A stretch of 64,000 nt of DNA from Paraphysomonas bandaiensis (Eukaryota > Protista > Chrysophyceae). Positions 1 to 64,000 of the stretch are shown here, one piece after another. The position numbers were made by a program, and so were the translations under genes. Numbering within the stretch: the stretch's first letter is position 1; every line of letters starts with the position of its first letter. Below the pieces are notes generated by a model that was given only the letters and a program-made list of their open reading frames with translations, was not told the origin of the DNA and searched no databases. The stretch covers positions 372,001 to 436,000 of the forward strand of contig CBFFRP010000298.1 of NCBI GenBank assembly GCA_965644295.1, given 5' to 3'.

Positions 1-36
1 AAATGTGCCTGACTACTTTACATCGGTTTGTGCTAG

Positions 37-131
37 GATTGTCGGAGTCTTATATGCTCATATATGAGAAAAAGCCCACAACTGCGGCGGTAATATCATC
101 AGCAGCAGAAGCCTCGGAGGAACATGCATAA
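37..131 (+). CDS. Last exon of a gene entering from the left, resembling the C-terminus of a USP39/Sad1-like ubiquitin-specific protease-family protein
   Basis: After an intron acceptor (tgctag, ends at 36) the frame reads (G)LSESYMLIYEKKPTTAAVISSAAEASEEHA*. LSESYxxIYEK resembles the USP39 C-terminal motif. Confidence 0.4.
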
Positions 132-541
132 CGCTTCTGTCGTATATATGCCTACGATGTGTGGGCGAGTCCAAATCTAGATCATTAGGTAGGTATTTAC
201 CGGCATGTGAAGAATGCAGTGTGACATCTGAGGTGTTGGTTTTTAGGATACGAAATTGTTAATTAAAGCAAAAAGCAATTCATTTTGTGAGAAAGTGTTG
301 TGTCGATTTTAAACTACATTTTGGGAAGTATGTAAATGATATCGAGTGTTGTCAAGAACCACACTTACAAAACTGAGATAGTAGTATATTCCACATCATA
401 GTATTCCGTACACAACCTTCACTGTAACGAATAGTATGAAGAATCTATCTTGATTTACTCTGACTGCCTACTATGGTTTTAAATTTCCTTACTCAGTGTT
501 AAAATTGTACCATTACCATAACATATGAAGACACAGTGCCA

Positions 542-2485
542 TTAAAACATCTTAATTATAGCTTCAACTTCACTTTTTAAATCGGAAGACATGTCCTTCA
601 TTAAGTTTTGAAATTTCTCAAAAAACAAGTGCCACTGATTTTCCTTCAAACTTTTTCTCAAACTACTGTCATCATCGTAACACGTTTCGATACGACAAAG
701 AATGAAGAACTGAAGCGTACGTAGATGTTCAAGAGCAGATATCATAAGATTATCACAATAGTACTCCTCCGCGACTGTGAGAGCATTTAGGGCATTACCT
801 TGCTCCTGCAGTATATAATCATCCAGAACACCGGACTCATCAACAGAACATCCTCGCAATGCTCTTGAATTCAACTGTAATAATGACGATATTATAGCGT
901 TCTCACAAAATACTTTGCACCCTTTCACACCCAACATGTTCGCGCACTCCAAAAGATCCACCACACTGTCACCGGTCGCATATAGTTCGCCGGAAGGCAC
1001 ATCATGCATATACATCCACTGAACAAGCATTTTCAAAGCCGTCGGTTTAGCTTCCACAACAATTTTATTGGAACCGGAACTACTTGATTCAGACGAACCA
1101 TTGGCATAACTCTCGGCCCACCCCCCGTCGAAGAGAGATCGAAAATACGAGCTATGCGCAGCTAAAACTATGCGATGTGCTGGGATGGATTCGATACGAT
1201 TGCTCCCACATGAGTCTAGAACTGTATATTGAGAATAAAGAACCACATCCGCATATCTCATGTCAGGATAAAGCGATGAGCAGTACTGACTCAATGCGGA
1301 ATCGGCTTCATCCCCGCCACAATTAAACTGCAGTGTGCGTTTAAAAAGAGACCCAGATGGAGTACTGAACACCTTTAATATCCAAGAGTCGCTGTGGTAT
1401 TTAGAGGGGAAAACACCTCCACCCATAACAAAAATATATCCACCTTTGAATGATGTAATGCATGAACCATTTCGAGCACTTGGGATAGGCGACCGTGCAC
1501 TTGCTTCGTTCTGAGAGCACCTCACTCCTCTGATACATGTGTGTTGTTGTTTACCATTGACATCGTTAGTGTTGTCCGAAAATTCAAAAGTAAAAACAAG
1601 CAATTCATCCAGATTCTCAGACAGTACTGAAGTTCCACCCCAAATTACCATAGAATTCGAACCCAGACGAGTACTACCTGCACAAAACCTAGGGCGAATG
1701 GCATGATCAGAAGGGTTATCCCACTCTACAAATTCAGTAAGATTAGATACATGTAAAGTGTCCATATGAAAGCAAAAAAGATCGGACGAAATGGTGGTTT
1801 GATACTGCATTGATGAAAAATCAATGTAAGTTCCCCCGAATATATACAAATTCGAATCAATTGCAGTGTAAGCAAACAGGGACAATTGCGTAGGAATTCC
1901 TCGTATGTGCTTCACACTCCACTCCATACTGAGCGTGCTTTCCTCATCTTCACATGATTTCAACGTAGAAATGTCCAACATAAATACAGACTGACAATCT
2001 AATGACAGACTATGTGAATCACCGCCCACTACAATCATCATATCTTCATATATAGCAGCCGCATGTCCTCGTCTTGGAGGTGGATGATAGTCACTACGAA
2101 GAGTAGGTACATGCCACCTCTTATTAACCGTATCATATACATATAAATCATTACTATAATCTATAGCACCAGAAGACAATTGTATGAATCCCCCAAACAC
2201 AATTATCCATCTATCTCTATACACTACAGCAGAGTGCCCTCGTCGACCTGTAAAATAAGCTCCGCATGTCTCCTCTATACGACATATACCGTCCTGTATA
2301 TCGTATACATGTATATCATTACAGTGTGTATATCTGTTGCTGTTATCTGCTATATAACCCCCTCCGATGATGTATAGTTGATGGCATACCTCACTGATTG
2401 TATGGGAACATCGGCCTTGTAGTTGATCAGTGCTGTGGGTTAATTGACGCCATAAGGAATTGATTTCAAATGGTGTTTTGGTCAT
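542..2485 (-). CDS. Kelch-repeat + BTB/POZ protein (LZTR1-like CUL3 adaptor)
   Basis: 647-aa intronless ORF with Kelch repeats (RRGHSAV..IIVFGG, RRGHAAA..MIVVGG, LYIFGG, IFVMGG), followed by a BTB domain (ADVVL..IPAHRIVLAAHSSYFRSLFDGGWAES). Confidence 0.9.
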   Translation of the reverse strand: MTKTPFEINSLWRQLTHSTDQLQGRCSHTISEVCHQLYIIGGGYIADNSNRYTHCNDIHVYDIQDGICRIEETCGAYFTGRRGHSAVVYRDRWIIVFGGFIQLSSGAIDYSNDLYVYDTVNKRWHVPTLRSDYHPPPRRGHAAAIYEDMMIVVGGDSHSLSLDCQSVFMLDISTLKSCEDEESTLSMEWSVKHIRGIPTQLSLFAYTAIDSNLYIFGGTYIDFSSMQYQTTISSDLFCFHMDTLHVSNLTEFVEWDNPSDHAIRPRFCAGSTRLGSNSMVIWGGTSVLSENLDELLVFTFEFSDNTNDVNGKQQHTCIRGVRCSQNEASARSPIPSARNGSCITSFKGGYIFVMGGGVFPSKYHSDSWILKVFSTPSGSLFKRTLQFNCGGDEADSALSQYCSSLYPDMRYADVVLYSQYTVLDSCGSNRIESIPAHRIVLAAHSSYFRSLFDGGWAESYANGSSESSSSGSNKIVVEAKPTALKMLVQWMYMHDVPSGELYATGDSVVDLLECANMLGVKGCKVFCENAIISSLLQLNSRALRGCSVDESGVLDDYILQEQGNALNALTVAEEYYCDNLMISALEHLRTLQFFILCRIETCYDDDSSLRKSLKENQWHLFFEKFQNLMKDMSSDLKSEVEAIIKMF

Positions 2486-3079
2486 AGGGAGGGGCTGGTT
2501 GAGAGGGAGATGGAGAGGTTGGTTGAGAGGGAGGGGAGGTGATTGATGTGGATCTTATGATAGTATTATGCACGATACTGACACTATCGTCTCTGCCTGT
2601 ACTGCGCTACGGTCGTATACCGTACACCTGTACTATAATGCAGTACACTAGAATGTATCGTACCATATATACTCTGTACATATATACACATACTGCTCTG
2701 TATATTCATTCAGTGCTGTACATGTACTCCGTTGCTGTATATCGTATGTACGAAGTATGGCGGTATGCCTCCTGCTCGACAATGTATACTGCTGTACTAC
2801 ACACGCATCATCCAATCATATAGCTCTATTATTTCAATTGGTAACTGGATTGGCTGTGTTTCTGTTAATGTGAATGTATGTATGAGCAGTTGAGTTGTCT
2901 GTACACTAATAGCATCAGCTTACATTATTAACATCATAGATAAGGGCTAGTTCTTTCTCGACAACAATATTCACACTATATCAGCAATGCTCTAATCGCT
3001 CCTACTAACGATAGTTTGAATAGTAGCATACATACGACTGCATCAGTGTATTAAATGCAGAGTACATCACTCTATAATC

Positions 3080-4485
3080 ATGTCGCACAGTATCCCTCTA
3101 CTAGTCATATGTATTCTTATAGGCTGCAATGTCGTACAAACAGCGGAAAAAAATCCAAATAAAAAGCCACGTACACGTGCATATGAGTTGGTGAATGATA
3201 TGATGACTTTAAGTGGAAGAAATCAATCATCAGAAGGAGCGAGCTCATCTATGGATTATCATATTTGTTTAGATCAAGGAGAGGCGTATGCTGCGTCATT
3301 TTTGGTAACTACAAATAACTTAATGCGTCGTTATTACGGAAAGGTGTCGAAATCGAACTTTTGTGAGCAAGGCTCTCTGTCGATGATGAGTGTTCGGAAT
3401 AACGTTCAGTCATTGGATGTACTGGACTATAGTGTCATTCACTTGTCTTCTTACGAACGATCCCAAAGGCGTGTCCGCAAGGAGCTTAAACTGCCGTCTA
3501 TAAATGATAACGTCACATCAGCAGTGCGGAAGGCACTCGACTATATCCGCCTATCTGAGACTTCCTTTGATAGTTCCACCAATTTAAATCGCACGCTAGT
3601 TTTGATGCCCTATCTAGCAGCAACTACAGGACAAGGAAACTCTCGACCGCATAATCGTTATTTGTACCTTGCTGCCTGCTTCTGGAGCATACATAAGTAC
3701 ATGCCCAATATAGTAATAGGTGTTTCGAACTCGCAGGACGAGGCCTATGTAAGGTTGATTTCATATCTATTTCAAATATAGTCTATTTCTTAAGAATAGC
3801 TTTTCAGGTCACAATCTGGTCTCCCTGTGTATGACATTATTCACCTTCCCAATTTGCCAACGAATGCCTCTCTTCCGGTAGCATTAGTTCTTGCAGCGAA
3901 GCAGAAACTACAGAGAAAACAATACGACTTTGACTTCGTTTACTACACAGAATCAGATCAGGTAAGTAGGTATGCGTGATTTATCAATCTGATACTATTT
4001 GATTAGACCCATAACGATTTTTACTATTATGTCAGATATTATTACTGCGCAAGCCTGACGCTCTGTACTCACTCTTTCTTAAAAACGATCGTTATGTTTT
4101 ATTACCTCATCGTCTGATGGCATACGCAGAAGAGGTGTATTTTGTGATGTAATTTCTACATCTTAATAATTTCGTCTAGGCTATTACATTCCGCTTGAAT
4201 ACTACGTCCATCATGTCTGAGACAATAGTAGATGCGGCTGGCCGCAGATCTTCAATCAGTTCACAGAACGCGCTCCTCACTTGGCGACGAGGAGACAGTC
4301 TTCCTTGGACTGAGTACACTTGTTATATCCCACGCCAATTATGCAGGAATCGTAATGGGTGGGTTGACCTCCTTTCTGGTAAAGTGCCTATCATTAAAAT
4401 TTATGGCTTATATGTTCCTCTTGGAAATAGTAACTATCATCGTGAATCATATAGAACCTGTGTTTTTTCTTCGAAATATATGTAG
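3080..4485 (+). CDS. Secreted or membrane-anchored protein of unknown function (multi-exon)
   Basis: Hydrophobic N-terminus (MSHSIPLLVICILIGC). ORF 3080-3781 is continued through GT-AG introns near 3753, 3962 and 4135 to the stop at 4485. Conserved-looking blocks YLAACFWS and FDFVYYTESDQ|ILLLR. Confidence 0.6.
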
Positions 4486-4780
4486 CTTTGATATGTGGTG
4501 GTTGAGTGCAGTAGCTTTGATATGATGAATGCATTAAATATTTAAATTTATTCAAAGCGTCAACTCTGTCATGACTTAATGGGAACTAATTAATGGGAGC
4601 AACTAGGAATAGTAATAAGATCTCTGTTAGGATATATATATAAAGGCAGGTATGATTATCAATAGCAGTTTCTGAAGTATTATATTTTAGTGATCATATA
4701 TAACGACTAGCCCAACAACCTGTGAAATATGCCAATCAGGTCTTCGACATATAGTTCTACGCATTAAACTTCGCATATTG

Positions 4781-5087
4781 TATTGAACTACAACCAACTC
4801 CTACGTGCGTACTTGAAGTTTGGTAAAGTCAATCGCTAGTAGTTATCCTGTATTCTATGTAGCAATGAAATACAGAATATACATGACTACAGTATAGGAG
4901 TAGCTATTACAAGTATACAAAGAAACTGAAAATATAGTAGCTGTTAAAGATATGATTTGTAGAACAGAATGTTGATGTTGGTGAATGACGTGGTTCCTAA
5001 CTCACAGGGCTACAACATCATAAACTTACTATATCTCCTATAATATCAATCAGTCAATATTGCACTAACTAAAAGCGTAAATTAATA
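4781..5087 (+). repeat. 5' LTR (TATT...AATA termini)
   Basis: Direct repeat of 9653-9959. Confidence 0.95.
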
Positions 5088-8000
5088 TGGCAGCGGATGG
5101 AAATTTCACGAATGTCGCCTCAGGCTCAAAGGTACCTCCCTTCGAGGAACTGAACTTCAAGAAATTCAAGAAGTTCTTCACCTCATTCCTCATGAGACAC
5201 AATCGAGCTCATCTTGTCCTCTCAAAGGATAAACCAAGGCACATTCATGATCTAGACTCTACAGTCCCAGCGGGAGCTCATATGACTGATGCACAGAAGA
5301 AGCGACTACGCAAAGCGAAGAAACTCTGGAACACCCGGAACGAGACCGCGTACTCCTTCCTGATGGAAGTGTGCAATGCTCACCCAAAAGCAGGCACAAC
5401 AGCGGCTCTCTACGAAGGAAGTACAGCAAAAGGGTTACTACAGGCACTGGAAGAGAGATTTCTCAATGTTGAAAAGAATACAGTACAGGCAGAGGTCACA
5501 AAGTTCAATTCAATGAAGATTACCTCAAGTCAGTCAGGAGCAGAGTTCGTCGACAGCGTTGAAGCCCAGGCCAAGATTCTCGAGAATCTAGGTCGTGAAG
5601 TCACGGAAGACGACAAGCTCACTCGACTAAAGGAAGGTCTCACAGACAAGAGATATTCCCAACTAGCACACAGCCTGTATACAGCAAACGATGTGACATA
5701 CGCAAGAGCAAGCAGCCTAATCAAAGGGTATGAAAACACATCATTCGGCAAGCATGCGTTGCAAAATTCAGGGGAAGACAGTGTCAATCAAGCAGTGGAT
5801 GACAGTAAATGGAAAGAGCACAAGAGAAAGGGCAGATGCAATAAGTGCAAGAAACTTGGCCACTTTGCTAGGGAGTGCAAGACTCCAGAGCATGTCATAA
5901 AGAGGATGAAGGGGACAAGATCACAGAGAAAAGATAGAGATCACAGAAACAGGGGTGATAACAAAACAAAGCTACCTGTGTGTGAGATATGTGACATCCC
6001 AGGCCATCAGACTAAAGACTGCTTCCACTTGAAGACTGCTAAAGCTGCAGTGGTCAGTTCTAAACGGGGGCGAGACTCTAGAAGGGAAACGGCACCCTAC
6101 AAGAACAAGAAGAAACCGCGAGTGTCTGTACATGATTCAGAAGATGAAGCGGGATACGAATCGATGATATGTGTGGAAGAAGAGGTGAATCTAGCACAGA
6201 GCATGTCAGATGTTATTTATTTAGACAGCGGGTGCAACAAGATGATCCTTACCTCCAAAAACCACATGACCAACCTTCAGCGCGCTGATAGGCAGATGTC
6301 CACAGCGAACAAAGGTAAACTGTCAATACACAGTGTTGGCGATGTAGGAAGCTTTAAAAAGGTGTACTACGCACCTGAAGCAAGTAAGAACCTCGTAGAT
6401 ATGAAGAGCATCACAGATAGGGGTTGTGTTGTGACGTTCGATAATGATGAAGTCGTCATTCGAAATAAGACTACGAACAAGACACTCATTAGACAGAGAA
6501 GTGTTAATGGATTATATCCAGTTCGACTCGAAGACTTACTTCAGCTTGGAGAAGAATCCTCAGCAGCACTTGAGGAGCAGGGGTTTGATGACCAGCGAAT
6601 TCTATGGCACAAAAGACTTGGCCATGTCAACTATGATAAACTGACTGAGTCCGACCGCCGAGGCCTAGTTGATGGAATAAATCTGGACAAGAAATATTTC
6701 AGAAAAAAACACAAAAAAACGATATGCAAATGTAATACCTGCATGCGATCGAAACTCACGAGAAAGAACTTCAGGACTCCACGCCAGTTGATGAACTTAG
6801 ACAACAACCCAAAGGAGAGAGGGGTGCTCAGTGCAGATACGATGGAAGTCCTAAACACGCCATCGATGGAAGGCTACAAACATGTGTTACTATTCAAGCA
6901 CAGTGATGCAAAACATGTATGGGCTTATGGGTTGAAAAACAAGACTGGGAGTGAAGTGTTAAAGTGTATGAAGGACATGGTAGAGACCCAACTTGTCAAA
7001 GAAGGATTGCAACTACGACGATATCATGCAGATGGCGCAGGAGAACTAGTAGGGCAACATGTCAGGCAGTACTTACGTGAAACCACCAGCACAAGGACTG
7101 TACAGGTTACTTGGACTCCACGTGACACACCCGAAATGAATTCGCTATCGGAACGCACTAATCGTACAGTGAAGGAGATGGCCCTTGCTATATTGCTCGA
7201 TAGTGGCATGCCATCAGTATTTTGGTTCAAAGCAGTCTTGCATGCTGTATATCTGATCAACAGGTTACCTACGAAGACAACGAAAGGATACATCTCACCT
7301 TTTGAGTATATTACTGGAACCGCACCAGATGTGAGTGACTTGAAGATCTGGGGCTGCAAGGCATGGGCTATTGTGCCGAAGGAGCAGCGCCGCAAAGAGT
7401 GGAAAGAAAAGGGAAAACCTGGATACTATATGGGACAATGTCAACAACCTGTTGGACACCAAATATATATTCCAGACCTGAATGCTATTATTGTTGCAGT
7501 CAATGCACAGTTTGATGAGTCAATTCCAGAGCGTTCACAGGAGTATTTCGACGAAATAGATAATCTACAAATCGACACCTCAGAAACAGCAGAGAGTGTA
7601 AATGACTATCAGTACCTGGTGGGCCTCAGACATCTTGATGGACACCTGTGTTATGTTACCACCAGAGTGATAGAGAGAAGAGGAGTCATTGTTGCATATA
7701 GGAGATTAGATATGAAAGGAAATACTACCGAGGAGCAAACTCCAATTCATATCAAAGATGTAGTAAAGATGACTCACTCTACAAAGTGTCAGACCGACAA
7801 GTTTAATAGTTTGCGAAATGAGTTGGATCAGACTTGTAATGACAGTGACAATGAACAGAGGACTCCTGACCGCTCAAATCGGGGCGCATCTTCAACAGGT
7901 GGGGCAGATCGAAATCCCAGAACTGAAAAACGACCTCGAAAAAAACGGCACATTGTTAACGTTGGTGTCCTCGGCGATGTCTCATTGTTTCTTGATTCCT

Positions 8001-9604
8001 CCAACAGCACAATTAAAGAGCCACAGACGCTGGCAGAAGCAAAGAAGACTCCACAGAGAACATACTGGATTGAAGCTACCAGGAAGGAGGTGCACAAGCT
8101 TGAACGAAGGACATGCTGGAAGATTGTCCGAAGGCCGAAACACCGAAAAATCATAAAATCTAAATTGGTCTTTAAAGTAAAGCGCGACCATCTTGGAAAA
8201 ATTAAGAAGTTCAAAGTTCGACTTGTGGCGAAAGGGTTTACTCAAGAACAAGGAGTCGACTATAATGAGACATTCTCCCCAGTAGCTAAAGGTGTATCAT
8301 TTAGGCTAGCACTGGCACTGGCTCTGCGATACAATCTGCAACTCCGTCAACTCGATGTAGAAACGGCATTTCCGTATGCAGATCTGGACGAAGACGTGTT
8401 TATGTCTCCACCTGCAGGAATAGATATTCCACAAGGCTGTTGTTTGAAGATTCTGAAGAGTTTGTATGGCCTAAAACAAGCGCCTCGAAATTGGCATTCA
8501 ATGCTGAAGGACAGTATAAAGGCGATGGGGTATAAACAATGTGTTCTTGACCCATGTTTATTTGTACTCAAGGGTACTGATGATAACCTACATATGATAC
8601 TTGTGTATGTAGATGATATCATTGTGCTCAGCTCTGACAGCCGTCATATTGAAGAAGTCATCAGCGCCTTTAAGACTCAATATGCCATGCAAGATATGGG
8701 GGACCTTAAGCATTATTTAGGTCTTACCATTGAGCGTCATAATGGCCAGATTAAGTTACATCAGTCTGCATATGCTAAAGATGTTGTGGCCAGATTCAAT
8801 CACTTGTTGTCAGAAAAGAAGAGACGGTGCAAGGCAACCACACCTCTACCACCTGGCCTAAAGTTGTCCAAGGATGCAAAAGAGGAAGAAACTCGAAAAC
8901 AGAGAGAATACGTTGATGCATTTCCCTATCAATCTGTTATTGGTGCCTTAATGTATTTGGCAGTGCATACTAGACCAGACATGGCATATACAGTAAATCT
9001 TCTCTCCCGGTTCACCACAAGACCCACGTACGCTGCATGTCAAGCTGCTCTGCATACTTTATTGTATTTAGAAAATACAGTTGATCAAGGTATCATATTT
9101 CCTAATTTCACAGATGAAGACCCTCTATGTGTGTACTCTGATGCAGATTGGGCCGGAGATCTGGATACATGCAGATCCACTACAGGGTATATCGTATATC
9201 TGTGGGGTGCTCCAATTGCATGGCAGTCCAGACTGCAGCCAACAGTGGCTACGTCGACTATGGAAGCTGAATATATGGCTGCATATGCTGCAATTCAGGA
9301 GATTGTATGGATACGAGGGGTGATGACAGAGCTCGGAATTCGTGGATTTGAGCTCAGTAAGAATGCGTCTCCAACAATCTTGAATATGGACAGCAAGAGT
9401 GCGATTGATCTAGCTCAGAACCCGGTAAATCATAAACGTTCCAAGCATATTCGGATCAAGTATCATTGGATTCGAGAGCAAGTGGGAGGCTGTATCGTCA
9501 GGCTGAATCATGTGCCAACGGCAGAGATGACAGCAGACGTGATGACTAAAGCCTTGTCCGAGAAGCTGCACTATCAGCATGTGCACACTATGGTATCGCA
9601 CTAA
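5087..9604 (+). CDS. Copia gag-pol polyprotein (Gag, 2 zinc knuckles, protease, integrase, RT, RNase H)
   Basis: Zinc knuckles CNKCKKLGHFAREC and CEICDIPGHQTKDC; protease YLDSGCN; LWHKRLGH..CNTC; integrase SADT/ADGAGE/NSLSER; RT KVRLVAKGFTQ, LYGLKQAP, YVDD; RNase H YSDADWAG, EAEY, ADVMTK. The PR-IN-RT-RH order is that of copia. Confidence 0.97.
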   Translation: MAADGNFTNVASGSKVPPFEELNFKKFKKFFTSFLMRHNRAHLVLSKDKPRHIHDLDSTVPAGAHMTDAQKKRLRKAKKLWNTRNETAYSFLMEVCNAHPKAGTTAALYEGSTAKGLLQALEERFLNVEKNTVQAEVTKFNSMKITSSQSGAEFVDSVEAQAKILENLGREVTEDDKLTRLKEGLTDKRYSQLAHSLYTANDVTYARASSLIKGYENTSFGKHALQNSGEDSVNQAVDDSKWKEHKRKGRCNKCKKLGHFARECKTPEHVIKRMKGTRSQRKDRDHRNRGDNKTKLPVCEICDIPGHQTKDCFHLKTAKAAVVSSKRGRDSRRETAPYKNKKKPRVSVHDSEDEAGYESMICVEEEVNLAQSMSDVIYLDSGCNKMILTSKNHMTNLQRADRQMSTANKGKLSIHSVGDVGSFKKVYYAPEASKNLVDMKSITDRGCVVTFDNDEVVIRNKTTNKTLIRQRSVNGLYPVRLEDLLQLGEESSAALEEQGFDDQRILWHKRLGHVNYDKLTESDRRGLVDGINLDKKYFRKKHKKTICKCNTCMRSKLTRKNFRTPRQLMNLDNNPKERGVLSADTMEVLNTPSMEGYKHVLLFKHSDAKHVWAYGLKNKTGSEVLKCMKDMVETQLVKEGLQLRRYHADGAGELVGQHVRQYLRETTSTRTVQVTWTPRDTPEMNSLSERTNRTVKEMALAILLDSGMPSVFWFKAVLHAVYLINRLPTKTTKGYISPFEYITGTAPDVSDLKIWGCKAWAIVPKEQRRKEWKEKGKPGYYMGQCQQPVGHQIYIPDLNAIIVAVNAQFDESIPERSQEYFDEIDNLQIDTSETAESVNDYQYLVGLRHLDGHLCYVTTRVIERRGVIVAYRRLDMKGNTTEEQTPIHIKDVVKMTHSTKCQTDKFNSLRNELDQTCNDSDNEQRTPDRSNRGASSTGGADRNPRTEKRPRKKRHIVNVGVLGDVSLFLDSSNSTIKEPQTLAEAKKTPQRTYWIEATRKEVHKLERRTCWKIVRRPKHRKIIKSKLVFKVKRDHLGKIKKFKVRLVAKGFTQEQGVDYNETFSPVAKGVSFRLALALALRYNLQLRQLDVETAFPYADLDEDVFMSPPAGIDIPQGCCLKILKSLYGLKQAPRNWHSMLKDSIKAMGYKQCVLDPCLFVLKGTDDNLHMILVYVDDIIVLSSDSRHIEEVISAFKTQYAMQDMGDLKHYLGLTIERHNGQIKLHQSAYAKDVVARFNHLLSEKKRRCKATTPLPPGLKLSKDAKEEETRKQREYVDAFPYQSVIGALMYLAVHTRPDMAYTVNLLSRFTTRPTYAACQAALHTLLYLENTVDQGIIFPNFTDEDPLCVYSDADWAGDLDTCRSTTGYIVYLWGAPIAWQSRLQPTVATSTMEAEYMAAYAAIQEIVWIRGVMTELGIRGFELSKNASPTILNMDSKSAIDLAQNPVNHKRSKHIRIKYHWIREQVGGCIVRLNHVPTAEMTADVMTKALSEKLHYQHVHTMVSH
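5088..5100 (+). promoter_or_regulatory. Putative primer-binding site TGGCAGCGGATGG
   Basis: Starts with TGG immediately after the 5' LTR end. The primer tRNA is not established (resembles tRNA-Leu-type PBSs). Confidence 0.55.
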
Positions 9605-9643
9605 GTAGACTTGCTCATCACAGTATATTCTGATATGTTCATT

Positions 9644-9652
9644 GAGTGGGAG
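9644..9652 (+). promoter_or_regulatory. Polypurine tract GAGTGGGAG
   Basis: Purine-rich run abutting the 3' LTR start. Confidence 0.8.
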
Positions 9653-9959
9653 TATTGAACTACAACCAACTCCTACGTGCGTACTTGAAGTTTGGTAAAG
9701 TCAATCGCTAGTAGTTATCCTGTATTCTATGTAGCAATGAAATACAGAATATACATGACTACAGTATAGGAGTAGCTATTACAAGTATACAAAGAAACTG
9801 AAAATATAGTAGCTGTTAAAGATATGATTTGTAGAACAGAATGTTGATGTTGGTGAATGACGTGGTTCCTAACTCACAGGGCTACAACATCATAAACTTA
9901 CTATATCTCCTATAATATCAATCAGTCAATATTGCACTAACTAAAAGCGTAAATTAATA
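9653..9959 (+). repeat. 3' LTR
   Basis: Direct repeat of 4781-5087, followed by TSD TATTG. Confidence 0.95.
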
Positions 9960-10144
9960 TATTGCATAACATCCCCGATAGTAAAAATAAAGTAATCCTT
10001 ATTACTTTAACGTCGAAACCATATTTTATATTTCGCAGCATTCAAGAATAGAGATGCAAAGAATATGATGTTATGCTTATACCATACCGTCGTCTAATAG
10101 TCAAAGACGACATCTATAATTGCACTCTAAGTGCAGCAAAACAG

Positions 10145-11456
10145 CTAATGAATTGTAGCAGTGTCAATCACAAATCTGTACTTGACATCGCCAGCAACAG
10201 CACGTTCATAGCTTTCGTCCACTTTGCTTCCATCAATCATTTCAATCTGGCATGTGATATTGTGGCGCCCTGATGTACAATACTTACACGATTGCATGGA
10301 AACGTGTCACCGAACACTATAACAAACAATACTGCAGAATCTATGCAAGCGTATACGAGTCACGAAACCAACACGCAGCAACTTACCACAGAAGTCAAGC
10401 ATATCTTGAGTCTCCTGAATTCCACCAATCAATGAGCCTGCAAACGTGCGTCGCTTGTGAATGAGGTTGCCAAGTCCAATGCTGAGCTTCTCAGGTGGCA
10501 CACCGACCACAATGAACTTCCCATCAACACTTAAGAGGTCCATATATAGAGCGGGGTCAAAAGAAGCGCTCACAGTACAAAGAATAAAGTCAAAAGTACC
10601 ATTCTGAGCCTAATAATAACGAAACAAACGAATTAAACATGCACCTCCAGGCACACCGTAGATGTGACACACCTTCATTTCGTCTTCGTTTTTCGAATCT
10701 AAAAAGGCATTCGCCTTTAGATTGTTCAGGGCATCCTCACGCTTTGATACACCACGAGAAATAACTGTCGTGTGGCAGCCGAATGCAACACCAAACTTCA
10801 CAGCCATGTGACCAAGTCCGCCTAATCCGACAACGCCGAACTTCATCTGCGGGCTGAGACCAAATTGAATCATTGGCGAATAAACAGTGATTCCGGCACA
10901 CATGAGAGGAGTGGCAGCGGCCAGGTCCAGATTGTTGGGAATGTGAAGTGCGAAATCTTTATCTACCACAATAAATTTGCTGTATCCACCGTAAGTATTG
11001 TTCCCGTTCTCAACCGAATGTCTGTGCTTATCATTGTAAGTCCAGACGCAACGATTCGAGCAATACTGCTCCGAGCCTTTCTTGCAACTCTTGCATGAAC
11101 GACAAGAATCAACCATACATCCAACACCAGCATGTTCTCCAACAGTAAACTCAGAAACATTGCTTCCTTTAGCAACCACCACACCACCGATCTCATGCCC
11201 AGGTACCTGTATATATATACGGTTACATCCATAGCATAACACATACTCATATTACCATAGGAAAAATACCCTTTCCCCATTCTTCACGAACTTGATGGAT
11301 GTCGGAATGACATATACCAGCATACTTAATATCGATCACTATGTCATTGTCGCGACAGGCCCGTCGAGTGAATGTATAGGACTGAAAGGGACCTCCAGGT
11401 GTGATAGCTGCAAGCCCTTGACACTCTTTAGGTTCAGAAAAGTTCATATCAGTCAT
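10145..11456 (-). CDS. Zn-dependent NADP alcohol dehydrogenase (cinnamyl-ADH/YahK-like MDR family), 4 exons
   Basis: AGICHSDIH, VPGHE, GVGCMVDSCRSCKSC, PLMCAGITVYSP, GLGGLGHMAVK, GSLIGGIQETQDMLDFC and final exon ...DVKYRFVIDTATIH* (stop at 10145). Confidence 0.93.
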
Positions 11457-12099
11457 TTGTTTAATTGAGAGGAGAGTAAGTGAGTTGTATGCAAGTTAAT
11501 GTGCATAGAATATGGATGCAATGACACACATACATACAACAAGAAGGATCTACGTACGTACTGTACGTATATATGGTATAGGAGTGGACGTGGACGTATA
11601 TATATGTATGTGTGCATGTATGTATGTGTATGTATGGATGGGAGTGTGGGAGCCGATCAGCGAATGTTCTATTCTTCTTCTTCTTCTTCTTCAATGTTGA
11701 GATGTTGTCATTGAAGGTCTACACGCGTGTGTTGGAATTCGACAGCCAAATACTGTGTATACACTGCAGTATACTGAACGTATAACCATATCGATATCTG
11801 GATCTAGATATCCCTATTTTTGAAAGTACCGACAAGGAAGAAATTGTGGATTTGGAATTTTTATATGTGGTTTTTATGTAATGTTTGCTTAATCTTAACT
11901 GCCAACATGTTCTTCATTGCACGCTATTGCATTGCTCTACATAGAACTGACTGGAGCGAAAGTCATTCGTAGGTTGTTTGCATTGTGGCCTTAGTGCAAT
12001 ATTGACGGCAACTCAATTGCCTAAAACTCAATTAATCATATGTAAGAAGTTATTTTCCTTCATGCTCATACTGCTAGTAGCTGCTCCAATTCAGAAGAG

Positions 12100-13490
12100 G
12101 CCATTCGTTCTATATGTCTATATTATATTCCCACAATTTTTTTACTATTAATCAGACTTGTCATTGCATTAAATTGATGGCTACGGCTGCATAATTTCTA
12201 AATAGAACAACCCACACTATTTGAAAATATACTCCTAGTGTTAGGTGAAGCACTAAGTTAATGATATTATGTACTGCAAACTATATACGTCTCTAAACAA
12301 TAAACAATAAAGTATGTCGTGTAATATATGTAGTTATATAACGCAGTGGTTACAGCAATCACATAAACAATATTACTCAAACAAGTTTCTAGTCTGACTA
12401 AATAGCAACCATCCATCCCAAGTTTCTAGACATTAAATTCCAAACATTATAAATTATTCGAAGCTGCATTGCCTGTCCGCTAGTAATGACTGTGTGTTCA
12501 AAGCACTTCATTCACACAATAGCACATTATGCTATAATGTACGTGTCAAGTCAACGGTCTGTATTTCACGACAGATTCACAGCAGAACTCATGAGTTGAC
12601 TGACATAATTTCTACTTCAACTGAAAACTGCAAATGAGTTGTATATTCTCCTCTACTGTCTATGCAGAAAAAGTGTGGTATATCGCTTGTTTGAATGAAT
12701 TCGGTAAAGCCAATGAACGGTACCATGTCCTTCTGGACGTGCAGTGATTCCTATCAAAGTATATTTTACAATAACTTGTAATATGAATATTACTCATAAA
12801 TACTACCGGACATTCCCTTTTGTAGGGCTTGCGAAAGGAGTGATGCAGTAAAAAATTGCACTTAATCTTGAATTCATCATCAATAGTGCACTCCGGTTGA
12901 GCTAATACGAGCAATATTCCGAAAAACTTGTCATTACGACTCGTTCCGAAGTTAATTCTCCAGGGAATATTACGTACGCATATAATGTAGCTTCCGTAAA
13001 AACATTCGTTTATATCAAAATTGAGGAGCTGTGGCCCGTAATACGTTGTTAATAGTAGCACATACAGAAAGAGTGGAACAACACCTTCCAATGAATTTCT
13101 TTGATGTGACCCATGTGACCACGTGTAAACAAGCCACTATTCGCCATAATCATCCTTAGTTCGGCAATCTCTGCCAAAGCATCGTCCCTTTCCTGGCAAA
13201 TAATATCAAAGCTACTACGCAACCGCTTTATTGCCTTGGACAGCTTTTTGTTTTTGTGTTTTGATTCTTTGTACTGAAATACAGCACCATTACTTCATGA
13301 ACGTGTAGAAAGTATAAACATGTTTATCACCAGTCTAGCCAATGATAACTCGCATGATGTGAGGCTAGCACTATCATCTGCATCCTATAGTAGCAGCAGT
13401 TAGATACACATATACATCTGATAGAGTCCAGCACATCCTCTTGCGCAGATTCTGGTCTCAAGAGAAGCTCATACACATCTTTTTCCTCCA
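12100..13490 (-). CDS. Hypothetical intron-rich protein with a coiled-coil segment (boundaries uncertain)
   Basis: Short exons separated by GT-AG introns: MEEKDVYELLLRPESAQEDVLDSI..., YKESKHKNKKLSKAIKRLRSSFDIICQERDDALAEIAELRMIMAN. The 3' end was not resolved. Confidence 0.35.
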
Positions 13491-13939
13491 TGGATAATAT
13501 CAGATAGATAAGAGATGTGAAGTGATAGGATAGGATGCATCTTATGCTACAATGACCCAACCAGACTTACACATATGTGAATATACAGTGGCATGATCCT
13601 ATCAACAGGCAGGTCACTGTGACCAGCACTGCACAACACAAATAAAATACCAGATTTTTGTCCAATATATAAATACGTGCCAAATTTTTACGAAATAATA
13701 GAATACAACTCCATTTTACGTATAGATATTACCGGTTTTGATAGCAATATTGTGATGTTTGTGGAATTATTGAAATAACAATATTCAACAATATTGGACT
13801 TTTTGTACATAAAAATTCGAATTTTGAAATCCCGTCCAGAGTGCTCATTTCTATACATACACTGCCTGTCATGTATGTGTATATATGAGATCAGTTAATG
13901 TATATCCATATCACTGTGCCACACTCAGTGTCAGTGACA

Positions 13940-15712
13940 ATGAAACAGGCATCTATTCAGATGTTTTTTAAGCCTCCAGTGAAACAATATAACCCCCCTG
14001 AGAGGGTACGTGGTATCTCATATGATACAAATGCCTCCTGTCTCAAGACAGAGACACACACACATACAGACACAGAGACACACACACATACCGACACAGA
14101 TAAGCATGCAGACACTCATACAGAGCTATATCCTGACACTCATACAGAGAAAGAGAACATCCCAGAGTCCCCTCCACACACTGACACTCCAATTAATGAC
14201 ACGAAACTAATAGAGAGCGATGATTTTAATGATTATGAGCGTGTGCGTCTAGAGAATATTCGTCGCAATCAAGAGTTTCTGCTTCAATTGGGTCTCTGTG
14301 ATATTAAGAATAATATGACTGTTAAACCTGATGTGAAGCCTCAAAAGGTCTCTAAGCGACAACGACCTCCTCCTGCATCTCGTATACCTCTTCCTCGTCG
14401 AGTGCAACCCAAACGTGGTGTTAGAAGTGATGTTCAGGATGGTGAACGACAACAGGAACATAACACAGGTATGGAGGTCGAGGAAGAGGGCGATATATCC
14501 GAACCTGAACCCGTCGAGTTTGACGACTCCTCTGTGTTACATTATATTCTCTCTACGCAAGCTGCTGACCCTGATGGTTGCACGTTGTCAGCGGGGAAAT
14601 CTACGTATTCTTCGACATCTGCTCTTTCTTTATCTCCTGTTGGGCCACCTATGTGGTGTGATTTACTTCCGGCGGTTTATAGTATGCACTGCCATCCACA
14701 TGTTCCATCTCTTCTTGCTGCTGCAGGAAAGGCTGGCCAGGTGGCACTTTATAGTCTGTCTCCTAATTCCACTGAAAGTGAGATGGCAGAAGCTCATAGA
14801 ACCCCGTTGATGGCATTCCGTGCCCACACTGGATGGATATCCTCTGCCCGATTCCTTTGCACACCCCTCCCCTCTCTTGGGTCTAGCAACTCTGTGCTCC
14901 TCGTCACAGCCTCGAATGATGGTCTCGTAAAACTCTGGGACGTCACTCAATTTAGCTCCGGTAACAGTGGAGGGAAACCTAGAGAATTAACGACTTCCTC
15001 CTGTGGCCACAGCAAGGGTGTATTTTCGTTAGACGAGCTTTCAGGATGGTTGGTCACTGGATCTAAGGACCGTCTGACATGTGTTTCCCGTGTGAATCCA
15101 GATGGTTCTATAAATGGAACTACGGAGTATGATCATCATGCAGGTGTCGTAAAGAGCGTGAGCTGGAAACGAGCCTCTTCACATAGTGACACGACCGCTA
15201 ATATATTTGCGTCGGGCAGTCAAGACTGCTCTGTATGTGTGACAGACACACGAACCACGGCGAATAGTGTTATCGATATGCAGTCAGTACACTCCGGTGG
15301 TGTTCACACTGTGTCGTGGTGCCCGTATATTGATGGGGAAAACCTCTTAATCACAGCTGGACACGACTCAAACATTAAATTGTTTGATATCCGGAAATGC
15401 TCTACCTCAGCTGACAATGTTGCGCTACATAGTTTTAGAGAGCACATGTCAACGTCCTCCAGGAAAAGCTCTATAGTTACTCCTTGCTTCCTTAATAGTG
15501 AAGTAATTCTCACACCTAGTGAGAATGCGTGTACACTTTCAATGCACTGCGCTGTCAGTGGTAGGACGATAAGTAGAGGCACAGTTAGTGAGCCACCTGT
15601 AGCTGTGACCTGCTCTCCTTTTCTAAGCAATGGATTACCAGACTACGTCCTCGTGTCATCTAAGCGGAAAGGATTAGTTACGTCATTTTCAGTTAGCTGT
15701 GCTGAAACTTAG
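13940..15712 (+). CDS. WDR76/Cmr1-like WD40 chromatin/DNA-damage protein
   Basis: N-terminal NDYERVRLENIRRNQEFLLQLGL motif typical of Cmr1/WDR76, plus WD40 repeats (TASNDGLVKLWD, TGSKD, ASGSQD, TAGHDSNIKLFD). Likely start is ATG 13940 (MKQASIQMFF). Confidence 0.8.
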   Translation: MKQASIQMFFKPPVKQYNPPERVRGISYDTNASCLKTETHTHTDTETHTHTDTDKHADTHTELYPDTHTEKENIPESPPHTDTPINDTKLIESDDFNDYERVRLENIRRNQEFLLQLGLCDIKNNMTVKPDVKPQKVSKRQRPPPASRIPLPRRVQPKRGVRSDVQDGERQQEHNTGMEVEEEGDISEPEPVEFDDSSVLHYILSTQAADPDGCTLSAGKSTYSSTSALSLSPVGPPMWCDLLPAVYSMHCHPHVPSLLAAAGKAGQVALYSLSPNSTESEMAEAHRTPLMAFRAHTGWISSARFLCTPLPSLGSSNSVLLVTASNDGLVKLWDVTQFSSGNSGGKPRELTTSSCGHSKGVFSLDELSGWLVTGSKDRLTCVSRVNPDGSINGTTEYDHHAGVVKSVSWKRASSHSDTTANIFASGSQDCSVCVTDTRTTANSVIDMQSVHSGGVHTVSWCPYIDGENLLITAGHDSNIKLFDIRKCSTSADNVALHSFREHMSTSSRKSSIVTPCFLNSEVILTPSENACTLSMHCAVSGRTISRGTVSEPPVAVTCSPFLSNGLPDYVLVSSKRKGLVTSFSVSCAET

Positions 15713-16042
15713 CCATACTATATAGTTAAAATATTAATCATACTTAATACTTAGATATTCATGATTCCATCACTGGGCTCTTGCTCTTACTAATACCTTT
15801 GGAAACTACGAGAACTTATGGAAGCATGTCACGTAAAAACTATTCGATTAGGGTGACTTAGATATCGTGAAGAAAAGTCAATGTTGTGAACAATAAGCAA
15901 CAACGTTGTGACATTGTTAAGGCTACTTTTCATCACATTTATAATAACCTTTCATTCTAAAATATCCTTTACGTCCCTAAGGAAAGATTATTTAGAAATT
16001 TCCTGACATATAGTACATAAGAAGCCGCCTACACAAAAGGTT

Positions 16043-18352
16043 CTATACGTTTGTATCTGCACACTCATTGTCGGGTATTTGATCAGAAGTACCCACATGA
16101 TGGGTGCCGTCATCACAATCGGTATCTCTACGAGGTCTATCCTTGTCCTGCAATTCTTTTTAAGAAGTGATGTCAAGGTGCTAATGCGATACTATACCTG
16201 CTTTAAATTAAATCTTTTAGTACGTCGATCTTTCCTCTTTATTGCAGACTTTGATGCTTGCCTTAGAGTTAAAAGATTACTACTGGAACTCACGAAAACG
16301 CAGACACAACAGCTTACTTGACAACTTGTTCATTCGTGTATCCGTCAGGAGCTAGAGCCAATTGTAACTTGCCAATTAACAGTCCGAAACCGGAATCCTA
16401 CATACCAAGTCAAAAAGATATGAAATGCGTAAGTTCCACACACCTCTCCCTTCATTACTTTCTCCGAATAGGCAGCAAACTCTCCCCGGTATTCATCAGT
16501 TAGCTCCCTGATCATTGTTGGAATAGGCGGAAAACCTGTTATATGAACTGACCTAACTTTTTTCATAACAACTAAATGCCTGCTATGTCTTGTGGAGAGC
16601 CCCTGCATAGAAAGCTGTAGTTTATTAGATATTAATACTATTAAAATTAGGATCATAAAGAAACACTTACTCCCGTGATCTCAAGACAAGGGTGCATAGG
16701 AAGATCATTAATAGTAAAGTCGTATGGTGTGGGAATCAAATACACCAGTAGACCATTCCTGTATTATAAGCGGCATATAGTGAGTAGTACACATTGAAAA
16801 CTAGAACTCGCACATTTTTAACGACGCCGCTGCTACATGTAGAAGATCCAACATCACTTCCTCTACAGCATAGGCTTGAGTGCACGGGATAAGATCTTCT
16901 CTCCGGTCGTCTGGGATCTCCAGATGAGGTCCCCTGCGTCCTGCAAAACGAAATCAAATCGCTACATTAGCAGAATCTAACATAAATACTCTTACCTGAT
17001 TTTTTAGCTCCAGCGCGGATACCATAAGGTGGGTCGGTAACAATGGCATCAAATCTACAACTGGCGACAGAAAGTTCACAATGGCGATCAAAAAGGTGAT
17101 TATCCATGCGAATGATCTCAGGACGAGGAAGCGAGTATCTCCTGCAGAACACACGTAGGTTAGACGCCAATACGCAAGTATATATGTATGCAACACACCG
17201 AAAGTTTTCCCATATACTCCTCTCAACAGAATCAGGAGTTTTCTTTCTCTTCTTTGGCACTCCTTTACCAGCAAATTTCGACGGTTGAGATCCATCTACC
17301 TCTTTGTTGGACTGTTGCTGCTCAGACCCACCGGTGCGTACACCCGCATGCATCCCCCCACGCAATACACGAATATCAATATCACACCCAGTGCAAAACC
17401 CTCCGAAATGAGTTGCTCCCACCTACCCGATTGAGATCAGTGACACGGTCCGCTCAACATATCAAATCAAGTACATACCAAAATGGATGCGGTCCCAACA
17501 AAGGGGTCTAAAACCACGCTTCCGGGTTTAATTTTTGCAATATTTCCCATTATTAGAGTAAGAGCGTGATCCAAAGAGGTAGGACCTAGATAGAAACGCT
17601 TCTTCAAATCGTACTTTTTTAACTCCTGCAAACTACAACGTGAGCGTACGATGTATGTGTGACTCGTATATAATACATAGTCATACCTCTCTCATACCAC
17701 CAATAGCAATGAGTCGACCGATATAAGACCACTGTAAATCCATCTTCTCAGGTGAATCTCCGCCACTTTTTCCCTCTGCTCTGCAATAGGACAAGAGTAG
17801 ATACACAGGAACGTCAGGGTGTTTTAGTTTTACGGGCCCAGGCAAAGAGAGAAAAGATAGCTCAGAAACATAACTTTGTTTTTCCTCATGAGATAAAGTA
17901 CGCCTAATATGATGAGCACAATGTAAAACTAACACAATTTATACATCATTTCAAACCTGAAAGCATCGAAATATAGTCCCCAAGAATCACTAGTGGTAAA
18001 GTTTTCAAAAAATCCTGATGAACATTTCCCTTTCATCGTATTTATACAAGTATCCAAATCAGATGAATCTAAAAAACGATTAGAAACTTCAGTTGATTGA
18101 TTATATATATGTGAACTACACACCACTCCAGAGCTCATATATGTGTTTGATTAACACCGATCGTCTACACACTGCAACTGCTGTGGAGACATCCGGAAGT
18201 TCTATTCTTAAAAAAGGACTATCTGCCCCTTCAGAGTTCCTTGTATAGGCTGTGGAAGGGTCGACTCCCGCCATTTCTAATAAAGAATCTAACTCTTCAT
18301 ATCTGAAATCCTTCCAGTCAGTATCTAAGAAAAAATGAATCAAACAATGCAT
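16043..18352 (-). CDS. TRMT11: tRNA (guanine10-N2)-methyltransferase, multi-exon
   Basis: FRYEELDSL, RSVLIKHIYELWSG, YDLKKRFYLGPTSLDH, VLDPFVGTASIL, GCDIDIRVLRG, FDAIVTDPPYGIRAG. The last exon ends ...DTNV* at 16043. Confidence 0.9.
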
Positions 18353-18908
18353 TGTCAATCTCAATGCAACACAACACTGTCTACAATGAATGGAATCTTA
18401 AGATAGATGATAACGTATAGTGTATGTATGTGTGTCTTATGGTACTAGGTTTGGTTCAGTTGGATGTCCAGTAATTCACTTACACTCAATGTATATGATC
18501 ATCTCGCTCATTCCTCATCCACAAGGAAGCAATTTCATTGGTTGTGAAGGTGTGACTTCAGACTTTGTATATAGAGGAAGTGAGAAAAGTATAGGGCAAT
18601 ACAAATGGAGTAAACGGCATGTTTTACAATGCCTGGTATACTCATGGTATACAGTGTATACCAGCATCTCTGTCCATATATTTTCGAGTTGGCGTATGTA
18701 TGGGAGTATGCAGTTCACAACCATCAAAACAAAAACTGAAAGTAATTGCAGTCTTCAAGATACGCATACACCTCTTCGCTACATCACGAGCACATCAATA
18801 GCAAACTTATATAGACCATTTGCTGTGCTGTGCATAGAAGGAGCAACGATAATAATAATACTCACACGGTCTTTATCACCAGAGAATTAACTGGTTTGAG
18901 ACTTTATA

Positions 18909-19439
18909 ATGCAGCGGGTAGCCAATTTCAGAACACTAAAATCTGTCCGTCAGACAGCATCACGGATGGGTGTGAGATCCTTTTCTGTCGATGAAAAGAA
19001 CTTGAAAATTAATAAGGTCATCGACCAAATTTCTGGTATCCGCTGGCAGGAGCTTCAGTCGAAATCCATGGGAAAGGTATTATTATTACGATCTTTATGG
19101 AAGCAAATTATAACGCTGTGGATAGACTCCTTTCAATGACAAACCTATAATCCCTGATGGTGATGCAGGAACATTCGAAAAGCCCATTGTGGTTCGTTGC
19201 CATTTGTAAAATTAAATCGCAATTGGTAATTGACATATCTGTAGGTTTTCTCACATCATGAATCTAGAATTGTTGGTTTTGAAGACCCCAGCTGCCATCA
19301 GGTGCGGTGGTTCGAACTCCAAGCTGGCCACCACCATTACATCCCCGACATCGGACTGTATTTCGTTCTCGAGCAGGTTCCTGAAACTCTTCCCTTTAAC
19401 CAGTTGGCTGAAGATATCAAAAACAATGTTCTTCATTAA
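18909..19439 (+). CDS. COX5B: Cytochrome c oxidase subunit 5B-like (3 exons)
   Basis: Arg-rich mitochondrial presequence, DQISGIRWQEL, GTFEKPIV|VFSHHESRIVG, RWFEL, GLYFVL. Confidence 0.75.
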
Positions 19440-19702
19440 TATGAAGTATTGTAATTCTACTTCGTTGAACTGCTGGTGTAATATACCATAGTGTAAAGCT
19501 CATTCAATCGAAGTGTTGTACTGATGTAATGTGCTATGGTGGGAAAGTCTTAGTGAGTCGAAATAAGTAAATATCATTCCAATGTTTCTTCTGTGTTTTC
19601 TGTGCGTAAACTTTTCTGAAAGAGAGTAAATTTGGGGGTTGGTTATGCAGGAGGAGGTTCAAATATGTTGCAAGACAAGGTGCAATACCTCCAGCAATCA
19701 AG

Positions 19703-20036
19703 CAGGGCTAGGGAAGTATATAGTGCAATTGTATTGTAAGATGGTTTTAAAACTCCATCAATACTATTGATGAGGTGCTATCTAACATTAGTACTGCACT
19801 GTACAATATATTGCAATAATATTGCTGGGTCGGTTTAAAATAGCCATCAAAATTTTTGATGAGACGCAATCTAACAATACTACTGCACTGTACAGTGTAA
19901 AATATGTTACAAGCTACAAAAGTATTGTTGGGTCAGCTTACTAAGTCCATCAATATTATTGAAAAGACGCTATCTAGCAGTAGTGCTACAATCCTACAAT
20001 CTACAATGATGTATTGTTCCCTATTCCCTAGCCCTG
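19703..20036. mobile_element. MITE-like element with 13-bp TIR CAGGGCTAGGGAA and internal ~90-100 bp tandem repeats
   Basis: CAGGGCTAGGGAA at 19703 and TTCCCTAGCCCTG ending at 20036. Internal units starting CCATCAA at 19755, 19844 and 19947. No TSD recognisable. Confidence 0.6.
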
Positions 20037-21983
20037 CCATTGTTGGATATTGACTATTGGTCATATTAACAAGTTTGATCGTTTAAAAAAGTTTGTAATT
20101 ATTAAACTGGATAGACTCTTTATTATAATTTCATACACAATTGTGCGTGTTGTCATGTAAGACATGTCAACAACATGATAATTTATTTCAACCACTATTC
20201 AACTTTCGTATCTTGAATTGTCATGATACACTACTTCAGTTTCACAGTTATAGGTATATAGTATCTTTGACTACGTATTACTGTTTTTCACATTGTATTT
20301 AACGTATTCTACTATACTATCTTAGAGAACCATACGTATCCCACATTCGAATTGCTCATTGTTGACTAGATCACAGAGAGAATTTGTCATAAGACTAGAT
20401 AGATTAATTAATATCGTTTACACGAAGTTGTGATAAACAACACCAACTCATTTGTTCCACGCATAATATCCTTTATATGAGAACCTCTAAACGGTATACT
20501 CCTTTTGGTTTACCAACACAACTAGGTATACTGCGTTACTATGATAATGGCATGCGTTAAAAAGTGAGTGTAAAATATCTAACAGTAAGTAAATGAACAA
20601 CTTTGAAGATATTCAAAAATACCATGTATATAGAACAAAACAAGGAACTGTTAGTTTTTATTCATCTACTATTGTTCCAGGCATAGATGATCCTGACGAA
20701 GTTACATATTTACCTAAAAATAATAGCTTACAACCGCTTGCCGAATATAGGTCATTCACTATTAATCCTAATACAAAAACATTCGAAGAAATTCCATACA
20801 TCTCTCAGAAAACTAAAACATTCGTTCGTTAACCCACGGTCCATATGGTCGCAAATTGACAAAAAGCCTTTGTGTATATTCGTTCATGAGTATGTAAAAC
20901 ATGTGACCCATATTAGTCGCGTCATGTTGTGTTCGCAGACATTAGTTTTTTGTAAGTGTATTATTTTGCTTGAATTTAGTAGCTGTGGTCTTTTTGAAGT
21001 TGGACGACAACCAAACTGTGTCGTAACCCTAAAATTCATGTGGTCATCAATAACATAAGTCAGTCATGTTTTATTGCGGGAAACCCAAGCTCCCGCTTTT
21101 GATATCGGCCCCATTTTCTGAACGTTTCGGGCTGTAACAAGTCCAACTTTTAAACCGGTATACCCCTCGTGTGCAGAATCGACTGTGTAGCATGCATCCT
21201 CATTGATAGTGAGCTGTTATTATTGCAATCTAGTGGTACCTACTAGCGATATATTATCATGGTGTATTTGATATATCACATTATAAAATTATTACTACTT
21301 TGAATATTTTCACTTGGTATAACCATACTTCCGTTTGGCGCGCTGTTACCTGAGAAGGTAATATATAACATACACAATAGCAAACCTGTGAAAAGCAGCC
21401 AGCGCACAGGCGACACATCACACAGCCGCCATCTCGGTAGCGTCGGTAGCTAGCTTGCTAGATATGTGGATCTCGATGGAACAGGGGGCGCGCAGCCACT
21501 CCTCACTCCTCCTGCCTAGCTACCTGAATGATCAGAGTAGCAAGCAGCAAACATGCAACGCTGCCCAGTAGTTTAGCTATCTGTCAAGCAATCATTCAAG
21601 AACTGTTCACTTATCTAAGAAAAACGGTGTAGCTAAGCAATCATCGTGGTTTTTACCACTACGCGCGTGCGTAGCAATGTCCATGCTAAAGAAAGAACGC
21701 AAAGCTACCTAAACTTAATAAGTGTTATTAATTATTAAGTATTCCTAATTTTTCTTGTTTCTGATCGAAATTGCAATTAAAGCACGAACCTGCCTCTCTC
21801 TACTAAATAAAGAATTTAGTAGGTGGCTAATCAGCGCGCTGCTAAAAATAGGCCCATATTCACCATAAGGGAACTTCAATTAGTCTATAGCTAGTTTGCT
21901 CACTTTGCTTTGTCACAGTTAACACAATGAATGAAAGTTCAAAGTCAAAACAACGCTCTTATAATTCAACAAAAAGAAGTTAT

Positions 21984-22958
21984 TCACTTAGGGGCCGGCG
22001 GTAGTGGACCGCCTGAACTTGATTGAGTAGAAGACACCAATCTCAGCACATTATAATCCGAATCCCGGATAAAGATAGACTTCCCGTCCGGTGGGGTGTT
22101 AATGTGTCTGGATTTGAGTCCCCATGGCAGGTCATCCAGCTGGCTATCCCTGGCCACCTCCACCCCCGCCGCCCTCAAGCCCTCCTCCGCCGCGTCCACA
22201 TTCTCGACCTCCAGAGCCACAAACACAATACCGGGCCGCACCCCTCCCTCGCTCTCCCGGCATAAGACATTCTCTCCGTTAGTGGGCATATTGGCGTTCA
22301 GAAGGAAGTTGATATCAATGCCACTTTCGGTGCGAGAAATCCACGGGTGCTTGTTCTGAAGAGGCTCACTGGCAGCTTCATACTTGGAGACATGCCGGTT
22401 AAAGCCCAGCTTCTCTGCATACCATGTCCACTTTTCTTCGGGATTTGAGACTCGAATTCCGACATGATCCATACACTGTGGGTATCCAATCATATCAGAC
22501 GTGATAATCACAATCTCATCTTCACCATAATTCTTTTCGAACTCGAACACTGTGCGGTCAGGGTCTCGGACGAATACTGCGGCTAGAGCACGGTTATAGC
22601 TACCCCGTTCTCCAGAAATCTGAATACCGACACCTTCAAAGAAAGATCGAACAGCGGGCACACTAGGAACAGTGAATGCGACATGTGTGTGTCCTGGATA
22701 TTTCGATTCGGGAAAATCCATCAGAAGATTCTTTTCATCCTCAATATTCTTGTCACATTCAAAAATGTGCAGTTCAAGACCGCCTCTGTTTTTCATCACA
22801 GCAATATGCTCATTGGTCCCAGCAGGACTCGCCGTAAACCCAATCTTGCTGAAAAAATCAGCTGATCGATGCAAATTAGATGATGCGATTCCTAAATGAG
22901 AGAATCGCAGAGCTGAGGTGATAGGAGCCTTCTCAGTTATTAATTTCAACGCAGCCAT
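21984..22958 (-). CDS. Tandem glyoxalase/VOC-superfamily protein (two VOC domains)
   Basis: FSHLGIASSNLHRSADFF..GF, HTHVAFTV, FVRDPDRTVFEF; second domain MDHVGIRV..WYAEKLGF, FIRDSDYNVLRL. Intronless, 324 aa. Confidence 0.85.
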   Translation of the reverse strand: MAALKLITEKAPITSALRFSHLGIASSNLHRSADFFSKIGFTASPAGTNEHIAVMKNRGGLELHIFECDKNIEDEKNLLMDFPESKYPGHTHVAFTVPSVPAVRSFFEGVGIQISGERGSYNRALAAVFVRDPDRTVFEFEKNYGEDEIVIITSDMIGYPQCMDHVGIRVSNPEEKWTWYAEKLGFNRHVSKYEAASEPLQNKHPWISRTESGIDINFLLNANMPTNGENVLCRESEGGVRPGIVFVALEVENVDAAEEGLRAAGVEVARDSQLDDLPWGLKSRHINTPPDGKSIFIRDSDYNVLRLVSSTQSSSGGPLPPAPK

Positions 22959-23054
22959 TGTTCCAGTTGTCAGTGATGGTTATAGCTACAAGTTTGCTTG
23001 TCATAATCGTGTAGAATACATTCGCATTGTTATTACTAAATATGAAGAATCCCT

Positions 23055-23208
23055 TCGTATCGGCATCCTTTATATATTTTTGTTCAAATATGCCTATAAT
23101 ATTGAGACAATAATTATCTGTATTTCAGCCGTAGTTGTATATTAGTAATATAGAAGATATTTGCTTCAATTTATTCCCGAAAAAATAAGATGCTGACTGC
23201 CGATACGA
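23055..23208 (+). mobile_element. MITE family copy 1 (TIR TCGTATCGGCA/TGCCGATACGA)
   Basis: Perfect 11-bp inverted ends. The core (ATTGAGACAATAATTATCTGTATT...ATGCTGACTGCCGATACG) recurs at ~41200 and, inverted, at ~51465. Confidence 0.7.
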
Positions 23209-23702
23209 TCTAATATAAATCTTGGCCGTTTTTCTGTGTTTTTTCACGCTATGTCGGTCGTCCCAACAAACTACGGTATACGGTATACGGTATACCATAG
23301 TATACCATAGTATACCGTATAAGAAACATTCCATATCCAAAAAACACATGGCGGATATTATGTGTATACATGAGGATACGGGGGGGTGTATGTCCACTTA
23401 TAGACATGTATATACATACATGCAGACTGGTGTTGTACATATGTATGTATGGGTGTGTCTGATGCCATTCAGTAGTATGAACCTTACATTCATTTTCTAT
23501 TTTGAAAGAAACTGTTTCTATTACCAGGGACGGAGTGTTGAGTACTATACACTGTTCTTGACTCGAAGAATATCTTTCCTCTCTAGGTGTTCTATTTTAA
23601 TAGAGAAGATATTGAACTGTAGAGTCTTATTATACACTGCTATCGGATAGAATGACTGTGTTACACTCTTGACTACTATCATAAACACACCAGTTATATA
23701 TC

Positions 23703-24802
23703 ATGCCGACGATCTATAGTAGTGATCTAACTAACAAGACACAGATGCCTCTCCCGGTGTGGTTTAACTTCGCATCTGCTGGAATTGGAGGGGTATTGGG
23801 ATGGTGTATTATCCACCCCTTTAGCACAGGTCAAATATATGATGTAGTGGTGATTCTTTGTTTTATGCTATATGTGTAGCCGCTATTCAAATGAATCTAG
23901 CGTCTGCTAGAGCGAATTCTTCTGCCTCAACGGAGTCGTTCCTTTCCTTTATGAGAAGAATTGGGAAACAAGACGGATACATGAGTCTGTATAGCGGTCT
24001 CCAAGCTGGAGTGACGAAGCAAGTTTTCTATGCGACATCCCGTTTAGGACTCTATGAGGTTATCAGAGACGGAATATCTAAGCACAGGGACACTGATATA
24101 TTTACAAGACTTATCTCCGGTGTAATATCAGGTGGCATGGCAGCGGTTATAAGGTTGTCTCCTGCTGTAAAACAAACGTACGACAAAATGACGTGATGTT
24201 GTAGCTGTCCGGCTGAGGTAACATTGGTACGCATGTCGAACGATGCAACCGTTCCTTTGGAGCATCGTAGAAATTACACAAGCATATTTAATGCTTTCAA
24301 GCGCATCCTGAACGAAGAAGGGGCGACAGCGTTTTTCAGAGGTTGTGGGCCCTTTGTGAACCGTTGTATGGTTGTTGGGGCTGTTCAAATAGGTATACAT
24401 TTTTGAATTTGTGTACTCTACGTTATCACTTAAACATGGACAGGAACCTATGATCAGTTTAAGGCGACTTACCGCTCTTTGGGCGTACAAGGAGACCTGA
24501 CCAACCCGTTGTGCGCATCGATGTCTTCTGGGTTATTATACTCGTTAGTTACAATGCCGTTAGAAACTGCAAAGAACCGAATGGCTTTTCAGCGTACTGA
24601 CCCCTCTTCTGGCCGTATGCTTTACACTAGCACCCTACAAACTGTTTCGAAAGTCGCCGTTACCGAAGGCACACTGCGGCTTTGGCAAGGATTTATTCCT
24701 TACTACTTGCGTTGTGGAGGACACACTGTGTGCATGTTTGTTCTGGTTGAGTATATACGAAAGGTGTATTCTAATTACAGAGTTGAAGCTAGAAAATTGT
24801 AA
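23703..24802 (+). CDS. Mitochondrial 2-oxoglutarate/malate (dicarboxylate) carrier, SLC25A11-like, multi-exon
   Basis: LYSGLQAGVTKQVFYATSRLGLYE, CPAEVTLVRMSND..RRNY, TMPLETAKNRM, LWQGFIPYYLRCGGHTV. Confidence 0.9.
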
Positions 24803-25429
24803 TTGCTAGTGAAAGCACTAGTTATCACATATTATTATATTTACTTGGCGTTTTGGACTGAGACATGTTTGCGACCCCATATATTTATTTTTGAGAAAAA
24901 TTTTGAAACTGTTTAACATCTTTAAAGTTTTTATATTGTTTTATATATTTGACGTTTCTTACCATCATTATTGTGTATACTATGTGGCCAATTTGTTAAA
25001 ATTAGAGTGATAAGTGGATTTTGTTCACGTCCGTTTAGGAATTTTGTACACGGACCGAAGCATATTCATTCGACATGCAATACATCCACTTCACATACTT
25101 CAACAGTGCGAGTGTTGATAAATGAATAATTACAACCCCTTGTAATTAGCCTGTTTTAACTCAAATTGTCGAAGGGATTTGTGAGAATATATGACACATG
25201 ACATTATTGAAACATCATATATCTGTACGCACTGACTGTTTTAAGATGTATTCCTTAGCAGTAAAGTACTTAGACATCAGTTGGAATAGATATAACTTCA
25301 ATGTTAAGCTTGCTGCAAGCATGATAATGCTACCATTGCAATGTTGCATCTCTGTGTTATGATGCTGTTGATCCTTTGACTGAGATTTACTGTAGTATTG
25401 GTTAATACAGTCGATTTGTACATGAGAAT

Positions 25430-25655
25430 ACGTGTACAGTGCATATATGGTGATGTCTTCTGTATGAGAAGATGTGTACAGCGGGTTATGTATGGCGTAT
25501 GTGTACATGTATGTTATGTATGAGAGTATGTGTACATGTATGTTATGTATGAGAGTATGTGTACATGCATGTTATGTATGAGAGTATGTGTACAGCGGGT
25601 TATGTATGGGAGTATGTGTACATGCATGTTATGTATGAGAGTATGTGTACAGCAA
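25430..25655. repeat. Minisatellite, ~28-30 bp unit (TATGTATGAGAGTATGTGTACA...)
   Basis: About 6-7 imperfect tandem copies just upstream of the Clu-domain gene. Confidence 0.8.
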
Positions 25656-25706
25656 AGTAACGTAATATACTTAACAAACATGTACTTTCCAACCAAATAA
25701 CCCACC

Positions 25707-28700
25707 ATGCAACCCTCAGGGAGTGTACTCGAGACCCTCTTACATCTCCCTGACCCTCACCCCCCCTCCCATGCTCTCGATCCGTATCACTGGACTATTA
25801 AACTCCAAAACATCTTATCTATGCCTGATATCACTGCTAACGATCGTATGCTTAAATATACACGTTTAAATAGCTTAAATAAAGATTTTATTGCTGATGT
25901 TACTGTATATGCGAAGACGATCATATCTGAATATTTCATAGAAGAGGGGAAGAGCATTGGGGTGAGGGAGATTGGCGGGTGTGCGGGGGGTAAGAAGTTT
26001 CTATGGAGAGGTGTGTTGTTTAAGCTAGCTTATGGGAATATGGGACCGTATACGGGTATGTGGAATGAGGTGAGATGAGGGTGAGATGGGGAAGTGATGG
26101 GTACTTGAATAGGTAATGAGGAGGCGGCCGCGAAGGCAATGGGACATGACTTGAAAGGAGGGAACTCTTACTTTAGATGTGGTGTTCCTGGCCTTAATGT
26201 GGCTTTACAGGCTCTTATTGACTACAAAGGTAGTGTTATACTGCGTAATGTTTTGAATATATTCCTGTCGGTACCTATACAGCTGATGCTTTGATGTAAC
26301 CATGGGTATATACACGAATGCAGGATTTCGAATGCATGCCCAGGCCCTCCTTCCGATTGACAAGAATACCATTAAAGTAGGGACAGATGATGGTGGTCAT
26401 GTGATTCATGCTGATTGCGAAGAGCTGCTTGATAAAATGAAGCAGGTCAGATATGGCCTCTTGCTACCGTACATTTATATATTGGTATCATATAAAATAT
26501 TGATCGTTGCACATATTGCTATGCAGTATAACATTTAATTTATGGTGATAGGCTGCGAAAGAATTGAATCTCCGATCCCATGTCATACAAGGGAAGACAT
26601 TACATTCCGCCTGCGATGTGGAAGGTCATGTTGGTTTCGATGGTCGGTACTACATAGTTGATCTTTGTCGTACGTTTCCACCAGAATCACCGTCAGTTGC
26701 CGCACATCTTAATAGCTGTGTCTGTTACATGCCTGGTGATGTTGTAACTGTACCAGCTGATCACGATGGGGAAGGAGATAATGAGATTTCCACTACGTCA
26801 TATGGTCACATATACTCTCGCAACTGTGATGGCACATTCAACATACGACTTGTTGGCAATACACCTGCTTCCGACAGTCGACAAAACGTGTATACCCATA
26901 CGGTGAGAATGCGGCCTGAAGAGCTAATTGGAAGCTCTGCTGGGCTGTCTATATACTGGCGATTGCTACGACCAGAATATGTGAAGCACAGAGGAAAAGG
27001 CGTTTTGGACTCAGTCTTGCGTTTACAGAAGGAGATAAAGTGGTCAAGTACACAAACCTCTGGAGTGTCCAGCCACAGTAAGGATAATCCTGATCAATGT
27101 CACTCCACTGATTTTATCACATCTCCCCCCAATATATCAGCCCCAGATTCGTCACCACACTGTGGGCGTGAAGTCTCAGAAAAGTCGTATAGTATGTGTA
27201 CGATACTGCAGACCCCTCCTAATGCACTGACAATGACGCGCAGTTTTTCGGTTCCAAACAGTAGTGGGGACAGTATGTCCAATACTCATTCGCGCTCGTA
27301 TGTCAGTGCCGTATTGTCTAGAAATGTGAGTGCTCCGAAGGAAGTCTCAACATCTGAGGGAGCATGGCAGTATACGAATGAGTACATGGATGAGGAATAC
27401 CTTCCACCTCCACCTTCTTTGACGAAACGGGATAGTAGTTCTGGGGGGCCCACATATGACCTCATGCCACTGCCTGATGCTCCTGCTTTCCCAAAACTGA
27501 ATAAATTTCAAATGAGTATAAATGCCGAAAACAATGAGAACATTAGTATGGATGATATCGGTGCTGTTCCTCAAAAGCAGCCCAGTCTACGCATATCGGA
27601 ATCAAAGTACGACTCCAATTGGGGGCAACCATACGATGAGATCGCGACAACACCATCATCTGTATTGCAGAAGTTTGCTGATCTGTATGATACACCTTAC
27701 CAGTCTGGTGCTGCTTTCCCTGTACCGGCGTTGTCTCCTGATGCGCTCTCCTCGTTCTCCAAGACGGACCCGGAGTGTGTGGAAAATAACAATCAAGTGC
27801 ATGCTGCGACGGCTCTACTGGTTAAAGTTGTGGTTCCGGGACTGGTGTGTATATACTTTTGTTTTCTGTTTATATGTACTACATGTGTACACTACTAAAG
27901 TACATTCAATCAATGTTTATTTGTGAATCTAGCATTAATAATTACATATGCATAACAGGCTGTGGACCTGGTAGGACGTGGACACCCTATGGAGAGGGAG
28001 GGACTCAGTATTACAGAGTATATGCATAAGCATGGGATCAATATTCGCCACACGGGATTGCTGCGATATCATGTCCTTCATGTAGAATTACCTTGCCCGC
28101 AAAGTGAGGAACGAAAGCAGTTACTAGGAGCAGAGCTACTACAGGAATGCATCTATCGCACTGCGAAAAATGTGCTGCGACGCATACAGCGTATGTGGAT
28201 GGTTTCTCATCGTTCTTCTTCGGAAGACGGAATGATGACCCTACTTGTGCGGTATATGAATCTTATTTCAGGGTATCATGACAAAGCAGCAGAGTTTTGG
28301 AACACAATGCTTATACCAGGAATCATTTCTAGGTATCTGAGTTTAGTGAACATTAATGGAATGATTGCTGCTCACTGCATCTTGTAGATTTGGTCAGTGT
28401 GCGCTCACTCAGTGGGAGTCTGGCACTCAAGAACGAACAGCTGATATGCCCTACTTATATAATTCTTGTTGCTCCGACAGTGATTTACGGATACTGGTCG
28501 AAAGAGTTGCCAGTAGTACGGGTACGATGTTGTGTTCATTATTATTGGAAGATATATCGATCATTCTAAACTGGATTCGTGGTATAACGGTGTGTGCAGG
28601 AATCGTTTTGTCTAGCGAATGCAAATCCCAGTTAGAAATGGGTCCTGTGAAACTATTTGAATTCACCGTGTCGGATATCGTTGAGCTGAAACCAGTTGTT

Positions 28701-31370
28701 AAACATATGCACCAGGTATCACAGTTCTGGTGTCTTACGATTCAATAAACATGAATCTCTGTAATCTGTGTGTAGGTTGACCTTGGCGAAGGGATAATGT
28801 TGTCACTGAGAGGTCAGGAGAAGGAAACCCAAAATGCTAGTGCAGGTGCATACGCCATGTTTCAAATATGTCGTTGTGTTTCTTGTGTTGACTGTGGACG
28901 TAATGGTCGTGAAATTTCTACCTGCATTTTTAATGCGCGACTGATTTTCAGGGGTGATCACCAGACTAATGGGAATGGCCATCACAAAATTGCATTCTGC
29001 ATTGAAGGCTGTCCCAGATGATCAGGCTACGAAACGGGCATTGGCTGATGCCTACCAGTGCCTGGCATTTGCGGGTTGGCAATCTAATGCATGCAGTGAT
29101 ACCAGAGAGTTTCAGATTTATCGCAGTCTTTTATGTGATGATTCACATACAATGTGCTCCAAGCTAGGCCTTTCTTATAGAGGTACGAGATAGTGTAGTC
29201 TATTGCCTCCCGTTTCCTACGTCTACTGTATTGTTCTATGTACAATGCCTGCTACTAACTTTACGGTGAACTATAGATGCGGTTATCGGCATATGTATTG
29301 TAATCACACACTTTTCCGACAATAACAAGAAAAAGAAGGAAAGACATCACGTCCGGATACGTTCGGCTGAGGTACATTGCTTTCGTTGAGACCGTTTGTG
29401 ATATGCATTTATTTTTCACAATATGTACATTGTTCTTGGCGTTCCCCATATGACTTATTGATGAGCAGGTATGCCTGAATTGTGTATCGTTAAACTTCTA
29501 TAGACAATACCTAGAGTATAAAAAAGGCATTTCGACTGTGCGATCTACTGTGGATATGGAAATTGGACATCAAAGTGTGAAAGGTATCCGGCGATTTTTT
29601 CCTTTAATAGTAAATGAGAGCCATGCGGAGGCTGGGTTTCATATCCTTTGTGCGGAACTTGTCAGGGCAGACACTCTACCTGATAGTGTTTATCAACCTT
29701 CTGTACCACTATCTCATACTGGTATATCTGAAGGTCACCCTCAGGGGTTGACTATATATAAACCTAACCCGGTGGTTGGTTTATCTGTCCCAGAGTTTGA
29801 TGGCAGGACGGCTCTCCGGGTTGTGTCTGCCGTAATGAATTCCATGGTAGTTAAATTTGAAGAAAGTGCTGACCAAGGGATGTTGTCGGATTCCGCGCTT
29901 GTGGGTGAGTGGAGTCTGTTAAGTGTGCAATATGTGTACTTTTTTAGTTGGTACAATTTTATGAGGTATTCGTTTTACACCTCTATTGCCACATGCTTTT
30001 GTTAAGTCATAGACTTAAACATTATGAGTATAGGCTTCAGTCGGTTTCACCACACGCTGCTGTATCTATCTGAGCGTGACCAGTCCATTCGACAGGAGGC
30101 GAATGATAGAGTTGAGAAATTTGTCTCCCACCGCATGTATCGTCATAAGATAGAAACCCCTGATCTTGGAAGGTGAGGTAATTGTGGTAGATTGATAACC
30201 GTGTAACCCAGTACACAGATTGCTGATATATGTGCTTATGTCGGACCGAGGTTGGGATATGGAATTTAGGCACTGCTATTTGGAAGAGATTCTCTCCCGA
30301 CAGGTTAGTATATAAGTTTAGCAGGCAGTAGTTTATTGAGTGCTTGTTGTTGGTGTTGTGTTATTGAATGTCTACAACGTGCAGCGGACGGTTACTTTTG
30401 AAGGAAATATCGATAATAAAGTTGCATACTTAGGTGAACTGGTTCGTCAAAGATCACATAAATCCCGAACTTCTTATTCTTGAAACTGCTCCCGTGTCGG
30501 TTTATCGACTGAAAACAACATTCAAGGTACACAATAAAATATGATGAGTGTATGAATAAAAAATATTGTTTCACAGGCCACATTAAGAAGTTTGCGTATC
30601 GTCATGTTTCAGGCAGGTTTTATAAATCTTTTTGTGGCTGATGTAATCTACCACAGGTCTTTTTCTTGCACAGTATTGGACGTAAACATAATTCACCGGC
30701 GGATGCAATGAGAAGCACGGACGACTTGGTGCTGAAACTATACAATGCATCATTAGGCCGCCCTACGGCAGCAATGCATAACAACTATCGTACTGAGTTC
30801 GAGAGCATATGTCGTGTTTCCACATATGCCCAGTTTTTATCTCGAATTGGATGTGTCTACAGTCCCTCGGATATGACAAAACTACTCAGAAATGCTGTGC
30901 GTGCTTGTTGCGCGAAAAATTATGGTGGCTTGAAATTAGTAGATATTTGTGGTGACAACACTGTGGAAACCATTGATAGGGTTGAAAGTATTGGAGTGAA
31001 AACCTCCTATAGAGATGCTGTTGTCAGTACCACGTCATCCCCTGGGAATACGGTACCTTCTAACAACATAGTGTATGAGGAAAATCTACCAGCAAACGCT
31101 TCTTGGGAAGATGTTGAAAAGTTAGGCACAGATGAGTTATTGAGTGCCATTAGGGCGGATCTTCGATTAAAAGTGCAAAAACGGAGAAAGGCCCTCAATG
31201 CAATGCAGAAAAAGATGGAACATGACAGAGGGCATGCGGATCGACCATTGAAGCCACCCTCGCATAGGAAGAACATAGGCAAGAAGCAGAATAATTCGCC
31301 ATCCAGCAATCGCCATAGAGGACAGGAAGAATCAATGCGTGATATGAATAGTAGCTGGAGAAAGAAGTAG
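25707..31370 (+). CDS. Clu (clustered mitochondria/CLUH-like) domain protein, multi-exon; 3' extent tentative
   Basis: YAKTIISE, GGCAGGKKF, AAAKAMGHDLKG, LIDYKGFR, DVEGHVGFDGRYYIVDLCRTFPPE, LLRPE, LSPDALSSF, MHKHGINIRHTGLLR. Further + strand exons run to the stop at 31370 and could be a separate gene. Confidence 0.75.
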
Positions 31371-31598
31371 TACATATCGATTTTTCAATTCGCGGGAGAC
31401 CTCTGTACAGAATACATGTTATATCAAAAAGTTGTAAACATATGTAATAATCAATGATGAACTATATGTGATACATCTTGAGCTCCATTCTTCTCTATGT
31501 ACTGCATATTTTCCAATAGTATTGAAAATAAAACTATTAATTAAGACGACTTGACTTCCCATAAATCAATAATATACGAGAATAATGAATGGCCTTAA

Positions 31599-32864
31599 CC
31601 ACAGTCAGTAACCACACTAACAAGTAATATATTTATGTCCAAATCAATTAAATTTATTATAGTACTCTACTAATCAGTACTATCAGAGAGTGTGATTGGT
31701 GCTTGAATGCACATACAAAATTGTTTGCTAGTGTTTGACAATAACTAAAGTAATGCAAATCTCGGGAATCGACATTCATTATATGACGATATGCGATCAC
31801 AATATTGTGAATACTGCAACCGAACATAAAAGAATTATTCTTGCCCGCCTCACACAAAAGCCCTTTGCCACCATTCCTGTGTGGCCATACCCTGTGTTTG
31901 ATTTGCTTGTTGTATCTGTCACAGGCATAAAACAGCTTGGAATAGTCGTCACACACAGAAATACATACATGATGTCGAGGCCTTGGTTGCCTGCCTCTCG
32001 TGTACGCATTACTGAATGCAGTGTGTTGCTCTCATCTTTCCTATGAGCGTGCACAATTACTTACTTCTGTGTCTTTCTTTTCACAACACATTCAATTCCC
32101 CCCTCATATCTACTCCGTGTTGCGCCAGTCGTGTCAACGCAGGAAATTGCTTCGGATTGACAATCCCTGTAAGGATACTTCTAAACTTCAAGGAGATAAC
32201 TTCAGAGTAGAGCTTGTCGAACGTAAAGTTGGAAGTGAATATTTCGGCAAATCGTATGCCAAACGACGAAATCGTAGGATAATTTCTTCTGAACTCATTT
32301 CGGTAATACTCAAGTTGTGGACGCAGTGGACGTACCTTCTTCTGGACACCAGTACACACGAATTGTTCGCCATAAATACAAATCCAAATATCACACATCC
32401 TATATAGCTTACACACAGATAATAGCACGGAGTCCACGCTGTTGTAATCGACGTACTCAGGATTTATATCTCGGGCAATTGTCATGACAAGTTCAGTTGT
32501 AACAAAATTAAGAAACATGCTCAAGGGCGTTCGCTTTGTTCGGAATCTGGCAAACGAAACAATTCATGACTCAAATCAATCCGCTTCCACATTGACTCAG
32601 TGCTAATTTGGCTTGTCGTGCAGCATTCTCTTTGCGCTCTTTTGTATTGGATTTACTCCGCTTTGGAGCTATCTTTAAGTATAAGAATGAGTCGAATATA
32701 ATGAAGTTTCCTGCACATCATATTGCCCTGTGATTGGGTCACTGTGAGTGTTGTCCACTGCTGTCACATGAATTCACATACTTTATTTGAGTCGAGTCAG
32801 AATTGACTATTACGTTTTTCTGTTCATAACAACAGTGGTTTTTGAGCTGAGATGGTGAGTGTGG
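31599..32864 (-). mobile_element. Non-autonomous, internally deleted piggyBac-like element
   Basis: TTAA on both sides (31595-31598, 32865-32868). TIRs CCACAGTCA and rc CCACACTCA. Transposase remnants RTPLSMFLNFVTTELVMTIARDIN (N-terminal) and FSNAY..VCDDYSKLFYACDRYNKQI..WPH..FMFGCSIHNIVIAY (C-terminal), with stops and frameshifts. Confidence 0.7.
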
Positions 32865-34227
32865 TTAAAACCAGAATTCTATACGTTATTAAGTTGACAG
32901 AGTATTTTATCGTAAACATGTAGACAATTCTGCTGCATAATATGGTATATATGATGCAATGTGAGTTAATAGTGAAAAAATAAATTCATCTACAAAAGAT
33001 TTAAATTCAGTTACTGTTGTAAGTTGTAGGCACCAGATTATGAATTGTATGGTGTATGTGATAAAGGACAAATTCAGATTATCATTGAAATGACAGGAAT
33101 GAATGTCAGCTATCCACTACGTGAAAGAGAATAAATAGTAGGGTTCTCGCTTTTAATACGACACACACCTCATGTTACTGGATGGCTTATGGGCTTCTCT
33201 ACACGACACACACCTCACCATACCAGAATTTCTGCTGCAGCTCTACAGACCACATCAACGATGCTGTTATTACGAATGTATCGAATTCGTGCCATGAGAA
33301 CCTCGTTTTGTTCTTTACTGGACTTAAAAAGGGAGATTCATGCACTTCTGGAAGCCAATAAGTCGATATGCACTATCACTCATAGTACAGGAAGATCTAG
33401 AGTTGATCTCTCCTCTTTCCATAATACTGAAAAGGGATCCATCATTGTATAGGAATAAGCTATACAGATACGGTGGATATACACACACTGTGTGAAGTAG
33501 ATATGGTATATATGGTATATGGATTAATTGCTATGCTTGAATGCTTGTTTTCGTGCTCTGCAGGCCATGAATATGTTGAGTGATGTGAGCAAGTGTCTTC
33601 GGCAGTCACAATGTGTAATCAGTGGATACAGGAAAGTCTAGGTTTACTACCAAAATTAAGTGAGTAGGCAAATTCAACGAATCTCTTATCTGTTTGTGCA
33701 TGTTAATAACTCGTCTGCTGACTATGCATCTGTGCGTATGCATCATGATGCATCATATACGTTAATAGCTTAACGGTTAATGGAATACCAACCGTATTCT
33801 ATGTATTATACCTTGAAGTATTTTGCCTGAAGGTATTACACCGTATTTTCTGTATAAAATAAGAATTCTTGTATGTAGTTATGACATCATTAAAATCGAA
33901 TTTCAAAAATTCTCGAAGAAATGCACAAAAAATCCATCTTCTTACGTCAATATGTGGTTCTCATGACGCCTATATCTTCATAACAAAAAAAGGACCTCTA
34001 AAATACGTCACTTTTACTTCGCGGAATGTTCAAGTGATGTGGTGGAATTATGGAGGCTTATGGAGTTTCCATAACCAAAAAACCACAACTTGACGTATGA
34101 AGTCAGAATACTAAACGTTAACTTCACATAAATTTGATTGGATCCCTTCCTCACTTTCTTTGATGATATCATACGAGCCTTAACATCCCTATCTACGCAT
34201 ATACATACATAGTGTGACTATAAGATC

Positions 34228-35232
34228 ATGACAGCAGAGATGGCTTCACCTAATGCAACATTCCCACAAAAGTTATTTATATTAATGGAAAATGAACCCA
34301 CGAGTATTGTGACATGGAATGCTAATGGAATATCGTTTCGTGTTGTTGATACAGAGAAATTCTCTGAGGAAATCATCCCTAAATACTTTCGACGTAATAT
34401 ACTCATAAACCTCCTCATCTCACATCACTAACATGCTTATTTTATAGATACTAAAATGGCATCATTTCAACGTCAACTGAATCTCTATGGATTTCGACGT
34501 GTCACGAAAGGCGATGATGCTGGTTCATATTTTCATCCAAAGTTTCAAAAAGGACGAAAGGATTTAATGATTGAAATTAAAAGATTACCTGGGAAATCTA
34601 GTAGTAATCATTCGAATCTGCGTGGTGGGAAGACTTCAATGGGTACTCATTATCATCCCTCTGAAAGTAATATAGTGGATATCTACAGTGGTATAAACCG
34701 CCCTTTGAATATGCAACAACCTACGAGAATGAAACGTGTGCCATCCGCACCTCGAGCGGGTCCTTCTTTTGCTGTATACTATCCTCAGCGCAACGGTATT
34801 CCTACAATTGAGCCCGTGGGTGCAGTAGCTGATCCACTCTATCCTCGTCCAATCTTTTCTCCCCATGGAATCACTCCCGCATATATCACAACATCTGATA
34901 TGCAGTTTTTCCCAGTAGCTTCTTCTCCAATGGGAAATTCCGCACCTTCCACGCACACTGTAGAGGTTCAACCAACTTCCTGTCCCAACCAAACTGCTGA
35001 AGTTGCTTCACCTACCTGTCCCAACCAAACTGCTGAAGTTGTTTCACCTTCCTGCCCGGCCCAAAATGTTGAAGTTGTGTCGACTTCCTTTTCTCCCCAA
35101 GTTACAGATGCAGACCCCCCATCCCGTCCTATGCCACCTGTTCGAGGGGAGAGCGAAGTTTGGGTCAAAGAGGCTCTCGAAAATCTTACAGAGATGGATA
35201 CTTTCGATCTCGACACAGTATTTGAGCCATAG
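34228..35232 (+). CDS. Heat-shock transcription factor (HSF-type DNA-binding domain)
   Basis: FPQKLFILME..IVTWNANGISFRV..IIPKYFR|HTKMASFQRQLNLYGFRR..YFHPKFQKG. Intron 34394-34447. Confidence 0.93.
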
Positions 35233-35973
35233 AGAGGAATATTGTTTTGGGAAGATTTTACAGTCATTATTTATCAGCCATATGGCTTCTGTAGTGTTTG
35301 AAGCATATGTTCTAATGTTCAGTTTCGAGATACCACATACTGTTTGATTATTTACCCCAACAATTTATGAAATGTTTAGTGTGAGAGAGTCTTCTCACAG
35401 TATTATGGTTTGAAAGCATTCCGCCTACAGCGGTCAGGTGTTTTAAGATCCGATGTGTGCTGTGTGTAGTCCATCCGCGGCAAAGGTTGGCACCTAAAGT
35501 AGCTTTTCTACAAATATAATAAATATAATTATAAAATTCTTGTTTGTTTGATTGTTCTGAGATATCGATAGTAAATCTACGTAAACAAATAATCGAATCC
35601 AGAGAACTTAAACTATCTGCTTGCATATGAGTCCTTTTGCCTTCTCGCATTGAAAACTAGTATTGTGCATACTACAATAATCGAGGATACATATTTCTTC
35701 ATTTGCATTCCACATGCAATGCGCCCTACAGTGTATAGATTTTTTGAAAAGTTTTAAGGCGCATGTAATCCTGTTTTATCAGTCGTACAACCAATCATTC
35801 TATTGTCCTTAAAAATTTCGAAAACTTACTATTTCGTAAACTACATACATCGCCTGTGTTAAAGACACCGTGGGTAACGTCCGCAGTTTCAGTGGAGTTG
35901 TATAAGTTTGTGGTAAGTATTGTAACAAAGTGATATCGCAATATTATTATTCAAATCATATATCTGCCAGCTA

Positions 35974-36893
35974 TTAAAATATATCTGTAATTCCATCATC
36001 GCTGTCACAATCATACGTCGGAACAACCATGGGTATGGCATCCTCCGTTCGCTGATTATAAACAGGCGGTTCAACAGCATCCACAGTGTATGAGGATGAA
36101 AATTTGGAGATATTACCATCAGACCGAGTCCTTTTGCAAGATTCTTTCACATCATCTTGTAGTATGACGTCTGATTTCGAATCATCTAATCTACTGCCCC
36201 TGTGCTTGAAAGGAGACGATACAGCTGCTGCCAAACCTTCTATTCTGTCCGTTCCGGATACATACAGTTTGTTAGCGAATTGAGCAGGTGATCCCATCTT
36301 CGACCGATAGCGTTGTACATCTAAAATTCGGAGTGGGAATGAACCTCCACTCGTGCCAGCGGCGACTTCTTCATCTGTCAAAGTAGCTGAAAATTCTTCC
36401 TCGTAATACATGAGGTTTCTACACATTCAAAAATTAATGAAAATAATGATGCAGAAAAGCTTCTTGAAAGATACCTTGGCTTCTTGCAAATATTCCATTC
36501 CCGATTACAGAAATAGAAGCATACTACCATACCCACTACACTAACTATCAATACAGGAAGTACCACAGAATGCAAAGGAACACGAAGATGACTTCTTGCA
36601 GAGATACTTTCATGAGAAACCGTTGTCGGAGAACTAGAGTGATGAATCGAGGGAGCTAGAGTGGGATATGCTGTGGGATATAGCGATAGATCTAACGTAC
36701 CCGAGCCATCTGATATGTGTAGAGGAGGTACAGTTAATACATGTAACTTATCATTATGCATATGAACATTTGTACTTTTAATGGAACTATAATCGAATCC
36801 ATAGTGCTTATTCGAATACACCTCTGCAGATGATATGGAGGATATAACTGACAGTAACAATACAATACACGCATATATATATGTATAGTGCAT
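35974..36893 (-). CDS. Hypothetical single-pass membrane protein (signal peptide + TM), 2 exons
   Basis: Signal-like N-terminus, PTAYPTLAPS stalk, TM VVLPVLIVSVVGMVVCFYFC. A GT-AG intron at ~36420-36475 joins the two ORFs. Confidence 0.6.
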
Positions 36894-37408
36894 GATATAT
36901 CTGAGTAACTATAGAGGTTTATTTAACATTAATATAAATGGGGAATATAGTGACGGGGTTGCTCGATGAATGTGAATGTCATACAGTATATATATATATA
37001 TATCTTAAAGACTTATCTCCCCATATATATATACATATATAACTCTAAACGACTACTCGCATACCCAAATCATCCAACAACAGGCAGTGTGTATAGGGGC
37101 GTTCGTGGTTTGCAAAAAACCTCCAGTTTTTTTCAGATGCGTCCGAACTCTCTCACTTTTTCTACAGTTTTTTTCCAAGGCGTCCGGACCGCACAACTTT
37201 TCTGTAAAATGTGGAAGGTACCGTACTCAAGCCCGCACCATAATGGTGTGGAACTATATAAGTGGTGATGATGAGTGACCAGTGGTATGTATGGTGTTGC
37301 TGGTGAGTAATAGATCCAGGGAGGTGGGTGTTGAAGGAGGAGCTCTCTCATCACAGCATGGTATCATACATACAGAACATAATAACAGCGAGAACATATC
37401 ATAGTAGC

Positions 37409-39668
37409 ATGGAATCAACTACCACGGAATCAACTACCACGGAATCAACTACCACGGAATCAACTACCACGGAATCAACTACCACGGAATCAACTACCAC
37501 AGGGGGCATTAGAAAAGTCGGTGATGGGGAAACCAAAAATCGTAACTCCTCTGCGTTAGCTCAGTTTGCGAAGTACTTGGAGATGCGGTTCGACGGGAAG
37601 AAGAGGTATAAGGAACTCATAGACAGTGATATAAATGTAGAACTATTTCAATGTTTCGGTGGCTTTTTGATCGATCACGCCGTCCATGGAACAACGAAGA
37701 AGCCTTTGACCCTAGGTACTGCTTGGCAGTATTTGTCAGACACGAAGACTGCGCTGACGAAGCGATTTAAAAGAAATGAGTTATTAAGCAGCTCCAATGA
37801 GCTGTGGTACAAAGATGTGAGAGCGGCAGTATCAAAGCATATTATCAAGCGGTGTATCGCACAAGGAGTGCGTATATCAGAGAAAACAAGTCCAGTGGGG
37901 AAAGAACTAATGAAGCGCATAGGTGAATACATTATACATCGGGCATCTGATTTCTCCGGTAAGTGGACATACTTCACATATCTATGATTTACTGTATGCT
38001 AATAAACTTTATTTAGAAGTGAAGAAGTATTCATTGTACAATCTCTATTTGGTTTTCACGTTTGCTGCTGTTGGTCGGGTGTCTGAAGCAATGTTTGCTT
38101 CGTATAATAATGCAATGTGGCACTGCGATGGATACTTAACGTTTGATTGGACAGAATTGAAGGTGGCTTCTATCAAAACAATGAACTTTTTTCCCGACTA
38201 CTCTTGTCTAGAGACTTGTGTTTTCTTCGCTTATTCAATGTACTGGATGTCCTGTACTGCAGCAGATCTCAACGGTGACTTCGTCTTTCCAGATCTAGCA
38301 TTGACTACATCAAGCGCTAGTCAATTTGTTTCTAAGCTACTAAAACAAATGATCGGGAAGGTACCTGGAGTTACAAAGGAAACAACAGGCAAGGGTCTTA
38401 GAGTCGGGGCTGCAACTGACATAGCCAGTAGTCAGTCAGGCGGCATCTTCCATGCGATTATGCGTGGAGGATGGGACTTCTCCGGAGAGTGCAGCATTTT
38501 TGAGTATATCATGGGACTAGATGTCACTATTGCTGTGGGTGGAAAAATTTTAAGTGGCTACTCTAATCCCAGGAATAAGATATATCCACCCGAGTGTGTA
38601 TTTATCAACAATGGAAACCGAGAACAAGTGATGGCGTTAATCGAAACATGTTATCCACTCACTTACCCAGAATTTGGGGTTGATGGCTGTCTATTTCAAT
38701 TTAAACTCTCTGTGTTTGCTACATTCCTTATGAGGTTACCATCATTTGTTTCTAAATACACGGCACAACATGCAGTGGTTTGTAAATTCAAGCACAACAT
38801 GATGCGCCACCATTTCACTTGGAATGACATAATGCAATGGAGTGCTGCGATTGAGGAGGAATGGCTTCGCCTTAATTTTGTAGACACAAGAAATGTAGAC
38901 GAAATTTACCAGGAGAATCGCATTCTTCGAGACCAAATACAACAGCTTCATAGAAAGTGTGACACCCAAACTATTGCAATAGCTGATCTGCACAAGAAAT
39001 TAGACACTGCTGTGGCTGATATTCTAGAAGGCTTGAAAAATATTCCAACGGATACCACTATACCAACTTCAGAGACTGTATCACGGATACCTACATCGCC
39101 TACAGTCTTGCCTCCGATTACTGAAGGACCTTCCAAAGGTCCATCCACTACTACGACAAATGTTTTTCAATACATGAGAGTTAACATGCAGCGCATGCCC
39201 CATATATCCTTCATTCAATATAAAACTCTCGAAAAATTATGCTTATCAACAGTTATTATTGACTATTTTGATTATGAATTACATGAAATTGTAGGAAAGA
39301 GATACCCTATGGTAGACAACGTCAACAAACAGAAAAAACTAAATCGAGTATTGACTAAAGGACTCGGCCTATTGTACGATGACGAGAAACGTTTTCTTGA
39401 TGAGCCGAAACCCTGTATGGCAAGTCAGTCTACTTCGTACAGAGAATGGAAGAGTAATTTAAAATGCATAGCTGAAAAGGTTGAATTGCGTGTTATTGTT
39501 GATTTATTTGGTCAGGAAAATTACGACAAGTTTCACCCCAAAAAAAAAGCCTCTAAGAAATACATAAACAGTATATATGATGCAATGAGTGCACGAAGGG
39601 ACAGTGATGGTAACATTATTCCAAGGACAAAGAAAAGGAAACTTCAGTCTGATGTTAGTAATCTGTAG
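37409..39668 (+). CDS. Tyrosine recombinase (Crypton-type), 2 exons, ~733 aa
   Basis: Intron 37959-38016 (gtaagt..ctaat..tag) restores the frame. SAM-like/core-binding region (FGGFL..GTAWQYLS); box I GRVSE; K in ELKVA; box II TGKGLRVGAA; RGGW...IFEY catalytic Tyr; coiled coil; C-terminal KKRK. Alternative start at 37358. Confidence 0.85.
37411..37500 (+). repeat. 15-bp coding tandem repeat x6 (GGAATCAACTACCAC, encodes ESTTT)
   Basis: Six perfect copies read directly. Confidence 0.95.
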
Positions 39669-40580
39669 AATGCCAATATATGTATTCATTTATAACCACT
39701 CCATCAACTTTTTATAATGTACCCTTATAATTAATGATTCATTAGTAATTGGAATACATCGTATCATTATTTACAGAGCATACAACAGTATAATCAACCA
39801 TTACAGCGTTCAGCATTTTATTATTCGACACAGTCTGATGTTAGTAATCTGTAGAATGCCTATATGTATTCATTTATAACCACTCCATCAACTTTTTATA
39901 ATGTACCCTTATAATTAATGATTCATTAGTAATTGGAATACATCGTATCATTATTTACAGAGCATACAACAGTATAATCAACCATTACAGCGTGCAGCAT
40001 TTTATTATTCGACACAGTCTGATGTTAGTAATCTGTAGAATGCCTATATGTATTCATTTATAACCACTCCATCAACTTTTTATACTGTACCCTTATAATT
40101 AATGATTCATTAGTAATTGGAATACATCGTATCATTATTTACAGAGCATACAACAGTATAATCAACCATCACAGCGTTCAGCATTTTATTATTCCACACC
40201 GTTCAGAATTCTTATCACATACAGCCATACTGCATACCCTTACACAACATGACACATATTCACTGCAAGATGGAACAGGGGCAGCCGGGCGCTTGTGTCG
40301 CTTAGGCATCCCTCTTGCACCGGTAAGTATAAACGTCATTGCGCCTACAACAGCATAATAAACCATCACAGCCTTCAGCATTTTATTATTCCACACCGTT
40401 CAGAATTCTTATCACATACAGCCATACTGCATACCCTTACACAACATGACACATATTCACTGCAAGATGGTACAGGGGCAGCCGGGCGCTTGTGTCGCTT
40501 AGGCATCCCTCTTGCACCGGTAAGTATAAACGTCATTGCGCCTACAACAGCATAATAAACCATGACAACATTCAGCATCT
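39645..40580. repeat. Composite tandem array: unit A (~184 bp) x3 + unit B (197 bp) x2, sharing a ~51-bp motif
   Basis: Unit A starts at 39645, 39831 and 40015. The shared motif TACAACAGYATAATMAACCATYACAGC..CAGCATTTTATTATTCSACAC lies at 39781, 39965, 40149, 40346 and 40543 (last copy degenerate). Confidence 0.9.
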
Positions 40581-41175
40581 CATATACCATCACACAACAT
40601 AGTGCATGCATGATATACAGCCTTCTATTCCTTCAAATGTACCACTTCTCATCTCTCTGCATACCTGACACTTTAAATAGGATGATGGGAGCATGATGCT
40701 CCCACCTGGAATTCAATCATTGATATCCATATCATATCACTTCATACCATAATATACAGCCCTTCACAGTTCCTCTCCATACAGCCTTATAAACCTCGTC
40801 CAGTAACTGCATATCTCATCTCACAGTTTCATGAAATAAGATGGTAGCAACATGTTATCACCTATCATTCAAGCACTCATTAACGTGTATCTGCTGCATA
40901 TGGCTGCCTCGTCATATTACTATATACATATACTCGATGCATGTGATATGATGCACTATGCTATGATGCACTCTGCTGATTGGATCACTCGATGGGCGCA
41001 CTTGCTGTGCGGCCTTTGTGTAAAAACAAGGGTGCGGGATCCCGCACCTGCGGTGCGGGCTAAATAATTTTTCTTGCAAAGCGACTTGTTATAGACGTAC
41101 TCAAGTACTTCGTACTGTATCTGATGTATATCTACCTATACATTGGTACACACCAGTCCAGTATATGGCACACTC

Positions 41176-41316
41176 TCGCATCGTATTTTTGTTCAGAGAT
41201 GCCTCTAATATTGAGACAATAATTATCTGTATTTCAACCGTATTAGTATTGCAGTTATATAGAGTAAATTTACTTCAATTTATTTCCGAAAAATAAGATG
41301 CTGACTGCCGATACGA
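41176..41316 (+). mobile_element. MITE family copy 2 (left end degenerate)
   Basis: Aligns with 23075-23208 and ends TGCCGATACGA. Confidence 0.65.
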
Positions 41317-41429
41317 TACTATACGAACATATGCATGAATAGATCTAACCTGCACTTATATATACACAGTACCGAGAGAACCATTCTACTATAAACAACA
41401 CATATATCAAACATATCAATAGGAGTTTC

Positions 41430-44400
41430 ATGATGCTTACATTAATAGTATTCATTGCATCTATCTATCTACACAATGCACAAGATATACAACGAGCATA
41501 TAGTTTATATCATGATGATCATTATATGTCACGTTTAGATGATGAAATTAGAAAATGTAATGATAACTTTGAGTATAGAAGTAGTCATGTAAAGGAATGC
41601 ACTCTTGCTGAATACATACAAGAAGTATCTAAACCACCACAGCGCTCATTATCACTCTCTCAGAAGCCTATACCTGATATTGTGACATCAGATGATTCAT
41701 ATGCATCTCTATTTGAACAAAAAATAGTAAATAAAATGTAAGATTTATTGTGTTTATTTGTTTATATAAAGTGATGTGTTCAGGCCGTTTAAGGGAACAA
41801 TGACCTCGGCGCTTTCAATTTCCATCGAAGAATGTGCGCAAGCAGAGAGAATGGCAGCCCACCCTATTACCAGTGACTACCCTCTCCATAGCTGCTATGA
41901 TTCGGTGGGTATGATTTGGTTGTCATTGCAGTTGATTTTGTGAAGTGTTGTTATGTTATTATGTGCATACTCTTACATTTGAAATGCTTGTCTGACAGGG
42001 GACTGGAGCTGCCCTACATGTTCCTCCGATTGCATACAACAATTACGCCATCCGTCTCCAGTCAACTGGCAATACTAGTAATGAGGCCATGATTGACCTG
42101 GCACATCACTGGCCTACTATTGTTCAGCTGGATCACACTCAGCCCCGAGTGGCGGAGAAATGTCCCCTGAATATGCATACCGTTGTATGGGGTGCCAGCG
42201 ATGAACTCACTGTACGTGTATTCCGAGACTCATCTGGACATTCCCTCGGTCAAACCCTCGGAAATCCGATCCTGCATTATCCATCTTTTACGGAGCATGG
42301 TTATGGGGAAAAAATGAAGGGATATGCGGAGACCACTCTTGTACCTGGCGAGTATCTCTTCGTTCCACATGATCAGATCCTAAGCGTAAAAGCTACAGAG
42401 CGATCTCAGCACGACCTTCCAACCTTCATGCGTATGTGCTTTTTTGATGCGAGCAATGTGAACAGTGTGCGAGCCGCTTTACACACGGAGACTATGGTTT
42501 CCACTGAGGCCAAAAGCACACTGCGCACCCTCAGTAGCCCCACCTTCTTTGACTTCAGCATGACGAGGGATCCTCCCAAGGAGACACCGGTGAATGTGTT
42601 TCGTACATTCCCAAGACCTCAGACAGAGTCAGCTGAAGGCGGTGAAGAGGGAGGATCTAGGAGGCGAGGAAGGGGTAATGATTTTAGAGGTACGTAAACT
42701 CCACATCTATGGCCGGTATTGACAGCGTTACACACAGCTTGGCAGGAGGGGGCTCGCTGGAATTACATGATTACCTCCCTTACGATTCCCCAGCCACCTG
42801 TGCCTACTATAACAGATGTCGGTCGCAACAATATATCACTGACCTGGTTAAGCCCATATCTCCCAAGTGATGAGGATAAAACAAAGTTTGGTGTAAATAT
42901 ATCAGTATGTGACTCGAAGCTACTGGCTTCCGCCTCTGCTGATGGTAAACTATCATCTCTGAGTGCGAGCGAGGATGCATCTTTAGCAGGTTGTGTTGTA
43001 ATCTCCAGAGAGAGGTCTGAGTTGATAGAGCGTGTGGATGAAAAGGCTTCCGCCGCCTCGGAGAGTCCTGTGGTATCTTTTTCCACAGCAATAACAGGAC
43101 TAGTACCAGACTCGTCCTATATGCTGAGGTTCGTAATCGCTGCCTCAATAGAAAAACGTTATAATATATGTCTTCTAGGGTAATGATTTTCTACGGCGAT
43201 GCTGGAAGCCACCCTTCTCTATGGACCCGCACTATCACGACGGCCCCCGAGACCCCTCCTTACCCGGTACGAGATCCTGTTTCAGCAGTACCAGCGAAGG
43301 TCCCCACACACGCAGTTCTCTCGTTCTTCAAACCGATTGACAACGGCGGGCTTCCTATTCTAGGGTATGTGTGTTCATTAGAATTTATGGAATGTTCCGT
43401 ATTTTTCATTGCACCAACTTAATTCGTATGGTATGCCAGGTACCATGTTTACTCCCGGATGGTAAATAAGCATCACCATCACTCGCTATGGGTATGGAAT
43501 GGGCTTTACGAGGGCACGTCAGACACAAAGGGGGTGAGTACTACAACTGTGCTGTTTCCTATTCATCTCCTAATGTACTACTACTAGAACACGTCCGTAG
43601 AGGTGAAAAATCTCGTCCCACACACAACGTATGAGTTCCGTGTTGCAAGCTTCAACGAGTTAGGCAACTCTACCATATCTGATGTCTCAAACGCCATCAC
43701 CACGGAAAACGAGGTCTGTGAATTTGTGCAGCACCGATATTTCGTAACGTAGGTGTGTTTTTGCAGAAAAGTGGGACTGCTGTCGTGGGTGGCATTAACC
43801 ATGAGGTATTCGCGCTTGTTACCATTTTGCTATGTACAATATTATCTGATTGTGACTATGTAGAGCCGTTTCAATTCGGGTATCTTTACTGAAACGCTTA
43901 AAATGAGCGGCAAGGACGTGAATTCGCTTACATTCCAGCGGCTACTTGCAAATCAACCCATTCCTCAGCCGGCTAGTTCCGCCCCTTTTGCTATTGTTAC
44001 CATTAATGATGAAGCACAAACCCTGTCAGTGTACGACAAAGAAGCCGATAAGGTTATAATTTGCTTTTGTCATTTATCACTGGTTATATTGCCCCTTGTT
44101 TCGCGAAATGTCTCGTGTGTTTGTATTTTTCATTTACATTTTGTGTTATGTAGGATGTTGTATTCGAAGTGTGGGATTCTCACTGGAGTCCAAAGCTTTT
44201 CTTGGTTCACGGTCAGGCAGTTTGGACCGACCCTCCTCTAGCCGACAAACACGTTGTTGCCTCCGTCCCTTTCACGGACAGCAGGCACTCTCACGATTCC
44301 CATATGGCTGGAAAAATAGCCGTCGTACAGCGTGGCCATGTTCCAATCGTAAAGAAGGCCATGTACGCTCAGGTATGGTGTAAATGATGTATCATCAAAG

Positions 44401-44760
44401 TGTCGCCCTAATTATTTGAATTTCTGTTTTTTATGTAGAGGGCTGGTGCTATTGCAGTAATTGTTCTTGATGATGGGCAGTGTGAGGCCTTTGACCAACG
44501 ATGCATGCCGGGATCTGACAAAAAGCACGGCGAGAGGTTCGCCTCTGAGGATGTACCAGGAACTTGGTAGGAATTGCAGTTGTATTCAACTTAAATAAGT
44601 TAATTGATTGTTTGATATTAACAGGAAAAAGATCAAAGTCCCTGTGGTTCTCATGCATGGTCGTGACACCAGCGATTTCTTGCGCCTCACGGGACTACCT
44701 TCGTATGAAACAATGGCAGCGGCTCATCAAGCAGAAGTTAATACTGAGGCTGAATTGTAG
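41430..44760 (+). CDS. Secreted/ER protein with cupin-like region, fibronectin type III domains and C-terminal PA domain, multi-exon
   Basis: Signal peptide; LVPGEYLFVPH; FN3 motifs NISLTWLSP..GLVPDSSY, PIDNGGLPILG, NLVPHTTYEFRVASFNELG; PA motifs GKIAVVQRGHVPIVKKAMYAQ..AGAIAVIV..IKVPVVLM; ends TEAEL*. Confidence 0.75.
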
Positions 44761-45259
44761 AGTGATGTGTGCGTTGAAGAATTATGTTCTTGTACTTGTA
44801 GTACGACATCTCTGTAATAATAAGAATCATCAGTAGGCACATCATAATTTTAGCTGTTTAGTGATGTCCTTCGATGTGATATAGTATGTACGTATCTACC
44901 AGGTACAATGAAATAGACACGAGATGTGAATACTATTACCATCACATCTCTTCCACACACACCCTATGCCTCAGCCTGTACCCCCCTGCACTAACACAAA
45001 CACCAAGAGCAGCTGAGGACATCCGAGTCTTTCCTCGATGACACAATGCCTAAGGGAAGCTCGCCACTCAGAAGGGTATATTGCTGCTTCCCCTGGTTGT
45101 CATGAGGCACATAAGGCAGTCTCAGATGCAAATTGCACAAGTAGTCTTAAGCGTTCCAGTGTGGTAGTAGTTGACTTAGATCACTGCTTTCACTTGTCAG
45201 GCTGTACGCTGTACAACGTCCCTACATACACACCTATCATATAGTGAGAATGGTAGAAT

Positions 45260-46021
45260 GGTCGCACCTAGGTGCTTGCGGCGACGCACAAGCAAATCAC
45301 GTAACGTTAAATAGTAGAATATAAGAGTTTACACTAGCTACTAAATGGTAGATGCTTATCTAGCTTGACTAATTTGTCCATCTAGCTACTAAGCTGGTGC
45401 AGATTTTTAACGCCTATTGCGAATAATAAGACTTGCAAATTATTGTAAATACTACTAAATGAACTCTATTGTATAGCTACATAACCCATAGCTTCTTTTA
45501 TTGATGTTTCTACTTGTATGTGAATAGTGCCCCACGGCGGCCCGTTGTCATGTACTGATACCCATGTTGAATGCTGTTTGCAGTCCCTTGATTTAGTTCA
45601 GTTATGTTACAGGGAATCATTTGACTTTCTTGTTGAAGTGTGCTTGGAAGTGCCAATTTTTCTAACCGCTACAACATAACTGAACAAAATGGAGGAACTA
45701 CAAATAGCATTCAACATGGGTAACGGTACAGTTGTGCTGAAGAGGAAGTTGCAGTCCCTGTAGAAGAAATCTCCGACATATCATATGAAGTGCCTAAATC
45801 TAGTGGGTGTGCCTCTGTTATTCCATAGGAATTGCTTCATATATTGAAAGTCTTTTATTTAGCAATAGGCGTTAAAAACCTGCACCGATTTAGTAGCTAG
45901 ATGAATGCTAGACATACTAGTTAGACCTCTACCTGTAACTAATTAGTACAAACTCTATTATCCTACTATTTAACGCTACGAAAATCTGCTTGTGCGTCGC
46001 CGCAAGCACCAAGGTGCAACC
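45260..46021. mobile_element. Foldback/non-autonomous DNA element with ~175-bp imperfect TIRs
   Basis: GGTCGCACCTAGGTGCTTGCGGCGACGCACAAGCA at 45260 matches the reverse complement of the right end (2 mismatches in 35 bp). Homology continues to ~45435/45848. No TSD found. Confidence 0.8.
45555..45726. mobile_element. TA-flanked MITE (~55-bp TIRs) nested within the foldback element
   Basis: TA|CTGATACCCATGTTGAATGCTGTTTGCAGT...ACTACAAATAGCATTCAACATGGGTAACGG|TA. Confidence 0.7.
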
Positions 46022-47505
46022 ACTTCCGTTCTGAGTTCTTAAGGTGAACATCCCGGATGCTTGACTTCAGCAGGCAGCCCAATACCCCGGTTACCCTTCA
46101 GGTGGGCCCTGTCCAGGATGCCCTTGAGGTGGGCCCATTTCCGGATGCCTGTTTATTCGTCAGGGCCCAAAGACGTCTACACAAGTGACACTTATTGGTG
46201 TCCCTTGTACCACACAAGCATTCGGCTATGAGTGGGCAGAAGAATATCTGCTGACTATGTTTGCGGCTCACGTTAGTTTCCCAGAGAGAATCTCTCCGGT
46301 ACTTATTCCCCAGAACACCACGAAAAGGTGCGAGTCCGACTTTGTTGAGGGGGAATTGCTTCAAGTTGAAATCAAAATTAAAATTGCAACGGTCCTGGGG
46401 TACTATTGACACATGTCTTATGACTGTAGTAAGGCTAAATCAATGTATTGTACGAATTTCTGGAATAGCAGACACATTCACTAGATTTAGATTCAGTATA
46501 TGGTATGCCCGAGATTTCCTCTGCTGGGCTGCAACTTTCTCGTTAATGCAGACTAAAATATCATGATGTTTTAGTGTTACTCCCCCGGAGTGTCGTGAGA
46601 CAAGAGTAAGAGCTGAGATTAAAAGTTAAGAATACAATATGCTTATATTGTGCTATCACAACACTTGAGAACTTTACTTTCTAGCGTGTATGAATTCAAT
46701 CCAATCAGGATTGAGTTGTCCATAGCTCCACTTGATTTGTGAGTGTTGTGATAGCAGTTCATTAGCGTGTATTATATTCTCGACTTCTAACTCTAGATTC
46801 CTGTGTTTATATAGAGTATTGTGGTGATGATGGATGGTGTATCCCAGTTGCATCAGGTGCTCTCTCACACCGTTGGATTGATATGGTGGATATCTAGATA
46901 TCGCACTATCGTAGATATCCGGAGATACAATATATCTAGATATCCATATACTGTAGATATATAGGCATTGAAATGACTTTATTTCACAACCAAGTTATAA
47001 AAAGTCCAGTATATATCGAAATATCCCTTATATTTATACAACACATCATGAAAAAAACTGTCCAATTAGTTTTTTGCTTGTCCACTTGTCCATCTACCAT
47101 CTACCATAGTGGTCTGTACACTGCTGTACATAGCCATCAATAACAAATCGATATTTTCCTAATTTCTAGATTTTTAATCTATATTTCCACTAAAATACAA
47201 TATATATTAGGATTTTATATAATACTTATATCGTATGAATAGAAAAGCGTGCTGCTACTACGCTATATATAGAGCTCACTTGAACACTTGATGGGATACA
47301 GATCACTGGCTACTGGTATATCACCCATCTATATATCCCATAAAAGAAAGTATAGAATCTCTAGACTTCATATATTGAAGTCACACTTCTATTTATCATA
47401 TGGATGATACACACACATACATACATACATATACATACATATATATATGGATGATACATACATACATATATATGTGGAGTAAAGTAATAGGAATCTATTG
47501 AGTAT

Positions 47506-50205
47506 ATGATCATGATAACTATGTATAAGCTTCATTGGATGGTTTATGCTATTAGTATCAGTATCTTATCTAGTCAAAGTACAGAAATATCAAAAAATAA
47601 AAATATTCCATCACATTTTAATATAGCTGGACAAGTTCCACTTATACTACAGAATGAGGAGCCGGATAAGGATAGTCTGGCTATACAACAGGCGATACTG
47701 ATGGCTATTAATGAAATCAATGATAAAACAGATGGAATTCATGATTATCTTTTACCATATACAGAGTTATATATCAGTATACGTGATGTGGATGAATCAT
47801 TTGAAAATGGAGTATATAAATCACTTGAATTGATCGATTCATTTGGTGATAATGAACGGTTAACAGCTTGTATTGGTCCAGATAATTATGATGCCTTAAG
47901 GGGAGGATCCAAAATACTGAGTGATCATCATGTATTCCAGATCGGATATAGTGACAGAAATTCTGCTCTGGGTATGTCTGATATTTACCCAAACTCCCTC
48001 CGAACTGTTCCGGGATACTATGTAGATGGGAGGGTAATTGCAGATTTTGTTCAATTTCTGGGTTGGGAGAGGGTATCTGTATTTTCTACATCAGACACTT
48101 ATGGGAATATGGCTACTTTTTTCTTTGAAAAGGAGGCAGAAGAAGTGGGCATCAAGATTTTGTCTCTACATCATATGTCCAGGGACACAGAAGATTTCTC
48201 GAGCCACATTGAGGATGCGAAGAAAGCTGGTGCAAAGGTTTTTGTTTTTTTAATGGCGTCTACACCAGCATCTGTTCTCCTGAGCCAGGGATATAAATTA
48301 GGCTTATTCAATGCTGACACAGCTATTGTAGCGAACGAGTATGCAGCCACTGTAGAGAATTGGGCCCACTATGACTCGGATTTACTCTCCCTGGTGTCGG
48401 GATTTATTAGCATAAGTTATCATGAGTTACCTGAAGAGAGTAGTGGAAAGTCTGCCTTTTTGCAGCGATTTCGAGGGCAACCGCACACATTAGGCGAATA
48501 TATTGACGGTGTACACGTGTGCAACAACTCTACAGACGACACCGGATATTTTCTGTATCAAGTCGGAGACATTTGCACTGGGTTAAACCACTCCTTGTAT
48601 GCTGTCGACGGAAGCGATCTGCCTCCTGCTGCATATCACGCCTATGATGCAACATATGCAGTAGCATTTGGTTTGCATGACTTAGTCTACGAGAAAAGTA
48701 GACTGTACATAAATGACGAAGAGCTGCGCAGTGAGCTCCTCTTAAATACTCGTTTTCACGGGGCCACTGGAAATGTTGGCTTCTCCACGAAACATATAGA
48801 AGATGGCTTCGATGTCGGTAGCAGAGATAGCGGCCTGACATTCGATGTATTAAACTTTGACAAATCGTTCAGTGTTAAGAGTCCGGTATTGGTTGGTTCA
48901 TATCACAGTGATTGGGGGATAGAGTTGTGTGATGGGTGTGTTATAACATATGCAGGAGATACCACCAAGCCACTCGATAGACCAGAGCCTCATGTGGAGC
49001 ATCTAAATCCAGTATTAGTAGGAATATCTTTAATCATTTCGATTTGTGCTCTTACATTATCGACAATATACAGTGTCATGTTTTATGTGTACAGACGCAC
49101 ACGTCTAATTCGGGCCACTCAACCAGCTGTATACTATGTCGTTTTGTCTGGTTGCTTTCTCGGTGGCATTCGTGCTATCACAGCCTTAATAGTGCCCACA
49201 ACTGGACTTTGTATGTCTCAGATGTGGATTGCACATTTGTCGTTTACCTTAGTGTTCTCTTCCTTACTGGTTAAAGTTTGGAAAATCTACAAAGTCGTTA
49301 ATGCATCATTGAAGCGAGTGAAACTTTCAACCGCACATACACTTCACATCGTCATGTTCTCTACAAGCCCTGTGATCTTGTACCTGCTGTTCATCTCGTC
49401 CATGGGAAGCGTTGAAATTGCAAACGTTTTAGTACATGAGGATCAGCATCGCATTGAGTACCAGAAACGATGTGATTTTGAGCTTCACGACGAGTTAAAT
49501 GGTTTGTATATCCTCGAGCTTATGTGTATGCTCTATGGCCTTTACCTGTGTTACCTTGTCAAAGACATTCCAGAAGCCCTTTCGAACTATAGGACTATCA
49601 GCAAATGTATGACTCCCGAAAGATATGTTATTGCCTGTCTAATATAATGTGTAGGTATTGTGCACATCACATGTTTGGCAGTCACTTTTTTTTCTATTCT
49701 TTACTCTCTGAATCTGAATCCCAATGAAAACCAGTGCTTGGTCTCAGTGGCATTTGCTCTGGCTATAATCACCACTCTTGACCAACTCTTCCGCAACACA
49801 TGCATTAACTTGCTCATGGGAAAGGACATGACGAAATCCTTCAGGGTGGAGAAGGGAATGCACCGCAGCATCGTAGAAATATGGAATGGAGTGCCGATAT
49901 CACCTGCAGAGGTGGGGAGCGACGTAAATATTGATACAGCTGGAGGGAACATCAGCTTGTATCCAACAATCGTGAACATCAAAGATCGTGCTGCACTGGC
50001 AAAGCGGAAGAAGGAGCTCACTGAGTCTATTGAGGCAATGAAGCGTGAACTCGGTATGGTTATCGAAGCAGAGATGTACTCATACACATCCAGCGGATCA
50101 ACTAAATCGTCACAGCACAATAATATATTGTCAGCTGTGGAGGGCCCTGTGAGTGCAATGGAGGAAAATGACACTTCATCATCCTCGGTGAAGGAATTTT
50201 GTTAA
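47506..50205 (+). CDS. Class C (GABA-B-like) GPCR: Venus-flytrap + 7TM, 2 exons
   Basis: Signal peptide; AILMAINEIN..LLP, IGP, YPNSLRTVP, LGWERVSV, AYDATYAVA, FHGATGNV; 7TM with IRATQP, SSLLVKVWKI, KDIPEALSN. Intron at ~49607-49654. Confidence 0.88.
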
Positions 50206-51464
50206 ATTTATTGTTTGCTTTGTGGGTGTGATATCAAAGCAAAATGCTGTATTGTAGGAATGATTTCCTTGTGAAATTCATAGCCTATGAAAATATTTTA
50301 TCGGGGCAATAATATAGAGTATCTTGCTGTCATTGAGACAGAGTAGCTCTGTGATTTTGAGTAAATTATTAGGTTTAGTCGGAGTAAATTTACAATGTAA
50401 TAATCACAGGCAATTGAAAATTAACGATATATTTTCGAAACATGGAGTATTTGCTATTACGAATGAGAGGATTTTGGAAGATTTCGTTTTCAGAGATATG
50501 TGAAAGTTGGCTTATACCTGAGTTTGGTGACTAACAGTTGGTGAAGAGTACAGAAGTTAAAGCCCATATAAATTGCGATAATATTTAGAAAACTTAGGTG
50601 AGTTTATAGAGATTCTCGTGTGAGTTGTGATATAAATATTTCTATAGCAACTTGTAGAGTATGTGACCTATTTATTATTCATTTGTACATAATGTGCCCT
50701 TTTATTATATTTGAAGTAACAAGTTACTATGATTTATAATATAAATTATAAATAACTATTACTACGCAGTTATATAACCTGACCGCACATTTCGAGCTTT
50801 CATTTCGTTTATAAGAACAACTAATTCTACATTAGACTTGTTTAGTTGTGCGGTATGACACAATATATATTGTACATTTGAAGTCAGTAAATATGGTACC
50901 ATAAGAGAAACAAACCAAATAAGTGACTTTAGTTACGAAGGTAGTAATATTACTGGTAAAAGTCTATAGATGACGTAATGATACATATGATACATAGATG
51001 TGAAGGAGAACAGAAGTTTACTAAAGGGGCACTTACTCTCCCGTGCATCTCACACAGCAGCGATTGACATTTATAAGAGATACAAATATGAGGATATCTA
51101 GACAACATATGAATTTCCTGTTGCTTGTTCGAGTAAGTAATCTTGATCCATATAACCTTTAAAGTAGTTGAGATTTGCTCAATATTCATCTTATATGTAT
51201 CTGTATAGAGATATCTATAGATAAGACGCCTCTATGTCCCTATGTCCCATATCTTACCATGTGTAACCCTCTTAACTATAACATCAATAAGATAGCCACT
51301 TATAAAACAACATATTCGGTTTCTTGTCCCTTTCCTATTCAATATTAACTGTTTGTATTGTAATATACTGAAAATCCAACTCTTATTTAAGGACTTGTAC
51401 ATACAGTATGGATGTATGCAGTATGGTGTACACACGCACTGAGCTATGACCTGCTGTGAATGTA

Positions 51465-51601
51465 CGTATCGGCAGTCAGCATTTCAATTTTCGGGAATGG
51501 ATTGAAGCAAATATACTCTATATTACTGCAATACAACTACGGCTGGAATACAGATAATTGTTGTCTCAATATTAGAGGCATCTTTCAAGGATACCGACAT
51601 G
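51465..51601 (-). mobile_element. MITE family copy 3 (inverted, TA-flanked)
   Basis: TA|CGTATCGGCAGTCAGCAT...GGATACCGACATG|TA; reverse complement of copies 1 and 2. Confidence 0.65.
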
Positions 51602-51873
51602 TATTTACAGTATTCAATATGTTGGAGTATCGAAATACAGGTTTTCCCCTGAAAATATACACATTTGTTGAAATATCCAATAAATTTGAACGAAACATCA
51701 CTTTTCCGTGAAATTTCGAGTATTTCTGGTACATTTCTCTGATATATCTGCAATATATACACTACACTGTGTTCTGCTGTGTACATATCGAAGAGCTACA
51801 GATATCAGTGAGTAACTATATATATCGTACTGTGTGGATCAATTATCCAGTATCATTCATAGAGTATATTCAA

Positions 51874-52926
51874 ATGAGTACATGTAATGAATCTGAGAAT
51901 GTTCATGCAAGTGAACCTACCTACACTGAGCTGTTGAACTCATTGCGCGCATGCACAGACCGCAGTTCATCTGACTCCATTGCAATCGCCAAGCAATGTT
52001 CAAATGCTGTAAGAAAACAATGCAAGGATATGTTCCCCAGTGATGTATCGGGCTGTATTGGACTCTGGCAAGATGCTCATAAGTTGATATTTGCTGGTGC
52101 TGAAGATGCAGAGGATGTGCTGGACCAGCAGCTCTTCTGTGATGAGGAGTTTGTTATTTTCTTGGTCGAGTTTGCTGCATTTTTTGGCAAATTGAATTCT
52201 GGCGACAAAGATATGAATGAGATTTTATTGAAAAAGCGCATTCAGATTTACGAGCAGCTGTCCATATTGATGAATATTATGCCCGTGGAAGAACTGTCCG
52301 CTGAAGCTCAGCAACTGATTCGTGACCGTGACAAACAGTGCGGGACGTGCCATTTTAACTTGAATCAAGTAGAGTGTGCTCACGAACACTTGAATAAATA
52401 TGCCTCCTCACTTTATACTGCCAGTGCATGGAAATCGAAAGAATTATCAGAATGGAGTTCTGATGACATCGAGTCGTGTCGTGAATACTGTGATGCCATA
52501 CTTGAAGCCACAGAGTGTCTGAAAGTGATGAAAAAGTATTCAGAAGCAATTGATGAGTATAAAAAAGCGTTGCAGCTCTATGATTCAATGGCACAGGAGT
52601 GCCAAGATGTGGGAAATTCTAACCTGAGTAAAATTGGAGGATGCTGTAATAACATCGCTATGTGCTACTATCATTTGTTCAAGTATTCCGACACGATTCC
52701 ATATTTCGAACGAGCACTAGAAGCTTTCGAAACTGTGTATGGACCTAATATACCAGCCGTTTCAATGATTAGGGGAAACATAGATACAAACAAGCGTCTT
52801 GCTCAGGTGGTGGAACATATGCAAGCAGAGGGTGCTGAGATTACTAAAGTAGATCTGACAAACCCTCGACAGTACGACCAGAAAGAAGAAAAAGAAAAAT
52901 ATTTTACGACTTCAGATGAATCATAG
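51874..52926 (+). CDS. TPR-repeat protein
   Basis: KYSEAIDEYKKALQL, NNIAMCYYHLFKYSDTIPYFERALE..GPNIP (kinesin-light-chain-like TPRs). Likely ATG at 51874. Confidence 0.75.
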   Translation: MSTCNESENVHASEPTYTELLNSLRACTDRSSSDSIAIAKQCSNAVRKQCKDMFPSDVSGCIGLWQDAHKLIFAGAEDAEDVLDQQLFCDEEFVIFLVEFAAFFGKLNSGDKDMNEILLKKRIQIYEQLSILMNIMPVEELSAEAQQLIRDRDKQCGTCHFNLNQVECAHEHLNKYASSLYTASAWKSKELSEWSSDDIESCREYCDAILEATECLKVMKKYSEAIDEYKKALQLYDSMAQECQDVGNSNLSKIGGCCNNIAMCYYHLFKYSDTIPYFERALEAFETVYGPNIPAVSMIRGNIDTNKRLAQVVEHMQAEGAEITKVDLTNPRQYDQKEEKEKYFTTSDES

Positions 52927-53320
52927 TTAGGATTGTATATTTTTCCACCGTCTGAGTTCATGCATTTATTTATTCCAGTTGTACTCCGAGTGTTCAATCC
53001 CTGAAAAAAGTTTCCCTATATCAGTAAATGAATTGATTCATACTACACTGCGTTCTTTCGAGTACTACGTAATATTGACTCGTCAATTGCATTATACGTG
53101 ATCTATGCATTGTAGAACAAAACTAAACAGAGCGAAATTAACAAGAACCACAGAAGCAATAGTTTTATATTTTACATTGAATGATATTGCATTGTAAGCC
53201 ACGCACTACAAATTTTTTTAGATGGCATAGTACTAAGACCTGACCATACACAAAAATTACAATGTGAAACAATATTCTACCAGTAGTGCTATACTGATAG
53301 TACCTAGTTCCCGGACACGG

Positions 53321-53792
53321 TCAATTCGAGAAAGAAAGTACATTTTTCAATACTGTGTCAAGAGGATATTCGTGAGTTAACGTCAAACGACTTGCTTTCA
53401 TCTCCATTGTGATAATCTGGTCAATCATTTTTTTTCTTTTTCTTTCGTTCTGGTTCCGCCTGACTATCTTCTTCGTGGGTGATTTCTGAAAATACTTCCT
53501 CAAGTTGTCGCCGCCTCCTCCTCCTCGTCGTCGTCGTGACAAGTTGCATATATAGTGTTGGATCAATAGAACCATCTGATTTCAAACAATGGATCAATCT
53601 AATTGAATTAGGATTAATGGGTCTCATTAATATGGTATCAACGTCAAGATTCCACGGCACTTCTCTGTGTCTGATGTCTGGTAAATCTCCTTCGTGGCTG
53701 ATGACATTTCTTCCTTCGTGTCTGATGTCTTGTACATCTCCTTCGTGGCTGTTATCTGGCAGCGGTCTCTTTTCTTGTTGTTGTCCTGACAT
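53321..53792 (-). pseudogene. Truncated ORF with internal repeat, possible transposon relic
   Basis: SHEGD..DIRH repeated twice, DGSIDPTLY..RRRRRR, premature stop, no introns, not linked to neighbouring genes. Confidence 0.3.
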
Positions 53793-54595
53793 ACTGAATA
53801 TATGCTGCAGTTACTACACCCTTTGAATCGATATAATCGTTCAAACTAACTGAATTAAGATTTCTGGGTCTCATGATCAAAGAATTTTGACTTCACGGTG
53901 TTAAATTAGGCCTGAAAGTTATATATGTCTAGGCTAGATAGATTCTCATCAAGGTGGGTCATTGGGACATATACCTGGTATAGTGAAGAAATGAAAAATG
54001 AAGTGTAAAAAAGTAATTTTGACCACTTTTGTCTACATCTAGTACGAAATATTATAGGACAAGAAAAAATTACAATACCAAAATGTATGACAGAAAAAAA
54101 GAAGGTGGCTCTGTGTGTCTGTCATATCTACACGAGTCATACTGGTGATGATGAGGATGAAATTACTGTGGATACTTCTGTCTATTTTTGTACTGTAGTA
54201 TGCATATGATATGATGTTACTCATATCAGTTGGGATATTCTCGTTTCTCTCGTCCTATATGCATACAGAGTATACTGGTATACTGGTATATGATGACATG
54301 TACATGTACATACACTACGACTGTTGTGTATCATACTGGCATACTACATACATACATACATACATACATACATACACACAGCAGAGCACATCGACTTCCA
54401 CACTACACACACATATAACACTATTCGAATATATCATAATTCCAATTCATTCTAAGATTAAACATATCTGAAACACAACTATATCACTATCATCATCACT
54501 ATCATTATCAGTATTATCCGTATATGATATGAGAGAGTAGTATATATATATATATAAGTATATCCATTCAATTCAACTGATTAGTACTCATAACT

Positions 54596-57500
54596 ATGAA
54601 TGACACGGCTTATTATCCCGGATATCATATGGAAAATGAACAGTATGGTGTATCAGAAGAGATTATTCAAGGAAATCAATGGATGGATTATAGTAGTTTC
54701 ATTGATGATGATGGTGGCATATCGTGTATCTCATTTGATGATACACATGAATTAATATGGACCGGTAGGGATTCGGGACGAATTACATCATATTTACATT
54801 CTACTGGACCTGAGATTGTTAAATATTCTTCATTTATGGCTTGTAAGAGTCCTATTGTTGAATTACTGCCCAGTCAGCAAAATATTCTGTCAATGTCTGC
54901 AGATGGCATACATATGCACGCAAAGGGAGGATTAAAATTATTTAGCGTCAATCCATCCATACTAGAAAATGATGGATCGAATATCTCTCTAACATGTGGG
55001 GTAATATTTGAGCTCTCAGGTGGGCTAGTGAGAGGGCATGACCAGTACCTCTTCTCTGGCACGAGCAGCAACAGTTCGTATGTTTATGACTTGAACAACA
55101 CCGGTGCGCCGCTGGTGACCTATGACCTAGAAGCGGGTGCCAACTGTGCACGTAGTAGTGTGACGTTTCTCACAGTGGGGTGTGCTGACGGTAAAATTAG
55201 ACTTCTGGATCCATCACTCAGGAGCAACGCCATTCAGCACACGCTTGATGCGCACACAGGTACATAATAGTCATTCAACACGTTTTTGAAACTGTCAGAA
55301 TAGATTCGTCACGGGTATTATGATGTTTTATAATACGCCAATGCGCGTAGTACATATACTTATATGGAATTTATGTAATCATCGTAACCATGCAGGGAAG
55401 GTGTCCTGCGTGAGTATGCTCTTGGATGGAACGACTATGATATCCTGTGGTCTTAGTGGACGGCCTTTAAACCCCTATGACAGTAAAAGCCCTATTACGG
55501 TATATAGACACTTTGCCGATGTATTCGTTGTCTATCTGTTTTGTTAACTGCTGTTTGTGTCTGTAGTATCATCCCGATCCTCTGGTGAGGGTATTTGATA
55601 TGCGTATGTTGCGACAAGTCTCTCCTATCACACTCGCAATTCCCCCTCCCTCTCATGTGACAATGTTTCCCTGTGCCTTCCCATCTCCTCCAGATCCCTC
55701 TTGTTCTATAGCAAAGGCGACTTTTCTGGCTTCGTCGGCAAATGGATATATGCAGAGCTTGTCGCTGTCAGACAATCACGAAGGGATACTGGAGAGTATG
55801 CAGGTAAGGCGTCCACTTTCGTTAGTCGTGCATAGTTCATGGCTTATGTAGGTGTGTTATGCCGCTCTTGCTGGATCTGCCGATGGAAGTGAAGTAGATA
55901 AAGTGACTGCAATGGCAGCTTCCTCCACAGGTATACGCCATTTTATTCTTTTAAACATTTGGGATATGGAAGGCTCCGTTTATCAATTGTGTGCCCTACA
56001 TCAATTGTATTTCGCCTGATAAACTAAATTGTAATAAGGACGAATTGCTGCTGTGGGATCTGCGATGGGCGCACTGTCACTCCACGCACTCATGGACCCA
56101 ATGGACGAGAACTCTATGATGGATATTAAAGTTAATGAGGTTGGTAAAGTGTCCAGTCGTGGCGTAGCATCTTGTTGGTTCTTTGATTTTATGAAGTTGT
56201 ATATAAGTGTTGTTAGTAACGGGTGTGCAGGCCTCGGAAGATCTCCAGGTGCCTCCTAGTCGCCCCCCTCCTCCACCGTTGTCACTTGGCATTGACACTC
56301 CCAACCTTGCTACCTCATACATATTATCTACAAAATTACTAACTTCTGAGGTAATCGTGTAATTTGTGGTACTGTGTTTTGGCTGTTGATCCAGTTGGAG
56401 GATCTAGTTGATTCTGTGTATTATATTTTATGCTTACCAACTGTTGTTATTGTGCAGGAGAGCCAGTCTCTATTGTCATCCTTCAGTTCCACTCCACAGT
56501 GGGCGAAGAGCCACATGAAGATGAAACCACGTTCCAAGTGCGTATTTATTTGTTTTGACTTACATTTGTAATCGTTCTCTACAGAATTGCTCCAGAACTG
56601 CTTAGCGAGGCGAATCGTAAGGATTACATCGAAACTATTCAAAACAAGAAAGGTAGTTTCTTGCGTTGTGTGCAGGAAGTGTATGTATATGTAGGGTGCA
56701 GTACGTGGAGAGCATGTCATATATATGGTGACTGTTTTAGTCTCAATTGTGTATGTAGGATATCCCCCAAACAGTCTATTATGCCACAAGGCACGCGGGT
56801 TAGCATATGCTATATGCGATCCCCGCGTCATACTACCCCCTACTGCTGCGTCTGTGGCGTCGCGGGCACAGAACGCACGAACATACAGCGTGGGATCCAA
56901 CTCATCCAACGATAGCGAGTCAATGGGACGACACTCGAGTAAGTGTAGTCGACAGTGCAATAGGGAAACGCTCATGTGGTAATACCTTGCCAATGTAGAT
57001 GGGAGAGCAAACTCAGATGGAGACTGTAAATATCCGCCGTCGTCTTATACGAGGTAGGAGTATTTGCTGTGGAGTATGGAATGCTCTTTCAGCGTTGTAA
57101 TCTGTATATTCTTATGGTTAACAGATTTTCATCATATTCGATTTAATTAGTTTTGGTATATGCAGAGTTAAGAGTCATCGCGGCAAGCACAGAATGCAGC
57201 GTTACAACTATGCCGCTTCTAATGTAAGTATTTGCATTTCTGTTATCAGTATCACGAATGCCTTCAGAACACCCCTTTCGTGGGAATTGAGAATTCTACC
57301 AATAATTCGTGGTGCAATCCTGTGCTACAGCTGCTATTCGCTATTCCCTCAATTCGTGAAAGTGCTTTGTCTACGCAGAAGTCAATGTATCACAACTCTA
57401 ATCCGAACACCCTATACGGTGAACTAGGGTTTTTATTTGACATGATGTTGGCAGTGTTTCAGTCAGGGGAGAGAGTCAAAGGAGTTGAGTTCGATACTCC

Positions 57501-60416
57501 AATGACAGCAGTGGATGTTGTGGGGGGAACACAGCAGGTAATTGTGGCGAATCGTCCGAAAAGTGTCGACCCCAATGCGATATCGCGCGTTGTCACTCCG
57601 TCTAATTTCCAACGGGTGTTTCAAATCCTTTCGGTAGGACTGTTCGACAATATCAATAAGCTACGTAAAGCACAAGATGCGAATTTATCACCTCAGCAGC
57701 AGTCTATGAAGGACCCGTCGTTAAGTCCTCAGACATCACATATTAACGATGTCACTGTAGTGGACGCTCGAGCGTTGCAGTTGCATGTACAGGTGTTTAT
57801 AAAGTTCATACTGAAACAGCTTCTCATGGAGCAAGAGCAAGAGGGTCGGTATTCTGATAACAATAGCTATGAATGTAGCATTCAACAATCTTTTGCTTTC
57901 AATCTGACTTCTTCGTCAACATTTCTTCAATCTAATACTACAAGTCCTGTATCATCATTGAAGGGAGTTTCATTGGATCTCTCTTACCCTTCCCCATCAC
58001 TATCGTGTCCCTCTTTTTCCGAGATCCTTTATAGAACGTTAATACAGTCTTCGCAAATGCGTGGATGGTGTTCGGCCTCAGAATCGTATGAACCTTTTAA
58101 ACTAACTAAGCGAGTGGTTGTTTCCTCTCTGCCCAACGTACTAACCCTTTTGTGCGGGGACACACTGGGTACTCCAGCGTCTCCGTATCTTGGTGCCAAA
58201 TCTTCGTCTTCGAAAAGTTGGAACCCAGATAGTTTATGGCATGGCAAGAATTCTATCGGTGGAAGCTGGCTACCTGTTGATATTGAGGTAATATTGCTTT
58301 TTGTTATATATCGCGCACTCTCTGTGCAGTGCTGTTTCGGTATATTATTATTGATGTGATGGTATCCGATTATTGTAGGTTGTATATATTCCTCCAACTG
58401 ACAAATCGGGGGATAATACCGAAGGCCGAGTGTATGTAAGCGAGAAGCTGGCGAGTTGCGATCACCCCCCTGTTGCTTCATCTGCTGCCTCGTGTAATTC
58501 TTCGAAGGGTGCTTTAGAGGTTGTTGCAGAACAGCCAGAAACACCTGATACAACGGCAGAATCAGGCAAGGAGACAGTAGATTCTACAGGGAGTATGGAG
58601 AACTGGCTAGTATTCGACGGCTCCACGTCAAATGTTTTATCAGCACCGGCATCGGTATATCATACAGGTACATATGTGTTCGACTTGGCATTTTATGAGT
58701 ATTTGTAGTAAACTGTCGACTCGTTACGGACAATGTGATAATGATTTCTATTTTATACAGACTGTCAAGATAAAGTGGTTGTAAGACTTTCTTTATTTGG
58801 TGTGATTTCTGGTGTACGGTCTGATGGCGCAACTCACAATAGCACATGTGAACCATCGTCGCAAAGTGCTTCGTCGAACTTCCCGTCCTGTCATGCTGTG
58901 TTACACATGCGTACTAAGAGCTGTCTCTCAACTCCCGATCCTGCCCTTGCCGAATCTGAACAAAACAACGACGAGTGGACATTGTTCAACGATTTTGCGA
59001 TATCACATTGTAAAATTCGAGAAGTAACAATGTTTCCTGAGTGGCGAATTCCTTGTGCATTGTTTTTCGCTCGCTCAGATGTATCACTATGGCCTGATGG
59101 GTCACTATTGACGTCAATTAAATCTACAAAACGCGTTCCCGTCCCAAGTAATGTTTTGAAGCTCCCTTCCTTATCAGCAGTTAAATGTATATCTCCTCCT
59201 CCCGCCCTTATTCCCCCGTCACCTTCTACTTCGTCGCTATCAAAGAGTCCGATGTTGGTTGCCTTCGACGCGGAGTTCGTGTCTGTGGAGGTTGAAAAGG
59301 TAGTGATCGATGCACGTGGTCAGAGAATCGTCAAAGATGAAGGGCGTCAGGTAATCTACACTGTAATATATGTTCAAGAAATTTGTTTACATGTAATTTG
59401 CTAGGTTCTGGCTCGAATATCTCTTCTCGATGGTACACCGGCACACTGTGCAGATGGGCAATCGGATATGACAGTGTTGGCGGACGACTATGTACTGCCC
59501 TCTGAACCTGTGGTTGACTACGTTACGCGCTTTAGTGGCCTTACGGAGGAAGATCTTAACCCGTCCGCGTCCAGGCACGCAGTGGTTCACAATCGAACTG
59601 CCTACCTGAAACTACGGTACTTCCGGGACGCCGGTTGCATTTTCATCGGACACGGACTACAAAAAGATTTTGAAACGGCGAATTTGTTTGTACCACCGGA
59701 ACAGGTACTGTGCCATATTAGTGCTATAGTTGTCATTTATGCCCCAGATACGAGACACGGTGGAACTCTGGCGTCTTCCCAATCAACGAAAAATATCATT
59801 GCGCTTTCTTGCTTCCTACTTGTTAAAGATGGAGATACAGGTGATCTCGGATGTGCAGTGTGTTGTTCGATTTCTTCTAAATCGTACCGTTGAAAACAGG
59901 ATGATATTCATGACTCTATCGAAGATGCTCGGACTGCGCTGTTGCTGTACCGTCACTATGAAGAAGTTAAAGCTAAAGGCCCCCAATGTCTACAAAGTAT
60001 GTCAGCTATATGCACGCTGCGTGTATCATGTTTGTACTTATGCAGGTACTTTGAACGATTTGTATGCCTTTGGGAATAGTACTAATTGGACCATTGGACT
60101 GGATCGTCTTCCTGAATCACCTGTGGCACCTCGCAAGCACCCTCTTGGACGAGGTAGGGGATACCTCCCGGACCGTGGGTTTCAACAACAGACGCATTTT
60201 CCCCAGTATTCGATGAGCAGGCAGGGGTATATTCCTGGTACGTATGTATGATGCCTATGGCGTGTCCCATTTACAATTCATTTTATCGTAGGGTCGATGG
60301 GGCACCATGGAAGGGGTGGTGGTAGAGGTGTGATGCAACAGCAGTACCATTATGGCAACACACAACAGCATTACGGTTATCCTAAGTATGGAGGGCAGAA
60401 TGGCAGTACGTATTGA
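54596..60416 (+). CDS. PAN2: PAN2 poly(A) nuclease catalytic subunit, multi-exon
   Basis: WD40 (FDDTHELIWTG, DAHTG, DPLVRVFDMR), pseudo-UCH (GIENSTNNSWCNPVLQ, WTLFNDF), DEDDh exonuclease (VAFDAEFV, VVDYVTRFSG, IGHGLQKDF, DTVEL, RKISLRFLA, HDSIEDARTAL). Stop at 60416. Confidence 0.93.
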
Positions 60417-60951
60417 GGTGCGTATATACCACTTGGTATGTTGGTAGCTGGTGTTGTCTTTTTGGCTAATTCAATTTATATTTTTCAGAAAATTACCAGT
60501 TTCAATCAGCGAGAAATGTATCGCGGATGTATGAGCTATAGAGAGCAAATTATGTACGCGACACAAATAGGTGTTTGTCTATACTGTTTTTGATTTATGC
60601 GACACATGTACATTACCAGTTGCAAACTAGGTAACATGTAGTAGTGGTTTAGGTATTATTCAATAAGAGTTGTGGATGTGTTAAGTAACACTATGATAAG
60701 GTTGTAAGTTTTATGCTGTATGCAATGTGTCTACTTCTCTGAATTTCGATGTATAATTCTTCGAGATATAGCGTCGACTAAATAGGTACGTCAATGATAA
60801 CTGAGTCGCTTACTAACTTATATTGACATCATAACTCATTCCAATTTCGTAGGTTATACTCATGTGAGATCCAATATACTTCGTTTCGTATTTGCCTATC
60901 GTCTACGTACAACAAATAACACAGCGTCATAGTATTAGCCGAATTTGTCAG

Positions 60952-63533
<2,582 letters not shown>

Positions 63534-64000
63534 TGAATCTATAGCACTCTAAACCTCTACAATTAGATACTATATATATATATATATATTATATATATAT
63601 ACATACATTATAACTGGATTTCCGAGCCTTTGACATGACTGGTAATCTAGTATATTAATGTTACTATACAATAACGATAATATCAACTATAATCTATATA
63701 TGATCATATGAATATATGAGTGTATTAGTAGTTAGTATAGTAACAATATTAAAATATACAAATACAGAGATAGAAACAACTATTTTTTTTTTAAACTATT
63801 AGAAATTACTTACCAGTTACTACCAGCGTATTATTCAATTTGATAGTGTTAAACTAGATGGATATATACACGATTAAGTACTAGACTATCACTAATCTGA
63901 TCAAACTCTACTATTAAAGTAAGTTAGTAAGTTTAGTTGATCGTATCTTGAAGAGACGCTATAATGGTCTGTATATATGCATATCCATACAGCTCTATGA

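What the first reader, a model, noticed from the sequence alone, without database searches (positions are those of the whole stretch)
37092..41094. Apparently intact Crypton-like tyrosine-recombinase element with definable ends
Seen: the two unannotated ORFs join via a 58-nt intron into a ~733-aa YR with R (GRVSE), K, KxxR (KGLR, Lys in place of the usual His), W (RGGW) and Y (IFEY). There is no RT and no long TIR. A 5-bp direct repeat TATAG lies at each end next to inverted TTTGCAA motifs. Established: Cryptons are YR-only DNA transposons with short terminal direct repeats, and stramenopile CryptonS elements are reported to favour TATGG. Inference: a complete, possibly active element that excises as a circle by recombination between the TATAG cores. 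It carries ~1.4 kb of structured non-coding cargo and a long C-terminal region that I do not recognise.
Basis: partly seen in the sequence, partly recalled or inferred. Interest (0 to 1): 0.8.

Follow-up and report, generated by a model that had tools for sequence, protein, structure and literature searches.

The report
Young Crypton transposon targeting TTTTC
This is an intact copy of a recently multiplied jumping gene that carries only a Cre/Flp-like tyrosine recombinase and inserts just after the word TTTTC.

Summary
The gene is real. Two ORFs are joined by a 58-nt intron, and two transcript contigs lack exactly that stretch. The protein has the R..K..(K)xxR..W..Y pattern. Its model matches only tyrosine recombinases: Flp Z 16.1, Ndc10 15.4, Cre 14.4.

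The proposed ends are wrong. About 40 copies in this 62.5-Mb genome share homology only from window 37198 to 41073/41074. Fifteen are full length and differ by 0-4 substitutions. At least 25 are internal-deletion derivatives, and three deletion types each sit at three or more loci.

The element is 3,871 bp (37203-41073). It ends in TTTTC and sits immediately 3' of a target TTTTC. The preferred target, TTTTC-N4-AAA, mimics the element's own joined ends. A paralogous empty site holds a single TTTTC. When the target pentamer is imperfect, only the left copy varies, so this is not a target-site duplication.

The right-hand pair aligns to its interior.

Verdict: an autonomous Crypton, probably of the stramenopile CryptonS type, and a new family of a known kind. 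Earlier notes of this scan (s1-446417, s1-440771) describe what appears to be the same family on other DNA.

The parts
37198..37202 (+). Target-derived TTTTC at the left junction (not carried by the element)
   Evidence: 29 of 34 independent left junctions read TTTTC. The others read CTTTC (2), TATTC (2) and TTGTC (1).
37203..41073 (+). The element, 3,871 bp, from TGTAAAATG... to ...AATAATTTTTC
   Evidence: Homology among copies covers exactly this stretch. The genome holds 41 left ends and 40 right ends. The 15 full copies differ by 0-4 substitutions.
37232..37251 (+). Left subterminal CCCGCACC motif within a short imperfect palindrome
   Evidence: CCCGCACC occurs 4 times in the 64-kb window, all within about 45 nt of the element's ends, against 0.5 expected. 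The predicted hairpin is -6.4 kcal/mol, z -1.5.
37358..37958 (+). CDS exon 1, from the first ATG: low-complexity N-terminus plus most of the N-terminal helical (core-binding-like) domain
   Evidence: ORF. It is continuous with exon 2 in transcripts L053 and L054. Model residues 47-213 are helical and align with the N-terminal domain of Cre.
37411..37500 (+). 15-bp x6 coding repeat (TTEST), variable in copy number between copies
   Evidence: The count is 6 units here, 5 in nine other full copies and 3 in P0001.
37959..38016 (+). 58-nt GT..AG intron
   Evidence: Exactly this stretch is missing from transcript contigs L053 and L054.
38017..39668 (+). CDS exon 2 with stop: catalytic domain, coiled coil, disordered linker and conserved C-terminal domain
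38076..38507 (+). Span of the catalytic residues: R 38076-78, K 38160-62, K at the His-II position 38391-93, R 38400-02, W 38472-74, Y 38505-07
   Evidence: In 30 relatives R, K and R are invariant, and W and Y are in 29 of 30. The profile aligns KGLR/RGGW/FEY to Cre H289-xx-R292, W315 and Y324.
39540..39548 (+). A9 run. Ten of the 15 full copies have A8, which shifts the frame and cuts off the last ~36 residues.
39645..40578 (+). 3' non-coding tandem repeats (184 bp x3, 197 bp x2.2)
   Evidence: No Rfam match. The small ORFs have no Pfam hit. The shortest mobilised derivatives lack this stretch.
41030..41059 (+). Right subterminal palindrome plus a third copy of the motif (GGGTGCGGGATCCCGCACC..GGTGCGGG)
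   Evidence: The predicted hairpin is -10.8 kcal/mol, z -2.4.
41069..41073 (+). Element-borne terminal TTTTC, the donor core
   Evidence: All 35 right ends finish in a T-run plus C. Two differ only in the length of the T-run.
37092..37197 (.). Not part of the element: the left portion of a MITE-like repeat ('X') into which this copy inserted.
   Evidence: 13 other partial copies in the genome. Full copies have ~27-bp terminal inverted repeats that begin TAGGGGCG.... Alignment.
41074..41090 (.). Not part of the element: the continuation of repeat X after the insertion.
   Evidence: Aligns to the interior of X copy L024.

Best explanation
Window 37203-41073 is an autonomous Crypton-type DNA transposon of a stramenopile nuclear genome. 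Its single gene has two exons and encodes 750 aa from the first ATG. The product is a Flp/Cre-like tyrosine recombinase followed by a coiled coil and a family-conserved C-terminal domain of unknown fold. The element ends in TTTTC.

Inferred mechanism, following the Goodwin 2003 model that was observed in Chlamydomonas in 2023. The recombinase joins the two ends into a circle whose junction reads AATAATTTTTC|TGTAAAATG. It then recombines that site with genomic TTTTC-N4-AAA sites that resemble it. After insertion the target's TTTTC lies on the left and the element's TTTTC on the right, and no target-site duplication is made. The CCCGCACC motifs and palindromes just inside both ends are the likely protein-binding sites.

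Shown: the YR fold and catalytic residues, the exact ends, the target preference, an empty site, recent multiplication, mobilisation of deletion derivatives in trans, and transcription with splicing.

Inferred: the circle, the positions of strand exchange, and which domain binds which motif.
For: Fold. The AF2 model has pLDDT 83, above 90 over roughly residues 60-480. The top 46 VIA rows are all tyrosine recombinases, Ndc10 or topoisomerase IB: Flp Z 16.1 with 231 aligned, Ndc10 15.4, Cre 14.4 with 258 aligned, lambda Int 12.1. The next row drops to Z 4.7. Foldseek agrees.

Catalytic residues are conserved in relatives and align to Cre H289/R292/W315/Y324.

Mobility. One search lists 72 matches. 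The genome holds 41 left and 40 right ends. Flanks are unrelated at 34 left and 35 right junctions. The 15 full copies differ by 0-4 substitutions. There are at least six deletion types, three of them at 3 or more loci.

Target. TTTTC at 29 of 34 left junctions. A at +5, +6 and +7 in 25, 21 and 22 of 35 sites.

Empty site. A paralogous site with a single TTTTC next to 1.5 kb of 98%-identical flank.

Expression. Spliced transcripts exist.

Other genes. No other enzyme or RNA is encoded.

Literature. The Crypton definition and the terminal repeats of CryptonS are in PMC3212892. An active Chlamydomonas Crypton ends in CACCG and targets CAYCG (PMC9977147).
Against: No circle junction or head-to-tail joint of this family is present in the assembly, so the circular intermediate is not observed.

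The His-II position carries Lys. This position is T, H or K across the family, and by my own recollection Lys sits there in type IB topoisomerases.

Variant pentamers occur only at left junctions (5 against 0). A symmetric heteroduplex overlap would predict about half on each side.

About 40 copies mean a net gain in copy number, which simple excision and reinsertion does not explain.

Pfam gives no hit for this protein itself.

Membership of CryptonS could not be tested against Repbase sequences.
Confidence: 0.82

Rival explanations
1. One reading: the element spans 37092-41094 and excises as a circle by recombination between TATAG cores next to inverted TTTGCAA motifs.
For: TATAG is present at both positions. 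CryptonS elements often use TATGG.
Against: None of about 40 copies shares sequence beyond 37198 or 41074. The left stretch is the inverted repeat of an independent dispersed MITE-like repeat, and the right-hand flank aligns to that repeat's interior.
Confidence: 0.02
2. Same element, different chemistry. It moves replicatively or through single-stranded, hairpin-folded ends (as in integron attC or CTX-XerCD recombination, or the 'insert 3' of a pentamer' logic of IS200/IS605), not through a double-stranded circle with a homologous overlap.
For: Insertion is always exactly 3' of the pentamer. The target's own variant pentamer is kept on the left in 5 of 5 mismatched cases, and the right end never varies. 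Both ends carry subterminal palindromes. About 40 near-identical copies mean copy gain. Copy gain together with clean excision was also seen in Chlamydomonas.
Against: The protein's fold matches double-strand recombinases (Flp, Cre). The hairpins are short and only mildly stable, with z -1.5 and -2.4. Five against zero is a small sample. The target's AAA at +5 to +7 fits a duplex, lox-like half-site.
Confidence: 0.1
3. These copies no longer move themselves. The Lys-for-His recombinase is inactive or impaired, and the family was spread by the recombinase of another Crypton family in the same genome.
For: Lys occupies the His-II position. Ten of 15 full copies have a frameshifted C-terminus. 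Diverged Crypton relatives exist in the genome, and earlier scan notes list other families.
Against: 20 of 126 relatives carry Lys and 43 carry Thr at this position, so it is not a fixed His in this lineage. Five copies keep the full ORF. The gene is transcribed and spliced. The ends and binding motifs are family-specific.
Confidence: 0.05
4. It is not a transposon: a domesticated recombinase gene, or copies made by segmental duplication.
For: One empty site lies in a local 1.5-kb duplication.
Against: The flanks are unrelated at 34 left and 35 right junctions, and the ends are identical to the base. Several deletion derivatives are dispersed across contigs.
Confidence: 0.01

Closest known systems
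CryptonS elements of oomycetes and the diatom Phaeodactylum tricornutum (Kojima & Jurka 2011, PMC3212892)
   Same: Stramenopile host. A 3-5 kb element with one tyrosine-recombinase gene, no GCR1_C domain and a conserved C-terminal region. A 5-7 bp terminal direct repeat. Non-autonomous deletion derivatives. The nearest ESM-Atlas clusters are oomycete and diatom proteins of unknown family. The terminal repeat of CryptonS-1_PTri, CTGTAAG, resembles this element's junction C|TGTAAA. That resemblance is a lead only.
   Different: The core is TTTTC, not TATGG, TTACTG, TAATG or CTGTAAG. The copy number (about 40) and copy identity (at least 99.9%) are higher than for most listed families. Phylogenetic placement could not be tested because no Repbase sequences were at hand.
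CryptonF-1_cRei of Chlamydomonas reinhardtii, described by its authors as the first Cryptons seen moving (Lopez-Cortegano et al. 2023, PMC9977147)
   Same: One terminus carries a fixed pentamer (CACCG there, TTTTC here), and insertions lie at a near-identical, slightly degenerate target (CAYCG there, mostly TTTTC here). There is no target-site duplication. Copy number rises.
   Different: A different Crypton group (F, in a green alga). Here no GCR1_C or NDC10_II signature was found, and no movement was observed directly.
Flp (yeast 2-micron plasmid), Cre (phage P1) and the Ndc10 DNA-binding domain
   Same: The same fold across the catalytic domain: Z 16.1 for Flp and 15.4 for Ndc10. With Cre both domains align (Z 14.4). 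The catalytic R-K-xxR-W-Y pattern is shared.
   Different: Only 8-13% sequence identity. Lys replaces His-II. The protein has an added coiled coil (about residues 464-533 of P0001) and a C-terminal domain. It sits in a transposon, not in a plasmid, a phage or a kinetochore protein.

Membership tests
Crypton (YR-only DNA transposon) | Encodes a tyrosine recombinase with the catalytic residues | tested here: met
   Fold Z 14-16 to Flp and Cre. R, K, R, W and Y are conserved. His-II is Lys.
Crypton (YR-only DNA transposon) | No reverse transcriptase or other transposition enzyme in the element | tested here: met
   Pfam finds nothing else in the two exons. Two of the other small ORFs were scanned and gave no hit. 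No Rfam match.
Crypton (YR-only DNA transposon) | No LTRs, long TIRs or split direct repeats | tested here: met
   The repeat finder reports only short imperfect pairs and none at the termini.
Crypton (YR-only DNA transposon) | A short (4-7 bp) direct repeat at the termini matching the target, and no target-site duplication | tested here: met
   TTTTC lies at both junctions. In 5 cases the left copy varies while the right does not. The empty site has one TTTTC.
Crypton (YR-only DNA transposon) | Multiple dispersed copies | tested here: met
   41 left ends and 40 right ends on many contigs.
Crypton (YR-only DNA transposon) | Extrachromosomal circular intermediate | not testable with these tools
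   No reads were available. No head-to-tail joint is present in the assembly.
CryptonS | Stramenopile host | tested here: inconclusive
   One host gene's best named relative is a chrysophyte (Paraphysomonas) at 59% identity. Relatives of the recombinase occur in the diatoms Skeletonema and Grammatophora. The exact host lineage was not resolved.
CryptonS | No GCR1_C domain, and a C-terminal region conserved within the group | tested here: inconclusive
   No GCR1_C hit at E up to 1 or in 30 relatives. The C-terminal motifs are conserved among relatives. Comparison with named CryptonS proteins was not possible.
CryptonS | The YR domain clusters with CryptonS in a phylogeny | not testable with these tools
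The nearest Atlas clusters are oomycete and diatom, which is a lead only.
CryptonS | TATGG termini (majority of the group, not universal) | tested here: not met
   The core here is TTTTC. Known exceptions are TTACTG, TAATG and CTGTAAG.
CryptonF | C-terminal GCR1_C DNA-binding domain | tested here: not met
   No Pfam GCR1_C or NDC10_II hit in this protein or in 30 relatives.
CryptonA / DUF3504 | The YR domain matches DUF3504 | tested here: not met
   No DUF3504 hit. It appears only as a distant Atlas neighbour.
DIRS / Ngaro / PAT YR retrotransposons | RT and RNase H genes, with terminal repeats and an internal complementary region | tested here: not met
   No RT anywhere in the 3.87-kb unit, and no such repeats.

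The most novel reading that the evidence does not exclude
Insertion may be asymmetric and replicative. Only one terminus carries the donor pentamer. The target's own pentamer, even when imperfect, always stays on the left (5 of 5 cases), and the family has risen to about 40 near-identical copies. That pattern would fit a copy-out circle, or strand-specific recombination that uses the subterminal hairpins, better than the textbook cycle of excising a duplex circle and re-integrating it through a homologous overlap. If so, this family would be a tractable model for a Crypton mechanism that is still unsolved.
Probability: 0.2. Interest if true: 0.65.

Novelty: new member of a known kind. Interest (0 to 1): 0.4.

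Why it matters
Cryptons are among the least studied classes of eukaryotic transposon. According to its authors, movement was first seen in 2023, in Chlamydomonas mutation-accumulation lines (PMC9977147). I found no biochemical study of a Crypton recombinase.

This family offers what an experiment needs:
- ends known to the base;
- a defined target (TTTTC-N4-AAA);
- an empty site;
- candidate binding motifs (CCCGCACC);
- minimal cis requirements read from natural deletion derivatives (at most about 860 bp on the left and 224 bp on the right);
- intact and naturally frameshifted alleles;
- a natural Lys variant of the His-II catalytic position.

It also corrects the annotation of this locus. The copy is a nested insertion inside a MITE-like repeat. 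As biology it remains an ordinary member of a known class.

Tried and rejected
1. Pfam on both exons gave no recombinase hit. The word-indexed protein search found only the same protein. With a profile it added only one Skeletonema protein.
2. No empty allele of this window's own insertion was found. The right flank is unique and the left flank is a dispersed repeat.
3. A reconstructed empty site for a second copy (C304) was not found.
4. No head-to-tail or circle-type junction of this family is present in the assembly.
5. The junction seen in the transcript contigs is not in the assembly. This may be a strain polymorphism, an assembly gap or a chimeric contig.
6. The C-terminal domain folded alone gave a poor model (pLDDT 58) and no PDB match at E up to 0.001, so its fold stays unknown.
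7. Rfam found nothing in the element.
8. Conservation of the C|TGTAAA core in relatives (Skeletonema and metagenome contigs) was not seen.
9. Rejected readings: a Helitron or HUH element (no Rep, and the protein has the YR fold); a DIRS-like retroelement (no RT); a domesticated gene (multi-copy).
Full report
**Handling of the spliced model.** I never joined the exons myself. Exon 1 (window:37328-37957) and exon 2 (window:38016-39665) were searched separately, by reference. As a full-length proxy I used P0001, a database protein that the exon-2 search returned. It is 99% identical to the window's exons and was called on an intron-less transcript contig. The joined step is therefore left out.

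**Is the observation in the sequence?**
- The two ORFs exist, at 37328-37987 and 37923-39668.
- A GT..AG stretch at 37959-38016 (58 nt) restores the frame.
- Two contigs of JGI sample 3300017004 (L053, L054) align to the element on both sides of exactly that stretch and lack it. The intron is therefore spliced in vivo and the gene is transcribed.
- From the first ATG (37358) the product is 750 aa.
- TATAG is present at 37093 and at 41090, but see the section on the ends below.

**Is it a tyrosine recombinase?**
- Pfam sees nothing in either exon.
- An exhaustive HMMER search with P0001 finds 560 relatives at E up to 1e-3, and 215 at E up to 1e-10. Most are unnamed proteins of about 700 aa from marine metagenomes and transcriptomes. 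They include the diatoms Skeletonema menzelii and Grammatophora oceanica.
- In an alignment of 30 relatives, G215, R216, E219, K244 and R324 are invariant. R345, G346, W348 and Y359 are at least 90% conserved (P0001 numbering).
- Two of the 30 relatives reach Pfam Phage_integrase and one reaches Phage_int_SAM_5.
- The family profile aligns to Cre so that K-G-L-R falls on H289-x-x-R292, RGGW on W315 and FEY on Y324. The E-value is only 0.03, so this counts as support and not as proof.
- The AlphaFold model built on 126 sequences has mean pLDDT 83, and above 90 over roughly residues 60-480.
- Foldseek's significant matches are all Flp, Cre, lambda Int, XerH or XerA.
- VIA-align gives Flp Z 16.1 (231 residues aligned, rmsd 3.6), the Ndc10 DNA-binding domain 15.4, Cre 14.4 (258 aligned, both domains), lambda Int 12.1, XerH 12.0 and IntI 11.3. 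The top 46 rows are all of this fold, and the next row drops to Z 4.7.
Across 126 relatives that position reads T 43, H 33 and K 20, so it is not a fixed His in this lineage. From my own knowledge, type IB topoisomerases carry Lys at the equivalent position.
- After the catalytic domain the model shows a long coiled coil (464-533), a disordered linker (538-594) and a helical C-terminal domain.
- The C-terminal domain's motifs recur in relatives. Its fold could not be identified.

**Where are the ends?**
- The element is multi-copy. One search lists 72 matches in the 62.5-Mb assembly, and all of them share only window 37198-41074.
- Pattern searches count 41 left ends and 40 right ends.
- I read 34 independent left junctions and 35 independent right junctions.
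- Every left junction reads flank, then a pentamer, then TGTAAAATG. The pentamer is TTTTC in 29 cases, CTTTC in 2, TATTC in 2 and TTGTC in 1.
- Every right end reads ...GGGCTAAATAAT, then a T-run and C, followed by unrelated flank.
- The element proper is therefore 37203-41073 (3,871 bp). It ends in TTTTC and lies immediately 3' of a TTTTC-like target.
- Information content is about 1.7-2.0 bits at the five target positions.
- Downstream of the insertion point, positions +5, +6 and +7 are A in 25, 21 and 22 of 35 sites. About 30% would be expected at 40% GC.
- The preferred target, TTTTC-N4-AAA, thus mimics the element's own joined ends, TTTTC-TGTA-AAAT.
- Where the target pentamer is imperfect, the left copy differs from the right copy, so the repeat is not a target-site duplication.
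- For the copy at C297:221007 a paralogous uninterrupted site exists 6 kb away. It has 1.5 kb of 98%-identical left flank, one TTTTC, and then about 26 bp of the same right flank.

- Window 37092-37197 is the left part of a dispersed MITE-like repeat, with 13 other partial copies.
- Full copies of that repeat have terminal inverted repeats of about 27 bp that begin TAGGGGCGTCCGTGGTTTGCAAAAAACC.
- The stretch just right of the element (41074-41090) aligns to the interior of the same repeat.
- This copy is therefore a nested insertion. The left-hand TATAG/TTTGCAA lies in the host repeat's inverted repeat. The right-hand TTGCAA lies in sequence that aligns to the repeat's interior, which reaches the second TATAG.

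**Evidence of recent activity.**
- The 15 full-length copies differ by 0-4 substitutions over 3.87 kb, by one unit of the 15-bp repeat, and by an A9/A8 run at 39540.
- Five copies, including this one, have A9 and the full exon 2. Ten have A8 and lose the last ~36 residues.
- There are at least six different internal deletions. Three of them are found at three or more unrelated loci: element 1-795 + 2100-3871, 1-1198 + 3528-3871, and 1-857 + 3648-3871.
- All of these lack the catalytic domain, so they were mobilised in trans. They limit the cis requirement to at most about 860 bp on the left and 224 bp on the right.
- Most of the 1.4-kb 3' region (184-bp x3 and 197-bp x2.2 repeats) is therefore dispensable. 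It has no Rfam match, and its small ORFs have no Pfam match.
- The transcript contigs begin 116 nt outside the element, in another dispersed repeat, and join it at ...TTTTTTC|TGTAAAATG. That junction is not in this assembly. It may be an insertion polymorphism between strains, but an assembly gap or a chimeric contig is not excluded.

**Candidate binding sites.**
- CCCGCACC occurs four times in the 64-kb window, against 0.5 expected. One copy lies about 30 nt inside the left end. Three lie 15-43 nt inside the right end, where they form a palindrome.
- The predicted hairpins are modest, with z -1.5 and -2.4.
- There are no long TIRs.

**Mechanism.**
- The anatomy fits the Crypton model of Goodwin et al. 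2003, as summarised in PMC3212892. It also fits what was observed for CryptonF-1_cRei in Chlamydomonas: the terminus is CACCG, the target is CAYCG, excisions are clean, and copy number still rises (PMC9977147).
- In this model the recombinase circularises the element. It then recombines the junction site with a look-alike genomic site.
- The circle itself is inferred. I found no head-to-tail joint of this family and had no reads.
- Two observations are not explained by a simple symmetric overlap. Variant pentamers occur only on the left (5 against 0). The family has gained copies.

**Classification.**
- All testable features that define a Crypton are met.
- Several things point to the stramenopile group CryptonS: no GCR1_C, NDC10_II or DUF3504 signature; a conserved C-terminal region; a stramenopile host (one gene only, nearest named relative at 59% in Paraphysomonas); and oomycete and diatom clusters as nearest Atlas neighbours.
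- The group's core, TATGG in most members, is not used here.
- CryptonS-1_PTri's CTGTAAG resembles C|TGTAAA, but no phylogeny against named elements could be made.
- This is a new family of a known kind.
- Earlier notes of this scan describe what appears to be the same family elsewhere in this genome (s1-446417: TTTTC target and an empty site; s1-440771: 3.9 kb, GAAAA repeat, palindromes just inside the ends). I had reached the same ends and target before reading them.

Noticed in passing
window 41184-41316: A very high-copy dispersed repeat of about 130 bp. It gave 862 first-look candidates in the genome at 87-92% identity. It is probably a MITE or SINE.
   Followed up: no
window 37092-37197 and 41074-41090; L024, L022: A MITE-like repeat 'X' with terminal inverted repeats of about 27 bp (TAGGGGCGTCCGTGGTTTGCAAAAAACC). 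It is rich in TTTTC/GAAAA words. At least two other copies of the Crypton also lie in or next to it (C298:180333, C115:14981).
   Followed up: partly
window 5087-9604 (+): An intact 1,505-aa copia-type Gag-Pol ORF (zf-CCHC, gag_pre-integrs, RVT_2).
   Followed up: no
34 left and 35 right junctions of the family (L001-L052): Imperfect pentamers (CTTTC, TATTC, TTGTC) occur only at left junctions, 5 against 0. A symmetric heteroduplex overlap would predict about half on each side.
   Followed up: partly
L017-L020, L040-L050 (deletion derivatives, element 1-795 + 2100-3871): In most copies the 5' 795 bp is only 96% identical to the full element (98% in two), while the 3' 1.77 kb is 100% identical. 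This suggests a chimeric or recombinant origin for the commonest non-autonomous form.
   Followed up: no
L053:1-116 and L054:1-116: The spliced transcript contigs start in a different dispersed repeat (25 matches in the genome) and join the element at a TTTTC. That insertion is absent from the assembly. The uninserted paralogues read ...TTTTTTC|ACAACAATCC.
   Followed up: partly
L031:4672-7487 and L032:281-3097: A distant relative (P0015, 28% identical) lies on two metagenome contigs and shares 2,817 bp. The shared stretch is bounded on the left by ...TGAAAA, a T-run and C, then GC-rich palindromes, and on the right by ...GCTAGAAA. An A/T pentamer core plus subterminal palindromes may be a habit of this lineage.
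   Followed up: partly
window 39540-39548: An A9/A8 homopolymer polymorphism splits the 15 full copies into 5 with the long ORF and 10 with a truncated C-terminus. The truncation removes a family-conserved motif and a KKRK stretch.
   Followed up: partly
window 47506-49647 (+): A class-C GPCR-like ORF (ANF_receptor plus 7tm_3) in this protist genome.
   Followed up: no
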